Below, in pieces: positions 1 to 27,493 of a DNA stretch of 27,493 bases. The number at the start of each line of letters is the position of its first letter. Positions within the stretch are counted from its first letter, which is position 1. Where the stretch lies: IMG/VR virus record IMGVR_UViG_2703718834_000005, positions 1-27,493 of that record; one strand, written 5' to 3'. The position numbers were made by a program, and so were the translations under genes. Below the pieces are notes generated by a model that saw only the letters and a program-made list of their open reading frames with translations, had not been told where the DNA came from and ran no database searches. The stretch comes from a virus. Taxonomy: Duplodnaviria; Heunggongvirae; Uroviricota; Caudoviricetes.

Positions 1-174
1 ACCACGTAACGCGGTCAGGCCAACGTTATTTGCACCTGAGCGAGCCAGTTCATTGTTTTCGCGGATCAGACCAAGCGTTGCGTTAATGTCGCTTGCCTTT
101 GGCGCATTCTCATTTTGCGTACCGATGCCAGCCAGAAAACCACCAGAATTAATACCCTGTCGCCACGTAGCCAT
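1..174 (-). CDS. DNA ejection (injection) protein, gp20-like; N-terminal 58 codons only, gene runs off the window start
   Basis: ATG at 174..172 preceded by AAGGGG SD-like sequence with 6-nt spacer; open in frame to position 1 ([26 protein letters not shown]...); lies directly downstream of the gp7-like gene in the conserved P22/Sf6 order 14-7-20. Confidence 0.5.
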
Positions 175-184
175 TGATTACCCC

Positions 185-880
185 TTAATAAAGCAGTGAA
201 CCAAGCAGACCGATACCAGCACCGATACCAGCACCCCACGGAGTTGATGAACCAATTAATTTCGCAAGTCCAGCCCCAGCAATAGCACCAGACGCACCTC
301 CGCCAATAGCAGATTGCATTGCTGATGGTCTGTTGGCATTTGCCGCTGCAAGAGCCGCACTTTGCTGCGAAATCTGACTCATGTTGTTGGCATATGTCTG
401 CCCGGCGTTTGCCTGACCTTGCAGTGCGCCAAGACCAATATTTGCCAGATTCTGGTAGTTGTTCATCTGACCAGATAGCCATTGCTGACCAAGCGTTGGT
501 GCGATTGTTGCTAACTGATTACCGGTTGCAGTGGAACCCAATCCACCTGTTGCTTCCGCTGCCGCCAGACTCTGATAGCGAGCCTGACCAGCAAGATCTT
601 TGTACTGCTGAGAGTTGTAATACTGGTTAAGTGCCTGACCTTGCCCTTCCAGAGACGATAAGTTCTCGAGGCTGCCGACATACTTATCAGCCAGAGGAGT
701 AAACGGCTTCAGGTTGTTCATGATGGTGTTGAACTGCTGATTTTGCAGGTCTGCGGCATACTTCTGAGATTCTGCTGCATACTTTGCGCTTTTATCAGAG
801 CTGCCACCTTTCCCGCCTTTTTCAGGGCAATAAGGTTCCTCGCCGCGCAGTTTTCTGCCCAGCTTAAATGCATATAACAT
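185..880 (-). CDS. DNA ejection protein, P22 gp7-like
   Basis: 231-aa ORF, Gly/Ala/Gln-rich low-complexity protein, at the position and size of P22 gp7 (about 229 aa) after the gp14-like gene. Confidence 0.6.
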   Translation of the reverse strand: MLYAFKLGRKLRGEEPYCPEKGGKGGSSDKSAKYAAESQKYAADLQNQQFNTIMNNLKPFTPLADKYVGSLENLSSLEGQGQALNQYYNSQQYKDLAGQARYQSLAAAEATGGLGSTATGNQLATIAPTLGQQWLSGQMNNYQNLANIGLGALQGQANAGQTYANNMSQISQQSAALAAANANRPSAMQSAIGGGASGAIAGAGLAKLIGSSTPWGAGIGAGIGLLGSLLY

Positions 881-882
881 GG

Positions 883-1341
883 CTATCTCCCGTGATTCAG
901 GAAGTCGATTAGTTCTTCGCGTGTGGCGCTGTAAAACGTTACGTTATCCACGCCTTTGAAGTATTTCTTGATGGTTCCTACACGCTTAAGGCCAATCATT
1001 GCGCAGTAAATCTGCCCGTGGCGGAATTTGCGTGCGGCGAACGATGTGACGCACTGAACGGTGGTGTTAGTCAGAATGTATCGCCAGAACGCCAGCCCGA
1101 TTTCCTTGCTGAAGCCGCGAATCTCTGGCAGGTACATGGCGTGGCAATCGAATGTCAGCGGCTGAATCTCCTGATAGTAAACAATGCCGCCGAACTGCCC
1201 GTGCACGTTCACCTCAAAGTAACGGCAATCAGGTTTGTAGTCGTATCCATCACCGTTGTTGCTCCCGGCGATAATGTCGGGGTGATTTCCCACGGCTTCT
1301 ATCAGGTCGATGTTTCGCGTTGGTTTGAACTGAATCATCAC
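883..1341 (-). CDS. P22 gp14-like ejection/head-completion protein
   Basis: 152-aa ORF; 4-nt overlap with tail needle gene; position in conserved order 26-14-7. Confidence 0.5.
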
Positions 1342-2186
1342 TGCTCCGCGATTATCTTGATGATTGTGGCAGTAAACGCCGCACCATTTGACTGAATGGT
1401 TAACGTACTGCCATTTGTGGCAAGAAAGCCGTCTTTATCCACGCTGAAGAACGTAGCTAACAGGATGTTGTCGGTTGTTGTCGCCGAGTTGCGACTGCTT
1501 ACCAGTGTGTCAGGAACAGAACCGGAAAATGTTAGCTGCATTGACCTGTTGGCGGTTCCGCTGGGCCAAGTCCCGACAATCGACAGCTTGAAGAACAAGG
1601 TTTTGTTCTCGTTGAACACAACCATCTTGTTGTTAACAGTGTCGAAGAATGGTGCCAACGTCCCGGATGACGGCGTGAGCGTTTTCAGCAGGCTAACAAG
1701 GTTGGTCGGCGCTGTCGGGATGGTTACAGATACGCCAGAGTAAACAACCTCCGACTTCTTGCGAGTAGTGGCATACTCCAGAGCATCGATGCGCGTTTCA
1801 TGGTCTGAAACCTGCGATTCCAGCGACTGAACTCTGGTATCAAGCGACGCAATATCGCTTTCATTCTGAGCGATTCGCGTTTCATGTTCCTGAAGAGTTG
1901 ATTCTGCCTGGCTGATTCGCTCCTCATGATTAACAAGCGTTGCTTCCGCAGCAGAAATTCGCTGCTCATGGTCAGCGAGAATCACATCCTGCTCATCGTT
2001 CCTGACCTGTGCATCATAAGCGCCCTGTCCGGCCTCGTTGGCTTTGTTAGCCACGTTACCAACATCAGTGCCCTGTGCGATAACGTAAAGCAGATACGAC
2101 TGCGAGAAGATATTGCGTGGAAGGACTGATGTGTCGAGCCGTGTAGCCTGAATGATTACTGGCACATTGAGATTCGAATCCGCCAT
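1338..2186 (-). CDS. tail needle protein (P22 gp26 / Sf6-type with C-terminal knob)
   Basis: 282 aa; central heptad-repeat coiled coil ([65 protein letters not shown]) followed by a beta-rich C-terminal domain; TAATG overlap with upstream gp10-like gene. Confidence 0.8.
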
Positions 2187-3604
2187 TACTCAATCCTTAT
2201 CTGGCAGCCAGACAGAGTGACAGGTGACTTCGTGATAACGCGCAATTTGAAGCCAATGTTTTTCCTGATGCGCCCTACTCGCTTCCACAAAACGCGTTTG
2301 TCGTAAACGAACGGTTCATTCTGCTCAATCATCTTTTCACGCCCGTAATTTATGCCGTCAGTGGTTGCAGAGAGAAAAAGGCGGTCAGCGTACTGCGCAA
2401 CGCCAGTGGATGATTCCACCTCCAGATCGAAGCATCTGGCGTTATCCGCTTTGAACAACGGAGTAAACAGCAGGTGTTCCTGCTGCTTGTCGTACTGGCT
2501 GCTGATATCGAACTGCAATTTCCCGGTCACGGATTCCAGCTTATCGCCGCACGTTATCTGATTGCCTTCGTAAATGAAATCGATAGCGCGGTACACATCG
2601 TCATACAGGCCTGTTTTCAGCACACACCATTGCGGACCATTGGCACTTGAAGATGCGTCGTACACGAGTACATGGCGCGGAAGGTGGATAATCAGCAGCT
2701 CATGAGCATCAAACCGCAGCGATTCCATCACACCATCAGCCAGTTCATCAGCAGTGTAGGAGCGGAGAATTTTCTCAATGCTCGCGCTGGCGATTGGTGA
2801 CACCTGACCGGAGCCGATGATATATACAGACGGTGCACCTGTTGCCGGATTGCTGATGAAAGCATAGGAATCAGCAAACGGCGTTTTGCAGTAAGTCCCG
2901 GCGATGCCTTTTTGCACCATCAGTGATGGCTGCGCGACATACAAAGCAGCACCAACGGTGGTTGCGCCAGTCAGGGAGAAATATTCAATAGTCGATGAAC
3001 CAAAGCAGACGATGAAGTCTCGCCATGTTCCGATGCCGAGGATACCGTCCGGCTGCGATTCTGCGCGATATTGTGCGCTGTAACGGTCAGGATGCGATTC
3101 GTCTTCAAGGTCAGTGATAAACCATGAATCAGAGCCGTCTTTTGACCACGCATAACGCCCACGTAAGCGCGTAATGTCACGAACAGAACCTAACTCATAC
3201 TGAGTGAATCCGCTGTCTGTAGGCCAGTTTGAGACGGTTTTAACCGTACCATCATAGCGATACTCGACCAGTTGACCATTAACGCCTACCGCCTGTGATG
3301 TTCGACCATGCGCCATTGATACGCGACCACTTCCGGCAACATTACCGACTTCGCTTTCTCCTTTGTACAGCTTGCCACCACACACGCGATAAACAGCATT
3401 CTGCGCCATGTTGTACTCGACGCCGCGCGATACACCGTTCACATCAGAGCGTTTGGCAATGCCCGGGAATGAGCGAAGATATCCGCTGCTGTTGAGGATT
3501 TCTTTGGGTGTAGCCAGCATATTCACTGGCAGATAGTCGATATAGTCGGCGTTTCGAAAGTCTTTGCCGACACCTTTCATAAGCGGAAGTTGCTGAATCG
3601 GCAT
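2186..3604 (-). CDS. tail hub / head-completion protein, P22 gp10-like
   Basis: 472 aa, same length as P22 gp10; located between gp4-like gene and tail needle. Confidence 0.7.
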
Positions 3605-3612
3605 TTATTCAC

Positions 3613-4095
3613 CTATGCGTTTGGGATATCGCCATCAATCATAGGGAGATCGCCTGGATAATATCGGTCAGATGTAAACACGTCATATTTATTACCCTGT
3701 CCTACAGGAAAATCTCCACGTCGTCGCATTGAAGGAACAACCAGAGTGTCGGTCATCAAGGCATCATATGAGCGTTGGGCGTTACTGAGAACTTGCGGAG
3801 TTGGCTCAAGGCTGTAATCAGATAGCATTCTCAGCAATAACTGATAGCCTACTGCGTGTTTGTATTTTCTTGGAAGACCTGACTCATCATCTGGTAATGG
3901 CTGCTCATCTCCAGTTGCGAAAGCGTAACCAATGTCGCCGGGGTTAATCATCCACTCGGACATCATATCTTCCAGATCATTTACACCATCTTCAATTGAT
4001 TGCGGCTCAACATCAGTCAGCGATGCATTAGAAGCAATAGCAAACTTACGAAGCGCAAAAAGGACGATCTCACCCTTTGTCAGTACTGTTGCCAT
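3613..4095 (-). CDS. head-to-tail adaptor, P22 gp4-like
   Basis: 160 aa; N-terminal region (LRKF..AS.ASLTDVEPQS..D.V.DLE.MM.EW) matches recalled P22 gp4; synteny. Confidence 0.7.
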   Translation of the reverse strand: MATVLTKGEIVLFALRKFAIASNASLTDVEPQSIEDGVNDLEDMMSEWMINPGDIGYAFATGDEQPLPDDESGLPRKYKHAVGYQLLLRMLSDYSLEPTPQVLSNAQRSYDALMTDTLVVPSMRRRGDFPVGQGNKYDVFTSDRYYPGDLPMIDGDIPNA

Positions 4096-4255
4096 TGTCT
4101 GCCGCCTTACTAGCTCGCTTACTGGTCGGTTTCAATTCATCAACTGAGGCAACAAAGCCCAACTTTTCGAAAAACTGGAAGTCTTTTTCTGCGATAACGG
4201 CCTGTACATGCCCGGATTCGTTATCTGCGGCAAGGAATACACTCATGCGATCCAT
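4070..4255 (-). CDS. hypothetical small protein (61 aa) between coat and gp4-like genes
   Basis: ATG at 4255..4253 with AAGGA SD 6 nt upstream; overlaps gp4-like start by 26 nt; no recognisable motif. Confidence 0.35.
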   Translation of the reverse strand: MDRMSVFLAADNESGHVQAVIAEKDFQFFEKLGFVASVDELKPTSKRASKAADNGNSTDKG

Positions 4256-4269
4256 ATTGTTTCCTTAAA

Positions 4270-4293
4270 ACATAAAAGGGGCGTAAGCCCCTT
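4270..4293 (-). terminator. intrinsic terminator immediately downstream of coat gene
   Basis: minus-strand RNA AAGGGGC-UUAC-GCCCCUU followed by UUAUGUUUU; starts 5 nt after the coat stop codon. Confidence 0.5.
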
Positions 4294-4297
4294 GTTA

Positions 4298-5569
4298 TTA
4301 CGGATTACCGAAGAACTGACCGCCCATGTGAGGGTTAAAGCACACATATGCAGGCAGTAAGTCGAAGCGCATTTTTTGCACGTTGGCATCGCCATCTGCG
4401 TATTTATGTACGCGGATGGAGAAACCTTCATATGTTGCAACAGCAGAATCAATACTGTGCAGTTTCGGCAGTGGGATAGAGCCAAGTCCACAGAAGAACT
4501 TGTTATAGAACAGGTTTGGCTTCATTGTCTGGCTAGCAGTGCCTACTACAGATACGGCATCGCCTGCCGCTACCTGACGACTTACAGAGTTGTACTGCGG
4601 GTTTGTAGTGTCATAAATCGGAACACCAGAAAGCGTAACCGTCACATCGCCACTGCCGTCTGAATCAGCATCAGCAGTAACCGTTGCAGTGAAGCTAATT
4701 GGTGTGGCTCCGTTATACAACGCCTGTTTGGTCTGCTGTTGCAGCCAGTAGGTATTGGTGAATTTAACCTGATCACCAGCTTTCAGAAAACCTGTAACGC
4801 TGGCTGTCGCTCCGGTCAATGTTACAGTGAACTGGTATGAGTCTTTAACTGCGTTATAGGTAACATTTGGCTGTGTTTTGACTGTCAGTGTTCCGCCAAA
4901 TGCCCCCTGCGTACGAGAGGCAAGCCCATTAGACATCAGTGCGCGAATGCCGCCAAAATTGGTTGGGATCTGTGCATTCTCCCATGCAGTACGAACCAAT
5001 TGATCTGAAGCGTGCAAACCAGTCTGCGCATCAGCAAGTCGCTGTGCAGACCATGGATCCATTACAGCATAGTTTTCACCTTCATTAACGCCGAGGTCTT
5101 TCAGGAAAGATGCCGTCTGCGCAACATCAGACCATTTGGTGATTGGAGTATTGGGGCTACCAAGTGACAACGCACCGTTATTCATCATGAAGTGAGCAAG
5201 CTCTGTTTCAAGGTCGGTAACGATTCGCTGGCGAACCGGCGCGAGAATTTCTTCCAGCTGGTTAAGCTTGATCGCTTCCTCCAGTTGCTGATATTCAACA
5301 GCAACAGTGATGTAGTTACCTACACGCCCCGTAGCTTTACCTGAGATCAGGTTGTTTTTATTTTGCCCTGAAATATCACCAGTGGGAGTACGGAGGGATG
5401 AGAATTGATGCGGACGTTTAAAGCTAACGCTATCGCCAGTGCTGGAGTTGATTTCACCTGCCAGCAACTGACGGTCTACGGTTTTCGCCAGAACTAAATC
5501 TGACATAAAACCCGGAAGGAATTTTTTCAGAACGATTTGACTGACGTTACTGTCGAGATTGTTAGGCAT
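4298..5569 (-). CDS. major capsid (coat) protein, P22 gp5 / Sf6 gp5-like
   Basis: 423 aa (Sf6 coat length); position between scaffold and gp4. Confidence 0.85.
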   Translation of the reverse strand: MPNNLDSNVSQIVLKKFLPGFMSDLVLAKTVDRQLLAGEINSSTGDSVSFKRPHQFSSLRTPTGDISGQNKNNLISGKATGRVGNYITVAVEYQQLEEAIKLNQLEEILAPVRQRIVTDLETELAHFMMNNGALSLGSPNTPITKWSDVAQTASFLKDLGVNEGENYAVMDPWSAQRLADAQTGLHASDQLVRTAWENAQIPTNFGGIRALMSNGLASRTQGAFGGTLTVKTQPNVTYNAVKDSYQFTVTLTGATASVTGFLKAGDQVKFTNTYWLQQQTKQALYNGATPISFTATVTADADSDGSGDVTVTLSGVPIYDTTNPQYNSVSRQVAAGDAVSVVGTASQTMKPNLFYNKFFCGLGSIPLPKLHSIDSAVATYEGFSIRVHKYADGDANVQKMRFDLLPAYVCFNPHMGGQFFGNP

Positions 5570-5580
5570 TTATCTTTTCC

Positions 5581-6465
5581 TTATTCGATTTTTGCGCCGG
5601 GGCATAATTTGTTGAATTCGTCTTGTTTCGCATCAGCACCGCCACCACGTACTTCCGGCTCTGGCTTGATGGCTTTCTTTGGTTTTGGAGCAAGGCTTAC
5701 CTGTTTGCTAATCTGCCCCAAGAGGAATGCTGCGCGAATTGGATCTGTCTCAGCGGCTACACGCTGGCGTAATTGCTGACTCTTACCTAAGCCATAGGCG
5801 AGTAGTTCAGAGCCTTCGTCTGCACAGTGAATGATGATTTCCTGCTGAATTGGTGGTAGCTCACTAAGAACAATGGCTTCCATTTCCTGATAATCTTTCA
5901 CAGGAAGTTTGGCTGCCCGTTGTTTATGCGCTTCTACCCTTTGCTGGAAACGCTGCTGGTATTCCTGTTGCTGACGTAGTTTTTGTTGCTGCTGCTGTTC
6001 GACACGGCCTTTTTTCTCATGCCAATCAGTCAATGCCTGTTCAAACGCCTGTTCGTCATAATCACACGACTCAAGAGTCGGTTTTGGTGGAATAGCGTCT
6101 GGTTGTGGTTGCTGATGTTCCGCTGGCTTGGCTAATGCTTCCTCAAGCTGGCGGCGCAACTCACGGTTTTCTTTCTGTGTTTCTTTGAAGCCTTTGCGAA
6201 GATCTTTCACCCATTGCGGTGCAGGTTGCCCGTCAATGTGATCATCATCGTCAGCGTTAAGCTGAATTTCTTCATCACCAATACGCAAGGCGTAATCTTC
6301 TGGTGTCTCTTCGGTTTTTTCAGGCTCAGTTGCCACCTCTTTACCGTTGTCATCCTGGCTTTCATTCTCAGGCTGTGACTCTGTTTGGATGATGGTTTCT
6401 TCTGCATTTTCCTGTGTTTCAGACAGGTCAATAACCTGACCGTCGATGATCAGTTCGTTTTCCAT
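5581..6465 (-). CDS. scaffolding protein
   Basis: 294 aa, highly acidic N-terminus, Gln/Glu-rich helical middle, basic C-terminus; between portal and coat. Confidence 0.75.
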   Translation of the reverse strand: MENELIIDGQVIDLSETQENAEETIIQTESQPENESQDDNGKEVATEPEKTEETPEDYALRIGDEEIQLNADDDDHIDGQPAPQWVKDLRKGFKETQKENRELRRQLEEALAKPAEHQQPQPDAIPPKPTLESCDYDEQAFEQALTDWHEKKGRVEQQQQQKLRQQQEYQQRFQQRVEAHKQRAAKLPVKDYQEMEAIVLSELPPIQQEIIIHCADEGSELLAYGLGKSQQLRQRVAAETDPIRAAFLLGQISKQVSLAPKPKKAIKPEPEVRGGGADAKQDEFNKLCPGAKIE

Positions 6466-6478
6466 TGATTACTCCTGG

Positions 6479-8605
6479 TTAACTCGGCATTAAGTCTGCC
6501 GGTGACTGTGGTGGTGACTGGAATTGCTGTTGTTGTGACTCGGCGACATCTTTCAGAAGGCGTATTGCCTCCATCACTGCTTTGTCATCGATGTTTCTGG
6601 CTTGAGCCAGTTTATAGACAGTGTTTGCCTGACTCTCCATCGCATCCTGCTGGGCAGTAAATGCTTTGATTTGAGTTTGAGCAGTTTCGTTAGTTGCTTT
6701 TTGCGCTTCTGCCTGCGCTGCTACCATTTGCGCCTGAGCGAGAACCATTTCAGGATTTGGCTGGCTTTGTGCTGCCATTTGCGCCTGTTGAACAATCTGC
6801 TGCTCTTTCTCATTGCGTGGTTTTGCAATGCCAGATATCAGCAGTTGGTTTCGGTTGTACTCTTTGAAGTCATCAAGGCCTTCGCCATCGATATTGTCCA
6901 GAATAATACCCTGAATTGCCGGACGCATTGGGTCTGTTGGAAGCATAGAGCTAAGGACATTTGTCAGTACAGAAACCGTTGCATCACGTCGTGCTGTGTA
7001 GCTTGGTCCAACATCAACCGTCACATCGTATCGACCGACAGAAAGGTCATTTAACGCAACAACAGCCCCTGTTTGCCTGTCAACAACCTGTGCGCTCAGG
7101 ACAGCGATATCATCACTTCCATCTTCGTTAACGATGCGCACTTCACGCTCTGAACCGTACACTTCACGCGCCATTGACAGCCATACTTCACCAGCTCGTT
7201 TAAGACTTTTCGCCATATTGTCCAGATAGATAAACGAAGCCATATCTGCTCTGTTCATCAAGTTGTTAACCGTTTCCTGAGCAATATTACTTGGCATCTG
7301 CTGCATGGCCTGACTGCCGCCTGTAACCTCCTGAATATCTGCACTGGTTTGCTGTAGTAATGCAGCCAATGCCTGATTCATAACCGCAGGCTGTGTATAT
7401 CCTGCCGGGGTAGCTCCAGCGATAATGTTGCCAGATTTATCTCTCACTTCGCGCAACGGCAAGAACGCTGGGCGTTTCTTGTTGCGAGCCTCCCAGTGCT
7501 TCTCAAGTCCACGAATTTGCTCCATGCCAACTATAGGAATCTGACCGGGGTCTTGCGCTGCAGTATCAGCCAGCATTGAAACCTGAAGGTTGTACAAACG
7601 CTGTGGATCCATTGCTTTTGCAATGTGCCCTTCGACACGCTCAATGTCATCAATGAACCAGCGTTTTCCATAAACCGGGATGAGGGGGATATGCTCACCA
7701 GGAATACGTCGAGGTTTCTCAAGGAAACCATCACCATCCACTACGGATACATACACACGACGGCGCTTCACTGAGCGCCTTGCCACTTCATGAAATCCAG
7801 CTATTGCCAGTTCATCTTCAATATCTTCAACCTGATCACTGTCGTATGTTGCAATCTCTCCAGTGATTGGATGTCGATAACTGATGACGTCAACAGACTC
7901 TTTACGAACTTCGTAATACTTCGCTATGTAAATAACATCTGCACCAAACCAGTTATATTCCCAACTGGTCATAGACGTTACATCCAGAGAAGTAGGAGGT
8001 TTCTTTCCGTATTCAGCCTCATATTTTTCTGGTGACAACGAATACATACAGAACGCCCACAACGCGTCAGATTTGTCGTACTTCTTAGCGTCAGGGTCAA
8101 ACCACACAGAGCGCGACGGGTCGTATATTGGTTCAATAGCAATACGCTGACGATCGTCCATGGGGTCGTATTCATTGACCAGCATCGACGTCAAACGGAA
8201 GCAACCGAAACCACCAGTAGCAGCGTCGTCAAATGCATTATCGCAAGCCTCACCGCCATCAGTTTCTTCGTAGTCAGCACGGAACAGACCATTTAATTTA
8301 TTGGCTAACTCTTCGCTTGCCTCTCTGTCACCAGGACGAAACTTAACGGTTATTCTGTTATTGCGGTATTCTGCAATGATGCGGTTAAGTTCAGTTGCTA
8401 CCTTATTGATTTCAAACTTAGGATACTTCTCGAACTGCTCATCAAGCTTAGTTCCAGCCGCCGTTGCTCCTTCCCATTGACCTCCGGGGACACGAGCAAA
8501 CCTCGTAGCTTCAATGCACTTTTCGCGCACTTCCTTCTGTGGAGAATAGGCGCGGTCAAACCTGAGCATGATCCGCTCATGTTTTTTCTCTAATGTCTCT
8601 GCCAT
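6479..8605 (-). CDS. portal protein
   Basis: 708 aa from ATG at 8605 (the track start at 8677 is a GTG 24 codons upstream); ATG lies 2 nt after the terminase large subunit stop; Gln-rich C-terminal barrel-like tail typical of P22-like portals. Confidence 0.9.
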   Translation of the reverse strand: MAETLEKKHERIMLRFDRAYSPQKEVREKCIEATRFARVPGGQWEGATAAGTKLDEQFEKYPKFEINKVATELNRIIAEYRNNRITVKFRPGDREASEELANKLNGLFRADYEETDGGEACDNAFDDAATGGFGCFRLTSMLVNEYDPMDDRQRIAIEPIYDPSRSVWFDPDAKKYDKSDALWAFCMYSLSPEKYEAEYGKKPPTSLDVTSMTSWEYNWFGADVIYIAKYYEVRKESVDVISYRHPITGEIATYDSDQVEDIEDELAIAGFHEVARRSVKRRRVYVSVVDGDGFLEKPRRIPGEHIPLIPVYGKRWFIDDIERVEGHIAKAMDPQRLYNLQVSMLADTAAQDPGQIPIVGMEQIRGLEKHWEARNKKRPAFLPLREVRDKSGNIIAGATPAGYTQPAVMNQALAALLQQTSADIQEVTGGSQAMQQMPSNIAQETVNNLMNRADMASFIYLDNMAKSLKRAGEVWLSMAREVYGSEREVRIVNEDGSDDIAVLSAQVVDRQTGAVVALNDLSVGRYDVTVDVGPSYTARRDATVSVLTNVLSSMLPTDPMRPAIQGIILDNIDGEGLDDFKEYNRNQLLISGIAKPRNEKEQQIVQQAQMAAQSQPNPEMVLAQAQMVAAQAEAQKATNETAQTQIKAFTAQQDAMESQANTVYKLAQARNIDDKAVMEAIRLLKDVAESQQQQFQSPPQSPADLMPS

Positions 8606-8607
8606 GT

Positions 8608-10020
8608 TTACCAACCGGAGGATGAGGGAACGTATATTTCTGTTTCTTCGCGGACCAATGCCGGGCAATGCATACACATCATCAGCGCATCAGCCAGGTT
8701 AGGAGATGGAATACCGAGCTTCTGCTTCATTTCGACCTTAGTCATAAGCTCCAGCTTCCCGTTATTATTGAATTTGCGCTGAATCTGCGTCAGTTCTGCA
8801 AACAGCTTCTCCAGCATCTTCTCGCCTATCGCTTCTTTATCGAAGCTCAGCATGTCGTCGGGGTCTGCATACTCACCGTGAACAACCGCCCGATATGTCA
8901 GATACAGCCTGTCAGCCAGCGCGTAATAGAATTGCGCTCGCTTATTGCGGAATACATCGCCAATAGTGCGAACGTTGTCGCCCTGTACGACTTCATCAGC
9001 CCACGCTCCGGCCTGATACGGAGCATCTTCATCGAATGGCGATTCGCTGCCCTTGAACATCGTAGCGGTGATTTTCTTGCCGGAGAACGCTTCCGTTGTC
9101 TGTCTGCGTAGCCCGGCACCAACACCATCACCATCCCACAGGTAGTGGTCAGCGCCGTCTTCAATCGCCAGCGAGGTAGCCCAGTCAGCACCCTCGTTGA
9201 TGTCCATCAGCAGACCTTCGGCAATGCGCTTAACCACCGAACCGTGACGCGATGCATAACCTTTAGCATCCGGCCCTGTATCTGATGGGTCATGCGCAGA
9301 GACAACAGCGCCTTTCGCTTTCCATCCGAGTTTCTTGTGCGCATCGGTTGCGGATTCAAGCCATTCACGTTTGATGATTGCCATATCACTTGCGCTTACT
9401 GGCTCACCAAGCCAGATGTGACGATACAGTGTCGGATTTCTACGTTTACACTCTTCCATCTCCAGACGGAGAACTTCAGGAAAGTGCGGATTGTCGGTGT
9501 AGTTCACTGTCAGCAGACAAATATCATCAGGAGGGTTTACGACGAATCGCTGATAGGTATCGTCGAGGATGTTTTTCGGGTTGAAGCTCACCCATATTTC
9601 GGAAAACGGCTTGCGGATGGTTGGTATCAGGATGTCCCATGATTCCTTCGTTACCGCTTCCGCTTCTTCCACCCAGCAGATATCAATGCCTTCGAGCGAT
9701 TTAATCTTCGTCGGGTTGTTTTTGATGCCGTAGAACATGAATTCAGCATTCGTTCCGAGATGACGAATCATTGAACGCTGAATTTCAAACTCAGCCGAAT
9801 ACCCTTCCCGCTCTATGGTGTCTTCAAGCAACCGGATTACCGAATCGCTGATACTGTTTTGCAGTTCACGAGCGCAGAGAATACGCACAGGCTGCCGGCG
9901 CGCCGCCTCAACAAGCAGCCTCGCAATTGCCCATGATTTACCGCTACCTCGACCGCCTTTGGCGACTTTGTAGCGATGCGCCTCAATGAACGGTTCAAAG
10001 ATAGGATTAATCGAGGTCAT
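8608..10020 (-). CDS. terminase large subunit
   Basis: 470 aa; Walker A KGGRGSGKS near N-terminus; overlaps small terminase stop. Confidence 0.95.
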   Translation of the reverse strand: MTSINPIFEPFIEAHRYKVAKGGRGSGKSWAIARLLVEAARRQPVRILCARELQNSISDSVIRLLEDTIEREGYSAEFEIQRSMIRHLGTNAEFMFYGIKNNPTKIKSLEGIDICWVEEAEAVTKESWDILIPTIRKPFSEIWVSFNPKNILDDTYQRFVVNPPDDICLLTVNYTDNPHFPEVLRLEMEECKRRNPTLYRHIWLGEPVSASDMAIIKREWLESATDAHKKLGWKAKGAVVSAHDPSDTGPDAKGYASRHGSVVKRIAEGLLMDINEGADWATSLAIEDGADHYLWDGDGVGAGLRRQTTEAFSGKKITATMFKGSESPFDEDAPYQAGAWADEVVQGDNVRTIGDVFRNKRAQFYYALADRLYLTYRAVVHGEYADPDDMLSFDKEAIGEKMLEKLFAELTQIQRKFNNNGKLELMTKVEMKQKLGIPSPNLADALMMCMHCPALVREETEIYVPSSSGW

Positions 10021-10442
10021 TTTCCGAATAGAGTGCTCATCGGTGATGTTTCAATCTGAATTGCGCCGCCGTCTTTGCCGACAAGTTCATTAGTTACCTT
10101 GTCGCCATACTTACGGGGATTCATTCTGGCCAGCGCCCATTTGCGGGTATCAACGCGAAGTCTTGCCTTTGCCACCTCGGCGGCATCAGGGATTACGTCG
10201 TCAGCAATTTCGAATATCTCTTCGAAAATAGAGTCGGCCCGAGTCTCTGTTGCCTTCGCGTACTGGTCACGAAACTCCTGATGTTCAGCCAGCCAGCGAA
10301 AAACTGATGTTTTGCTCGGCATTCCTGGGCGTTCGCAAACTTTGCGCAGACTCTCACCGGAGGAAAGCAATGCGCAAATGTCATTAGCCACCTCCGGCAT
10401 ATAATCAGAGGGGCGACCACCTTTCTTTTTCTCAGTCGCCAT
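10017..10442 (-). CDS. terminase small subunit (Sf6 gp1-like)
   Basis: 141 aa; sequence (GRPSDYMPEVA..I..LLSSGESL.KVC.RPGMP....VFRWL) matches recalled Sf6 small terminase nearly throughout. Confidence 0.9.
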   Translation of the reverse strand: MATEKKKGGRPSDYMPEVANDICALLSSGESLRKVCERPGMPSKTSVFRWLAEHQEFRDQYAKATETRADSIFEEIFEIADDVIPDAAEVAKARLRVDTRKWALARMNPRKYGDKVTNELVGKDGGAIQIETSPMSTLFGK

Positions 10443-10521
10443 ATTGATTATTTCCCTTCTGCTTGCTTATCCCATTCATCGCGGAATTTGGATGGGTTGT
10501 CGAAACCTTGAGTTGCCATGT

Positions 10522-10764
10522 TTACGCTCCCGTAGTGAACAGGTCTAACGCTTCCTTCGATTTACGCACCGCTTCGATAGTGCGGGTCGTGATATCTGAA
10601 TTAGCGCCGCCTGACTGGAAGTGAATTTTGAATAGCTCAAGCTTCAGCTCGTCAGTGCCAATGAATTGAAATGCTTCTTCTGCGGCTGCGTTCTGGTTCA
10701 TGACCAGTTTATAAATCTCTAACTGGAATTTCTGTTCTTCAGTCATGGGAATAATCTCTGCCAT
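10522..10764 (-). CDS. hypothetical protein (80 aa)
   Basis: ORF with ATG start; no recognised motif. Confidence 0.45.
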   Translation of the reverse strand: MAEIIPMTEEQKFQLEIYKLVMNQNAAAEEAFQFIGTDELKLELFKIHFQSGGANSDITTRTIEAVRKSKEALDLFTTGA

Positions 10765-10833
10765 TGTTGGCTCCGTTTATCCGTTAAAAGGGATATCAGT
10801 TAAGTTATCCCGTGTAGGGTATAAGCCATTGTC

Positions 10834-10856
10834 GAGACCACTCATTGAATGGTCTC
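10834..10856. promoter_or_regulatory. inverted repeat (7-bp arms, 9-nt spacer) in 296-bp noncoding gap upstream of the 80-aa gene
   Basis: GAGACCA-ctcattgaa-TGGTCTC read directly. Confidence 0.3.
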
Positions 10857-11060
10857 TGCAATAACCGATGTCTTTCCATCAGTCCGCCACCACAAAGAAT
10901 CTTTTTTTGCCATAAGGCAGGAGGTTCATCTTTCAGTGGCTGCCAGTGTTATTTCCCCACTTACTGGCTTGGGTTGTTTCGTGGTACTGCCGTTAACTGG
11001 TGGCCCAGAATAAATTCCGGTTTCATTATCAAGCCCACCCGTAAATGGGCTTTGTAATGG

Positions 11061-11324
11061 CTACTTCACTTTTGCTTTTGCTTCCGCTCGCTTACGCCGG
11101 CGCTCTTCTTTCCTCTCGGCTTTTGCCATGTCCATGAATGCCTGCATGATCGAGTTCCGCATCATGTAGCTAACAAAGTGATGATTGACACAGCCGTTGA
11201 GGCGCAGCTGCTCGCCAAACTCATCCACCGAGGCCAATGCTTCCATCATGCCCTTCTCGCCTTTCATGAACTCTGAGAAGTCGCGCCCCGCTCTGGAGGC
11301 GCATTCAATGACACGATCACTCAT
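11061..11324 (-). CDS. hypothetical protein (87 aa) with Lys/Arg/Glu-rich C-terminus
   Basis: ATGA start/stop overlap with upstream KilA-N gene. Confidence 0.5.
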   Translation of the reverse strand: MSDRVIECASRAGRDFSEFMKGEKGMMEALASVDEFGEQLRLNGCVNHHFVSYMMRNSIMQAFMDMAKAERKEERRRKRAEAKAKVK

Positions 11325-11818
11325 CCCGGAAGCCCGGGGATCGTAATCTGCAGCTGGTTAGCCAGGGAGTTAATCTCAGCGACCAACACTGGCTTCGTAT
11401 AGCGCCATGCTGCCAGCCCTTGTCCGCAGAAGCTCGCCATGTCTTTCTTCTGGTCAAACTCATGACATTTCATGTTGAGCTGCGCACTTAAGCTGTTGCG
11501 ATGCTGAAGTTCTCCGGTGAAGTAGTCATCGAGGACTTTATAGGCCGCGTACTTGAACCCGGGGTTTAACCAAGCCGCATAATCGTAAGCAACAAACTTC
11601 CCGCCATATGTTCCACCGTGTACACCGCGCTCAGTAAAAACCACAGATTCGTGGTTTTTCTCCAGCTCGGCTAAGAACTCTTTGGTCTGCTTGTTTCGCA
11701 GATAGTGGTACGGCGATTCAGATTCACTTTTACCACTAGCTTTCCACATGTCAGTGAGGCAGATCATGCCATCTTCACCGATACGAATTGGTTGATTGAA
11801 GAGGGTTAATGATTTCAT
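11321..11818 (-). CDS. KilA-N domain protein (putative DNA-binding)
   Basis: 165 aa; resemblance to recalled KilA-N/APSES-type N-terminal domain; assignment by pattern only. Confidence 0.45.
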   Translation of the reverse strand: MKSLTLFNQPIRIGEDGMICLTDMWKASGKSESESPYHYLRNKQTKEFLAELEKNHESVVFTERGVHGGTYGGKFVAYDYAAWLNPGFKYAAYKVLDDYFTGELQHRNSLSAQLNMKCHEFDQKKDMASFCGQGLAAWRYTKPVLVAEINSLANQLQITIPGLPG

Positions 11819-11933
11819 AGCGTGTACCTACTCTTTGAAATGAACCTTTGCCGCACAGGAAACCAGCCCACCGAGGCTCGCCAGCACTAACTGGTATCCT
11901 CAAAGGCCCATTCCAAAGGGGCAGGTTCGGTGT

Positions 11934-11958
11934 AAAAAACATGCGTTGCGGTACGCAT
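11934..11958 (-). terminator. intrinsic terminator downstream of lysis cassette (distal)
   Basis: minus-strand AUGCGU-ACCGCA-ACGCAU then G UUUUUU. Confidence 0.55.
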
Positions 11959-11965
11959 TTATTGC

Positions 11966-11987
11966 AAAAAGCCCCGCATCGCGAGGC
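11966..11987 (-). terminator. intrinsic terminator downstream of Rz (proximal)
   Basis: minus-strand GCCUCGC-GAU-GCGGGGC (one G-U pair) followed by UUUUU. Confidence 0.5.
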
Positions 11988-12019
11988 TCATTAAATGGAC
12001 TTTGTGATTTGCAAAAAAA

Positions 12020-12478
12020 TTATTTCAGGCATTGCGTCCTGATGTATTCCTGCAGGTAGTTAACCTGCGCGGTTATCTTGTCGATTCCACTTCGGAGACG
12101 GTAATAATTGAGTTCAGCATCTGCTGTAAGTCCTGGGCTTTCTCCATCGCCCATGCCGCTGGCTCCGGTCGTTGACTTTGCACAGGTGGCGGCGACTTGC
12201 AGGCGCTTACGCCCAGCAGAAACATCAGCACGGAGACTTTCGATAGTCGCGTTAGCATCAGCAAGCTCCTTTGTGTATCTTGCGTCGAGTTCTGCTACAT
12301 CACGTTGACGCTTCCGCATGTCAGCGATGGTGGCGTTCGCCTTCTCCAGTTCACTGGCCTTGTTATCGCGCTGCTCTTTGTAGGCGATTGCGTTATCACG
12401 GTAATGATTAACAGCCCATGACAGGCAGACGATGATGCAGATAATCAGAGCGGGGATAATCGCGGTTACTCTGCTCAT
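12020..12478 (-). CDS. Rz: i-spanin Rz
   Basis: 152 aa; N-terminal TM segment then coiled coil; near-identical to recalled lambda Rz; ATGA overlap with R. Confidence 0.9.
12073..12264 (-). CDS. Rz1: o-spanin Rz1, lipoprotein embedded in the +1 frame of Rz
   Basis: 63 aa; signal peptide with lipobox (LGVSAC), proline-rich mature part ([12 protein letters not shown]); entirely inside Rz. Confidence 0.8.
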
Positions 12479-12951
12479 ACCTCAATCTCTCTGACCGTTC
12501 CGCCCGCTTCTTTGAATTTTGCAATCAGGCTGTCAGCCTTATGCTCGAACTGACCATAACCAGCGCCCGGCAGTGAAGCCCAGATATTGCTGCAACGGTC
12601 GATAGCCTGACGAATATCACCGCGATCAATCATCGGTAAAGCGCCACGCTCTTTAATCTGTTGCAGTGCCACAGCGTCCTGGCTTTTCGGAGAGAAGTCT
12701 TTCAGGCCAAGCTGCTTACGATAGGCATCCCACCAACGGGAAAGAAGCTGGTAACGTCCGGCTGCTGTTGATTTGAGTTTTGGGTTTAGCGTGACAAGTT
12801 TGCGAGGGTGATCGGAGTAATCAGTGAATAGCTCTCCGCCAACAATGACGTCATAACCATGATTTCTGGTTTTCTGCCGTCCGTTATCAGTTCCCTCTGA
12901 CCACGCCAGCATATCGAGGAACGCCTTACGTTGATTATTGATTTCCACCAT
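12475..12951 (-). CDS. R: endolysin R (lytic transglycosylase, lambda R family)
   Basis: 158 aa; near-identical to recalled lambda R. Confidence 0.95.
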
Positions 12952-13258
12952 CTTCTACTCCGGCTTTTTTAGCAGCGAAGCGTTTGATAAGCGAACCAAT
13001 CGAGTCAGTACCGATGTAGCCGATGAACACGCTCGTTATATAAGCGAGATTGCTACTTAATCCGGCGAAGTCGAGAAGGTCACGAATGAACCAGGCGATA
13101 ATGGCGCACATCGTTGCGTCGATTACTGTTTTTGTAAACGCACCGCCATTATACCTGCCGCGAAGGTACGCCATTGCAAACGCAAGGATTGCCCCGATGC
13201 CTTGTTCCTTTGCCGCGAGAATGGCGGCTAACAGGTCATGTTTTTCTGGCATCTTCAT
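12935..13258 (-). CDS. S: holin S (class I, dual-start S107/S105)
   Basis: 107 aa beginning MKMPEK (two Met starts separated by Lys); three hydrophobic segments; overlaps R start. Confidence 0.95.
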
Positions 13259-13264
13259 GTCTTA

Positions 13265-13278
13265 CCCCCAGAAGGGGA
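13265..13278 (-). promoter_or_regulatory. sdi-like RNA hairpin upstream of S start (controls S107/S105 start choice)
   Basis: minus-strand CCCC-UUCU-GGGG(G) immediately before UAAGAC-AUG-AAG-AUG, as in lambda S. Confidence 0.5.
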
Positions 13279-13420
13279 TCTGTTCAAATTAGGAATTATG
13301 GATATGGTCGCTTGAACAAATCCGGGTTACGGTTTATTTGTAACGGGCTTGTTCGTGACCGCATTCATGAGCAAATCAGGCGTGGATTGCGCCAACAATA
13401 CATGCCGCTCATATCACGAA

Positions 13421-13450
13421 GCCCAGCCATTGATGCTGGGTTTTCTTTTT
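13421..13450 (+). terminator. plus-strand intrinsic terminator inside the late-operon leader
   Basis: GCCCAGC-cattgat-GCTGGG followed by TTTTCTTTTTT. Confidence 0.5.
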
Positions 13451-13529
13451 TAAAGCGCACTAGACAACCGTATCCACAGAGTGTCAGCAATGAGTTGGTT
13501 AGGTCTGGTTCTTGGTGGAAGTACGCTTT

Positions 13530-13555
13530 AAAAAATGGGCTGAGGGTTGTAGCCC
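13530..13555 (-). terminator. minus-strand intrinsic terminator inside the late-operon leader
   Basis: minus-strand GGGCU-acaacccuc-AGCCC followed by AUUUUUU. Confidence 0.45.
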
Positions 13556-13784
13556 AAAATACTGAGGGAATGGTATGGATGAACAACGGTTTTGCTCTGG
13601 GTGGATTTGGCTGTGGTGGCCGGCGCTGATCTCCGGCTTGTATACAGGCACCTTGTTCTTCCGAAGCTCTCCTGCGCGCATCAGCCTGCGCATTCACCAC
13701 ACCGGAAAGAGCACTCAGTTGTACCGGCCAGTTGTGCCACTAAGAAATGCTTTCGCAGACCGTTAAGCTCTTTGCCAGTTCTTT

Positions 13785-13800
13785 AATGCTCTTACCTGTT
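13785..13800. repeat. 16-bp direct repeat copy 1 (AATGCTCTTACCTGTT)
   Basis: exact 16-mer also present at 14036..14051. Confidence 0.9.
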
Positions 13801-13972
13801 GTGTGCCCATTATTAATCACACCGGGCCAGTGCGCCGAATTTGTTTACAAGGAGTCGGAAGACCTTGCTGACTTACAGGCTATTACGCCGCCATCAGAAC
13901 AACATCATCGTTTGCATTTATCTTTGTGGTCAGTTTCTAAAAAACCGCAAAGTCGCCAACTCTGACGAAAAC

Positions 13973-13996
13973 TATCGTTGTGCTGCCACAACGATA
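13973..13996. other. perfect 10-bp-stem hairpin (TATCGTTGTG-ctgc-CACAACGATA) inside the repeat-bounded segment
   Basis: read directly; on the minus strand it is followed by GUUUUCG. Confidence 0.8.
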
Positions 13997-14035
13997 AGAG
14001 CACTCGGTGCATTTAAGCCAAGCCCCATAAGGGAG

Positions 14036-14051
14036 AATGCTCTTACCTGTT
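14036..14051. repeat. 16-bp direct repeat copy 2 (AATGCTCTTACCTGTT), abutting tR'
   Basis: exact match to 13785..13800; 251 bp apart. Confidence 0.9.
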
Positions 14052-14061
14052 ACACAGATAT

Positions 14062-14120
14062 AAAAAATCCCGAAACCGTTATGCAGGCTCTAACTATTAC
14101 CTGCGAACTGTTTCGGGATT
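14062..14120 (-). terminator. tR' late terminator
   Basis: minus-strand AAUCCCGAAAC ... GUUUCGGGAUU followed by UUUUUA; matches recalled lambda tR' (GGTTTCGGGATTTTTTATATCTG). Confidence 0.7.
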
Positions 14121-14254
14121 GCATTTTACAGACCTCTCATCCTGCGATGGTTGGAGTTCCAGACGATACGTCGAAGTGACCAACTAGGCGGAATCGGTAG
14201 TAAGCGCCGCCTCTTTTTATCTCACTACCACAACGAGCGAATTAACCCATCGTT
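14062..14254 (-). ncRNA. 6S-like short late leader RNA (pR' start to tR')
   Basis: about 193 nt between predicted pR' start and tR', as for lambda 6S RNA (about 194 nt); sequence resembles recalled lambda pR' leader. Confidence 0.55.
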
Positions 14255-14289
14255 GGGTCAAATTTACCCAACTTTATTCAAAAAGTCAA
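14255..14289 (-). promoter_or_regulatory. late promoter pR' with Q-utilisation region
   Basis: minus-strand TTGACT (-35), 17-bp spacer, TAAATT (-10), about 40 bp downstream of Q stop. Confidence 0.65.
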
Positions 14290-14331
14290 TATCATGCCGT
14301 TAATATGTTGCCATCCGTGGCAATCATGCTG

Positions 14332-14955
14332 CTAACGTGTGACCGCGTTCAAAATGTTGTCTGCGATTGACTCTTCCTTGTGGCATTGCACCACCAGAGC
14401 GTCATACAGCGGCTTAACAGTTCGTGACCAGGTGGGTTGGGTAAGGTTTGGGATTAGCATCGTTACAGCGCGATATGCGGCGCTTGCTGGCATTCTTGAA
14501 TAGCCGACACCTTTGCATCTTCCGCATTCTTTCTCAACAACTCTCCCCCACAGCTCTGTTTTTGATATATCAACCGCACGGCCTGTACCGTGGCAATCTC
14601 TGCATCTTGCACCCGGCGTCGCGGCACTACGGCAATAATCCGCATAAGCGAATGTTGCGAGCACTTGCAGTACCTTTGCCTTAGTATTTCCTTCGAGCTT
14701 TGCCACACCACGGTATTTCCCCGATACCTTGTGTGCAAATTGCATCAGATAGTTGATAGCCTTTTGTTTGTCGTTCTGGCTGAGTTCGTGCTTACCGCAG
14801 AATGCAGCCATACCGAATCCGGCTTGTGATTGCGCCATCCCCATAGCAGCCATCACATCAGTACCGGAAAGAGAGTCAGAAGCCGTAGCCCGTGGTGAGT
14901 CGCTCATCATCGGGCTTTTTGGCGAATGAAATTTAGCTACGTTTTCGAGTCTCAT
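14332..14955 (-). CDS. Q: late antiterminator Q (lambda Q family)
   Basis: 207 aa; near-identical to recalled lambda Q including the Cys-rich zinc motif CRDCHGTGR...CGRCKGVG. Confidence 0.95.
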
Positions 14956-15617
14956 GCGCCTTCTCCCTGTACCTGAATCAATGTGAGATTTCCGCAGAAC
15001 ACTGCGCCGGTATCGATATACATCTGGTTGGCAAATTTGAGCGGTTTCACTGCTGGCGTATGACCAAAGATGAACGTGTCCGCGCCTTTAATTTCTTTCA
15101 CGATCCCGTCTTGTGAGTTGCTGATTCGTTCGCGGTTCCAGATTACCTGCTGATGATCAACTGGCTTTCCAAACTCGTATTCGTCACAAGGATAATCGGC
15201 GTGGCAGATGACATATTTTTTATCTTTACTCACCAGTTCGATGATTAACGGAAGTTCATCTGCTTTATGGGCAAGAGCTTTAGCCAGAATTTCTTTGTCG
15301 TAATCGAGATTAAAGAACCAACTACCGCCATTAAGCAGCCAGTGATTGACGTTTCCGCGCTCTGATAAGCCATCAATCATCATTTGCTCATGGTTTCCAC
15401 GTACAGCTCTGAACCAGGGGAATGTGATTAATTCCAGGCATTCAACGTTCTCTGTACCGCGATCGACCAAATCGCCAACCGAGATAAGCAGGTCTTTTTT
15501 GGTGTCGAATCCTATCGCCTCCAGTTTTTTCATCAGGTTCGTGTAGCATCCGTGCAGATCGCCAACTACCCAAATATTTCGGTATTTGCTGCCATCAATT
15601 TTTTCGTAATAGCGCAT
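14952..15617 (-). CDS. Ser/Thr protein phosphatase (lambda PPase / NinI)
   Basis: 221 aa from ATG at 15617 (the track start at 15626 is GTG); metallophosphatase motifs GDLHG, GDLVDRG, GNHE; ATGA overlap with Q. Confidence 0.9.
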
Positions 15618-15801
15618 CTCTTTCACTCCATCCGCGATGAACCATGAGAACGTCGTTGACTATGGCGTGCATTTTCCCGTCTTTATCATCAACGTATTTT
15701 CTGACCGTACCGCGACTACATTTCAGTCTGCGTGCTACTTCTGTCTGGTTTCCGTATGCTTCAACAAGCATGTCTGGAATGGTTTTTACTGAGAACGTCA
15801 T
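15595..15801 (-). CDS. ninH: NinH
   Basis: 68 aa, matches recalled lambda NinH; ATGA overlap with ninG. Confidence 0.8.
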
Positions 15802-16403
15802 GCGGCCTCACTTCTGCTGTTTCGCAGTTTTTTAAGTTTCTGTTGATACTCCGCCTTGATGGTCTTGCACTCTTCGACAGTCCAGCGATGGCGGTTATGG
15901 TTTGATTCGATTTCGTCTACTGCTTCCTGCCCGATGCGGTTAATCAGTTCGACGCGATACGGAACGAGATTTCCGCTTTTATGTTGGTTGCACACCACGC
16001 ATTGCTTGTGAATATTGCGTTCATCAAATCGGAGTTGAGGTGCCGCAGCAGTTGTCCGGTAATGCCCGGCATCCCACTGAGCAGACGTGAGCGTTCCGCA
16101 CGAGATACATGGTAAGTCGCGGTCTCTTTCTCTGATGAAGGCGTTTACGGTTTGTTGGGCTTGTTTAATCCAGTAACTGCGGGGCTTTAAGGCGAGTTTT
16201 CGAATCTTCAGTTTATCTTTCTGTCTCTGCTCCTCTCGTCGTCGTTTCTTCTCTGCTGCTTTTTCCGCTTTTTTTCGCTGTTTACTTTGTAGTTTGAGTG
16301 CTAACTGAGTTCCGTGTTCCGGGCAGCACCACCACTGATTTGAGAATGCCGGGTGAAACCATTCCTTGCATATTTTGCATTTCCTTCGCGCTGGTTTAGC
16401 CAT
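15798..16403 (-). CDS. ninG: NinG (Rap recombination-associated endonuclease)
   Basis: 201 aa; Cys-rich N-terminus and central KR-rich segment as in lambda NinG. Confidence 0.85.
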
Positions 16404-16572
16404 CGTCTTCTTCCTCGTACATTGAGCTATTCGGATCGCTCATCAGTTCTGCGCAGCAATCGGAGCACACGTGAACTTCCAGCACATGCAGCTTCTGACC
16501 GCAGTTAGCGCACGTTAAAGCCCGCTCGACGCTTTCTTTCTGGTATTGAAGAGATTGGGATGGGCTAAGCAT
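16396..16572 (-). CDS. ninF: NinF (58 aa), not in ORF track
   Basis: translated by hand: [58 protein letters not shown]; stop overlaps ninG start; matches recalled lambda NinF. Confidence 0.75.
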
Positions 16573-16924
16573 TATTGACGTCCTGCATCATGAGAAAGAC
16601 AATCATGGCGGCGCGGAGGGAATTTTCATGTATAGCTCGCTTAGATTTACAGTCGGCCGCACCACGTGCCCCCCACTCGTCTTCATCGAGATTGATAATG
16701 CTAATCCTGTACTTCTCAATAATCGGCCATGAGGCACTCGGATCATTGCAGTAGTCAGGTAAAGGGTTTAATGGCTCAAAAGTTGTATCAGCATTTCCGT
16801 AATACCATTTGTTGGTGTTATTCCCTGACGTTTCCGGTTTACATGCCCAAAGGCCTTTAAAAATTATGTCTCCTACCATTCTGTTAATTTCAAAATCACT
16901 TAACTGTGAATAATCCATTGTCAT
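16565..16924 (-). CDS. hypothetical nin-region protein (119 aa)
   Basis: ATGA overlap with ninE stop; tightly packed in nin operon. Confidence 0.6.
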
Positions 16925-17097
16925 TTCCTCGCACGTTCTCTAAGCCACCGGATATCCCACAGGTGAGCCGTGTAGTTGAAGGTTTTTACGTCAGATTCTT
17001 TTGGGATTGGCTTGCGTTTATTTCTGGAGCGCTTCGTTGGAAGGTATTTGCAGTTTTCGCAGATGATGTCGGTGATACTTCGTCGCTGTCGTCTCAT
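16921..17097 (-). CDS. ninE: NinE (58 aa)
   Basis: internal ATG at 17097 gives [23 protein letters not shown]..., matching recalled lambda NinE; ATGA overlap with Dam stop; the track ORF extends upstream in an overlapping frame. Confidence 0.75.
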
Positions 17098-17621
17098 GCC
17101 GCCCTCCTGACGCCCTGCCCGATCGCCATCAATGCCGCTTTGGATACGGTAGTAAACATCCGTCGAGGACTGATGAACGGTCGCCAAATCAGCAGCATGG
17201 AGCCTTTGCTGTTTCCCTTCTTCTCCAGCCCTGTCGATGGTTCGATAAAATTAATCCGTCCATCAGTGATAATGCGAACTTCGTCGACACTCTCCAGAGC
17301 CTTGCTGAACCATCCGACTGACATATCCTCTGGCACAAGCATAACTACCGTCTGTCGCTGTTGTATGCACTGCTCAGCGGCTTTTTCCACCCACGGCCTG
17401 ATATTGCTGTACGGTGGGTTATTCCAGATTGCACCGTGGCTTATCCACTCAGAATTGAGCGCGTCGTCGGCCTCAGTTAGCCAGTGAGCGCACAGAGCAT
17501 TTTTGTCGCTCGCTGCCGAATCCAGCCAGAATCCAAACTCAATATCCAGTGCATCAAAAAGCCAAAGCGGTGTTTGCCAGCAGTCCTTGTCGTGTGCTGG
17601 CGTATTTGATTTGATAGTCAT
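17094..17621 (-). CDS. DNA N6-adenine methyltransferase (phage Dam-like, NPPY motif)
   Basis: 176 aa from ATG at 17621 (ATGA overlap with ninB stop); motifs DCWQTP near N-terminus and NPPY. Confidence 0.75.
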
Positions 17622-18058
17622 GCAGCCCGATCTCCCCATCGCGCTTTCCATTCGAGAGCCAGTCGCGCTTCGTCTGACCACTTAACGCCACGCTCTGTAC
17701 CGAATGCCTGTATAAGCTCTAATAGCTCCGCAAATTCGCCTACACGCATCCTGCTGGTTGACTGGCCTATTACCACAAAGCCATTCCCGGCAAGGTTAGG
17801 AACAACATCCTGCTGCTTTAATGCTGCGGTAAACACACACTTCCAGCTTTCTGCATCCAGCCAGCGACCATGCCATTCAACCTGACGAGAGACGTCACCA
17901 AGGCAAGCCCAAAGCTTCCGATTCTGGTCTAAGCTGCGGTTGCGCTCCTGAATGATCACTACGATTGGCTTGGTTGGGTCTGGAAGAATTTGCTGTACTG
18001 CGTGAATAGCGTTTTGCTGATGTGCTGGGGATCGAATTTCAAAGGTTAGTTTTTTCAT
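17618..18058 (-). CDS. ninB: NinB (Orf-family recombination mediator)
   Basis: 146 aa from ATG at 18058; near-identical to recalled lambda NinB. Confidence 0.9.
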   Translation of the reverse strand: MKKLTFEIRSPAHQQNAIHAVQQILPDPTKPIVVIIQERNRSLDQNRKLWACLGDVSRQVEWHGRWLDAESWKCVFTAALKQQDVVPNLAGNGFVVIGQSTSRMRVGEFAELLELIQAFGTERGVKWSDEARLALEWKARWGDRAA

Positions 18059-18074
18059 GACTTCCCTCTCCCCC

Positions 18075-18106
18075 AAATAAAAAGGCCTGCGATTACCAGC
18101 AGGCCT
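18075..18106 (-). terminator. tR2-like intrinsic terminator between helicase gene and ninB
   Basis: minus-strand AGGCCUGC-ugguaauc-GCAGGCCU followed by UUUUUAUUU. Confidence 0.65.
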
Positions 18107-18135
18107 GTTATTAGCTCAGTGATGTAGATGGTCAT

Positions 18136-20016
18136 TTAATACTCCGTCACGTTTTCCTGTCGCCACGCCTCGTCATATTCCGATTTCGGCATATTGGCGA
18201 TGTAGCTATATGGCGATCCTGATTCAAGTTGCAGGAACTGGTGCGATTGCTCGTCAAGGAACAACGGGACACCACCTTCCCAACCTTCGCCGTTACGTTG
18301 TTTTTCAAGCATCAAAACAGATGCCGGAGATGCCAGTAGCTGTTCGTCCTTCTCTGACATCTTTTCACCACTCTGAACTCTCTGTAACGCTCTCTCGCGA
18401 GCCTTGTTACGCCAGATGATGAAAAGGTTGTCTGTCAGGTCTGTTATCGCTCCAGAGCCTTTTACGTCCATTTTCCCGGTTGGTTTTTCTTCGCTGTCAC
18501 CTTTTCGCGAGTGAGTAACGAGAATGACGTGGGAGTTTGTTTTGTTTTTGAAATCGCAAATCGAGTCAACAAACGCCTTCTGCCCGTTATAGTCATCGTC
18601 GCCTATGCCACATTTCATCAGGCTGTCGATGATGAATAACTGGATGCCGTATCGGCGGCGAGCGTAGTCGAATATTTCGATCAGCCTGTCGGCTTTCGCC
18701 GTTCCGGTCAGGCCAAACACCCAAAGTCTTTCGTCATAAAATTTAAATGCAGAGTCAATTTCCAGCACTGGCGGCATCTTGCAGCACGTCGCCTGACGGG
18801 TAAGTCGCTTAAGGAGAATGCCTGGCTTCAGCTCAAGTGACGCGATGCACGTCTTCACACCCTGACGCATTGCCTCAAGTGCCATATGCCCGACAACCTC
18901 CGTTTTTCCGTGACCGTTCACACCATTGACCAGCGTCAACTCGGCCTCACGGAACTGGAATTTATCTGCCAGAGATTCCCACGGTGGATTAAACAGATAC
19001 TGCTGCTTGCCGTAGAAAGCGTTGATAGTGTCCTGGTAAAACTCTCGCGCGCTGTAGAGTTCTTCAGGATCGAAGTAGGATGCCGTGCCGATGTACTGCC
19101 AGATTTCATCCTCGGTAACACCGTTCATCAGGCATTCGTTGATGTCTTTGTACGGCAGAGTAACAAGACGGCAACGATGTTCACCGAGTCGGCTTGCGAT
19201 TTCCCTTGCGGCTTCACGACCAACATCATCAACGTCCATCGAGATGAATATTTCCTCAAACCTGTCGAGGTTGTGATACTCAAACTCAATCCACTGTTGC
19301 TTAGCGCCTTTCCCGCCACCAAACGGCACGGATAACGCCGAGATGCCGTATTGCGCATAGCTCATACAATCAATTTCGCCTTCGCAAAGTACAACCGCCC
19401 TTACGCCAGCGTCCAGAGCCTGCCATCCGAACAGACAAGGTTCGCAATCACCTTCTGCCATAATGACTTTCTTCCCGTCCGGGCGCTCAGTGCTGATTCG
19501 CTTGACCTGCAACAACTCACCATCGCGTTTGTACGGAAGCACCAGTGCATCAAGTTCTCGTTCTCCATTCCACACCTTGCCGCTGACAACCTCGTAGCGC
19601 TTTACGACTTCTGGCGATATGCCACGCGATTGCAGGTACTCAAGATGGGATTCTGTTCTGGTAACGTAGCGGGCGATTTTCTTGCGGTCAGGTCTGGAGA
19701 ATTTCTTCTCACGTTTGGCATCGAAATGGTGATCGTCATCCTTGATTCCGAGAAAGGCTTTCGCTTCCTGCATAGCCTGATGCAGGTTAATTCCACGACA
19801 TGCCATCCACAAATCAAGCATGTCACCGCCGTCTCCCTCAGCGAAATCAGCCCATTTTTTCTTGCCGCTAAGGTTGACCTTAAGGCTGTTTCCCTTGTCA
19901 CCGTTGACGTTACCGGCAACCCACTCATGCCCCTCTTTCTTGCCGTTTGGCAACAGGTGCGGAGCCACCCTGTCAACCTGCGCCCAAAGCAGGTCGCTAA
20001 GTTCACTTGGCGTCAT
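18136..20016 (-). CDS. bifunctional replicative primase-helicase (TOPRIM domain + DnaB/RecA-fold ATPase)
   Basis: 626 aa; TOPRIM-like VLCEGEIDCMS; Walker A GVNGHGKT and Walker B-like IIDSL in C-terminal half. Confidence 0.75.
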   Translation of the reverse strand: MTPSELSDLLWAQVDRVAPHLLPNGKKEGHEWVAGNVNGDKGNSLKVNLSGKKKWADFAEGDGGDMLDLWMACRGINLHQAMQEAKAFLGIKDDDHHFDAKREKKFSRPDRKKIARYVTRTESHLEYLQSRGISPEVVKRYEVVSGKVWNGERELDALVLPYKRDGELLQVKRISTERPDGKKVIMAEGDCEPCLFGWQALDAGVRAVVLCEGEIDCMSYAQYGISALSVPFGGGKGAKQQWIEFEYHNLDRFEEIFISMDVDDVGREAAREIASRLGEHRCRLVTLPYKDINECLMNGVTEDEIWQYIGTASYFDPEELYSAREFYQDTINAFYGKQQYLFNPPWESLADKFQFREAELTLVNGVNGHGKTEVVGHMALEAMRQGVKTCIASLELKPGILLKRLTRQATCCKMPPVLEIDSAFKFYDERLWVFGLTGTAKADRLIEIFDYARRRYGIQLFIIDSLMKCGIGDDDYNGQKAFVDSICDFKNKTNSHVILVTHSRKGDSEEKPTGKMDVKGSGAITDLTDNLFIIWRNKARERALQRVQSGEKMSEKDEQLLASPASVLMLEKQRNGEGWEGGVPLFLDEQSHQFLQLESGSPYSYIANMPKSEYDEAWRQENVTEY

Positions 20017-20120
20017 GATTCCCTCAGATTGAGATTTTTAAACCAGAAATCGACAAACGAAATACTTAACCAGCCGTGGTTATAACCAGCGACCAGTAGC
20101 GATTTGATTTTTGATTTCAT
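20013..20120 (-). CDS. possible small protein (35 aa) coupled between O-like and helicase genes
   Basis: ATG 3 nt after O-like stop with AGGTGA upstream; stop overlaps helicase ATG (ATGA); MKSKIKSLLVAGYNHGWLSISFVDFWFKNLNLRES. Confidence 0.25.
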   Translation of the reverse strand: MKSKIKSLLVAGYNHGWLSISFVDFWFKNLNLRES

Positions 20121-20123
20121 GGT

Positions 20124-20984
20124 TCACCTGTCGAAAAACACGTAGCCAGTTTTCGATACGGTGATTGCGGATGATGGTTTAGATTGTGGTTGAATAGTTT
20201 CTGGCTTCTCGTCGTTCCAGCGTTGACCGTTCAGGTAGCTCGATGGTAACAACCTGTCGAATCCGAACTGCTTACCATTCCTGCATGCGATGTCTTCTGC
20301 CAGCATCGTGGCAAACTCGCTTGCCGTACCCCTGGTAGTTTTACGCCATTCCCTGAACTGTGTTCTGAATGCCGAAGCTGCGTTTTTCTTCCCGGCTTTC
20401 CGCATGCCTGCACACCAGAATATTTCCTCGAATGCCTTGTCGGTTTCTTCGTGACGGTCAGGTGATTTTTCACACTCCGTCCGAACACTTTCGGACATAG
20501 TGTTTTTATTATTTCTTTTTTCTTTTGTAATAGTTTCTTTTGTGTGTCCCTGTTTTGGTGACAGCGCTGTCACCGTTTTGGTGACACTTTTTGTCACCAA
20601 TGCAGTGACATTATCACCAGAGTAGTGACACCCTTCGATTTGCCATTCCTCGATGTTCTTGTTAGGACCGATTTGCTGGCCTTCGCGAAGGATAACCTTC
20701 ATCGCGATAAGCTCATTCTTGGCCTTGTTTACCTTCTGTCTTGGCAGCCTGGTAATTTGAGCTAACTGACTATCAGAGATGCGATCCATCTTTTTACCGT
20801 AGCCGTATGTTTTACGGCATATGGCGTGGGCAACCTTGCTCTGATTTTTCGTTAAATCTGCGCCGATAAGCTCTTCATACAGGGCATTTGCAAGACGGGT
20901 ATAACCATCTTCAACTTCTGCCACACGACGCTCCACAGGCCGTTGTGAAGGCCTTAAATGTGTTACGGTTGCAAGATTACTCAT
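20124..20984 (-). CDS. replication initiator, lambda O-like N-terminal domain with divergent C-terminal domain
   Basis: 286 aa; N-terminal region (DGY.RL.N.L.E...GADLTK.Q.KV..AI.RKTYG..K.MDRI.DSQL..IT.LP) resembles recalled lambda O; iteron array lies inside the gene. Confidence 0.8.
20479..20633. promoter_or_regulatory. origin of replication: palindromic iterons, AT-rich region and flanking palindrome inside the O-like gene
   Basis: GGTGACAGCGCTGTCACC (20557..20574), GGTGACACTTTTTGTCACC (20580..20598), AGTGACATTATCACC (20604..20618), partial GTGACACCC; AT-rich 20500..20556; palindrome GTCCGAACACTTTCGGAC at 20479..20496. Confidence 0.8.
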
Positions 20985-21123
20985 GACCTTTCTCCTTCTG
21001 CATCAGCTTCACTTTTTCCAACTCAGCCCGGAATCGACCAGGCTGCTTGAAGCTGGACAGGAAGCGATCACGTAGTATGTGTTTGTGAATTTTGTCCTGG
21101 TAAGGACTGAGTTGTTTTGTCAT
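20977..21123 (-). CDS. hypothetical small protein (48 aa) between cII-like and O-like genes, not in ORF track
   Basis: AGGAG SD 5 nt before ATG at 21123; stop overlaps O-like ATG; [48 protein letters not shown]. Confidence 0.45.
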
Positions 21124-21155
21124 AATGACTCCTGTGGATTGATCCAGTAATTCCC

Positions 21156-21452
21156 TCAGAATTGCATATCAATTTGCTTAAAATCCTCGGTGGCGGCCGG
21201 GGATTTTTTCTTTGTGATTTCATCAAGCGCATACTTAAAAGCCCTGCTAATCGGACTGATGTCTGATGCCATTCCGAAAGCACACAAGACCGAAGCAATA
21301 AATCTCCAGTCCGTTCTGCTTATCTTCGATTCATGACAGCCAATCATCTTTGCCAGACCGCGCTGGGTAAGCGTTGACAGGTTGATGAGTAAATCAGTTT
21401 CAGCGCGATCAATTTCTCGCTGTGTTGGCTTGCTGTAGCTTGCTTGTGCCAT
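21156..21452 (-). CDS. cII: CII-like lysogeny establishment activator
   Basis: 98 aa; HTH region and C-terminus [18 protein letters not shown] resemble recalled lambda CII (KKRPAATERSEQIQMEF). Confidence 0.8.
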
Positions 21453-21519
21453 TTGTTAATTTTCCTATATTGGTATTGAGTTATAGCGGCACACCCAATG
21501 GATTTGCCGCTGATGTTTG

Positions 21520-21560
21520 CTCACCCGGTTAGAGGTGAAAGGCCAGAACTGTTAAAGAGC
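21520..21560 (-). promoter_or_regulatory. nutR (boxA + phage 21-type boxB)
   Basis: minus-strand GCTCTTTAACAG (boxA), 9-nt spacer, UUCACC-UCUAACCG-GGUGAG hairpin (boxB); between cro and cII-like gene. Confidence 0.7.
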
Positions 21561-21567
21561 AATTTGC

Positions 21568-21753
21568 TTATGCCGCTTGGCGGTAAGCACTTTCTTGATA
21601 CTTCAGGGCGCCAGCTGTAACGATTTCCAATCGATAGGCGTCTTTCTCTGGGATAACTTCTTTCCACTGAGAGACTGCTGCATCGCTAATGCCTAGTGCT
21701 TTAGCAACAGCACGCTGGGTTCCGAAGTGGTCAATAACATCTTTTTTGTACAT
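21568..21753 (-). CDS. cro: Cro repressor (P22 Cro-like)
   Basis: 61 aa; matches recalled P22 Cro; divergent from c2. Confidence 0.9.
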   Translation of the reverse strand: MYKKDVIDHFGTQRAVAKALGISDAAVSQWKEVIPEKDAYRLEIVTAGALKYQESAYRQAA

Positions 21754-21833
21754 AGACTCGCTCCGAAATTAAAGAACACTTAAATTATCCACCAAAGGAA
21801 TCTTAAGTCAAGTTTATTTAAGATGTCTTAACT
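21754..21833. promoter_or_regulatory. OR/PR/PRM divergent control region with 18-bp P22-type operators
   Basis: ATTAAAGAACACTTAAAT (21769..21786) and ATTTAAGATGTCTTAACT (21816..21833), half-site ATTTAAG; minus-strand PR: -35 TTGACT, 16-bp spacer, -10 GATAAT. Confidence 0.65.
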
Positions 21834-22484
21834 ATGAATACACAACTGATGGGTGAGCGTATTCGCGCTCGCAGAAAAGAACTCAAGATTAGGCAGGCTG
21901 CCCTTGGAAAGATGGTTGGCGTGTCTAATGTTGCTATTTCCCAATGGGAGCGATCTGAAACTGAGCCCAATGGCGAAAACCTATTGGCCTTAGCCAAGGC
22001 TTTGCAGTGCTCCCCTGATTACCTGTTGAAAGGAGAGGATAGTCTTTCAAACATTGCCTATCACAGCAGGCATGATCCAAGAGGTTCGTATCCTCTAATT
22101 AGTTGGGTAAGCGCAGGATGTTGGATGGAAGCTGTAGAGCCATATCATAGGCGTGCAATAGATAACTGGTACGACACAACGGTAGATTGTTCTGAAGACT
22201 CTTTTTGGCTCGACGTTAAAGGCGATTCAATGACTGCCCCGGCAGGACTGAGTATTCCTGAGGGGATGATTATTCTCGTCGACCCAGAAGTCGAACCACG
22301 TAATGGAAAGTTGGTAGTCGCCAAACTTGAAGGAGAAAACGAGGCGACATTCAAAAAGTTAGTTATTGATGCCGGTAGAAAATTCCTGAAACCACTCAAT
22401 CCACAATACCCAATGATTGAAATCAATGGGAACTGTAAAATCATTGGCGTTGTCGTTGATGCCAAGCTAGCAAACCTTCCTTAA
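21834..22484 (+). CDS. c2: C2 repressor (P22 c2-like, HTH + LexA-type autocleavage domain)
   Basis: 216 aa; N-terminal HTH (QAALGKMVGVSNVAISQWERSE), C-terminal GDSM serine and KL lysine of S24 peptidase fold; matches recalled P22 C2. Confidence 0.95.
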   Translation: MNTQLMGERIRARRKELKIRQAALGKMVGVSNVAISQWERSETEPNGENLLALAKALQCSPDYLLKGEDSLSNIAYHSRHDPRGSYPLISWVSAGCWMEAVEPYHRRAIDNWYDTTVDCSEDSFWLDVKGDSMTAPAGLSIPEGMIILVDPEVEPRNGKLVVAKLEGENEATFKKLVIDAGRKFLKPLNPQYPMIEINGNCKIIGVVVDAKLANLP

Positions 22485-22508
22485 GGGGCTTTCGCCCCTT
22501 TTTTATTT
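22483..22508 (+). terminator. intrinsic terminator after c2
   Basis: AAGGGGC-tttc-GCCCCTT followed by TTTTATTT; stem includes the c2 stop codon. Confidence 0.7.
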
Positions 22509-22573
22509 CCCGTTAAAAATCAAAGACAAACTAAATTCACGCCCATAAAATTAAGTTTTCTTCAAAAATGCAC

Positions 22574-22606
22574 TTGACCAATAAATTAAGAAGTCTTAAA
22601 TTTAAG
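22574..22606 (+). promoter_or_regulatory. PL promoter with OL operator
   Basis: -35 TTGACC (22574..22579); operator AATTAAGAAGTCTTAAAT (22584..22601) overlapping -10-like TAAATT; 12-bp perfect palindrome CTTAAATTTAAG (22595..22606). Confidence 0.6.
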
Positions 22607-22647
22607 CCATCAGCAGGACGCTGGAAGCCAAACGGAACAGATTGGCA

Positions 22648-22688
22648 GGCTCTTTAACATCGACGGACTCTCAACCTAACCGTTGAGA
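22648..22688 (+). promoter_or_regulatory. nutL (boxA + phage 21-type boxB)
   Basis: GGCTCTTTAACA (boxA, matches the GCTCTTTAACAA consensus), 9-nt spacer, TCTCAAC-CTAACC-GTTGAGA hairpin (boxB). Confidence 0.7.
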
Positions 22689-22798
22689 CCAGAACTTGAG
22701 TGGTTTTGGGGATGGCGCGAATTGCAGCTGCAAGACAGCGATCGAGAAGATAAGCACCTCGACGCGTCATGCGCCAAAGCCACTTAAAGGAGACCATC

Positions 22799-23104
22799 AT
22801 GGTAACCATTGTCTGGAAAGAATCCAAAGGTACGGCAAAAAGCCGCTACAAAGCTCGCAGAGCAGAACTTATTGCCGAGCGACGCAGTAATGAAGCACTG
22901 GCGCGAAAAATTGCGCTAAAGCTCTCTGGTTGCGTCAAAGCAGACAAAGCAGCATCACTAGGAATCCTTTGCTGCAAGAAGAAAGAAGAAGTCGTTCGAA
23001 AAAATAGAAGTATTTATTACAAAGATTCAAACCCATTAGGAAACAAAATACATGCAGTCCAAAAAATAAAATTGTACAGTAAACTACCGTACGGTGCTTA
23101 TTGA
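22799..23104 (+). CDS. N: N antiterminator, chimeric: phage 21-type arginine-rich motif with a different N-like C-terminus
   Basis: 101 aa from ATG at 22799 (AAGGAG SD, 7-nt spacer); ARM GTAKSRYKARRAELIAERR as recalled for phage 21 N; C-terminus KDSNPLGNKIHAVQKIKLYSKLPYGAY differs from the displaced remnant at 23475..23570. Confidence 0.75.
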   Translation: MVTIVWKESKGTAKSRYKARRAELIAERRSNEALARKIALKLSGCVKADKAASLGILCCKKKEEVVRKNRSIYYKDSNPLGNKIHAVQKIKLYSKLPYGAY

Positions 23105-23106
23105 GT

Positions 23107-23445
23107 ATGCTTATGGTGAAAAAGACTATTTATGTTAATCCTGACCGCGGACAAAACAGAAAAGTATCTGATAGAGGTCTTACATCTCGAGACAGGAGGA
23201 GAATAGCGAGATGGGAAAAGAGGATAGCATATGCATTAAAAAACGGTGTAACACCTGGATTTAATGCTATAGATGACGGTCCTGAATATAAGATTAATGA
23301 AGACCCAATGGATAAAGTTGACAAAGCATTAGCAACACCATTTCCTCGCGATGTCGAAAAAATTGAAGATGAAAAATATGAGGATGTAATGCACAGAGTT
23401 GTTAATCACGCTCACCAACGAAATCCAAATAAAAAATGGTCATAG
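23107..23445 (+). CDS. nun: Nun-like transcription termination/exclusion factor
   Basis: ARM DRGLTSRDRRRIARWEKRIAYALKN and C-terminal NPNKKWS with penultimate Trp, as recalled for HK022 Nun; start ambiguous (ATG 23107 or 23113, GTG 23116; track uses TTG 23101). Confidence 0.8.
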   Translation: MLMVKKTIYVNPDRGQNRKVSDRGLTSRDRRRIARWEKRIAYALKNGVTPGFNAIDDGPEYKINEDPMDKVDKALATPFPRDVEKIEDEKYEDVMHRVVNHAHQRNPNKKWS

Positions 23446-23465
23446 CCCACTTCGGTGGGTTTTTT
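23446..23465 (+). terminator. intrinsic terminator directly after nun
   Basis: CCCAC-ttcg-GTGGG followed by TTTTTT; begins 1 nt after the nun stop. Confidence 0.75.
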
Positions 23466-23474
23466 ATTGTCTGA

Positions 23475-23570
23475 ACTAACCGAATTTATTACAGCAAGCC
23501 ACGCAGCGAAATGGGTGTGACTTGTGTTGGTCGCCAGAAAATGAAATTAGGCAGCAAACCACTTATTTGA
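23475..23570 (+). pseudogene. displaced 3' remnant of N (encodes the phage 21-type N C-terminus)
   Basis: frame opens after TGA and reads TNRIYYSKPRSEMGVTCVGRQKMKLGSKPLI*; shares the 10-bp ATTTATTACA (IYY codons) with N at 23012..23021; no independent start context. Confidence 0.65.
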
Positions 23571-23578
23571 GGTGATAT

Positions 23579-23830
23579 ATGGAATTTCATGAAAGTGCGA
23601 TTTATGATTTTCGCGCTAACGCAAATTCAGTAAAACCACAGCCAATTGCAGTTCTTTTTAAAACAATGGGTGCGTGGGCTGTTTTATGCTTCGCCGCTGA
23701 TGATACTGACGCAAGAATGGCAATAGGCCAAGAGATGGAGATGGACCCGACAAACGATGAATTCATAATTTATGGCGCTCCATCTAATTACTTACTTGAT
23801 ACCTGCAACATTTACAACAAGGCTGCCTGA
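23579..23830 (+). CDS. hypothetical protein (83 aa), early-left operon
   Basis: ATG with GAGGTG SD; no recognisable motif. Confidence 0.55.
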   Translation: MEFHESAIYDFRANANSVKPQPIAVLFKTMGAWAVLCFAADDTDARMAIGQEMEMDPTNDEFIIYGAPSNYLLDTCNIYNKAA

Positions 23831-23869
23831 TGGTGGCCTTTATTTTTGGCACAAACAACAGAGGCTAAC

Positions 23870-24166
23870 ATGGAATTTAAAGGTACTGAAGGTAAGTGGG
23901 AAATAATGATGGATGGCGATGAGATTAAAATCATCCAGGCAGACTCTCTTGAAAATGGCACGGGCTGGCGTTCGTATATTGCAATCTGTGAGGAAGTTCA
24001 ATGCATTGAAGATGCCAATCTAATAGCGGCAGCACCTGACCTTCTCGAAGCGCTTCAGTTATTACTTAAGCAAACCAAAAATAGAACAACGACAACATAT
24101 CCAGAATGGTATGGAGCTGTTAATAAAGGTCTCGCAGCAATAAGAAAAGCTCTTGGGGATAAGTAA
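23870..24166 (+). CDS. hypothetical protein (98 aa), early-left operon
   Basis: ATG at 23870 with AGAGG SD 5 nt upstream (track start at 23846 is TTG); stop overlaps next ATG. Confidence 0.55.
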   Translation: MEFKGTEGKWEIMMDGDEIKIIQADSLENGTGWRSYIAICEEVQCIEDANLIAAAPDLLEALQLLLKQTKNRTTTTYPEWYGAVNKGLAAIRKALGDK

Positions 24167-24354
24167 TGAAAGTAAAAATAACCGCTTCTAATACCAGTTT
24201 TGTTAGTGTTGGTGATATTACAGAAGTAATAACAAACCATGATGGAACACAAGTTATGTGGTCTGATTTTTGTAAAAGATATGAGCGAGTCACTTGGTGT
24301 AAACTCGTATGGGGCGTCGAATACGAAGAATTACCTGAAATGCATGACGAATAA
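24166..24354 (+). CDS. hypothetical protein (62 aa), early-left operon
   Basis: ATG overlapping previous stop (TAATG); followed by long inverted repeat. Confidence 0.5.
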   Translation: MKVKITASNTSFVSVGDITEVITNHDGTQVMWSDFCKRYERVTWCKLVWGVEYEELPEMHDE

Positions 24355-24449
24355 GCACTGTGTATTCATTCCAACGAGTGAATACACGGAGCAATGTCGC
24401 TCGTAACTAAACAGGAGCCGACTTGTTCTGATTATTGGAAATCTTCTTT

Positions 24450-24473
24450 GCCCTCTAATATGAGGGCCTTTTT
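24450..24473 (+). terminator. intrinsic terminator within early-left operon
   Basis: GCCCTC-taatat-GAGGGC followed by CTTTTTAT. Confidence 0.5.
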
Positions 24474-24539
24474 ATATGCATACCAATAACGCTTCACTCG
24501 AGGCGTTTTCGTTATGCAATCAAATATAAGGAGTTACCC

Positions 24540-24674
24540 ATGATGCACTTTCAGCTCGCGGGTAGCGGCGTCATGTCCGCTTTCTACCCGCACGAATCTG
24601 AATTATCACGCCGAGTTAAACAATTAATCAGAGCAGCAAAGAAACAACTGGAGGCGTTATGCGCAATGAAATAG
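24540..24674 (+). CDS. CIII-like small protein (44 aa), not in ORF track
   Basis: AAGGAG SD with 6-nt spacer; MMHFQLAGSGVMSAFYPHESELSRRVKQLIRAAKKQLEALCAMK; pattern AG..V...P.ES.L.R...KL resembles recalled lambda CIII; expected position upstream of the recombination gene. Confidence 0.45.
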   Translation: MMHFQLAGSGVMSAFYPHESELSRRVKQLIRAAKKQLEALCAMK

Positions 24675-24811
24675 CCATCAATCACCAGATGCTTCGTGCT
24701 GCACAGAACAAAGCAGTAATAGCCAGATTTATTGGTGATTCAAAAATGTGGCTTGAAGCAAATAAAGCGATGAAATCAGCCATCAACCTTCCGTGGTATC
24801 GCAGGAAATGA
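24659..24811 (+). CDS. Kil-like small protein (50 aa), not in ORF track
   Basis: GGAGG SD; overlaps previous ORF end; MRNEIAINHQMLRAAQNKAVIARFIGDSKMWLEANKAMKSAINLPWYRRK; the FIGD.KM segment resembles recalled lambda Kil. Confidence 0.4.
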   Translation: MRNEIAINHQMLRAAQNKAVIARFIGDSKMWLEANKAMKSAINLPWYRRK

Positions 24812-24915
24812 GTTTTACAGATAACTGGTCAGACGAAGAATTCATTCGTCAGATGAACAAAATGCTCAATCAGCACAAAGAACAGGAGAAAGATGATGAT
24901 TCTGACTCTGAATGA
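24808..24915 (+). CDS. possible small acidic protein (35 aa)
   Basis: ATGA overlap with previous ORF stop; overlaps next ORF by 23 nt. Confidence 0.25.
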   Translation: MSFTDNWSDEEFIRQMNKMLNQHKEQEKDDDSDSE

Positions 24916-25204
24916 TAAGCGTGAAATATCGCAAATAATCGCAAGTTTTACTGATGAAGATTACGAGCGAATCAACAGTGAAGTTGATCGTCTCTGCAAA
25001 CGTTGCGACCCAATAAGCGAAATGCTTCGCTCATATAAACCAGATGAACACACTAAGGACGCTATCGACTGGCTGGAAGATGATGACTGTAACTATCAGG
25101 AAAAAGCCGCTGAATGGTTCTGGGATGCAATAACCGAAAGAGTTAAGGCTGAATATGCCTTCGCAATATTCAAACGCAGACACATTTTTGGAGAAGCTGC
25201 ATGA
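24893..25204 (+). CDS. hypothetical protein (103 aa) immediately upstream of recT
   Basis: AGGAG SD; ATGA overlap with recT start. Confidence 0.55.
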   Translation: MMILTLNDKREISQIIASFTDEDYERINSEVDRLCKRCDPISEMLRSYKPDEHTKDAIDWLEDDDCNYQEKAAEWFWDAITERVKAEYAFAIFKRRHIFGEAA

Positions 25205-26112
25205 GCAATATCGTTGAATTCGTTAAACAGCAGGAGCAGTTATTCTGCGGAGCATTGACTGAACAGACGGTGACATGGGCTAAGGAAAGCCAGTTTGCAA
25301 TTCAGTATTTCCAGAAAAACGATTACCTTGCTAAAACGGCACTGGCAAATCCAACCAGCGCACAGAACGCCATCATCAATGTTGCGGCGATCGGCATCAC
25401 CTTAAACCCGGCCAGCAAACTGGCTTATCTGGTTCCGCGCGACGGCATGGTGTGCCTTGATATCAGTTATATGGGATTGCTCCATATTGCAATGGAGTCT
25501 GGTGTTATCTCATGGGGTCAGGCAAAACTTGTTCATGCTAACGATACCTATGAGTCAAACGGGCTTGATAAAGCACCAACCCATAAATACAACGCCTTCG
25601 GTGATCGTGGTGATATCGTTGGCGTTTACTGCACAGTTAAGACGCCAGCAGGTGATTATCTAACGGAAGAGATGAGTCTGGCTGAAATTGAGGCTGTAAG
25701 GAAAACAAGCAAGGCGGCCTTCAGCGATAAAGGACCATGGGTAAATCACTGGAATGAGATGGCGCGAAAGACGGTCGTAAAGCGTGCAAGCAAGTATTGG
25801 CCTAAGGCATCACGTCTTGATAGTGCTATTCACGTACTAAACGAAGAAGAAGGTGTGTGGACTGAACCAGTTATGCCGCACAAATCAGAGGAAGATATCC
25901 GCGAAGATGAACGGAAACGCCAGCAGGAAATAATGGATAAAGCACAACTTCTTTGTGATGAAATGGCTCAGGCAGAAAACATGGATGATTTGAAGCGATA
26001 TTTTGCAGAAGCATATCGCCTGACATCTGGAATGAAATTGCAGCAGAACGTACAAGCCATTTACGCAGAATGCAAAGCGAAACTGGAGGTTGCCAGTGAG
26101 CAAACTGTATGA
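25201..26112 (+). CDS. recT: RecT-family single-strand annealing recombinase
   Basis: 303 aa; segment KGPWVNHWNEMARKTVVKRASKYWP resembles recalled E. coli RecT (GPWVTHWEEMAKKTAIRRLFKYLP). Confidence 0.8.
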   Translation: MSNIVEFVKQQEQLFCGALTEQTVTWAKESQFAIQYFQKNDYLAKTALANPTSAQNAIINVAAIGITLNPASKLAYLVPRDGMVCLDISYMGLLHIAMESGVISWGQAKLVHANDTYESNGLDKAPTHKYNAFGDRGDIVGVYCTVKTPAGDYLTEEMSLAEIEAVRKTSKAAFSDKGPWVNHWNEMARKTVVKRASKYWPKASRLDSAIHVLNEEEGVWTEPVMPHKSEEDIREDERKRQQEIMDKAQLLCDEMAQAENMDDLKRYFAEAYRLTSGMKLQQNVQAIYAECKAKLEVASEQTV

Positions 26113-26578
26113 AATTGCCAATGAATACGCAAAATTGATGGATTCAGATTTAGAACCAGAGATGATTGCTGACACAATAGAAGGCATGGAAGGAGAATTT
26201 ACCGATAAAATAGAGCAACTTCTTTCCGTCATTAAAAATGAATCTGGTTATGCCGAACGCCTCAAGGAAGAGGCAAAGTCACTGAATGAGCGAGCCGCAG
26301 TAATTCAAAATAAGATTGACAGCATCAAATCATATATAGCGTCATCGCTTGAAATTGTTGGCAAGAAAAAGATTCGAGCAGGTATTCACCAGGTAACAAT
26401 CCGCAAACCGTCAGAAACTGTAGAAATCATCGACTCAAGCGCCATTCCTCCTGAATACGTTGAGTTTGAAACGACAATTAAAGCCGACAAACTGGCAATC
26501 AAACACCAACTAAAAGCAGGAATAAATATCCCCGGCGCTCAACTCAAGGTTGGGAAACCTTCACTTCTTATCAAATAA
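26096..26578 (+). CDS. hypothetical protein, possibly Gp157-family, downstream of recT
   Basis: GTG at 26096 with GGAGG SD 6 nt upstream (track start is TTG at 26090); overlaps recT end; family assignment by recalled pattern only. Confidence 0.45.
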   Translation: MSKLYEIANEYAKLMDSDLEPEMIADTIEGMEGEFTDKIEQLLSVIKNESGYAERLKEEAKSLNERAAVIQNKIDSIKSYIASSLEIVGKKKIRAGIHQVTIRKPSETVEIIDSSAIPPEYVEFETTIKADKLAIKHQLKAGINIPGAQLKVGKPSLLIK

Positions 26579-26589
26579 CGGTATCGCCT

Positions 26590-26904
26590 ATGAAAAAGAC
26601 TCCATGGGAGAAATGGGAAGTCGATTTCTTGCGCGAAGTAGCGGCGACAATGCCAGTTGAAGTTATCGCTGAAAAACTGGAAAGGACTGAAAAAGCAGTA
26701 ATGGCGAAAGCAACAAGGATTGGCGCTGACATTGTTAGCCGACTTCGTGGAAGACGCTGGACAAGAGCCGAAGTATCACTTTTCGGTAAGTTCTCCGCAG
26801 AAGAAATAGCAATTGCAACCTGCCGCTCAATTTATTCAGTAAGAGCTATGCGATACAAGCTAAAAAAACTTGATGAAGAGAGAACAGGCATACGAATAAA
26901 TTAA
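26590..26904 (+). CDS. hypothetical protein (104 aa) with two tandem internal repeats
   Basis: two roughly 40-aa repeats sharing W..(E/F)..L......EIA.....R(T/S)...V.A pattern. Confidence 0.5.
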
Positions 26905-26920
26905 CAAAGAGGAATTTACC

Positions 26921-27088
26921 ATGAGAGGACTTGCATACAATCCCGGCATTCTTCCGGCAGAAATGATTATTCGCCAACGCGTAAAGCCAATGCCATCGAG
27001 AGAGGAATTGCTTAAGAGAAATAGTTTCGGTTCTGTTAATGACAACAAATATCTGAATGCGATGTGGCGCAAAGGATGCAAGCAGTGA
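26921..27088 (+). CDS. hypothetical small protein (55 aa), not in ORF track
   Basis: AAAGAGGA SD 8 nt upstream of ATG; [55 protein letters not shown]. Confidence 0.4.
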
Positions 27089-27227
27089 GCAAGATTGACT
27101 ATCAGGCACTGCGTGAGATAGCAAAGCACCAGAGACTTACAGAAGAATCAGCGAGCTACGCAAGGACTAACCCGCCTCACACTCGATGAGGCCAGTTTAT
27201 TTCTCAAGATATCCAGACCTACCATCG

Positions 27228-27247
27228 CCGCATCAATGCGGTTTTTT
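27228..27247 (+). terminator. intrinsic terminator upstream of xis
   Basis: CCGCA-tcaa-TGCGG followed by TTTTTT. Confidence 0.6.
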
Positions 27248-27292
27248 ATTTCCTGATTTGCAGGTTCGATTCCCTATTCGGAGATAGCACTC

Positions 27293-27493
27293 ATGCAACA
27301 CGAACTACAACCTGATTCCCTGGTTGATTTGAAATTCATCATGGCCGATACTGGCTTCGGTAAGACCTTCATCTATGACCGGATTAAGTCCGGAGACCTG
27401 CCAAAAGCCAAAGTTATCCACGGGCGAGCAAGATGGTTATATCGTGACCATTGTGAATTCAAAAATAAGCTCTTAAGCCGCGCCAATGGGTAA
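27293..27493 (+). CDS. xis: excisionase / AlpA-family HTH protein (Xis-like)
   Basis: 66 aa; HTH pattern LKFIMADTGFGKTFIYDRIKSGDLP typical of the Xis/AlpA family; last gene of early-left operon, stop at window end, so integrase and att site are expected just beyond. Confidence 0.65.
   Translation: MQHELQPDSLVDLKFIMADTGFGKTFIYDRIKSGDLPKAKVIHGRARWLYRDHCEFKNKLLSRANG

Follow-up and report, generated by a model that had tools for sequence, protein, structure and literature searches.

Facing terminator-like elements joined by a covarying helix form a conserved module upstream of the holin gene in lambdoid and P22-like phages

Results

The late operon and its leader

The window, by which we mean the whole 27,493-nt stretch of viral DNA analysed here (IMG/VR record IMGVR_UViG_2703718834_000005), carries the late genes of a lambda-like prophage on its minus strand, with Q followed by S and then by R and Rz. 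Four features define the late-operon setting:

14955..14332, minus strand: Q, late gene
14261..14289, minus strand: late promoter pR' (TTGACT, 17-nt spacer, TAAATT)
14060..14120, minus strand: lambda-type tR', the first late-strand terminator and the end of a 6S-type RNA, placed by alignment with lambda
12935..13258, minus strand: S, holin gene of lambda S type, 107 aa

Alignment shows that pR', qut, the 6S region and the tR' hairpin (−26.9 kcal/mol, z = −6.0) are conserved between the window and lambda. The holin-proximal 170 nt of the leader are also homologous to lambda, and the window departs from lambda 3' of tR'; the gap between Q and S measures 1073 bp in the window versus 677 bp in lambda. 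Roughly 500 bp past tR' match HK620 and HK633 at 99%, and the 541-bp leader of the window occurs in 108 of 5426 complete E. coli genomes, with annotation in none of them. The leader stretch between tR' and the module described below contains another structured element, which is widespread and separate from that module.

A tRNA scan of the window found no tRNA gene, and an Rfam search of the whole window returned 0 matches at the gathering threshold. Under a permissive Rfam scan the isrJ model (RF01393) scored 16 bits at 13370-13444 on the plus strand, below its gathering threshold of 37 bits; this match comes from the terminator hairpin alone, and in PS119 the same model matches tR' on the opposite strand, so that isrJ was set aside.

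A plus-strand terminator-like unit, T1

One 150-bp module (13409-13559) recurs as a single conserved non-coding unit of the lysis-cassette leader in many lambdoid and P22-like phages. The first-pass annotation had described a plus-strand and a minus-strand terminator that face each other between tR' (14120..14060) and S, and both are present there, with the ends of their T-tracts 78 bp apart:

13418..13451, plus strand: T1, an intrinsic-terminator-like unit antisense to the late operon, with a 10-bp stem, a 7-nt loop and the tail UUUUCUUUUUU
13530..13556, minus strand: T2, a weak intrinsic terminator (UGGGCU, 9-nt loop, AGCCCA, U6), the same as the 'tQ' of HK620

T1 was the top terminator-like site in a scan of positions 10000-17000. 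Its stem arms, GAAGCCCAGC and GCUGGGUUUU, occupy 13418-13427 and 13435-13444, and its tail occupies 13441-13451. The hairpin is stable and G+C-rich (minimum free energy −14.4 kcal/mol, z = −4.0), none of 200 shuffles folds equally well, and a U-rich tract lies directly 3' of the stem. Read on the plus strand, the stem reaches 10 bp through G.U and A-U pairs and is followed by 10 U in 11 nt; read on the late strand, the hairpin is followed only by CUUCGUGAUAU. The same scan yielded 16 terminator-like sites in 7 kb where 7.9 ± 3.0 were expected; such sites are therefore common in the region, and two close together are unremarkable in themselves. What lifts the T1/T2 pair above chance, as judged by sequence comparison, is its conservation across phages.

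By BLAST, T1 is found in P22, epsilon34, ES18, PS119/ST104, HK97, HK022, HK544, mEpX1/2 and HK620. The late-strand pattern AAGAAAACCCAGC-N4-9-GCTGGGMTTCGTG retrieves 107 IMG/VR loci, and T1 is also present in species representatives of Erwinia, Kluyvera, Atlantibacter and Citrobacter; at the Erwinia dacicola and Atlantibacter loci it precedes a different holin. None of the phage records examined, HK620 included, annotates T1. The loop is free to vary, with over 10 variants of 5-7 nt, the stem is retained, and two compensatory double deletions keep the stem paired (CCCGC/GCGGG and CCAGC/GCTGG). Because loops of 5, 6 and 7 nt and the compensatory changes break any reading frame, we rejected small-ORF readings of the element, namely plus-strand ORFs of 34 and 63 aa and the late-strand ORFs annotated as eps34 gp63 and MG40_063.

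The tract behaves differently from a helix arm. Its sequence varies (AAAAGAAAA, AAATAAAAAA, AAATGAAAAA), always A-rich on the late strand and T-rich on the plus strand, and it does not covary with a would-be helix partner. Retention of the A-tract through pairing with UUUCU of the opposite arm of the helix P1 (described below) was considered and rejected, as that pairing is not kept at loci L132 and L218.

T1 is not universal. In a leader sample free of selection for T1, anchored on the holin-proximal blocks, about half of the leaders are of lambda type and lack it. Comparison of P22 with lambda places the difference precisely: P22 carries AAAGAAAACCCAGAACTATGGCTGGGC between the shared flanks TTTTACACA and TTCGTGAA, where lambda carries TGACC, and this indel removes exactly the tract and the hairpin. 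The part missing from lambda and from the Salmonella prophage BTP1 is likewise exactly the hairpin-plus-tract unit. An indel that matches a complete terminator unit is, to our minds, the best sequence-level argument that T1 is selected as a plus-strand terminator, and T1 would probably act as one in vivo.

A probable late-strand terminator, T2

The T2 stem, UGGGCU/AGCCCA, occupies 13556..13551 and 13541..13536, and its U6 tract occupies 13535..13530, so that the late strand carries, ~700 nt past pR', a hairpin followed by a U tract. The minimum free energy of T2 is −8.4 kcal/mol (z = −2.45), which 5 of 200 shuffles equal or surpass. Our terminator scan was limited to loops of ≤8 nt, and the 9-nt loop is the sole reason that it missed T2.

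The GenBank record of HK620 (AF335538) labels an identical sequence 'late transcription terminator; tQ', at the same place, 272 bp upstream of S, within 541 bp that are 99.4% identical to the window; T1 and P1 are unannotated in that record. The earlier remark that neither terminator is explained by the annotated genes is not supported, as T2 is annotated in HK620. The HK620 record takes tQ as the late terminator, and both the window and HK620 have a tR'-type terminator nearer to pR'.

In relatives, three other unrelated hairpins, each followed by T6, occupy the T2 position, which is immediately 5' (in the late-strand sense) of a conserved AAAGCG block. The replacement stems include GCCAGC..GCTGGC and GCCCG..CGGGC, as in GCCAGCATCGCCGCTGGC and GCCCGTACCCTCGGGC, and in P22-type leaders the phage's own tR' occupies this position. 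One T2 variant retains its stem by a U.G pair that is valid on the late strand only. Unrelated hairpins thus replace one another here with the function kept, and we take T2 to be genuine, if weak, as a terminator of the late strand; together with the HK620 annotation, this supports the proposal that the minus-strand hairpin would stop transcripts not modified by Q. Since tR' is much nearer to pR' in the window and in HK620, T2 would form a second barrier, not the primary one. Most likely it is a backup terminator behind the lambda-type tR', and we expect from its sequence that it would terminate transcription in vivo.

A covarying helix between the T-tracts

The interval between T1 and T2, given in the first-pass annotation as about 80 bp, is not empty space and contains an inverted repeat whose arms extend into both terminators:

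13446..13461, unstranded: P1 arm adjoining T1 (TTTTTTAAAGCGCACT), overlapping the T1 T-tract; inverted repeat I1
13520..13535, unstranded: P1 arm adjoining T2 (AGTACGCTTTAAAAAA), overlapping the T2 T-tract
13462..13519, unstranded: P1 interior, with conserved CACCAA..ACCAGA and CTGTGGCTACGG blocks (late-strand reading) and an inner helix, P1b

The arms (repeat I1) are 16 nt long, are 94% complementary and take in both T-tracts. RNAalifold, run on a MAFFT alignment, did not recover P1, since the register of the arms shifts from one sequence family to the next, and pair counts from our alignment A3 are unusable for the same reason; we therefore compared the duplex energies of cognate and non-cognate arms instead. 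Across ten sequence families the arms differ in sequence and keep their complementarity, as in the pairs AAAGCGTACT/AGTGCGCTTT, TTAGCGCTTATC/GATAAGCGCTAA, AGCACTCTA/TAGAGTGCT, GCGCACCCACC/GGTGGGTGCGC and AAAATGCCCT/AGGGCATTTT. The mean duplex energy over these 10 families is −21.2 kcal/mol for cognate arms versus −13.7 kcal/mol for non-cognate arms, and in 8 of the 10 the cognate partner is better than every non-cognate arm. Within the interior, P1b (13474-13476 / 13506-13508) changes from CCA/UGG to CCG/CGG in 12 of 72 sequences of alignment A3. On this comparative evidence, the supposed spacer forms a helix, P1, which covaries and extends by its arms into both T-tracts.

Among 35 variants the P1 duplex comprises 14-21 pairs at −19 to −29 kcal/mol, and in the late transcript it gives a near-continuous helix of ~20 bp, the kind of substrate that RNase III-type processing calls for. 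The strand on which P1 acts is ambiguous: the late strand gives the better helix in 22 of the 35 variants, and G.U pairs number 43 on the late strand and 38 on the plus strand, with no strand preference. We also considered whether lambda carries an inverted version of the P1 interior (CCGTAGCCAC versus GTGGCTACGG) and dropped the idea, as the matches were 7-10-mers only, at chance level.

The near parity of G.U use is the pattern expected from homogenisation at the DNA level, and it is an argument for regarding the module as functionless, a relic of a mosaic junction whose inverted repeat is kept by template-switch (quasipalindrome) DNA correction and not by selection. The left edge of the module (CACGAC) is moreover a recombination boundary to many different upstream sequences, and lambda and BTP1 function without T1. 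Against this stand the persistence of the module in P22-like, HK97-like and HK620-like phages and in four further enterobacterial genera, and the contrast between flanks that are ~70% identical and a T1 stem, tract and inner P1 blocks that are nearly invariant. Further, the sole locus with a decayed P1 (L156) has a decayed T1 too. We consider a functionless module very unlikely, and the earlier suggestion that the terminators are relics of a former insert does not fit a unit that is conserved, with covariation, in many phages.

Late-mRNA helices between T1 and S

Downstream of T1 on the late strand, the leader folds into further helices:

13352..13420, minus strand: helix H_a, in which UUCGUGA (13420..13414) pairs with UCACGAA (13358..13352) and encloses a further hairpin
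13276..13323, minus strand: hairpin H_b (repeat I5), with arms GGAUUUGUUCAA and UUGAACAGAUCC, just upstream of the ribosome-binding structure of S

The H_a arm UUCGUGA lies directly 3' of the T1 complement on the late strand, and the loop of H_b bears a conserved UUCCUAAU. The helices between T1 and S are thus UUCGUGA/UCACGAA, the one that this pair encloses, and GGAUUUGUUC/GAACAAAUCC. Across 122 distinct leaders, H_a, H_b and the enclosed helix together contain 503 G.U versus 3 A.C cells when read on the late strand, which identifies them as late-mRNA structures; by this measure they belong unambiguously to the late mRNA.

This overwhelming late-strand selection bears on T1 itself, which might work only as a late-strand RNA hairpin within a string composed of P1, the T1 complement, H_a, H_b and the ribosome-binding stem of S. 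The lysis mRNA would then owe its folding, its stability or its processing by RNase III or RNase E to these hairpins. A cut in the A-rich linker, for instance, would leave the T1-complement hairpin as a protective 5' stem-loop, and the likeness to a plus-strand terminator would be incidental. In keeping with such a role, the T1 complement abuts the 3' arm of P1 and the 5' arm of H_a with no linkers, a decayed T1 variant (L189) keeps its stem by a U.G pair valid on the late strand only, and RNase III sites have been attributed to the lambda late transcript (Daniels et al., 1988, as cited in PMC7547250). Scans of the window and seven relatives also found no strong plus-strand promoter. However, the lambda/P22 indel takes out the hairpin together with the T-tract and not the hairpin alone, the tract remains A/T-rich without a covarying partner, and it is the plus-strand version that has the longer stem and a near-ideal U-tract. 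In addition, BTP1 has an antisense leader RNA (PMC6333337). We regard a role confined to the late mRNA, the main alternative to a plus-strand terminator, as possible though rather unlikely.

An antisense leader RNA in BTP1 and a candidate promoter in the window

A plus-strand terminator at this position calls for a plus-strand transcript, and a relative offers a precedent. Prophage BTP1 of Salmonella D23580 encodes an annotated non-coding RNA, STnc6010, on the minus strand at 386640-386959, a length of 320 nt (S2 Table, PMC6333337; Canals et al., 2019). It lies between Q_BTP1 (plus strand, 386021-386539) and the holin gene (plus strand, from 387004) (S2 Table, PMC6333337). Over 17 conditions its abundance ranges from 8 to 362 TPM versus 3-15 TPM for Q (PMC7067206; Owen et al., 2020). 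Northern blots confirmed four BTP1 sRNAs, and STnc6010 is not among them (PMC6333337); nor is it mentioned in the main texts of the literature searched.

When mapped on the BTP1 genome (LT714109), STnc6010 begins, as annotated, at the second A of TTAGGAAT, 45 nt before the holin ATG, and runs antisense into two tRNA genes. The TTAGGAAT motif is conserved in the window, where it lies in the loop of H_b, and the equivalent base is 13295. This position suggests two features:

13261..13295, plus strand: candidate antisense promoter (−35 CTTACC at 13261-13266, −10 TCAAAT at 13284-13289, predicted start A13295)
13295..13451, plus strand: predicted antisense leader RNA of ~155 nt ending at T1, proposed from BTP1, T1 and the promoter-like site

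The candidate promoter (CTTACC-17-TCAAAT) has a −10 element without the critical −11 A. Scored only at the homologous position, it reaches 4.6 bits in the window, compared with 5.4 in P22, 5.5 in BTP1, 6.1 in lambda/HK97 and 7.8 in PS119; at this site the position-restricted scores have a mean of 5.7 bits, whereas the shuffled null stands at 0.5 ± 3.1 (95th percentile 5.6). In the window and in seven relatives, an open sigma-70 scan of the 370 plus-strand nt that precede T1 found nothing that beats the best shuffled site. Of the hallmarks of an antisense RNA, the window thus presents a terminator and complementarity to an mRNA, along with a promoter-like site that is weak at 4.6 bits. The candidate promoter may nevertheless be active in the window.

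T1 was expected in BTP1 and is absent; the BTP1 leader is of lambda type. By analogy, T1-bearing leaders may make a transcript of the STnc6010 type but end it after ~155 nt. Because BTP1 itself lacks T1, we only infer this link between T1 and an STnc6010-type RNA. The proposal of a plus-strand antisense transcript that starts near S is supported in principle: STnc6010 and the conservation of T1 speak for it, and against it the promoter search gave nothing above chance and the homologous site scores low. Coverage of the S start by such an RNA finds no support, as the predicted transcript leads away from S and leaves the ribosome-binding site of S uncovered.

T1 could also be a real plus-strand terminator that halts longer antisense transcripts begun farther downstream, in the lysis or structural region, with no dedicated small RNA. 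Candidate sources are a promoter-like site at 12418-12445, at the R/Rz junction, and accessory genes of opposite orientation, which are common past the lysis cassette of lambdoid phages (lambda bor is an example). The best promoter-like plus-strand sites upstream of T1 are indeed ATGACA-16-GATAAT (10 of 12 matches) and TTAACA-17-GATGAT, at 12408-12445. Yet promoter-like sites occur in the region scanned at chance frequency (8 found versus 8.3 expected), and the site in R/Rz is 1 kb away from T1. Further, T1 is retained where the endolysin and Rz genes are unrelated and even where the holin differs, which implies that a promoter inside R/Rz is not its conserved partner. We give little credence to this origin of the transcripts that T1 would end.

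Discussion

A proposed two-sided insulator before the holin gene

We propose, with moderate confidence, that the module is a two-sided insulator before the holin gene, in which T2 backs up tR', T1 ends antisense transcription and P1 forms in read-through RNA. The proposal starts from direct observations: the structures, their conservation and covariation, the boundaries of the indel and an antisense leader RNA in a relative. Under this proposal T2 would be a second barrier after tR' for pR' transcripts made without Q, a barrier that would keep leaky transcription from the holin gene, and Q-modified polymerase would read through it. T1 would be a strong Rho-independent terminator that ends antisense transcription from the holin-proximal leader. 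Such transcription would start at ~13295, 37 nt upstream of the S ATG, at the homologue of the STnc6010 5' end; its product of ~155 nt would be complementary to the structured S leader, and T1 would keep antisense transcription out of the upstream leader and pR'. The predicted antisense RNA might affect holin expression.

P1, a covarying helix of 16-21 bp, has both T/A-tracts as its outer base pairs, and it would fold in read-through RNA only. Its role there may be that of a processing or insulating hairpin, for instance an RNase III site as in the lambda late leader. Processing of the lambda late transcript by RNase III is documented (Daniels et al., 1988, Virology 167:568; cited as reference 49 in PMC7547250), and the sites concerned make an RNase III role for P1 a reasonable guess; the lambda sites may, by analogy, correspond to the hairpins of the window. 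Points against the insulator are the weakness of T2 (6 bp, 9-nt loop) and the fact that lambda manages without T1. The sole experimental precedent, BTP1, moreover has a lambda-type leader without T1.

A bolder version of the insulator, which we think doubtful, makes T2-P1-T1 a two-way holin insulator in which the ~155-nt antisense RNA acts in lysogens. Leader RNA that leaks past tR' and T2 would be paired by the T1-terminated antisense RNA, and RNase III would cut the duplex as well as P1 in read-through RNA of either strand. Were this true, the holin of P22, HK97, HK022 and HK620 would be an antisense-guarded toxin resembling those of type I toxin-antitoxin systems, and lambda would have lost the terminator.

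Comparison with known systems

The lambda pR'-tR' (6S RNA) leader resembles that of the window in pR', qut, 6S, tR' and the holin-proximal 170 nt, and it too has long hairpins after tR'; unlike the window, it has no T1, T2 or P1. STnc6010 of BTP1 resembles the RNA predicted for the window in being antisense to the late leader and in having its 5' end in the shared TTAGGAAT motif, but it extends over its full annotated length with no obvious terminator, whereas the window version would end at T1.

OOP acts together with RNase III. OOP/cII and aQ/Q of lambda are precedents for short antisense RNAs to phage mRNAs that end at an intrinsic terminator (reviewed in PMC12197685), although their targets are cII and Q, not the lysis leader, and their promoters are experimentally defined. 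Antisense RNAs of lambdoid phages are in general a known kind, which includes OOP, aQ, sar, sas, STnc6030 and STnc6010. The hok/sok systems (for example hokW-sokW of prophage Sp5; PMC8621323) combine a small membrane-damaging protein, a structured mRNA leader and a short RNA antisense to that leader. The holin, by contrast, is a phage lysis gene under Q antitermination and not a stand-alone addiction module, and the likeness is an analogy only.

T2 was already known as an annotation, the tQ of HK620. From our comparisons, the new points are that T1 can be recognised as a conserved terminator unit, one that lambda lacks, and that a covarying helix ties it to the late-strand terminator; the link of T1 to an STnc6010-type transcript is a further, proposed novelty.

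Implications for lysogeny and lysis

Premature holin expression kills a lysogen, and safeguards in the late leader therefore bear on prophage stability and on the timing of lysis. Should T1 be no more than a hairpin of the late mRNA, the leaders would still stand out as densely structured RNAs, and annotation of a terminator should await 3'-end data. If the insulator proposal is correct, P22, HK97, HK022 and HK620 would gain a regulatory layer made up of a conserved terminator for antisense transcription, a helix that covaries and perhaps a short antisense RNA. The lambda paradigm has no such layer, as T1 is absent from lambda. The STnc6010-type transcript would, on the same condition, acquire a function and a defined 3' end.

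Cargo in the late leader

The late leader, the non-coding late-strand stretch between Q and the holin gene, is a cargo site from tR', the lambda-type first late terminator, to its holin-proximal part. This site carries tRNA-Asn and tRNA-Thr in the Salmonella prophage BTP1 (L230 36889-37041) and in mEp506, a tRNA-like sequence in SI5 (L006 1535-1604; 23.9 bits), and a structured element in the window and in HK620.

Features of the window:
13612-13805, late strand: structured non-coding element, also found in loci L003, L004, L005 and L231-L341
13972-13997, minus (late) strand: third terminator-like hairpin, with an 11-bp stem TTATCGTTGTG/CACAACGATAG followed by TTTTCGTC
13575-13766, plus strand: ORF of 63 aa whose N-terminus is hydrophobic, with GAGGGA as a Shine-Dalgarno-like sequence
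12408-12445, plus strand: pair of promoter-like sites that overlap each other and are oriented antisense to the R/Rz junction

The structured element begins with a long hairpin (arms ACAGGTAAGAGCATT / AGTGCTCTTTCCG), which is followed by a domain with the closing stem GTTGTGGTG...CCACCACAAC. Inside this domain are a pair of conserved hairpins, GCGCAGGCTGATGCGC and GCCGGAGATCAGCACCGGC, and an insert that varies from 0 to 65 nt. In lambda, the analogous domain lies directly after tR' and has a closing stem that differs from that of the window. A 26-nt core of the element is present in more than 119 viral contigs, and virulent phages that are unrelated (swi2, SopranoGao, CWW26, N4-like IME11 and Vi01-like) have blocks of 40-104 nt with 94-99% identity to it between their genes. 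The element may be an RNA element that is mobile or is exchanged widely; alternatively, it may correspond to the part of late leaders in which the RNase III sites lie. A search of Rfam returned no match for the element at 13612-13805. Separately, its variable part in Escherichia phage vB_Eco_CWW26 (L005 1323-1369, minus strand) gives a match of 38 bits (E = 4.6e-8) to the Rfam model for microsporidian SSU rRNA, at model positions 172-218.

Because the arms of the long hairpin occur twice (14036-14051 and 13785-13800; 13986-14008 and 13697-13719), the window holds two copies of the lambda-type hairpin, at 14051..13986 and 13805..13697. The third terminator-like hairpin directly adjoins the end of the first copy and is found in the window only, the HK620 sequence being different there. 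A 16-18-nt repeat, ACAACAGGTAAGAGCATT, lies at the exact point at which the window diverges from lambda; this site resembles a junction created by recombination between modules.

On the plus strand, the 63-aa ORF runs through the point in the structured element at which the variable insert lies and is thus unlikely to be a gene; its candidacy as a type I toxin was rejected. The promoter-like sites (ATGACA-16-GATAAT, with 10/12 matches, and TTAACA-17-GATGAT) could drive a long antisense transcript over R and S, and the number of such sites in the surrounding region is at chance level.

The leader and T1 in relatives

In P22 (L117, BK000583 ~38.05 kb), a C-to-A change (CCCAGAACTATGGCTGGG) removes one base pair from the stem of T1, the plus-strand terminator-like hairpin upstream of S, and T1 may therefore be weakened in this phage. 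In Erwinia dacicola and Atlantibacter subterraneus (L342, L344), the same leader, comprising the covarying helix P1, T1, the late-mRNA helices H_a and H_b, and a stem-loop covering the ribosome-binding site, stands upstream of another kind of holin gene (MKNMADKVTTAAAYT...). The leader is therefore not tied to one holin family: it moves, or is retained, independently.

Follow-up and report, generated by a model that had tools for sequence, protein, structure and literature searches.

How does a lambda-O-type initiator work when the gene downstream of it encodes a primase-helicase and not a P-type helicase loader, and is such a pairing new? The window considered here is the whole stretch of 27,493 nucleotides that was analysed. 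Its replication module, together with the small gene that precedes it, lies on the minus strand and is read in the order given:

20977..21123, minus strand: 48-aa DUF2740 gene between cII and O (Pfam DUF2740, E 9e-29)
20124..20984, minus strand: O-like replication initiator gene, 286 aa, which holds the origin (ORF and Phage_rep_O match)
20013..20120, minus strand: 35-aa ORF, homologue of ES18 gene 60 (PHROG 21848 match)
18136..20016, minus strand: primase-helicase gene, 626 aa, of the T7 gp4/Twinkle family (domain and structure-sequence matches)

The DUF2740 gene, whose positional counterpart in ES18 is gp58, overlaps the start of O by 8 nt. From the O stop to the ATG of the primase-helicase the distance is 107 bp, and besides the primase-helicase the 35-aa ORF is the sole ORF listed between O and ninB. 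This small ORF is translationally coupled on both sides, and its stop overlaps the primase-helicase ATG. The first-pass annotation had described a 107-bp gap with a coupled 35-aa ORF, and coordinates and spacing are as it claimed. The module contains no P-type loader, DnaB-like helicase or DnaC-like loader. No DNA polymerase gene is present in the 27.5-kb window, and the flanks of the module carry virion, nin and early-left recombination genes. Taken as a whole, the explanation that we consider likely is that the module is the early-right-operon replication cassette of a P22-like (HK620/Sf6-like) lambdoid prophage of the ES18/mEp043 type.

The cassette itself is already known and is an ordinary, catalogued one. 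By megablast the DNA is collinear with and 99% identical to mEp043 and Sf101, and about 88% identical to ES18. The same three-gene cassette is found in Salmonella phage ES18 (genes 59-60-61), in epsilon34 (genes 50-52), g341c and SEN22, and in the E. coli/Shigella phages mEp043 and Sf101, and the order in ES18 is as here: cII, small ORF, O-like gene, 35-aa ORF, primase-helicase and nin genes. The ES18 record describes the two larger products as ‘similar to phage lambda gpO’ and ‘putative primase/helicase; similar to phage T7 gene 4’. The epsilon34 homologues were named origin-binding protein and putative helicase, the N-terminal domain of the former being 94% identical to lambda gpO aa 17–148 (PMC2629481), and an O-like protein with a primase-helicase is a standard P22-like replication type (2023, PMC10307801). 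The combination of an O-type initiator with a primase-helicase thus stands as first described, but it is a long-recognised standard type and the term ‘hybrid replication module’ oversells it.

A related type, Eru5, is defined among Stx phages (PMC8951638). The Eru5 phages Stx2a_F403, Min27 and phi24B share the same 35-aa ORF, their primase-helicase is 94–97% identical and the C-terminal domain of O is 97.5% identical. However, in the initiator of Eru5 the N-terminal domain is HTH_36 (as in Stx2a_F403), with GC-rich iterons, where the window has Phage_rep_O, and by the two proteins next to cI that define Eru5 the window does not belong to it. The Eru5 primase-helicase reaches 968 aa, as its Walker A motif is split by an intein that carries a LAGLIDADG endonuclease. 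None of the Eru1–3 types of Stx phages (PMC8044961) corresponds to the module; Eru5 does so in part.

The O-like protein is divided as follows:

20643..20927, minus strand: N-terminal winged-helix domain, predicted to bind the origin, aa 20–114 (Pfam and TIGR01610)
20199..20456, minus strand: C-terminal helical core domain, aa 177–262 (HMMER search and AlphaFold model)
20127..20198, minus strand: C-terminal tail, aa 263–286, ending in …GYVFFDR (tail motif comparison)

Phage_rep_O (PF04492) matches aa 20–114 with E 1e-37, TIGR01610 phage_O_Nterm matches the protein with E 2e-30, and BLASTP aligns it with lambda O at 49% identity across aa 1–157. The domain search that had been proposed for an O-type N-terminus therefore returns one, and the lambda-O-like N-terminal domain is indeed kept. 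In the AlphaFold model this domain has a pLDDT of about 90 and consists of helices and a β-hairpin; the C-terminal core reaches 94–98. Between them a predicted disordered linker, aa 110–164, corresponds exactly to the stretch that encodes the iterons and the AT-rich tract. In the model O thus consists of two separate domains, a winged-helix N-terminal one of lambda-O type and a helical C-terminal one, with the predicted disordered linker between them. Foldseek of the full-length model against the PDB gives no match at E <= 0.001, and CRP/MarR-type winged-helix proteins are the only matches, all with E >= 0.019.

The linker-coding stretch and its downstream side contain three elements:

20545..20630, no strand: four 19-bp palindromic iterons (repeat search and pattern search)
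20497..20544, no strand: AT-rich tract, presumed DNA-unwinding element (composition and position relative to the iterons)
20472..20503, no strand: inverted repeat flanking the AT-rich tract, arms 20472–20485 and 20490–20503 (repeat search)

The iterons lie at 20545–20563, 20568–20586, 20592–20610 and 20612–20630 and follow the consensus TGTCAC-N7-GGTGACA. This pattern gives 7 strand-matches in the 27.5-kb window against 0.02 expected, none of them outside the array. The AT-rich tract of 48 bp is 81% A+T, compared with 52% for the window, and the arms of the inverted repeat are 86% complementary. By alignment the array is in register with the lambda-type iterons of ES18, the AT-rich tract holds the position relative to the iterons that it has in the annotated lambda/ES18 ori, and in the ES18 record the homologous stretch is a rep_origin with the note ‘similar to lambda ori’. 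Since iterons and AT-rich tract (20497–20630) encode the linker of O, the origin lies inside the O gene, where the first-pass annotation had placed it. ES18 and epsilon34 combine an N-terminal domain of lambda specificity with lambda-type iterons, whereas the window, mEp043 and Sf101 pair a domain 49% identical to that of lambda O with their own TGTCAC-N7-GGTGACA iterons.

Compared with lambda O-P and ori-lambda, the N-terminal domain is homologous and the operon position is the same. Lambda likewise has four 19-bp palindromic iterons, an AT-rich tract and a palindrome inside the initiator gene, encoding a flexible linker. Unlike lambda, the module has an unrelated C-terminal domain, no P homologue and an extra 35-aa gene, and the phage-encoded primase-helicase would take the place of hijacked host DnaB. 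The divergence of the C-terminal half, also claimed at first, is borne out: BLASTP finds no similarity to lambda O beyond aa 157, the match to PHROG 277 covers only profile positions 1–182 of 318, and the C-terminal 123 aa alone have no Pfam match at E <= 10. Remote homology was rejected as well. With hhalign, a core profile of 64 sequences reaches a probability of 0.07% against the C-terminus of lambda O, which entered as a single-sequence target and leaves room for a very remote kinship. In ES18-type relatives the C-terminal 123 aa are 96–100% identical (100% in mEp043 and 96.7% in ES18 gp59).

As an initiator module the C-terminal core is generic. An exhaustive HMMER search of representatives finds it in 363 clusters, almost always at the C-terminus of proteins of 240–340 aa, behind HTH_36, Phage_rep_O, DUF1376, DnaD_N and other N-terminal domains. 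One match, with ten matching stretches in a protein of 6,594 aa, is a compositional artefact of a Gly/Asp-rich repeat protein. Core copies at 31–50% identity precede DnaB-like helicases, DnaC-like loaders, P-like loaders or no partner, and as a diagnostic of a primase-helicase partner the core is ruled out. Any specificity for the helicase must then reside on a finer scale, for instance in the tail at the very C-terminus or in the 35-aa protein. The tail motif G(Y/E)VF(F/V/I)..D is common to initiators linked to a primase-helicase, while other tail motifs replace it where the partner is a DnaB-like helicase or a DnaC-like or P-like loader.

Among close relatives the linkage is strict. The primase-helicase directly follows a closely related core in 80 of 80 IMG/VR loci and in 15 of 15 GTDB loci (those with a core >= 58% identical), and all 80 IMG/VR loci hold core, 35-aa ORF and primase-helicase together. 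Their N-terminal halves are of three types, the window type, the lambda type (about 94% identity) and HTH_36, and the GTDB loci show at least five. As one cassette, the C-terminal domain moves together with the 35-aa gene and the primase-helicase, and it stands behind at least five different N-terminal/iteron units. A mosaic junction lies between the iterons and AT tract on one side and the palindrome on the other; the inverted repeat falls on the shared side and is kept in ES18 and Stx2a_F403. The N-terminal half has been exchanged repeatedly at this junction, only about 50 bp from core and tail. Part of this strict association in close relatives is trivial, since the genes are neighbours. 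Primase-helicases at 60% and 40% identity follow unrelated initiators that lack both this core and the 35-aa gene. Among complete E. coli genomes about 5% (286 of 5,426) carry the module.

The 35-aa protein matches PHROG 21848 (E 4e-26) and no Pfam or NCBIfam model. Its 15 homologues are each exactly 35 codons long with 8 invariant residues, and substitutions among them number 1406, 893 and 1832 at codon positions 1, 2 and 3, highest at position 3. The ORF is present in all 80 viral loci of IMG/VR. In the 15 GTDB loci it is intact in 13, fused in 1 and absent in 1, and one Providencia locus lacks the gene. It is found only where this core and this helicase co-occur, and is absent with other initiators. 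One tentative and rather doubtful proposal is that the unannotated 35-aa protein and the O tail form a minimal dedicated adaptor docking a gp4-type primase-helicase on a lambda-type O-some; replication would then need none of host DnaB, DnaC, DnaG and the DnaK chaperone system, and a gp4-like enzyme would cooperate with host DNA polymerase III.

The first-pass annotation presumed that the divergent C-terminus of O recruits the phage's own helicase rather than host DnaB. This is plausible, as the linkage into one cassette favours it, but it is tempered by the finding that the core is generic across partners. The core may instead have no contact with the helicase and serve initiation in general, for instance through oligomerisation, remodelling of DNA or binding of a host factor, the helicase loading itself or arriving through the 35-aa protein alone. 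The breadth of the core, 363 representative clusters behind many N-terminal domains and beside four partner classes or none, fits such a role, as does the fact that T7 gp4 rings load on single-stranded DNA without a loader. Moreover, a 2025 survey of 314 lambdoid phages reports 34 in which an O homologue is accompanied by neither helicase nor loader (PMC12315714). Yet among close relatives core and tail are never parted from the primase-helicase despite the N-terminal exchange, and the tail motif varies with partner class. In lambda O, too, the C-terminal domain is the P-binding part. On balance we think a core free of helicase contact unlikely and prefer recruitment by the C-terminal part of O.

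Whether the recruited enzyme also primes depends on the 626-aa protein, in which three regions can be delimited:

19732..19941, minus strand: zinc-less homologue of the zinc-binding domain, aa 26–95 (TIGR01391 and T7 alignment)
19087..19689, minus strand: primase RNA-polymerase/TOPRIM domain, aa 110–310 (Toprim_2 and T7 alignment)
18235..18954, minus strand: SF4 (DnaB/gp4-type) helicase domain, aa 355–594 (AAA_25, DnaB_C and T7 alignment)

Pfam places Toprim_2 at aa 209–296 (E 3e-12) and gives AAA_25 above and DnaB_C slightly under the cutoff. PHROG 239 ‘DNA primase/helicase’ matches with E 2e-171; phmmer matches the T7 gp4 structures (PDB 5ikn/6n7i) to aa 192–539 with E 3e-23, and Twinkle matches with E 7e-14. 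The N-terminal 204 aa alone have no Pfam match at E <= 10, while TIGR01391 dnaG model positions 27–155 align with aa 26–143. In the primase region K172, K182, E212, D261, D263 and D291 align with T7 K122, K128, E157, D207, D209 and D237, and these six residues are invariant in five sequences. In the helicase domain K371 (Walker A), the catalytic glutamate E395, D464 (Walker B), H502 of motif H3 and the arginine finger R574 correspond to T7 K318, E343, D424, H465 and R522 of the RecA-type fold. At the level of aligned sequence the tested TOPRIM and helicase catalytic residues are all intact. The domain search proposed at first therefore finds both primase and helicase signatures, the protein is a TOPRIM and Walker A/B helicase as read initially, and it has no similarity to lambda P, again as claimed. 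Like T7 gp4 and Twinkle, it is predicted to join a DnaG-type primase region, TOPRIM and a RecA-type hexameric helicase domain in one polypeptide. It differs from T7 gp4 in its identity of about 25%, the loss of the zinc ligands, a longer N-terminal region and a C-terminal extension. T7 replication starts from transcription at its origin, whereas the enzyme here belongs to a temperate phage without its own polymerase and is encoded behind a predicted dedicated origin-binding initiator.

The designation ‘bifunctional’ holds for the TOPRIM and helicase residues, but priming is not assured, since all four zinc ligands are absent: T7 C17, C20, C36 and C39 are replaced by A34, V37, C73 and I76. None of the homologues in Fraca, Vibrio 1.167.O and Pseudomonas CF24b keeps the ligands either. 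In T7 the zinc ligands are needed for template recognition by the primase. The protein could accordingly be a replicative helicase only, its primase domain silent or turned to another role (compare metazoan Twinkle), with primers made by host DnaG. The replaced and unconserved ligands fit this, and T7 gp4 in the form that lacks the zinc domain is inactive as a template-directed primase. However, the TOPRIM acidic residues and the lysines (T7 K122/K128) stay invariant down to 25% identity, and the strong conservation of the zinc-less N-terminal domain, seen in the motif GKSLKVNL..W.DFA.G..GD.LDLW, speaks for a function that has been kept. Plasmids, too, carry zinc-less DnaG-like primases. We therefore judge a helicase-only protein improbable. 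In P22 genes 18-12 an O-like initiator is likewise paired with a phage-encoded replicative helicase without a loader (PMC10307801), but that helicase is DnaB-like and, unlike the 626-aa protein, has no primase domain; it works with host DnaG according to the literature. That the module is a decaying prophage remnant with replication lost is very improbable indeed: some relatives are disrupted (an IS3-family insertion in one, split genes in another), but the three window ORFs are intact, mEp043, which forms plaques, has a primase-helicase and a C-terminal part of O that are 100% identical to those here, and the DNA matches mEp043 and Sf101 as closely as given above.

In the reading that we prefer, transcription from pR would deliver O, the 35-aa protein and the primase-helicase together. 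Dimers of O would bind the iterons and open the AT-rich tract, like the lambda O-some. The C-terminal part of O, probably through its tail and possibly with the 35-aa protein, would then bring the hexameric phage primase-helicase to the opened DNA, and this would replace the O-P-DnaB route of lambda. The enzyme would unwind and probably prime, and host DNA polymerase III holoenzyme would synthesise the DNA. We infer that O may contact the helicase, that the helicase may load itself and that the process may be independent of DnaB and DnaG; the papers searched contained no experiment or biochemical study on the module.

As a discovery the module carries little weight, for sequence records have contained it from 2005 on. 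Some value lies in its use as an experimental system. A swappable N-terminal/iteron unit meets a fixed C-terminal/35-aa/helicase unit at the origin, which provides natural chimeras for tests. It also occurs in medically relevant Stx2a phages of the Eru5 type, for which it has been suggested that the type of replication module affects how stable the prophage is and how much toxin is made.

The replication module is part of a lambdoid prophage's early right operon, where all genes except cI are on the minus strand:

21834-22484, plus strand: cI
21568-21753, minus strand: P22-type cro
21156-21452, minus strand: cII
20977-21123, minus strand: 48-aa DUF2740 gene between cII and the O-like gene, overlapping the O start by 8 nt
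20124-20984, minus strand: O-like gene, 286 aa
20013-20120, minus strand: 35-aa ORF
18136-20016, minus strand: 626-aa ORF
17618-18076, minus strand: ninB
17094-17681, minus strand: dam-type methylase

Virion, lysis and nin DNA of HK620/Sf6-like type fills the left 17 kb of the window, and an early-left operon (N, cIII, RecT, Gam) is at the right end, which makes the element a P22-like lambdoid prophage. The DUF2740 gene is labelled 'tail protein' in RefSeq phage records and in PHROG 1913. This label is implausible because the gene sits in the early replication operon, and it looks like a propagated misannotation.

The first-pass annotation described this module accurately, in its domain calls as well as in the position of every element. 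The O-like protein has the lambda-O-like N-terminal domain that was proposed (Pfam Phage_rep_O, aa 20-114, E 1e-37; also TIGR01610). Identity to lambda O is 49% across aa 1-157, and past aa 157 there is no similarity, in agreement with the claim of an unrelated C-terminal half. The iterons and AT-rich region are indeed inside its coding sequence. Four 19-bp palindromic repeats, TGTCAC-N7-GGTGACA, occupy 20545-20563, 20568-20586, 20592-20610 and 20612-20630; the pattern gives 7 strand-matches versus 0.02 expected from shuffling, and a pattern search finds it nowhere else in the window. The adjoining AT-rich tract is 48 bp with 81% A+T (window mean 52%), and beyond it is a palindrome with 14-bp arms. 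The order of iterons, AT-rich tract and palindrome is the same as in ori-lambda. In the AlphaFold model, a confidently predicted winged-helix domain is followed by a disordered linker (aa 110-164), which corresponds exactly to what the iterons and AT tract encode, and then by a confident four-helix C-terminal domain (aa 177-252, pLDDT 94-98).

The 626-aa protein was read earlier as a TOPRIM-helicase rather than a P homolog. The domain search finds Toprim_2 and AAA_25, with DnaB_C just under the cutoff, and similarity to lambda P is nil. PHROG 239 'DNA primase/helicase' matches at 2e-171, and solved structures of T7 gp4 (E 3e-23) and Twinkle match aa 165-539. For an alignment of the protein with T7 gp4 and with three homologues (41-62% identity), we used residue numbers and roles from the T7 literature; a script check showed the named residue to be present in T7 at every position. 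The conserved residues include the primase lysines (T7 K122 and K128, window K172 and K182), the TOPRIM acidic residues (E157, D207, D209 and D237; E212, D261, D263 and D291), the Walker A lysine (K318; K371), the catalytic glutamate (E343; E395), the Walker B aspartate (D424; D464), the motif H3 histidine (H465; H502) and the arginine finger (R522; R574). The T7 zinc ligands C17, C20, C36 and C39 align with A34, V37, C73 and I76, and none of the four positions is conserved among the homologues. Even so, this zinc-less N-terminal region is a homologue of the zinc-binding region of DnaG and is well conserved in its own right. Loss of the zinc ligands favors one of the two main alternatives, that the protein is a helicase-only enzyme dependent on DnaG. 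Helicase function is a safe prediction; primase function is likely but not assured.

Past the T7 gp4 structure match, aa 540-626 (18136-18400, minus strand) form a C-terminal extension of about 85 residues, the end of which is an acidic/aromatic tail, …SEYDEAWRQENVTEY. In T7, an acidic C-terminal tail with a terminal Phe binds gp4 to the phage polymerase, and the end of the window protein recalls this tail; by this analogy, the extension could be a site of contact with host polymerase III or SSB. In Stx2 phages of the Eru5 replication type (Stx2a_F403, L002:2840-5746) and some IMG/VR prophages, the protein is 968 aa long. An intein of about 342 aa, with Hint and LAGLIDADG endonuclease domains, sits inside Walker A of this form between K371 and T372; its first residues are Ala-Cys-Pro and its last His-Asn. 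It is also found in the IMG/VR loci L017, L026 and L091 at about 5544-6532, and is absent from the window copy. In another IMG/VR prophage (L070:5217-6468), the primase-helicase is broken at residue 263, within the DxD motif of TOPRIM, by an IS3-family-like insertion sequence of 1.25 kb that contains a transposase ORF and, read in the helicase frame, numerous stops.

The 107-bp gap between the two large genes holds the coupled 35-aa ORF noted previously: it starts at an ATG 3 nt past the O stop and ends in a stop codon that overlaps the ATG of the next gene (ATGA). Fifteen homologues (42-97% identity) each have exactly 35 codons, and in every one the stop abuts or overlaps the helicase ATG. 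M1, K6, L9, G12, Y13, G16, F27 and R33 are invariant in the consensus MK...K.LL.AGYNHG.LS..FV...F....LR. Differences by codon position 1/2/3 are 1406/893/1832, most at position 3, and the other reading frames have many stops. This comparative evidence shows the ORF to be a real gene. Neither Pfam nor NCBIfam has a match to it; it is annotated in ES18, epsilon34 and g341c, and unannotated in RefSeq E. coli genomes (PGAP) and several phage records.

In Stx2 phages the stretch common with the window runs only from the primase-helicase to about 20508, and in ES18-type phages to about 20557. In a three-way alignment of the window, ES18 and Stx2a_F403, the iterons upstream of the junction are type-specific (TGTCAC-N7-GGTGACA in the window, lambda-type ATCCCTCAAAA-GAGGGA in ES18, GC-rich GGGGCAGGAGCTGCCC in Stx2a_F403), while the sequence from the AT tract end onward is common to all three. 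Among 80 IMG/VR loci with at least 98% identity in the C-terminal helical domain ("core", O aa about 179-268), every one continues with the 35-aa ORF and then the primase-helicase (75 intact, 3 with intein, 1 IS-interrupted, 1 cut by the contig end), behind three N-terminal types. The primase-helicase (59-99% identity) is also next in 15 of 15 GTDB loci with core identity of at least 58%, from Shimwellia, Leclercia, Erwinia, Pantoea, Citrobacter, Enterobacter, Serratia, Providencia and others. These carry five or more N-terminal classes, and 13 of the loci have an intact 35-aa gene, one has a fused copy and one has none. Since this gene occurs only where core and primase-helicase adjoin, an adaptor or assembly role is the most attractive guess. 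In Providencia alcalifaciens (L105:4290-4330), a core-bearing O-type initiator is followed after about 10 nt by the primase-helicase (68% identity) with no 35-aa gene, so the small protein is not universally required.

The core itself is a generic domain. An exhaustive HMMER search gives 363 representative clusters, where it almost always forms the C-terminal end of proteins of 240-340 aa; 64 sampled members carry HTH_36, Phage_rep_O, DUF1376, DnaD_N and other N-terminal domains. At 31-50% identity the neighboring gene varies by locus. It encodes a DnaB-like helicase in L108-L110, a DnaC-like loader in L111-L113 and in Pseudomonas phage Skulduggery, a P-like loader in L115 and in Vibrio phages D65 and PVA1, and a primase-helicase in L125. 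Six GTDB loci (L114, L116-L120; Vibrio, Roseovarius and other prophages) have no recognizable helicase or loader beside the core, and NinB, methyltransferase or Q-like genes directly follow the initiator. They echo a recent survey, in which 34 of 314 lambdoid phages encode an O homologue but lack any helicase or loader (PMC12315714). Primase-helicases of Vibrio phage 1.167.O (60% identity) and Pseudomonas phage CF24b (40%) follow initiators without the core and lack the 35-aa gene. This variety of partners favors the other main alternative, a general initiator role for the core with no direct helicase contact. Past a conserved stretch, tails C-terminal to the core read ...G(Y/E)VF(F/V/I)..D... 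in primase-helicase-linked initiators and differ in DnaB-, DnaC- and P-linked ones (e.g. ...DLEWLTDPNNYPRI, ...PDWAKDL, ...TIDL..GDFY.V). The tail motif may track partner class, a lead only, because the sample is small and phylogenetically uncorrected. The earlier proposal that the O C-terminus recruits the phage's own helicase is reasonable, not specific, and indirectly supported by the cassette structure.

By analogy with lambda O and T7 gp4, we infer that O dimers would bind the four iterons and distort the adjoining AT-rich tract. The C-terminal part of O (core and tail, perhaps with the 35-aa protein) would recruit the phage's hexameric primase-helicase, which would take the place of the P-DnaB complex, unwind the DNA and probably prime. 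No DNA polymerase gene is present in the 27,493-nt window, and synthesis would therefore be by host polymerase III.

The module is a standard lambdoid replication type, already known because it was annotated before and is nearly identical to known phages. By megablast, mEp043 and Sf101 are 99% identical over the whole 3.2-kb region, vB_EcoP-720R6 98% and SEN22 92%; ES18, epsilon34 and g341c match about 80% of it at about 88%. The ES18 record describes gene 59 as 'similar to phage lambda gpO' with an internal rep_origin 'similar to lambda ori'. Its gene 60, of 35 aa, has the note 'function unknown', and its gene 61 the note 'putative primase/helicase; similar to phage T7 gene 4'. The epsilon34 paper gives the same reading (PMC2629481), and the same helicase defines the Eru5 type, represented by Stx2a_F403 (PMC8951638). 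Of 5,426 complete E. coli genomes, 286 carry the whole module. Our literature search found no report of its biochemistry or genetics. Its remaining value lies in the loading of a gp4-type helicase onto an O-type origin, in the role of the 35-aa protein and in whether a primase domain that lacks zinc can prime.

Follow-up and report, generated by a model that had tools for sequence, protein, structure and literature searches.

A phage 21-type N and nut module directly upstream of an HK022-type nun gene in a lambdoid prophage

Introduction

Phage HK022 carries the exclusion gene nun, which reportedly has a constitutive promoter just 5' and a terminator just 3' of the gene, such that the repressed prophage is said to produce Nun. 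Work from 1987 is said to have established that Nun excludes lambda, and not phages carrying the nut sites of phage 21 or P22. In the open literature we found no paper stating that Nun fails to act on phage 21 nut. HK022 itself has putL RNA in place of N. The second relevant system is phage 21, with its lambda imm21 derivative, in which antitermination depends on N and the nut sites; the boxA of imm21 is the same as the boxA of the Escherichia coli rrn operons (PMC3177189).

The coexistence of N and Nun in one early region is already known, for it has been annotated in GenBank since 2012 in phages mEp235 and mEpX1. Both proteins are also annotated in PA28, and the mEp235 record includes both boxA sites. 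The logic of self versus non-self that such an arrangement suggests follows from the classic HK022 Nun work.

Results

The window is the whole stretch of viral DNA analysed here, the 27,493 nt of record IMGVR_UViG_2703718834_000005. The features of its immunity and early-control region are listed below by window position and strand.

21156..21452, minus: cII (Pfam Phage_CII, E 2.7e-33)
21520-21539, minus: nutR boxB, TTCACCTCTAACCGGGTGAG / UUCACCUCUAACCGGGUGAG, CUAACC hexaloop; matches the annotated phage 21 nutR stem-loop
21550-21561, minus: nutR boxA, TGCTCTTTAACA / UGCUCUUUAACA; same sequence as phage 21 boxA-R
21568..21753, minus: cro (Pfam P22_Cro, E 5.7e-28)
21784..21811, minus: predicted pR promoter, TTGACT-16-GATAAT (promoter scan, 10/12 matches), in the phage 21 oR region
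21834..22484, plus: cI repressor of imm21 type, helix-turn-helix plus S24 peptidase (Pfam Peptidase_S24 1.2e-30, HTH_3 6.4e-17)
22483..22508, plus: intrinsic terminator 3' of cI, hairpin and T run; an annotated terminator in phage 21
22574..22602, plus: predicted pL promoter, TTGACC-17-TAAATT, within oL (promoter scan)
22648-22659, plus: nutL boxA, GGCTCTTTAACA / GGCUCUUUAACA; same sequence as phage 21 boxA-L
22669-22688, plus: nutL boxB, TCTCAAC-CTAACC-GTTGAGA (RNA UCUCAAC-CUAACC-GUUGAGA); matches phage 21 nutL exactly
22799-23104, plus: N antiterminator, 101 aa; arm and middle region of phage 21, different C-terminal allele
23003..23112, plus: nun-linked allele of the N 3' end, holding the annotated HK022 nun promoter hexamers (homology to HK022)
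23052-23057 (ATGCAG) and 23075-23080 (TACAGT), plus: annotated HK022 nun promoter hexamers, ATGCAG-17-TACAGT (annotation of the O276 record)
23113-23445, plus: nun, transcription arrest and exclusion factor, 110 aa (HK022 Nun homology)
23444..23470, plus: intrinsic terminator directly 3' of nun, GC hairpin and T run (-10.3 kcal/mol, z -2.7)

To judge from these homologies, this DNA very probably serves a P22/Sf6-like lambdoid prophage as its immunity and early-control region, and two known modules have been joined in it. The first (about 21450-23020) is of phage 21 (imm21) type and comprises cII, nutR, cro, oR/pR, cI, oL/pL, nutL and N up to about two thirds of its length; the second (about 23003-23470) consists of an alternative N C-terminus fused in frame, nun and the nun terminator. 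From cII to about codon 74 of N the DNA shows 98.7% identity with both phage 21 and lambda imm21, the same value being obtained for cI against both and for cro against phage 21, and the predicted position of pL coincides with the oL1-oL3 operators and pL start of phage 21. Homology to phage 21 stops near 23021 and homology to HK022 starts near 23003. Phage 21 differs from the window in that its own N ends in another C-terminal allele and ral, not nun, comes next. The genes 3' of the block, cIII, kil and RecT, are the usual set of a pL operon.

The original prediction placed nut sites with phage 21-type boxB in this region, and comparison with the annotated phage 21 nutL and nutR identified them as base-for-base the phage 21 sites, with a boxA and a CUAACC-loop boxB 3' of both pL and pR. 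Each isolated boxB forms a 7-bp stem closed by the same CUAACC hexaloop, with a folding energy of -7.8 kcal/mol for nutL and -7.6 kcal/mol for nutR, and none of 200 shuffles was equally stable in either case. The lambda boxB, in contrast, has a GAAGA or GAAAA pentaloop on a 5-bp stem, a difference in loop type that had been correctly foreseen. The predicted nutR loop does contain CUAACC; its length of 8 nt was a minor mis-parse, as a U-G pair closes the hexaloop. When the nut sites were folded in 60-nt context with RNAfold, other pairings were preferred and the z-scores were not significant, and what supports the nut-site call is therefore the identity to phage 21 nutL and nutR as annotated. 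Folding was left out as functional evidence because only the isolated boxB hairpins were distinct. Rfam at gathering thresholds gave no match across the whole window. A scan of the window for lambda boxB, allowing up to 3 mismatches, returned a single match with 2 mismatches where 1.26 would be expected by chance; this candidate, at 814-828 on the minus strand, was rejected because its stem is impossible and it has no adjoining boxA. The slot between pL and nun is the one that put RNA occupies in HK022; in the window, however, it holds nothing put-like (best putL-core match 47%, equal to background) and is filled instead by phage 21 nutL and a complete N.

Over residues 8-29, N has exactly the sequence of the phage 21 peptide solved with boxB in PDB 1NYB. 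The arm, both boxA sequences, nutL and nutR are all those of phage 21. The last ~28 residues (YYKDSNPLGNKIHAVQK...) are unlike phage 21 N and represent an allele that recurs in the genomes of mEp235, mEpX1 and PDP110P1. The gap between N and nun is 8 nt, on the same strand and with no terminator in between. This fits the original description of the two genes as one operon; the annotated nun promoter hexamers within N, however, qualify it.

Nun differs from HK022 Nun (PDB 6ALG, a structure with RNA polymerase) by a single residue, R for S at position 12 (E 2.3e-71), and matches PHROG 5632 at 2.2e-69. Its residues 20-45 match all 26 residues of the peptide in PDB 1HJI, the arginine-rich arm in complex with lambda boxB, and are identical in HK022 Nun. 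The C-terminal residues, ...VVNHAHQRNPNKKWS, are the same as those of PDB 6ALG chain N and include the arrest determinants H98, K106/K107 and the penultimate W108, the roles of which have been described (PMC5386594, PMC4496710). The surroundings of the gene also agree with HK022, in which nun is likewise found just 3' of pL, with the annotated promoter hexamers and with a terminator behind it. The 3' end of N in the window holds the hexamers annotated in O276 unchanged, and they are conserved in 71 of 76 loci. The putative promoter matches the consensus poorly and a generic promoter scan did not pick it up; its assignment is transferred from the O276 annotation. O276 is, according to that annotation, a lambda/HK022 mosaic.

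As judged by substitution ratios, purifying selection acts on nun. Relative to HK022 there are seven synonymous changes and one non-synonymous (dN/dS 0.03), and the median dN/dS over 28 alleles is 0.14; intact 110-codon nun genes number 76 and encode 17 distinct proteins.

The original prediction regarded the pairing of N with Nun as unusual, an assessment that the distribution overturns. Among 5426 complete E. coli genomes nun is present in 221, and 211 of these carriers, or about 4% of all the genomes (211/5426), have the full nutL21-N-nun block. The block also occurs in Stx1a-converting phages, and is common to the window and to mEp235, vB_EcoP_Kapi1, mEpX1, PDP110P1 and PA28. In the five phage carriers of nun for which the context was read (mEp235, mEpX1, PDP110P1, PA28 and one Stx1a-converting phage), a phage 21-type N and nutL lie directly 5' of nun. 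Within the phage collection nun is found without N only in HK022, HK75 and O276. The original prediction was right that HK022 dispenses with N, for it has putL RNA instead; a remnant of an N gene, its final ~100 nt, nevertheless remains upstream of nun there and identifies HK022 as the derived case. Ordinarily, nun has a phage 21-type nutL and N immediately in front of it; HK022 has lost most of N.

The closest relatives are mEp235, with 99.4% identity over 2,051 nt, and Kapi1, with 99.1% identity over the whole 2,051-nt region of the window. The phage relatives differ from the window in their flanking immunity and replication modules; mEp235, for instance, encodes O and a DnaB-like helicase where the window has a toprim primase-helicase. 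In PA28 and in the Stx1a-converting phage that was read, a 1-nt deletion causes N to extend over the start of nun.

Discussion

The match of each part to a characterised counterpart, the layout of the block, its conservation and its distribution are direct observations. A phage 21-type nut and N arm, the Nun arm of 1HJI and the arrest tail of HK022 in one block make exclusion directed at lambda-type phages the expected behaviour, and to this extent the original interpretation, an exclusion system aimed at heterologous phages, is supported, its remark on an unusual pairing aside. After induction, N would bind the CUAACC-loop boxB on the pL and pR transcripts and, with Nus factors on the rrn-like boxA, would carry polymerase past terminators, the one behind nun included. 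In the lysogen, pL would be repressed, but a weak constitutive promoter within the end of N would serve nun, with the transcript ending at the terminator 3' of the gene. The target of the Nun arm would then be lambda-type boxB, with a pentaloop of GAAAA or GAAGA, in the early RNA of a superinfecting lambda-type phage, and the C-terminal tail (H98, K106, K107, W108) would wedge into the elongation complex and arrest it. The resident transcripts, having phage 21-type boxB only, would not tether Nun.

We consider this full model, N21/nut21 antitermination combined with Nun exclusion of lambda-type phages and sparing of the prophage's own transcripts, to be highly likely, reasoning from homology to the characterised parts. 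That Nun would spare its own transcripts and block lambda-type phages is well supported, and the upstream contexts of 77 HK022-type nun loci agree with it: 65 have phage 21 nutL and an N21 arm, 8 have putL, 3 have other contexts and 1 has upstream sequence too short to classify, and a boxA-linked lambda-type boxB occurs in none of the 77. We infer that nun would be expressed in the lysogen, that the lysogen would show an exclusion phenotype and that Nun would fail to bind the resident boxB.

In an alternative reading, Nun would act also, or instead, on resident transcription, for example by competing with N and so damping pL and pR as a self-regulator. The position of nun in the pL operon, 8 nt behind N, would lead to high-level synthesis after induction, and Nun is toxic on overproduction and arrests non-specific elongation complexes at ~300 nM (PMC5386594, PMC4496710). 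Two related loci, L102 and L087, have a Nun arm that seems to suit the N or boxB resident there. The Nun arm of the window, however, is the HK022 arm; it shares only 6 of 16 residues with the resident N arm, a similarity that is not significant (shuffle p 0.24), and HK022 nun mutants have normal lytic growth and lysogenise normally (PMC4124055, PMC4496710). Self-regulation is improbable. We give a slimmer chance still to nun as a silent passenger, carried only through physical linkage to the end of the N gene. Co-inheritance of nun with the N 3' allele is indeed almost perfect, the two being present in 221 and 218 E. coli genomes, respectively, and RefSeq labels both N and nun as hypothetical proteins, but the strong purifying selection described above, the conserved promoter hexamers and the retention of the block in 6 immunity contexts and 23 downstream contexts speak against it. 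Least credible of all is a chimeric N that is inactive, in a prophage that is defective or antiterminates by another route: the foreign C-terminus and a Pfam N_peptide score of 18.4 bits (cut-off 27.9) would allow it, whereas the same N is encoded by phage PDP110P1 and differs by 1 to 3 residues in mEpX1 and mEp235, the C-terminal allele can be aligned with other N C-termini and is joined to a lambda-arm N in locus L013, PHROG 271 (N-like) matches over the full length at 3.3e-30, and nothing putL-like lies upstream.

In a tentative reading, which we think somewhat more apt to fail than to hold, the lambdoid prophages of Enterobacterales carry a small but diversified family of arrest factors linked to N, HK022 Nun being just one of them, and through this family antitermination groups exclude one another. 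The members would be chimeras in which an N-like RNA-binding arm is joined to a conserved polymerase-arrest tail (..DxM..VNHAHQRxPxKKW); the arm would be copied from a lambda-like N in some, from a P22-like N in others and from an N class marked by the motif NSKxRRYxxRGEL in yet others; and each would usually lie directly behind a resident N of another class, the N21 and anti-lambda Nun block of the window being one node of the exclusion network. If so, there would be a general inter-phage warfare through mimicry of the RNA-binding arms of antitermination, and orthogonal peptide-RNA pairs could be obtained from it. The putative members almost always have N immediately in front of them. The family is possibly undescribed; literature searches gave nothing usable on homologues of Nun or on the mEp235 Nun protein. 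A scan of one genome per species yielded only 6 loci, and the IMG/VR scan was more useful; two further members could be located on short contigs only (1 to 1.5 kb), with resident nut types at most partial.

A universal rule under which Nun and the resident N would always differ in their arms was rejected. In L102 the N and Nun arms are identical at 13 of 16 residues, and in L087 an HK022-like Nun arm lies next to a boxB with a GAAA tetraloop; L102 contradicts the rule, L087 possibly so, and both may be exceptions to the broader statement that Nun never matches the resident system. A 97-aa subfamily, which we call Nun2, lies directly behind lambda-type N in loci with canonical lambda nutL and nutR. 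The idea that Nun2 mimics the phage 21 N arm, with the prophage of the window as a target, was weakened by the arm matrix: the Nun2 arm shares only 8 of 16 residues with phage 21 N (p 0.02), against 11 of 16 with a different N class (0 of 5,000 shuffles). A simple reciprocal lambda/21 pair is unsupported, since the Nun2 arm is nearer that other class, whose boxB, seen in L102, is unlike that of phage 21.

The textbook account of nun is to be corrected in three respects: the gene normally lies behind a phage 21-type N and nutL, with HK022 as a derived exception; the nutL21-N-nun block is common in E. coli and present in Stx1a-converting phages; and current annotation tools overlook it, both genes receiving hypothetical labels in RefSeq and a Nun model being absent from NCBIfam, Pfam and PADLOC. 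As a rough upper estimate of Nun targets, a 50-nt lambda-type nutL query has matches in 855 of the 5426 genomes.

Organization of the immunity region

Read along its plus strand, the window follows the lambda map leftward, and its early control region has the following layout:

21156-21452, minus strand: cII
21520-21539, minus strand: nutR boxB
21550-21561, minus strand: nutR boxA
21568-21753, minus strand: cro
21784-21811: pR
21834-22484: cI, followed by a terminator at 22483-22508
22574-22602: pL
22648-22659: nutL boxA
22669-22688: nutL boxB
22799-23104: N
23113-23445: nun, followed by a terminator at 23444-23470

Downstream of nun lie three small ORFs with no match in Pfam, then cIII, kil, one unassigned ORF, RecT and a Gp157-family gene, which is the gene set of an ordinary pL operon. 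The remainder of the window, comprising the head, lysis and nin region, is P22/Sf6/HK620-like. The replication module (18136-20984) encodes a 286-aa replication protein and a 626-aa toprim primase-helicase. In mEp235 the corresponding pair is O and a DnaB-like helicase, and phage 21 carries O and P of the lambda type, so the mosaic around the imm21-N-nun block is a different one in this prophage.

Positions 21450-23500 are 99.4% identical over their full length to mEp235, whose GenBank record labels an "antitermination protein N", a "transcription termination factor Nun" and both boxA sites. The window has this same annotated block, a feature that was thus known before. Identity to phage Kapi1 over the same positions is 99.1%, and the match to phage 21, lambda imm21 and DE3 (98.7%) ends at about 23021, inside N. 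The phage 21 N peptide in PDB 1NYB, 22 residues long, is identical to residues 8-29 of N. The only difference between Nun and its HK022 counterpart (PDB 6ALG) is at position 12, with R in place of S; residues 20-45 of Nun match the entire peptide whose structure was determined with lambda boxB (PDB 1HJI), and its tail, HAHQRNPNKKWS, is unchanged. Roles have been assigned in HK022 Nun to H98, K106/K107 and W108, and to the arm, which tethers Nun to lambda boxB (PMC5386594, PMC4496710). With seven synonymous differences and one non-synonymous difference from HK022, and a median dN/dS of 0.14, nun is under purifying selection.

Both N and Nun are "hypothetical protein" in a RefSeq record of E. 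coli YZ3-11 (6160-6806) and, likewise, in most of the E. coli matches listed. NCBIfam and PADLOC have no model for N or nun of the window (22799-23445), Pfam has no Nun family, and the Pfam N_peptide model scores below its cut-off on N.

Phage 21-type nut sites

The boxB sequences originally proposed for nutL and nutR are borne out. Each isolated boxB forms a 7-bp stem around a CUAACC hexaloop, and none of 200 shuffles folded as well; the lambda boxB, in contrast, has a 5-bp stem and a GAAGA or GAAAA pentaloop. When the nut sites are folded in a longer context there is no significant folding signal, and the nut assignment accordingly leans on identity rather than on folding: boxA, spacer and boxB of both sites are base-for-base those of phage 21, where boxA-L, nutL, boxA-R and nutR are annotated. 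A search of the whole window for a lambda-type boxB returned nothing except a chance-level, non-folding match at 814-828 on the minus strand. This sequence, GCCCTGAAAAAGGCG, is a two-mismatch look-alike of the lambda nutR boxB within a structural gene; it was rejected because its stem cannot form, no boxA lies close to it and it occurs at the frequency expected by chance.

N and nun are commonly paired

The original prediction regarded the pairing of N with Nun as unusual, and this did not hold: the whole 841-nt nutL-N-nun block is found in 211 complete E. coli genomes, out of 221 that carry any nun. It was correct that HK022 itself dispenses with N, having putL (an RNA-only antitermination element) and no N. 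In the phage collection Nun is present in 30 records. Among those whose genomic context was read, nun is immediately preceded by a phage 21 nutL boxB and an N bearing the phage 21 arm in mEp235, mEpX1, PDP110P1, PA28 and Stx1_120412, the one Stx1a-converting phage covered; Kapi1 matches the whole 2 kb at 99.1% identity, and only HK022, HK75 and O276 have putL and no N. The O276 annotation is a mixture of lambda and HK022 genes.

The full set of fetched loci includes 77 with an HK022-type Nun, some of which are the same phage present in two collections. Phage 21 nutL and the N21 arm occur in 65 and putL in eight; three have other contexts, two of them (L022 and L086) with a different N and boxB, and in one the upstream sequence is too short to classify. 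A boxA-linked lambda-type boxB was detected in 0 of the 77. The N-nun block adjoins at least six different cI/oL contexts and 23 different downstream contexts.

The junction between N and nun

We aligned the end of N and nun from the window, HK022, O276, HK75, mEpX1, PA28, PDP110P1 and phage 21. The HK022-type and N-nun phages have nun in common, together with the ~100 nt that precede it. This upstream stretch encodes the final ~35 codons of N in the window (23003-23112); in HK022 (2375-2500 of the fetched locus) it is non-coding, lies directly after the putL region and includes the annotated nun promoter. HK022 thus keeps an N-gene remnant: N-nun is the older arrangement, and HK022 descends from an N-nun phage through loss of most of the N gene.

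In the O276 record the -35 and -10 hexamers of the nun promoter, ATGCAG and TACAGT separated by 17 nt, are annotated within the shared stretch, and the same sequence is present at 23052-23080 of the window. Of 76 HK022-type nun loci, 71 retain this sequence and three more have TATAGT. King, Madsen and Weisberg reportedly showed in the Journal of Bacteriology in 2000 that the promoter is constitutively active in the prophage, its transcripts terminating immediately downstream of nun. Among complete E. coli genomes, 218 have the N 3' allele (22995-23112) and 221 have nun; the 3' end of N and nun behave as one mobile block, probably, and most simply, because the annotated nun promoter lies inside the end of N. 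In the Shiga-toxin phages PA28 and L009 (an Stx1a phage), at 2101-2526 of the fetched loci, N has lost its stop codon through a 1-nt deletion close to its 3' end, so that the N reading frame continues over the nun start.

A proposed exclusion mechanism

In the lysogen, pL and pR would be shut by cI, and nun would be transcribed from its own promoter to the stop at 23444-23470. When another phage enters, the Nun arm would tether to lambda-type boxB in that phage's early transcripts and RNA polymerase would be arrested. Resident transcripts, carrying only the CUAACC boxB, would bind N21 and offer no tether to Nun, and upon induction N-modified polymerase from pL would pass the terminator after nun. 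This textbook Nun mechanism is the most likely working mode of the block. The reading as self versus non-self discrimination is well supported by identity to characterised parts and by the comparative data, and it restates known biology. The purifying selection on nun, and the lack in the window of any lambda-type boxB other than the chance-level match, add to this support. Robert and colleagues reportedly found in 1987 that neither the phage 21 nor the P22 nut is acted on by Nun. As a rough upper estimate of the Nun target pool, 855 of 5426 E. coli genomes match a 50-nt lambda-type nutL query made up of boxA, boxB and the leader that follows (from the fetched locus L018). Reviews describe Nun exclusion as uniquely specific for lambda, and HK022 nun mutants as growing and lysogenising normally.

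Divergent arms in the Nun family

The main interest of the finding lies in the pattern at the level of the Nun family. The family is small: the Nun query recovered only 22 clusters from 5.8 billion proteins, and a profile search of 1.84 billion representatives gave 31 clusters at 50% identity. Members hardly vary over their C-terminal ~25 residues, but their N-terminal arms are widely different, and several arms are plainly N-like; several members match an N-like PHROG over the N-terminal half and a Nun-like PHROG over the C-terminal half. The Nun of the Hafnia phage Pocitis76 type (2240-2767 in Pocitis76; also L015 and L093-L098) starts with an almost lambda N arm, MDAQARRREKRKEKQEEWK, matching the lambda-type N arm of L018 at 12 of 16 residues, with none of 5,000 shuffles as good. 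In Pocitis76, where it is annotated only as "transcriptional regulator", and in L093, the gene directly follows an N with a different arm. The Nun-family protein P0058 begins MTIITYGKSS..., a start that we take to be P22 N-like.

A 97-aa subfamily that we call Nun2 has the arm KDNSKNRRYKxRGELIAKRK and the tail KVNHAHQRRPDKKWS. Its arm matches a third N class (the L102 N and the second N in L016) at 11 of 16 residues, and P0060 appears to fall in the same N class as the L102 N. In L018 (2527-3294) and L019 (2497-3291) a gap of 7 nt separates Nun2 from a preceding lambda-type N, and both nutL and nutR are of the canonical lambda type (e.g., GCCCT-GAAGA-AGGGC and GCCCT-GAAAA-AGGGC). None of the 50,697 phage records contains Nun2, and both of the public protein records that list it say "hypothetical protein". 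A search of a partial, searchable library for "Nun-like" or "Nun homolog" found no paper, and this view of the family may be undescribed.

In most divergent loci with a readable upstream gene, the stop codon of an N gene and the start of the Nun-family gene are no more than a few bases apart; L087 has one ORF between the two, and the put-type loci have no N. The L013 locus (2360-3940) has an HK022-like putL, two different tandem Nun paralogues and a terminator, with a lambda-type N about 500 nt beyond it and no detectable boxA or boxB. Overall, the Nun arm mostly resembles the N of another phage and not the resident N, a pattern that is not absolute. Possible exceptions are L102 (2700-3288), where the N and Nun arms are identical at 13 of 16 residues, and L087 (2030-3333), where an HK022-like Nun arm accompanies a GAAA-tetraloop boxB, CGGCU-GAAA-AGCCG.

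Two further loci contain apparent N fragments. L107 (790-1461) encodes a MTIITYGKSS... Nun-family protein, with a presumably P22 N-like N terminus, in a put-type context, and the next fragment resembles the C terminus of P22-type N proteins in other loci. In Citrobacter braakii (594-1060 of the fetched locus) a Nun homologue is followed by a 45-aa remnant of an N C terminus.

What the first reader, a model, noticed from the sequence alone, without database searches (positions are those of the whole stretch)
22799..23570. nun-like exclusion gene apparently inserted into the N antiterminator gene, leaving a chimeric N and a displaced N 3' remnant
The N ORF has a phage 21-type arginine-rich motif and runs to ...RKNRSIYY, then ends with a different N-like tail (KDSNPLGNKIHAVQKIKLYSKLPYGAY). 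A Nun-like ORF with its own UUCG-loop terminator follows immediately. After that an unanchored frame encodes TNRIYYSKPRSEMGVTCVGRQKMKLGSKPLI, which looks like the original N C-terminus. The 10-bp sequence ATTTATTACA (the IYY codons) occurs at both junctions (23012..23021 and 23484..23493, 472 bp apart). This reads like a moron acquired by recombination inside N, bringing a foreign N 3' end plus nun. Whether the chimeric N is functional is open, since the N C-terminus is the RNA polymerase-contacting region.
Basis: partly seen in the sequence, partly recalled or inferred. Interest (0 to 1): 0.75.

Follow-up and report, generated by a model that had tools for sequence, protein, structure and literature searches.

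The report
Nun exclusion cassette inside N gene
This prophage carries the phage HK022 Nun gene, which blocks infection by phage lambda, wedged into its own N antiterminator gene together with a replacement N tail; the layout is real but is shared by many known phages and about 200 complete E. coli genomes, so it is ordinary.

Summary
The N ORF (22799-23104) has the phage 21 arginine-rich motif and then a different N-type tail. An intact nun gene (23113-23445, 108/109 identical to HK022 Nun) and a UUCG-loop terminator follow. Then comes a start-less fragment (23478-23570) that matches the phage 21 N C-terminus at 29 of 30 residues.

Compared with phage 21, the window is 98% identical over 1.9 kb (cII-cro-cI-pL-nutL-N 5'). 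It then has a 483-bp insert, and phage 21 resumes 11 bp after the break.

This is not a private event. The same block is 99% identical in phages mEp235 and Kapi1, and is also in mEpX1 and Stx1a phages. It is present in 62 of 69 loci that encode a close Nun relative, and about 199 of 5,426 complete E. coli genomes carry it. HK022 itself keeps the same N-tail fragment upstream of nun, because the annotated nun promoter lies inside it.

The replacement tail is a genuine N tail type, used by full-length N proteins of Salmonella phages ES18, L and BTP1. N is therefore very probably functional. The 10-bp repeat is a pair of homologous I-Y-Y codons, not an insertion scar.

Verdict: a known mosaic allele carrying a known moron (promoter-gene-terminator cassette). 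Low novelty.

The parts
22574..22602 (+). pL promoter-like site (TTGACC, 17 nt spacer, TAAATT)
   Evidence: Consensus scan. The transcription start annotated for pL in phage 21 (locus L002 position 1610) maps to window 22609.
22649..22688 (+). nutL of phage 21 type: boxA GCTCTTTA (22649-22656) and boxB hairpin TCTCAACCTAACCGTTGAGA (22669-22688)
   Evidence: Identical to the annotated boxA-L and nutL of phage 21. nutR on the minus strand (boxA 21553-21561) is also identical to phage 21. No lambda-type boxB occurs anywhere in the window.
22799..22994 (+). N gene, phage 21-type part (arginine-rich motif plus middle region, codons 1-65)
   Evidence: Part of an 1,886-bp stretch (21113-22994) that is 98.0% identical to phage 21. 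The arginine-rich motif equals PDB 1NYB. The whole N protein matches phrog_271, E = 3e-30.
22995..23104 (+). N gene, alternative 'X-type' C-terminal tail (VRKNRSIYYKDSNPLGNKIHAVQKIKLYSKLPYGAY, then stop)
   Evidence: 96.8% identical to the untranslated fragment upstream of nun in HK022. Homologous to the tails of full-length N proteins of ES18, L and BTP1. dN/dS 0.25-0.3 against diverged copies.
23052..23080 (+). P_Nun promoter inside the N tail codons: -35 ATGCAG (23052-23057), -10 TACAGT (23075-23080), preceded by TG
   Evidence: The 29-nt stretch is identical to the 'nun gene promoter' annotated in record MH547045 (O276, HK022 immunity region). It is conserved in nearly all nun loci. The -10 element is absent from N tails not linked to nun.
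23113..23445 (+). nun gene (110 codons plus stop): transcription-arrest exclusion factor
   Evidence: 108/109 identical to HK022 Nun in 6ALG and identical to the 1HJI RNA-binding peptide. Matches phrog_5632, E = 2e-69. dN/dS 0.12-0.19.
23444..23470 (+). Intrinsic terminator of the nun cassette (7-bp stem, UUCG loop, U-run)
   Evidence: -10.3 kcal/mol.
23478..23570 (+). Start-less 3' remnant of a phage 21/lambda-type N gene (NRIYYSKPRSEMGVTCVGRQKMKLGSKPLI, then stop)
   Evidence: (96.3% to phage 21). An in-frame TGA precedes it. Present in 64 of 68 loci with a close Nun relative that could be scored.
23566..23830 (+). Conserved junction from N stop to ribosome-binding site (TTTGAGGTGATATATG) and the next early-left gene (83 aa, phrog_2471, function unknown)
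   Evidence: Homology to phage 21 and to the other nun loci ends at about 23575-23584.
23012..23021 (+). Left copy of ATTTATTACA (I-Y-Y codons of the X-type tail)
23484..23493 (+). Right copy of ATTTATTACA (I-Y-Y codons of the remnant)
   Evidence: It reads ATTTACTACC or ATTTACTACA in many relatives and in phage 21.

Best explanation
The region is the early-left control module of a P22-like (Sf6/HK620-type) prophage that has phage 21 immunity.

The order of features is: pL, nutL of phage 21 type, a mosaic N gene, the HK022-type nun moron (a promoter-gene-terminator cassette), and a dead piece of N.

How it most likely works:
- In the lysogen, the constitutive promoter P_Nun lies inside the last codons of N. 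It transcribes only nun and stops at the UUCG terminator (inferred from sequence identity to HK022).
- Nun binds lambda-type boxB RNA through its arginine-rich motif. It jams RNA polymerase with its C-terminal H98, K106/K107 and W108 residues. This excludes superinfecting phages that use lambda-type N and nut (established for HK022 Nun).
- The prophage's own nut sites are of phage 21 type, so they should not be targeted. A phage that depends on N can therefore carry nun.
- After induction, N is made from pL. It has the phage 21 RNA-binding and middle region plus an alternative tail.
- That tail belongs to a family used by the full-length N proteins of Salmonella phages ES18, L and BTP1. N-modified polymerase then reads through the nun terminator into the downstream genes.

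Evolution (inference): one old recombination event between a 21-type N phage and a phage with an X-tailed N followed by nun. It placed [X tail with P_Nun - nun - terminator] at about codon 65/66 of a 21-type N gene and pushed the original tail downstream as a pseudogene.

The whole block 22987-23575, remnant included, has since spread as a unit by recombination in the flanking N sequences. HK022, the put-RNA phage in which nun was discovered, carries the same X-tail fragment upstream of nun but has no N 5' part.
For: Identity of the parts:
- N arginine-rich motif = PDB 1NYB.
- nutL and nutR are identical to phage 21, and there is no lambda boxB in the window.
- Nun is 108/109 identical to 6ALG.
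- The annotated P_Nun hexamers and spacer are identical.
- The terminator is present.

Relation to phage 21:
- 98.0% identity over 21113-22994 and 96.3% over 23478-23584, separated by a 483-bp insert.
- Only 11 bp of phage 21 are missing.
- The cI protein is 100% identical to that of phage 21.
- HK022 matches 22987-23462 only.

The block behaves as a unit:
- 90-100% identity over 22987-23575 in loci whose left flanks are unrelated. These are L071, with a different arginine-rich motif and nut region, and L060/L062, with HK022 putL. The right flanks also diverge at about 23580.

Spread:
-.

Functionality of N:
- The X-type tail occurs in full-length N of ES18, L and BTP1 without nun.
- N ORFs of 101 aa are intact in the loci that have an N 5' part.
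- dN/dS is 0.25-0.3.

Promoter:
- The -10 element TTGTACAGT exists only in tails linked to nun.

Older gene order:
- An N gene directly followed by a nun homologue is also found in Proteus prophages (Nun 38-41% identical).
Against: - No expression or phenotype data exist for this prophage. P_Nun activity, lambda exclusion and N activity are inferred from sequence identity.
- The claim that Nun spares phage 21 nut sites rests on my recollection of the classical literature (Robert et al. 1987) and on the different boxB sequence. No paper I could read confirmed it.
- The direction of the founding event cannot be proven. The right-hand joint can only be placed within about 23463-23487.
- L073, HK022 and HK75 lack the remnant. 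An X-tailed N plus nun without a remnant could therefore be the older state.
- Recombination inside the nearly identical nun gene can reshuffle left and right junction types, which blurs the history.
Confidence: 0.8

Rival explanations
1. Ancestral tandem plus one illegitimate joint. An N gene with an X-type tail directly followed by nun was the original arrangement. A single non-homologous or microhomology crossover just downstream of the nun terminator joined it to the middle of a 21-type N gene of another phage, bringing in that phage's downstream genes. On this reading nun was never inserted into N, and the remnant is the scar of acquiring a new right arm.
For: - An N gene immediately followed by a nun homologue exists at 38-41% identity in Proteus prophages, with no tail duplication.
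- The nun start region (CTTATTGAGTATGCTTATGG) resembles the usual junction between the N stop and the next gene (CTTATTTGAGGTGATATATGG). nun therefore sits where any first gene after N sits.
- L073 has N + X tail + nun with no remnant.
- The sequence after the terminator in HK022-type loci (AACAGAAT) and the N21 codons (AACCGTAT) offer microhomology.
Against: - The remnant begins within about 11 bp of the point where the X and 21 tails start to differ. A simple insertion explains this automatically, whereas this model needs a coincidence.
- The left flank is 98% identical to phage 21 for 1.9 kb.
- The model gives the same final structure, so it differs only in which parent supplied the N 5' part.
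Confidence: 0.3
2. In-place tandem duplication of the N 3' end, with nun landing between the copies and the two copies diverging afterwards.
For: The two tails are homologous and in the same orientation. The I-Y-Y codons are identical in this window.
Against: - The tails are only 50% identical in protein, while the flanks are 96-98% identical to phage 21.
- Each tail has closer relatives elsewhere. The X tail is nearer to ES18, L and BTP1 N, and the remnant is nearer to phage 21 and lambda N.
- They are therefore two alleles brought together, not diverged duplicates.
Confidence: 0.02
3. Insertion by a mobile element, with ATTTATTACA as a target-site duplication.
For: An exact 10-bp direct repeat lies 472 bp apart and occurs nowhere else in the window.
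Against: - The homology breakpoints do not coincide with the repeat.
- The right copy differs in most relatives.
- There are no terminal inverted repeats and no transposase gene.
- Other 14-15 nt imperfect repeats occur in the same 811 bp.
- The repeat falls on homologous codons of two related tails.
Confidence: 0.01
4. The downstream N fragment is not dead. It might be kept as a small peptide (MGVTCVGRQKMKLGSKPLI, starting at the internal ATG). It might instead serve as a translational-coupling leader or as a homology arm for the next gene.
For: - No stop codon or frameshift appears within the remnant in most of the loci surveyed.
- Its 3' end carries the conserved ribosome-binding site for the next gene.
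- It travels with nun even in phages that have no N 5' part (L060, L062).
Against: - It has no start codon or ribosome-binding site of its own, and an in-frame TGA precedes it.
- Several amino-acid changes are seen at its first codons.
- In mEpX1 another gene-sized insertion splits it.
- It is absent from HK022, HK75 and L073.
- There are too few substitutions for a dN/dS test.
- The relatives are so close that lack of decay carries little weight.
Confidence: 0.1

Closest known systems
Phage mEp235 N-Nun region (GenBank JQ182731; also Kapi1 MT813197, mEpX1 JQ182727)
   Same: Window 21000-23571 is 99.5% identical to mEp235. The order is the same: imm21-type repressor, nutL, N with X tail, nun, terminator, N remnant. 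In mEp235 the two genes are annotated 'antitermination protein N' and 'transcription termination factor Nun'.
   Different: A few point differences (for example N R46K and S55I). The genes downstream of the remnant differ. The remnant is not annotated in those records.
Phage HK022 nun moron (P_Nun - nun - terminator; records AF069308, X16093, MH547045)
   Same: Window 22987-23462 is 96.8% identical. Nun differs by one residue (S to R at position 11 of the 109-residue numbering of PDB 6ALG). The annotated promoter hexamers are identical. The same X-type N tail fragment lies upstream of nun.
   Different: HK022 has no N 5' part. putL RNA replaces N and nut, and the tail fragment is untranslated, with its stop codon mutated. 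HK022 and HK75 have no 21-type remnant downstream. Their put-type relatives L060 and L062 do have it.
Phage 21 N gene and imm21 region (OL657228)
   Same: cII-cro-cI-pL-nutL-N codons 1-65 are 98% identical. cI is 100% identical in protein. nutL and nutR are identical. The remnant matches N21 codons 70-99 at 29/30.
   Different: Phage 21 N is uninterrupted (99 aa) and has no nun. 11 bp of N21 are replaced by the 483-bp block.
N (gene 24) proteins of Salmonella phages ES18, L/ST64T and BTP1
   Same: They share the C-terminal tail family (NRIYY.D.NPLGNKIHAVQ...), 66-77% identical to the window's tail.
   Different: They have a P22-type arginine-rich motif and middle region, and no nun downstream (ral or other genes follow). 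They lack the TTGTACAGT -10 element.
Phage 434 'Nun C-terminal peptide-containing protein' (OL657226)
   Same: It sits directly after N and ends with the Nun arrest peptide VNHAHQRNPNKKWS.
   Different: It is a 293-aa protein (phrog_12139) with an unrelated body and no Nun arginine-rich motif, and it follows a lambda-type N. It is not present in this window.

Membership tests
HK022 Nun transcription-arrest (exclusion) factor | N-terminal arginine-rich motif that binds lambda boxB RNA | tested here: met
   Residues 20-45 are identical to the Nun peptide of PDB 1HJI. RNA binding itself was not assayed.
HK022 Nun transcription-arrest (exclusion) factor | C-terminal arrest residues H98, K106/K107 and W108 (listed in PMC5386594) | tested here: met
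   The C-terminus VVNHAHQRNPNKKWS is identical to 6ALG chain N.
HK022 Nun transcription-arrest (exclusion) factor | Expression from a repressed prophage and exclusion of lambda | not testable with these tools
   Only the promoter sequence identity could be shown.
Lambdoid N antiterminator, phage 21 specificity | Phage 21-type arginine-rich motif with matching boxA and boxB nut sites in both early operons | tested here: met
   The motif equals PDB 1NYB. nutL and nutR are identical to the annotated phage 21 sites.
Lambdoid N antiterminator, phage 21 specificity | Phage 21-type C-terminal region (the part that contacts RNA polymerase) | tested here: not met
   From codon 66 the tail is of the ES18/L/BTP1 type and is only 50% identical to N21. 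The protein is an N family member (phrog_271) but is not a pure phage 21 N.
Lambdoid N antiterminator, phage 21 specificity | Antitermination activity | not testable with these tools
   Indirect support only: the same allele occurs in isolated phages, the ORFs are intact, and dN/dS is 0.25-0.3.
Moron (autonomous promoter-gene-terminator unit in a prophage) | Own promoter upstream, own terminator downstream, and absence from an otherwise near-identical relative | tested here: met
   P_Nun at 23052-23080, terminator at 23444-23470, and absence from phage 21 with 96-98% identical flanks.
Transposable-element insertion with target-site duplication | A direct repeat exactly at both ends of the inserted DNA, conserved among copies, with terminal inverted repeats or a transposase | tested here: not met
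   The repeat lies away from the homology breaks, varies among relatives, and no inverted repeats or transposase are present.

The most novel reading that the evidence does not exclude
The nun cassette may be a defence gene that uses an essential phage gene as its landing pad. N-gene sequence brackets it on both sides: the conserved N middle region on the left, and a spare N tail with the ribosome-binding junction on the right. It also carries its own replacement N tail, with the nun promoter written into the tail codons. Homologous recombination could therefore drop it into the N gene of any lambdoid phage with a 21/lambda-type tail without inactivating N. That would explain why the remnant always travels with nun, even into put-type phages that have no N.
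Probability: 0.25. Interest if true: 0.45.

Novelty: already known. Interest (0 to 1): 0.22.

Why it matters
It matters mainly as a clarification. Nun is usually presented as HK022's substitute for N. These data show that nun normally lives in N-dependent phages of phage 21 specificity, directly behind a working N gene. HK022's well-known arrangement appears to be a cut-down version of this block.

It is also a neat small example of lambdoid mosaicism. N is built from at least three exchangeable pieces (RNA-binding motif, middle region, tail), and a promoter is embedded in coding sequence.

For annotation: the ORF after N in about 200 complete E. coli genomes, mostly labelled 'hypothetical protein', is Nun. 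The N-like fragment after it is a pseudogene.

Tried and rejected
- Target-site duplication or transposon reading of the 10-bp repeat: rejected.
- In-place duplication of the N tail: rejected on divergence.
- Nucleotide-exact breakpoints: not resolvable.
  - The left break lies in or just upstream of GAAGAAGTCG (22985-22994). PA28-type phages cross over about 8 bp further right.
  - The right joint lies somewhere in 23463-23487. There the sequence resembles both the HK022 post-terminator sequence and the N21 codons R-K-Q-N-R.
- A longer N remnant in HK022 between putL and the X tail: a 16/25 match that BLAST does not find significant. Dropped.
- dN/dS on the remnant: too few substitutions to say anything.
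- Counting uninterrupted 21-type N genes in E. coli genomes: the tool joins pieces across the insert, so the figure of 247 mixes both states and was not used.
- Literature: seven full-text searches found no open paper that discusses N and nun together or the duplicated tail.
  - The P_Nun paper (King, Madsen and Weisberg 2000, PMC94296) is not held. What I say of its content is from memory.
  - The Kapi1 papers mention neither gene.
- Pfam has no Nun family, and the N model scores below its cut-off.
- The large protein-database searches and structure prediction were not used, because nothing in the verdict depended on them.

Full report
**What is in the sequence**

The window is a P22-like prophage, closest to Sf6 and HK620 over its structural and replication genes. 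On the plus strand around the finding lie:
- a cI-type repressor gene (21834-22484) with cro opposite it;
- a pL-like promoter;
- a boxA and boxB pair at 22649-22688;
- the N ORF at 22799-23104;
- a 110-codon ORF at 23113-23445;
- a hairpin with a UUCG loop and a U-run at 23444-23470;
- a start-less reading frame that ends at 23570.

- The N arginine-rich motif is identical to the phage 21 N peptide solved with its boxB RNA (PDB 1NYB).
- The second ORF is 108/109 identical to HK022 Nun as solved on RNA polymerase (PDB 6ALG).
- The orphan frame reads *TNRIYYSKPRSEMGVTCVGRQKMKLGSKPLI*, 29/30 identical to the end of phage 21 N.
- ATTTATTACA occurs exactly at 23012-23021 and 23484-23493 and nowhere else in the window.

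**Relation to phage 21 and HK022**

Window 21113-22994 is 98.0% identical to phage 21. This stretch covers cII, cro, cI (100% identical in protein), pL, nutL and the first 65 codons of N. The prophage therefore has imm21 immunity and phage 21 N and nut specificity. Its nutL and nutR are identical to the annotated phage 21 sites, and the window contains no lambda-type boxB.

Homology to phage 21 stops at 22994 (…GAAGAAGTCG) and resumes at 23478. Only 11 bp of phage 21 sequence are skipped, and 483 bp are added.

HK022 matches only 22987-23462 (96.8%). HK022 itself thus carries, untranslated, the same alternative N tail in front of nun (…EVVRKNRSIYCKDSNPLGNKIHAVQKIKLYSKLPYGAYW…).

The reason the tail travels with nun is visible in the O276 record (HK022 immunity region). 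The annotated nun promoter, -35 ATGCAG and -10 TACAGT, lies inside these codons. The 29-nt stretch is identical in the window at 23052-23080.

Promoter, gene and terminator together make the classical moron. From memory, King, Madsen and Weisberg (2000) showed that P_Nun is constitutive in the lysogen and that its transcripts end after nun. That paper is cited in PMC5386594, but I could not read it.

**How common the arrangement is**

The arrangement is not peculiar to this window.
- Megablast finds the whole block at 99.2% in phage mEp235 and 98.5% in Kapi1. It is 99.3% identical in PDP110P1 and 97.8% in mEpX1 over the part they share. It is 90.8% identical in PA28 and a series of Stx1a phages.
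- In mEp235 the two genes are already annotated as N and Nun.
- About 199 of 5,426 complete E. coli genomes hold at least 80% of 22960-23575.
- I fetched 81 loci that encode Nun relatives from viral and genome collections and scored them with peptide probes. Of 69 loci with a close Nun:
  - 62 have N 5' part + X tail + nun + 21-type remnant;
  - 3 are HK022, O276 and HK75 (X tail + nun only);
  - 2 (L060, L062) have HK022's putL and left junction but still carry the remnant;
  - 1 (L073) has N + X tail + nun with an HK022-type right flank and no remnant;
  - 1 is cut by a contig end.

**The block moves as a unit**

Identity profiles show 90-100% identity from about 22987 to about 23575 in loci with unrelated left flanks. 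These include L071, whose N has a different arginine-rich motif and nut region, and the put-type loci L060 and L062. The right flanks all diverge just after the remnant's stop codon and the ribosome-binding junction.

The remnant therefore belongs to the travelling block. Several other mosaic joints cluster at the same spot in N:
- the third tail type of HK629 starts at about 22981;
- HK022's left junction is at 22987;
- PA28's crossover is about 8 bp to the right.

**Is N functional?**

The tail is not an oddity. A translated search with the tail peptide finds it, at 66-77% identity, as the normal C-terminus of full-length N (gene 24) proteins. These belong to Salmonella phages ES18, L/ST64T and BTP1, which have a P22-type RNA-binding motif and no nun.

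N proteins are thus mosaics of motif, middle region and tail, and the window's N is one viable combination.
- The same allele is carried by isolated phages.
- The loci with an N 5' part keep an intact 101-codon ORF.
- Against diverged copies the tail shows dN/dS of 0.25-0.3 and nun 0.12-0.19.

The -10 element of P_Nun (TTGTACAGT, from the Leu-Tyr-Ser codons) is found only in tails linked to nun. ES18 has CTGAACAGC, BTP1 has CTGAGCAGT and phage 21 has TTAGGCAGC.

**Mechanism**

- Shown for HK022: Nun binds lambda boxB RNA through its arginine-rich motif and arrests RNA polymerase through its C-terminus. This excludes lambda (PMC5386594 and PMC4496710).
- Inferred here from near identity: the same activity, expressed from P_Nun in the lysogen.
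- Inferred from the nut sequences, together with my recollection that Nun does not exclude lambda imm21: the prophage is immune to its own Nun. That is what allows N and nun to coexist.
- Inferred: on induction, N-modified polymerase reads through the nun terminator.

**History**

The simplest description is one old double crossover that put [X tail - nun - terminator] into a 21-type N gene at codon 65/66.

The main rival is an ancestral tandem of X-tailed N and nun that later joined, just after its terminator, to the middle of a 21-type N gene. An N gene followed directly by a nun homologue does exist in Proteus prophages at 38-41% identity. The nun start region also resembles the ordinary junction between the N stop and the next gene.

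The two models give the same structure. I cannot separate them, and the right joint cannot be placed more precisely than 23463-23487.

In-place duplication and a transposon-type insertion are rejected.
- The tails are only 50% identical while the flanks are 96-98% identical to phage 21.
- The 10-bp repeat falls on homologous I-Y-Y codons.
- The repeat is offset from the homology breaks.
- It reads ATTTACTACC in the commonest relatives.

**Verdict**

The feature is a known, widely distributed allele made of well-characterised parts.

I found no open-access text that discusses the duplicated N tail. That small evolutionary point may be undescribed, but it is of modest interest.

Noticed in passing
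L083:706-1587 (also L084-L087); phage 434 record OL657226 31776-32654: Directly after a lambda-type N gene, with overlapping stop and start codons, lies a 293-aa protein (phrog_12139, no Pfam match). Its last 14 residues, VNHAHQRNPNKKWS, are the Nun polymerase-arrest peptide on an otherwise unrelated body. The phage 434 record already labels it 'Nun C-terminal peptide-containing protein'. I found no functional study of it.
   Followed up: partly
L079:1155-1776 and L091:1155-1776 (Proteus prophages); Hafnia phage Pocitis76 OL512804 31772-32035: In the two Proteus loci, distant Nun homologues (38-41% identical, with the same C-terminal NRVVNHAHQRNPNKKW) sit one base after an N gene that has a P22/HK629-type tail. 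Their arginine-rich motifs differ from HK022 Nun, so they may exclude phages of other nut specificities. The Hafnia phage has a similarly distant Nun homologue (40.9% identical), but I did not inspect its upstream gene.
   Followed up: partly
L076:1313-1830 (IMG/VR contig 3300011739_000034): A putL-type (HK022-like) early-left region is followed within about 70 nt by a Nun homologue only 58% identical to HK022 Nun. There is no X-type N tail fragment in between, so this nun must use a different promoter arrangement.
   Followed up: no
L005:2420-2643 (phage mEpX1), inside the N remnant: In mEpX1 the 21-type N remnant is itself split by a further insertion of about 225 bp that carries a small ORF (annotated as similar to Sf6 gene 36). 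The spot downstream of nun keeps accepting new DNA.
   Followed up: no
L006:1689-2027 (phage PA28 and Stx1a phages): In the Stx1a-phage version the N stop codon is lost. N then runs 11 codons further and overlaps the nun start. The nun terminator stem is degraded and nun is left unannotated in several records.
   Followed up: no
window 23820-23870 and HK022 L001 about 1965-2000: A terminator-like hairpin followed by ...CAC(A/G)CAAACAACAGA... recurs after different early-left genes. In the window it follows the 83-aa ORF, and in HK022, HK75 and L073 it follows nun. This may be one of the short conserved linker sequences at which lambdoid modules recombine.
   Followed up: no
window 23089-23096: The nun-linked N tail has an extra stretch that includes the palindrome CCGTACGG, compared with the ES18, BTP1 and phage 21 tails. 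It lies just before the N stop codon, between the -10 element of P_Nun and the nun start. Its significance is unknown.
   Followed up: no

Follow-up and report, generated by a model that had tools for sequence, protein, structure and literature searches.

The early-left operon and its gene order

The DNA analysed here (27,493 nucleotides, hereafter the window) belongs to a temperate, P22-like phage or prophage (Sf6, HK620, HF4s or Kapi1 type); its early region is mosaic, and its host is E. coli or Shigella. On the plus strand, cI is followed by an N-like gene, a Nun-like ORF, three small accessory genes, two hairpins, and then a coupled string of overlapping genes (cIII - kil - orf35 - orf103 - recT), behind which a Gp157-family gene is located. 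The features of this region are listed below in the order of their positions in the window.

21156-21452, minus strand: cII, lambda-type (PF05269 Phage_CII, E = 2.7e-33; phrog_191, E = 1.6e-36)
21834-22484, plus strand: cI
22769-23104, plus strand: N-like antiterminator gene, heading the operon that includes the coupled string (phrog_271, E = 7.6e-31)
23101-23445, plus strand: Nun-like ORF overlapping the N-like gene (phrog_5632, 'Nun-like transcription termination factor', E = 4.8e-71)
24450-24475, plus strand: terminator-like hairpin T1, GCCCTC-loop-GAGGGC with a T-run (stem-loop 24450-24467; pattern scan)
24488-24515, plus strand: second terminator-like hairpin, AACGCTTCACTCGAGGCGTT, then TTTCGTTAT (stem-loop 24488-24507; pattern scan)
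24528-24533, plus strand: SD sequence of cIII, AAGGAG, with 6 nt between it and the ATG (24540; read from the sequence)
24540-24674, plus strand: cIII of the HK022/HK97 type, 44 aa (identity to HK97 Gp44; PF08134; phrog_550)
24650-24654, plus strand: SD sequence of kil, GGAGG, inside the 3′ end of cIII (read from the sequence)
24659-24811, plus strand: kil, 50 aa, with a 16-nt overlap with cIII (identity to HK97 Gp43; PF06301; phrog_2055)
24808-24915, plus strand: acidic ORF of 35 aa (orf35), ATGA-coupled to kil (Kapi1_014, hypothetical protein; phrog_17766)
24893 or 24896 to 25204, plus strand: orf103, an ORF of 102 or 103 aa (phrog_3486, a function-unknown family, E = 3.7e-59)
25201-26112, plus strand: gene of a recT-family single-strand annealing protein (PF03837, E = 3.7e-32; phrog_148, E = 2.9e-92)
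26090-26578, plus strand: Sipho_Gp157 family gene after recT (PHROG label 'Mu Gam-like end protection')

The original prediction had described three overlapping ORFs of 44, 50 and 35 aa between the accessory genes and the recombination gene, where lambda has cIII and kil. All three are present with these overlaps, the third being acidic and having an ATG that overlaps the stop of kil, and their location agrees with the gene orders of both lambda (ea10 - cIII - kil - gam - bet; its cIII and kil overlap) and P22 (terminator - c3 - kil - arf - erf; each gene overlaps the next). The good SD sequences that had been noted for the first two ORFs were also recovered, and the start of kil precedes the end of cIII by 16 nt. 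Before the 35-aa ORF only AGGAA is found, which abuts the ATG, and this ORF therefore has no good SD sequence of its own. On the minus strand, all ORFs across 24540-24915 are of 34 aa or less, and no Rfam match was obtained anywhere in the window. An ORF listing with a cut-off of 60 aa (the default here) would omit all three small ORFs.

Between 24380 and 25220, the DNA shows 98-99% identity to HK97, HK022, mEp235, mEpX1, and Kapi1. Of 5,426 complete E. coli genomes, 1,111 (approximately 20%) contain the stretch, as do 328 phage records. In the HK97 record, a putative terminator, cIII (Gp44), kil (Gp43), and Gp42.1 are annotated here, and all five genes of the string from cIII to recT are annotated in Kapi1.

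Two further observations concern the flanks of this string. The N-like and Nun-like genes stand in tandem, an unusual arrangement compared to lambda, which has N only; in HK022, only Nun is known. Both genes are annotated as hypothetical in Kapi1, and the match of the N-like gene to PF25694 (N_peptide) stayed under the cut-off (E = 0.004). On the other side, orf103, which is labelled hypothetical in Kapi1 and by PGAP, overlaps the 35-aa ORF by approximately 20 nt and recT by an ATGA. It is thus translationally coupled to recT in a position that one might have expected an exonuclease partner to occupy, and no exonuclease gene was seen in the recT part of the recombination module.

cIII and kil of the HK022/HK97 type

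The product of the 44-aa ORF is 100% identical to HK97 Gp44 CIII (AAF31124). It also gave a full-length match to PF08134 ('cIII protein family'; E = 2e-30, 104.7 bits with a cut-off of 25), in which residues 2-38 correspond to positions 1-37 of the 37 profile positions, and a match to phrog_550 (CIII) with E = 2.6e-13. CIII proteins are divided into two classes, lambda and HK022, and those of HK022, HK97, and H-19B are mutually identical (Kobiler 2007, PMC1838920). These three phages share with the window not only the same 44-aa sequence but also the position of cIII after a terminator and the 16-nt overlap with kil. The surroundings differ from those in HK97, in that the window phage is P22-like rather than an HK97-like siphovirus and has RecT in its downstream module, where HK97 has Erf.

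The relationship to lambda CIII is more distant. The score of the 44-aa product with PF02061, the lambda-type family, was below the cut-off (12.4 versus 25.7 bits; E = 0.17), and BLASTP found no match between this product and lambda CIII, which indicates that it belongs to a sister class of lambda CIII rather than to the lambda class itself; HK022-type and lambda-type CIII are both included in PHROG 550. After the negative BLASTP result, Smith-Waterman scores were compared with those of shuffled sequences and a multiple alignment was built. By this approach, the core of lambda CIII could be aligned with the window protein (a score equalled by 16 of 20,000 shuffles), as could P22 C3 (3 of 20,000). 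The alignment to CIII that the original prediction had called for was therefore obtained for the core, with both lambda and P22, and not at the level of a BLASTP match to lambda CIII. Nine columns of the multiple alignment are invariant (A7, G8, E19, S20, L22, R24, L29, K34, and L40). Lambda CIII (NP_040620) and P22 C3 occupy the same operon slot as the window CIII and share with it the N-terminal A-G motif and an ES.L.R...L....K.....L core; the identity of the window protein is 27% to the former and 36% to the latter, and it is 8-10 residues shorter, lacking the C-terminal NQPGVP tail of both.

The CIII-like amphipathic core that had been read from the sequence was confirmed by calculation: the helical hydrophobic moment of residues 21-38 is 0.72, a value reached by only 3 of 5,000 shuffles, and a single-sequence structure model predicts a helix at residues 17-42, with pLDDT values of 94-97 over residues 21-40. 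In lambda, CIII is a competitive inhibitor of FtsH, through which CII and sigma-32 are stabilised, and its conserved and essential part is an amphipathic helix formed by residues 14-37 (PMC1838920), to which the shared core of the window CIII corresponds.

Public annotations differ in the start of this gene and in its name. A second ATG at 24543 provides an alternative start (43 aa), from which cIII of CUS-3 is annotated (436-567 of the compared CUS-3 locus), and Kapi1_016 has 61 aa due to an upstream start (2892-3077 of the compared Kapi1 locus). No in-frame start upstream of 24540 is present in the window. In E. coli, the RefSeq PGAP label for the allele is 'hypothetical protein' (1521-1655 of the compared locus).

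The Kil-like assignment of the 50-aa ORF was likewise correct, since its product is the same protein as HK97 Gp43 Kil (AAF31123; 100% identity, no difference over 50 aa) and matches PF06301 (Lambda_Kil) with E = 1.7e-20 (72.6 bits with a cut-off of 27.6; residues 9-39 at positions 1-31 of the 31 profile positions) and phrog_2055 (Kil) with E = 1.2e-35. With lambda Kil (NP_040619), 17 of 30 aligned residues are identical (57%; E = 3e-9), and none of 20,000 shuffles reached the score of this alignment. It includes the FIGD.KM segment that had been noted as Kil-like, which reads FIGDEKM in lambda and FIGDSKM in the window. The comparison with known Kil proteins thus succeeded for lambda and failed for P22, whose Kil resembles the window protein at chance level (2,130 of 20,000 shuffles are as good), is placed in a separate PHROG (2394), and was rejected as a relative.

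In the structure model of the window Kil (mean pLDDT 86), helices were predicted at residues 2-25 and 28-42, separated by a turn at G26-D27 that aligns with G19-D20 of lambda Kil at an offset of +7. A helix at residues 4-18, the turn G19-D20, and a helix at residues 21-38 have been described in lambda Kil, each of them being required for activity (PMC11762379), and this architecture is reproduced by the model of the window Kil, which has 7 additional residues at its N-terminus. In both phages, the gene also overlaps the 3′ end of cIII. After kil, the window has a small ORF and RecT, and lambda has gam and bet. The C-termini differ as well (NLPWYRRK in the window, ILKLRSSKSIH in lambda): a C-terminal RSK or RSSK is present in nearly all lambda Kil homologues and is considered functionally important (PMC11762379), being a reported common feature and not a formal criterion of membership, whereas the C-terminus of the window Kil is basic but contains neither form of the motif.

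A rival reading is that the 50-aa protein behaves not like lambda Kil but like other phage Kil proteins (P22 Kil, Rac KilR), for instance with the elongation machinery as a target in addition to the division machinery. All of these proteins are small toxic peptides encoded in the same slot of pL operons, the missing RSK/RSSK motif sets the window Kil apart from most lambda-type proteins, and KilR is reported to be a dual inhibitor (PMC12482147). However, the chance-level similarity to P22 Kil and its separate PHROG speak against such a mode of action, as does the strong similarity to lambda Kil over both helices and the turn, and we regard it as very improbable.

Another explanation would dispense with gene function altogether: the small ORFs could have arisen by chance and be untranslated, the DNA from the accessory genes to recT being intergenic or leader sequence. 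Frames of this size are indeed frequent: ORFs of 35-50 aa (counted from ATG, with lower limits of 35-44 aa) occur at 4-5 per kb in the window and nearly as often in shuffled sequences, so that the case for cIII and kil rests on homology and not on the open frames. None of the small proteins is represented by an NCBIfam model, and PGAP neither recognizes cIII nor calls the 35-aa ORF. Nevertheless, chance frames would account neither for curated family matches as strong as those to PF08134 and PF06301, nor for two products that are completely identical to annotated CIII and Kil, nor for strong and correctly spaced SD sequences before both genes, nor for the synteny with lambda and P22, where the two genes are genetically defined. 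For the small ORFs taken together, we therefore consider this explanation to have almost no chance of being correct; for cIII and kil it is refuted by homology, and only the 35-aa ORF could still be such a frame.

Based on these comparisons, it is highly likely that positions 24540-24915, within the early-left (pL) operon, carry cIII and kil as alleles of the HK022/HK97 type and, behind them, a small conserved ORF. Judged from their sequences, both are already known genes and their presence is an ordinary finding, because the 44-aa and 50-aa products are identical to annotated HK97 proteins. They are textbook lambdoid genes, and the value of the result lies mainly in correct annotation. The annotation of exactly these alleles in HK97 and HK022 dates from about 2000, and work by Kornitzer in 1991 reportedly covered cIII of HK022. 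Automated annotation is uneven at this locus: RefSeq names the kil gene, but PGAP leaves cIII as a hypothetical protein and omits the 35-aa ORF, although about one-fifth of complete E. coli genomes contain the stretch.

The 35-aa ORF at a mosaic joint

The 35-aa ORF matches phrog_17766, a function-unknown family, with E = 5e-16; it is annotated as hypothetical in Kapi1 and is absent from the RefSeq PGAP calls. By comparing the window with seven other loci, its first 16 codons (MSFTDNWSDEEFIRQM; approximately 50 nt, 24808-24857) were found to form a mosaic island with sharp boundaries. The ATG of this ORF is the exact point from which SEN22, Salmonella phage 29485, and HK542 are similar to the window; upstream of the island, these three have a different gene of 56 aa, likewise ATGA-coupled. 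In HK97, CUS-3, and HK542, similarity to the window stops at codon 17. The DNA of the island is nearly 100% identical among the variants, and it is followed by three unrelated tails (35, 52-83, and 60 aa) that lead into RecT, RecE-annotated, or Erf modules, with Erf being the one in HK97, CUS-3, HK542, and 29485. Each variant keeps the ORF open from the same ATG. HK97 Gp42.1/Gp42 (phrog_2123, phrog_1723), for instance, agrees with the 35-aa ORF in codons 1-16 and in overlapping kil by an ATGA but is wholly different after codon 16, with a length of 83 aa compared to 35. The island contains 2 synonymous and 4 non-synonymous substitutions, which are too few to show purifying selection. This ORF may serve as an example of a mosaic joint located inside a small gene.

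A possible counterpart is P22 Arf (NP_059597), which is also small and acidic and whose gene also comes right after kil, overlaps it, and heads the recombination module. P22 Arf has 47 aa and is encoded directly before erf, whereas the window ORF has 35 aa and precedes the 103-aa ORF and RecT. The two proteins share SDEEFI at the same distance from the N-terminus, and 3 of the 6 codons differ between the window and P22 arf, all synonymously, including TCA versus AGT for Ser; their alignment is equalled by 19 of 20,000 shuffles. The profile match of the 35-aa ORF to phrog_2445 (Arf) is weak (E = 0.062), and P22 Arf did not match the PHROGs of the 35-aa ORF in the reciprocal search. Homology to Arf was not raised beyond E of about 0.06. 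Arf is known to aid phage recombination without being essential, and its molecular mechanism is unknown (PMC12315714).

The character of the island allows two readings of the 35-aa ORF. It could be no gene at all, with the 50-nt head being a recombination linker that is used for module exchange and the open frame being incidental. The sharp boundaries, at the ATG in some phages and at codon 17 in others, speak for this reading, as do the near identity of the DNA and the kinds of substitution in it (2 synonymous, 4 non-synonymous), and neither a PGAP call nor an independent SD sequence marks the ORF as a gene. On the other hand, the frame stays open from the same ATG in every variant, with three unrelated tails, and we infer that open runs no shorter than 35, 52, and 60 sense codons would occur together with a probability of roughly 1e-3 at the local composition. 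The ATGA overlap has been retained behind two different upstream genes, and P22 Arf, a genetically defined protein from the same position, shares SDEEFI in spite of its synonymously different codons and aligns with a score that few shuffles attain. We thus find it unlikely, though by no means far-fetched, that the head is only a linker. The open frame in every variant and the synonymous codons of SDEEFI in P22 Arf instead suggest that the 35-aa ORF is probably a real, translated small gene at a mosaic joint, and its product may assist the recombination module in the way of P22 Arf.

A bolder proposal is that the conserved 16-residue head is a functional peptide module and not a mere linker, retained where unrelated recombination modules begin (RecT, Erf, RecE-like) because it serves phage recombination genes generally, as an accessory or for coupling. 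We consider this to be quite doubtful at present; if it were true, the 35-aa protein of the window would represent a minimal Arf-like factor that works with RecT.

The 56-aa gene upstream of the island in SEN22, 29485, and HK542 takes the place of both cIII and kil (534-704 of each compared locus). Its product (MQQFAIAGAASV...LEKLxDILKQQGRP) has a CIII-like N-terminus (AIAG) and C-terminus and is annotated as CIII in HK542, and no Pfam match was found for it. It may represent a third class of CIII, occurring in phages without a lambda-type kil.

Proposed mode of action and upstream RNA structure

Functions of CIII and Kil in this phage are transferred from lambda biology, from which the following course of events may be proposed. 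After infection or induction, transcription from pL, antiterminated by the N-like protein, would read through the two hairpins, and cIII would be translated from its strong SD sequence. Ribosomes that finish cIII and kil would help to start the next gene via the 16-nt and ATGA overlaps, respectively. The amphipathic helix of CIII (approximately residues 17-42) would then competitively inhibit FtsH, whereby CII and sigma-32 would be stabilised and lysogeny favoured. The gene arrangement is that of an HK022-type cIII: the gene belongs to the pL operon, follows a terminator, and overlaps kil, and the same phage encodes CII, the protein that CIII is expected to protect from FtsH.

In lytic growth, the predicted helical hairpin of Kil, with its turn at G26-D27, would block FtsZ-ring formation in a ZipA-dependent manner and cause transient filamentation. 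Lambda Kil is a ZipA-dependent inhibitor of FtsZ (Haeusser 2014, PMC3961180), and the ZipA-dependent block of FtsZ-ring assembly, with filamentation, has been shown for Kil of lambda and HK629 (PMC3961180, PMC11762379). In the literature, no paper testing an HK97-type Kil was found; since proteins of this type have neither RSK nor RSSK, they offer a ready natural variant for testing the role proposed for that motif.

As for the RNA upstream of cIII, hairpin T1 corresponds to the annotated 'putative terminator' of HK97, which differs from it in the loop only. The second hairpin is kept in Kapi1 with a compensatory change from C-G to U-A (AACGC..GCGTT to AATGC..GCATT), which suggests that its structure is under selection, either as a terminator or as a processing site. 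The minimum-energy fold of 24440-24600 has a z-score of -5.6, and in this fold the U-run of T1 pairs with the SD sequence of cIII (24468-24533), which recalls the structure-controlled translation of lambda cIII. The same pairing of U-run and SD sequence is predicted in HK97. Sequestration of the SD sequence by the T1 U-run was rejected as a conserved mechanism because it is impossible in Kapi1, which has approximately 290 nt in place of the U-run. Within the coding region of cIII, a stem (24560-24591) is predicted in the window, HK97, and Kapi1 alike.
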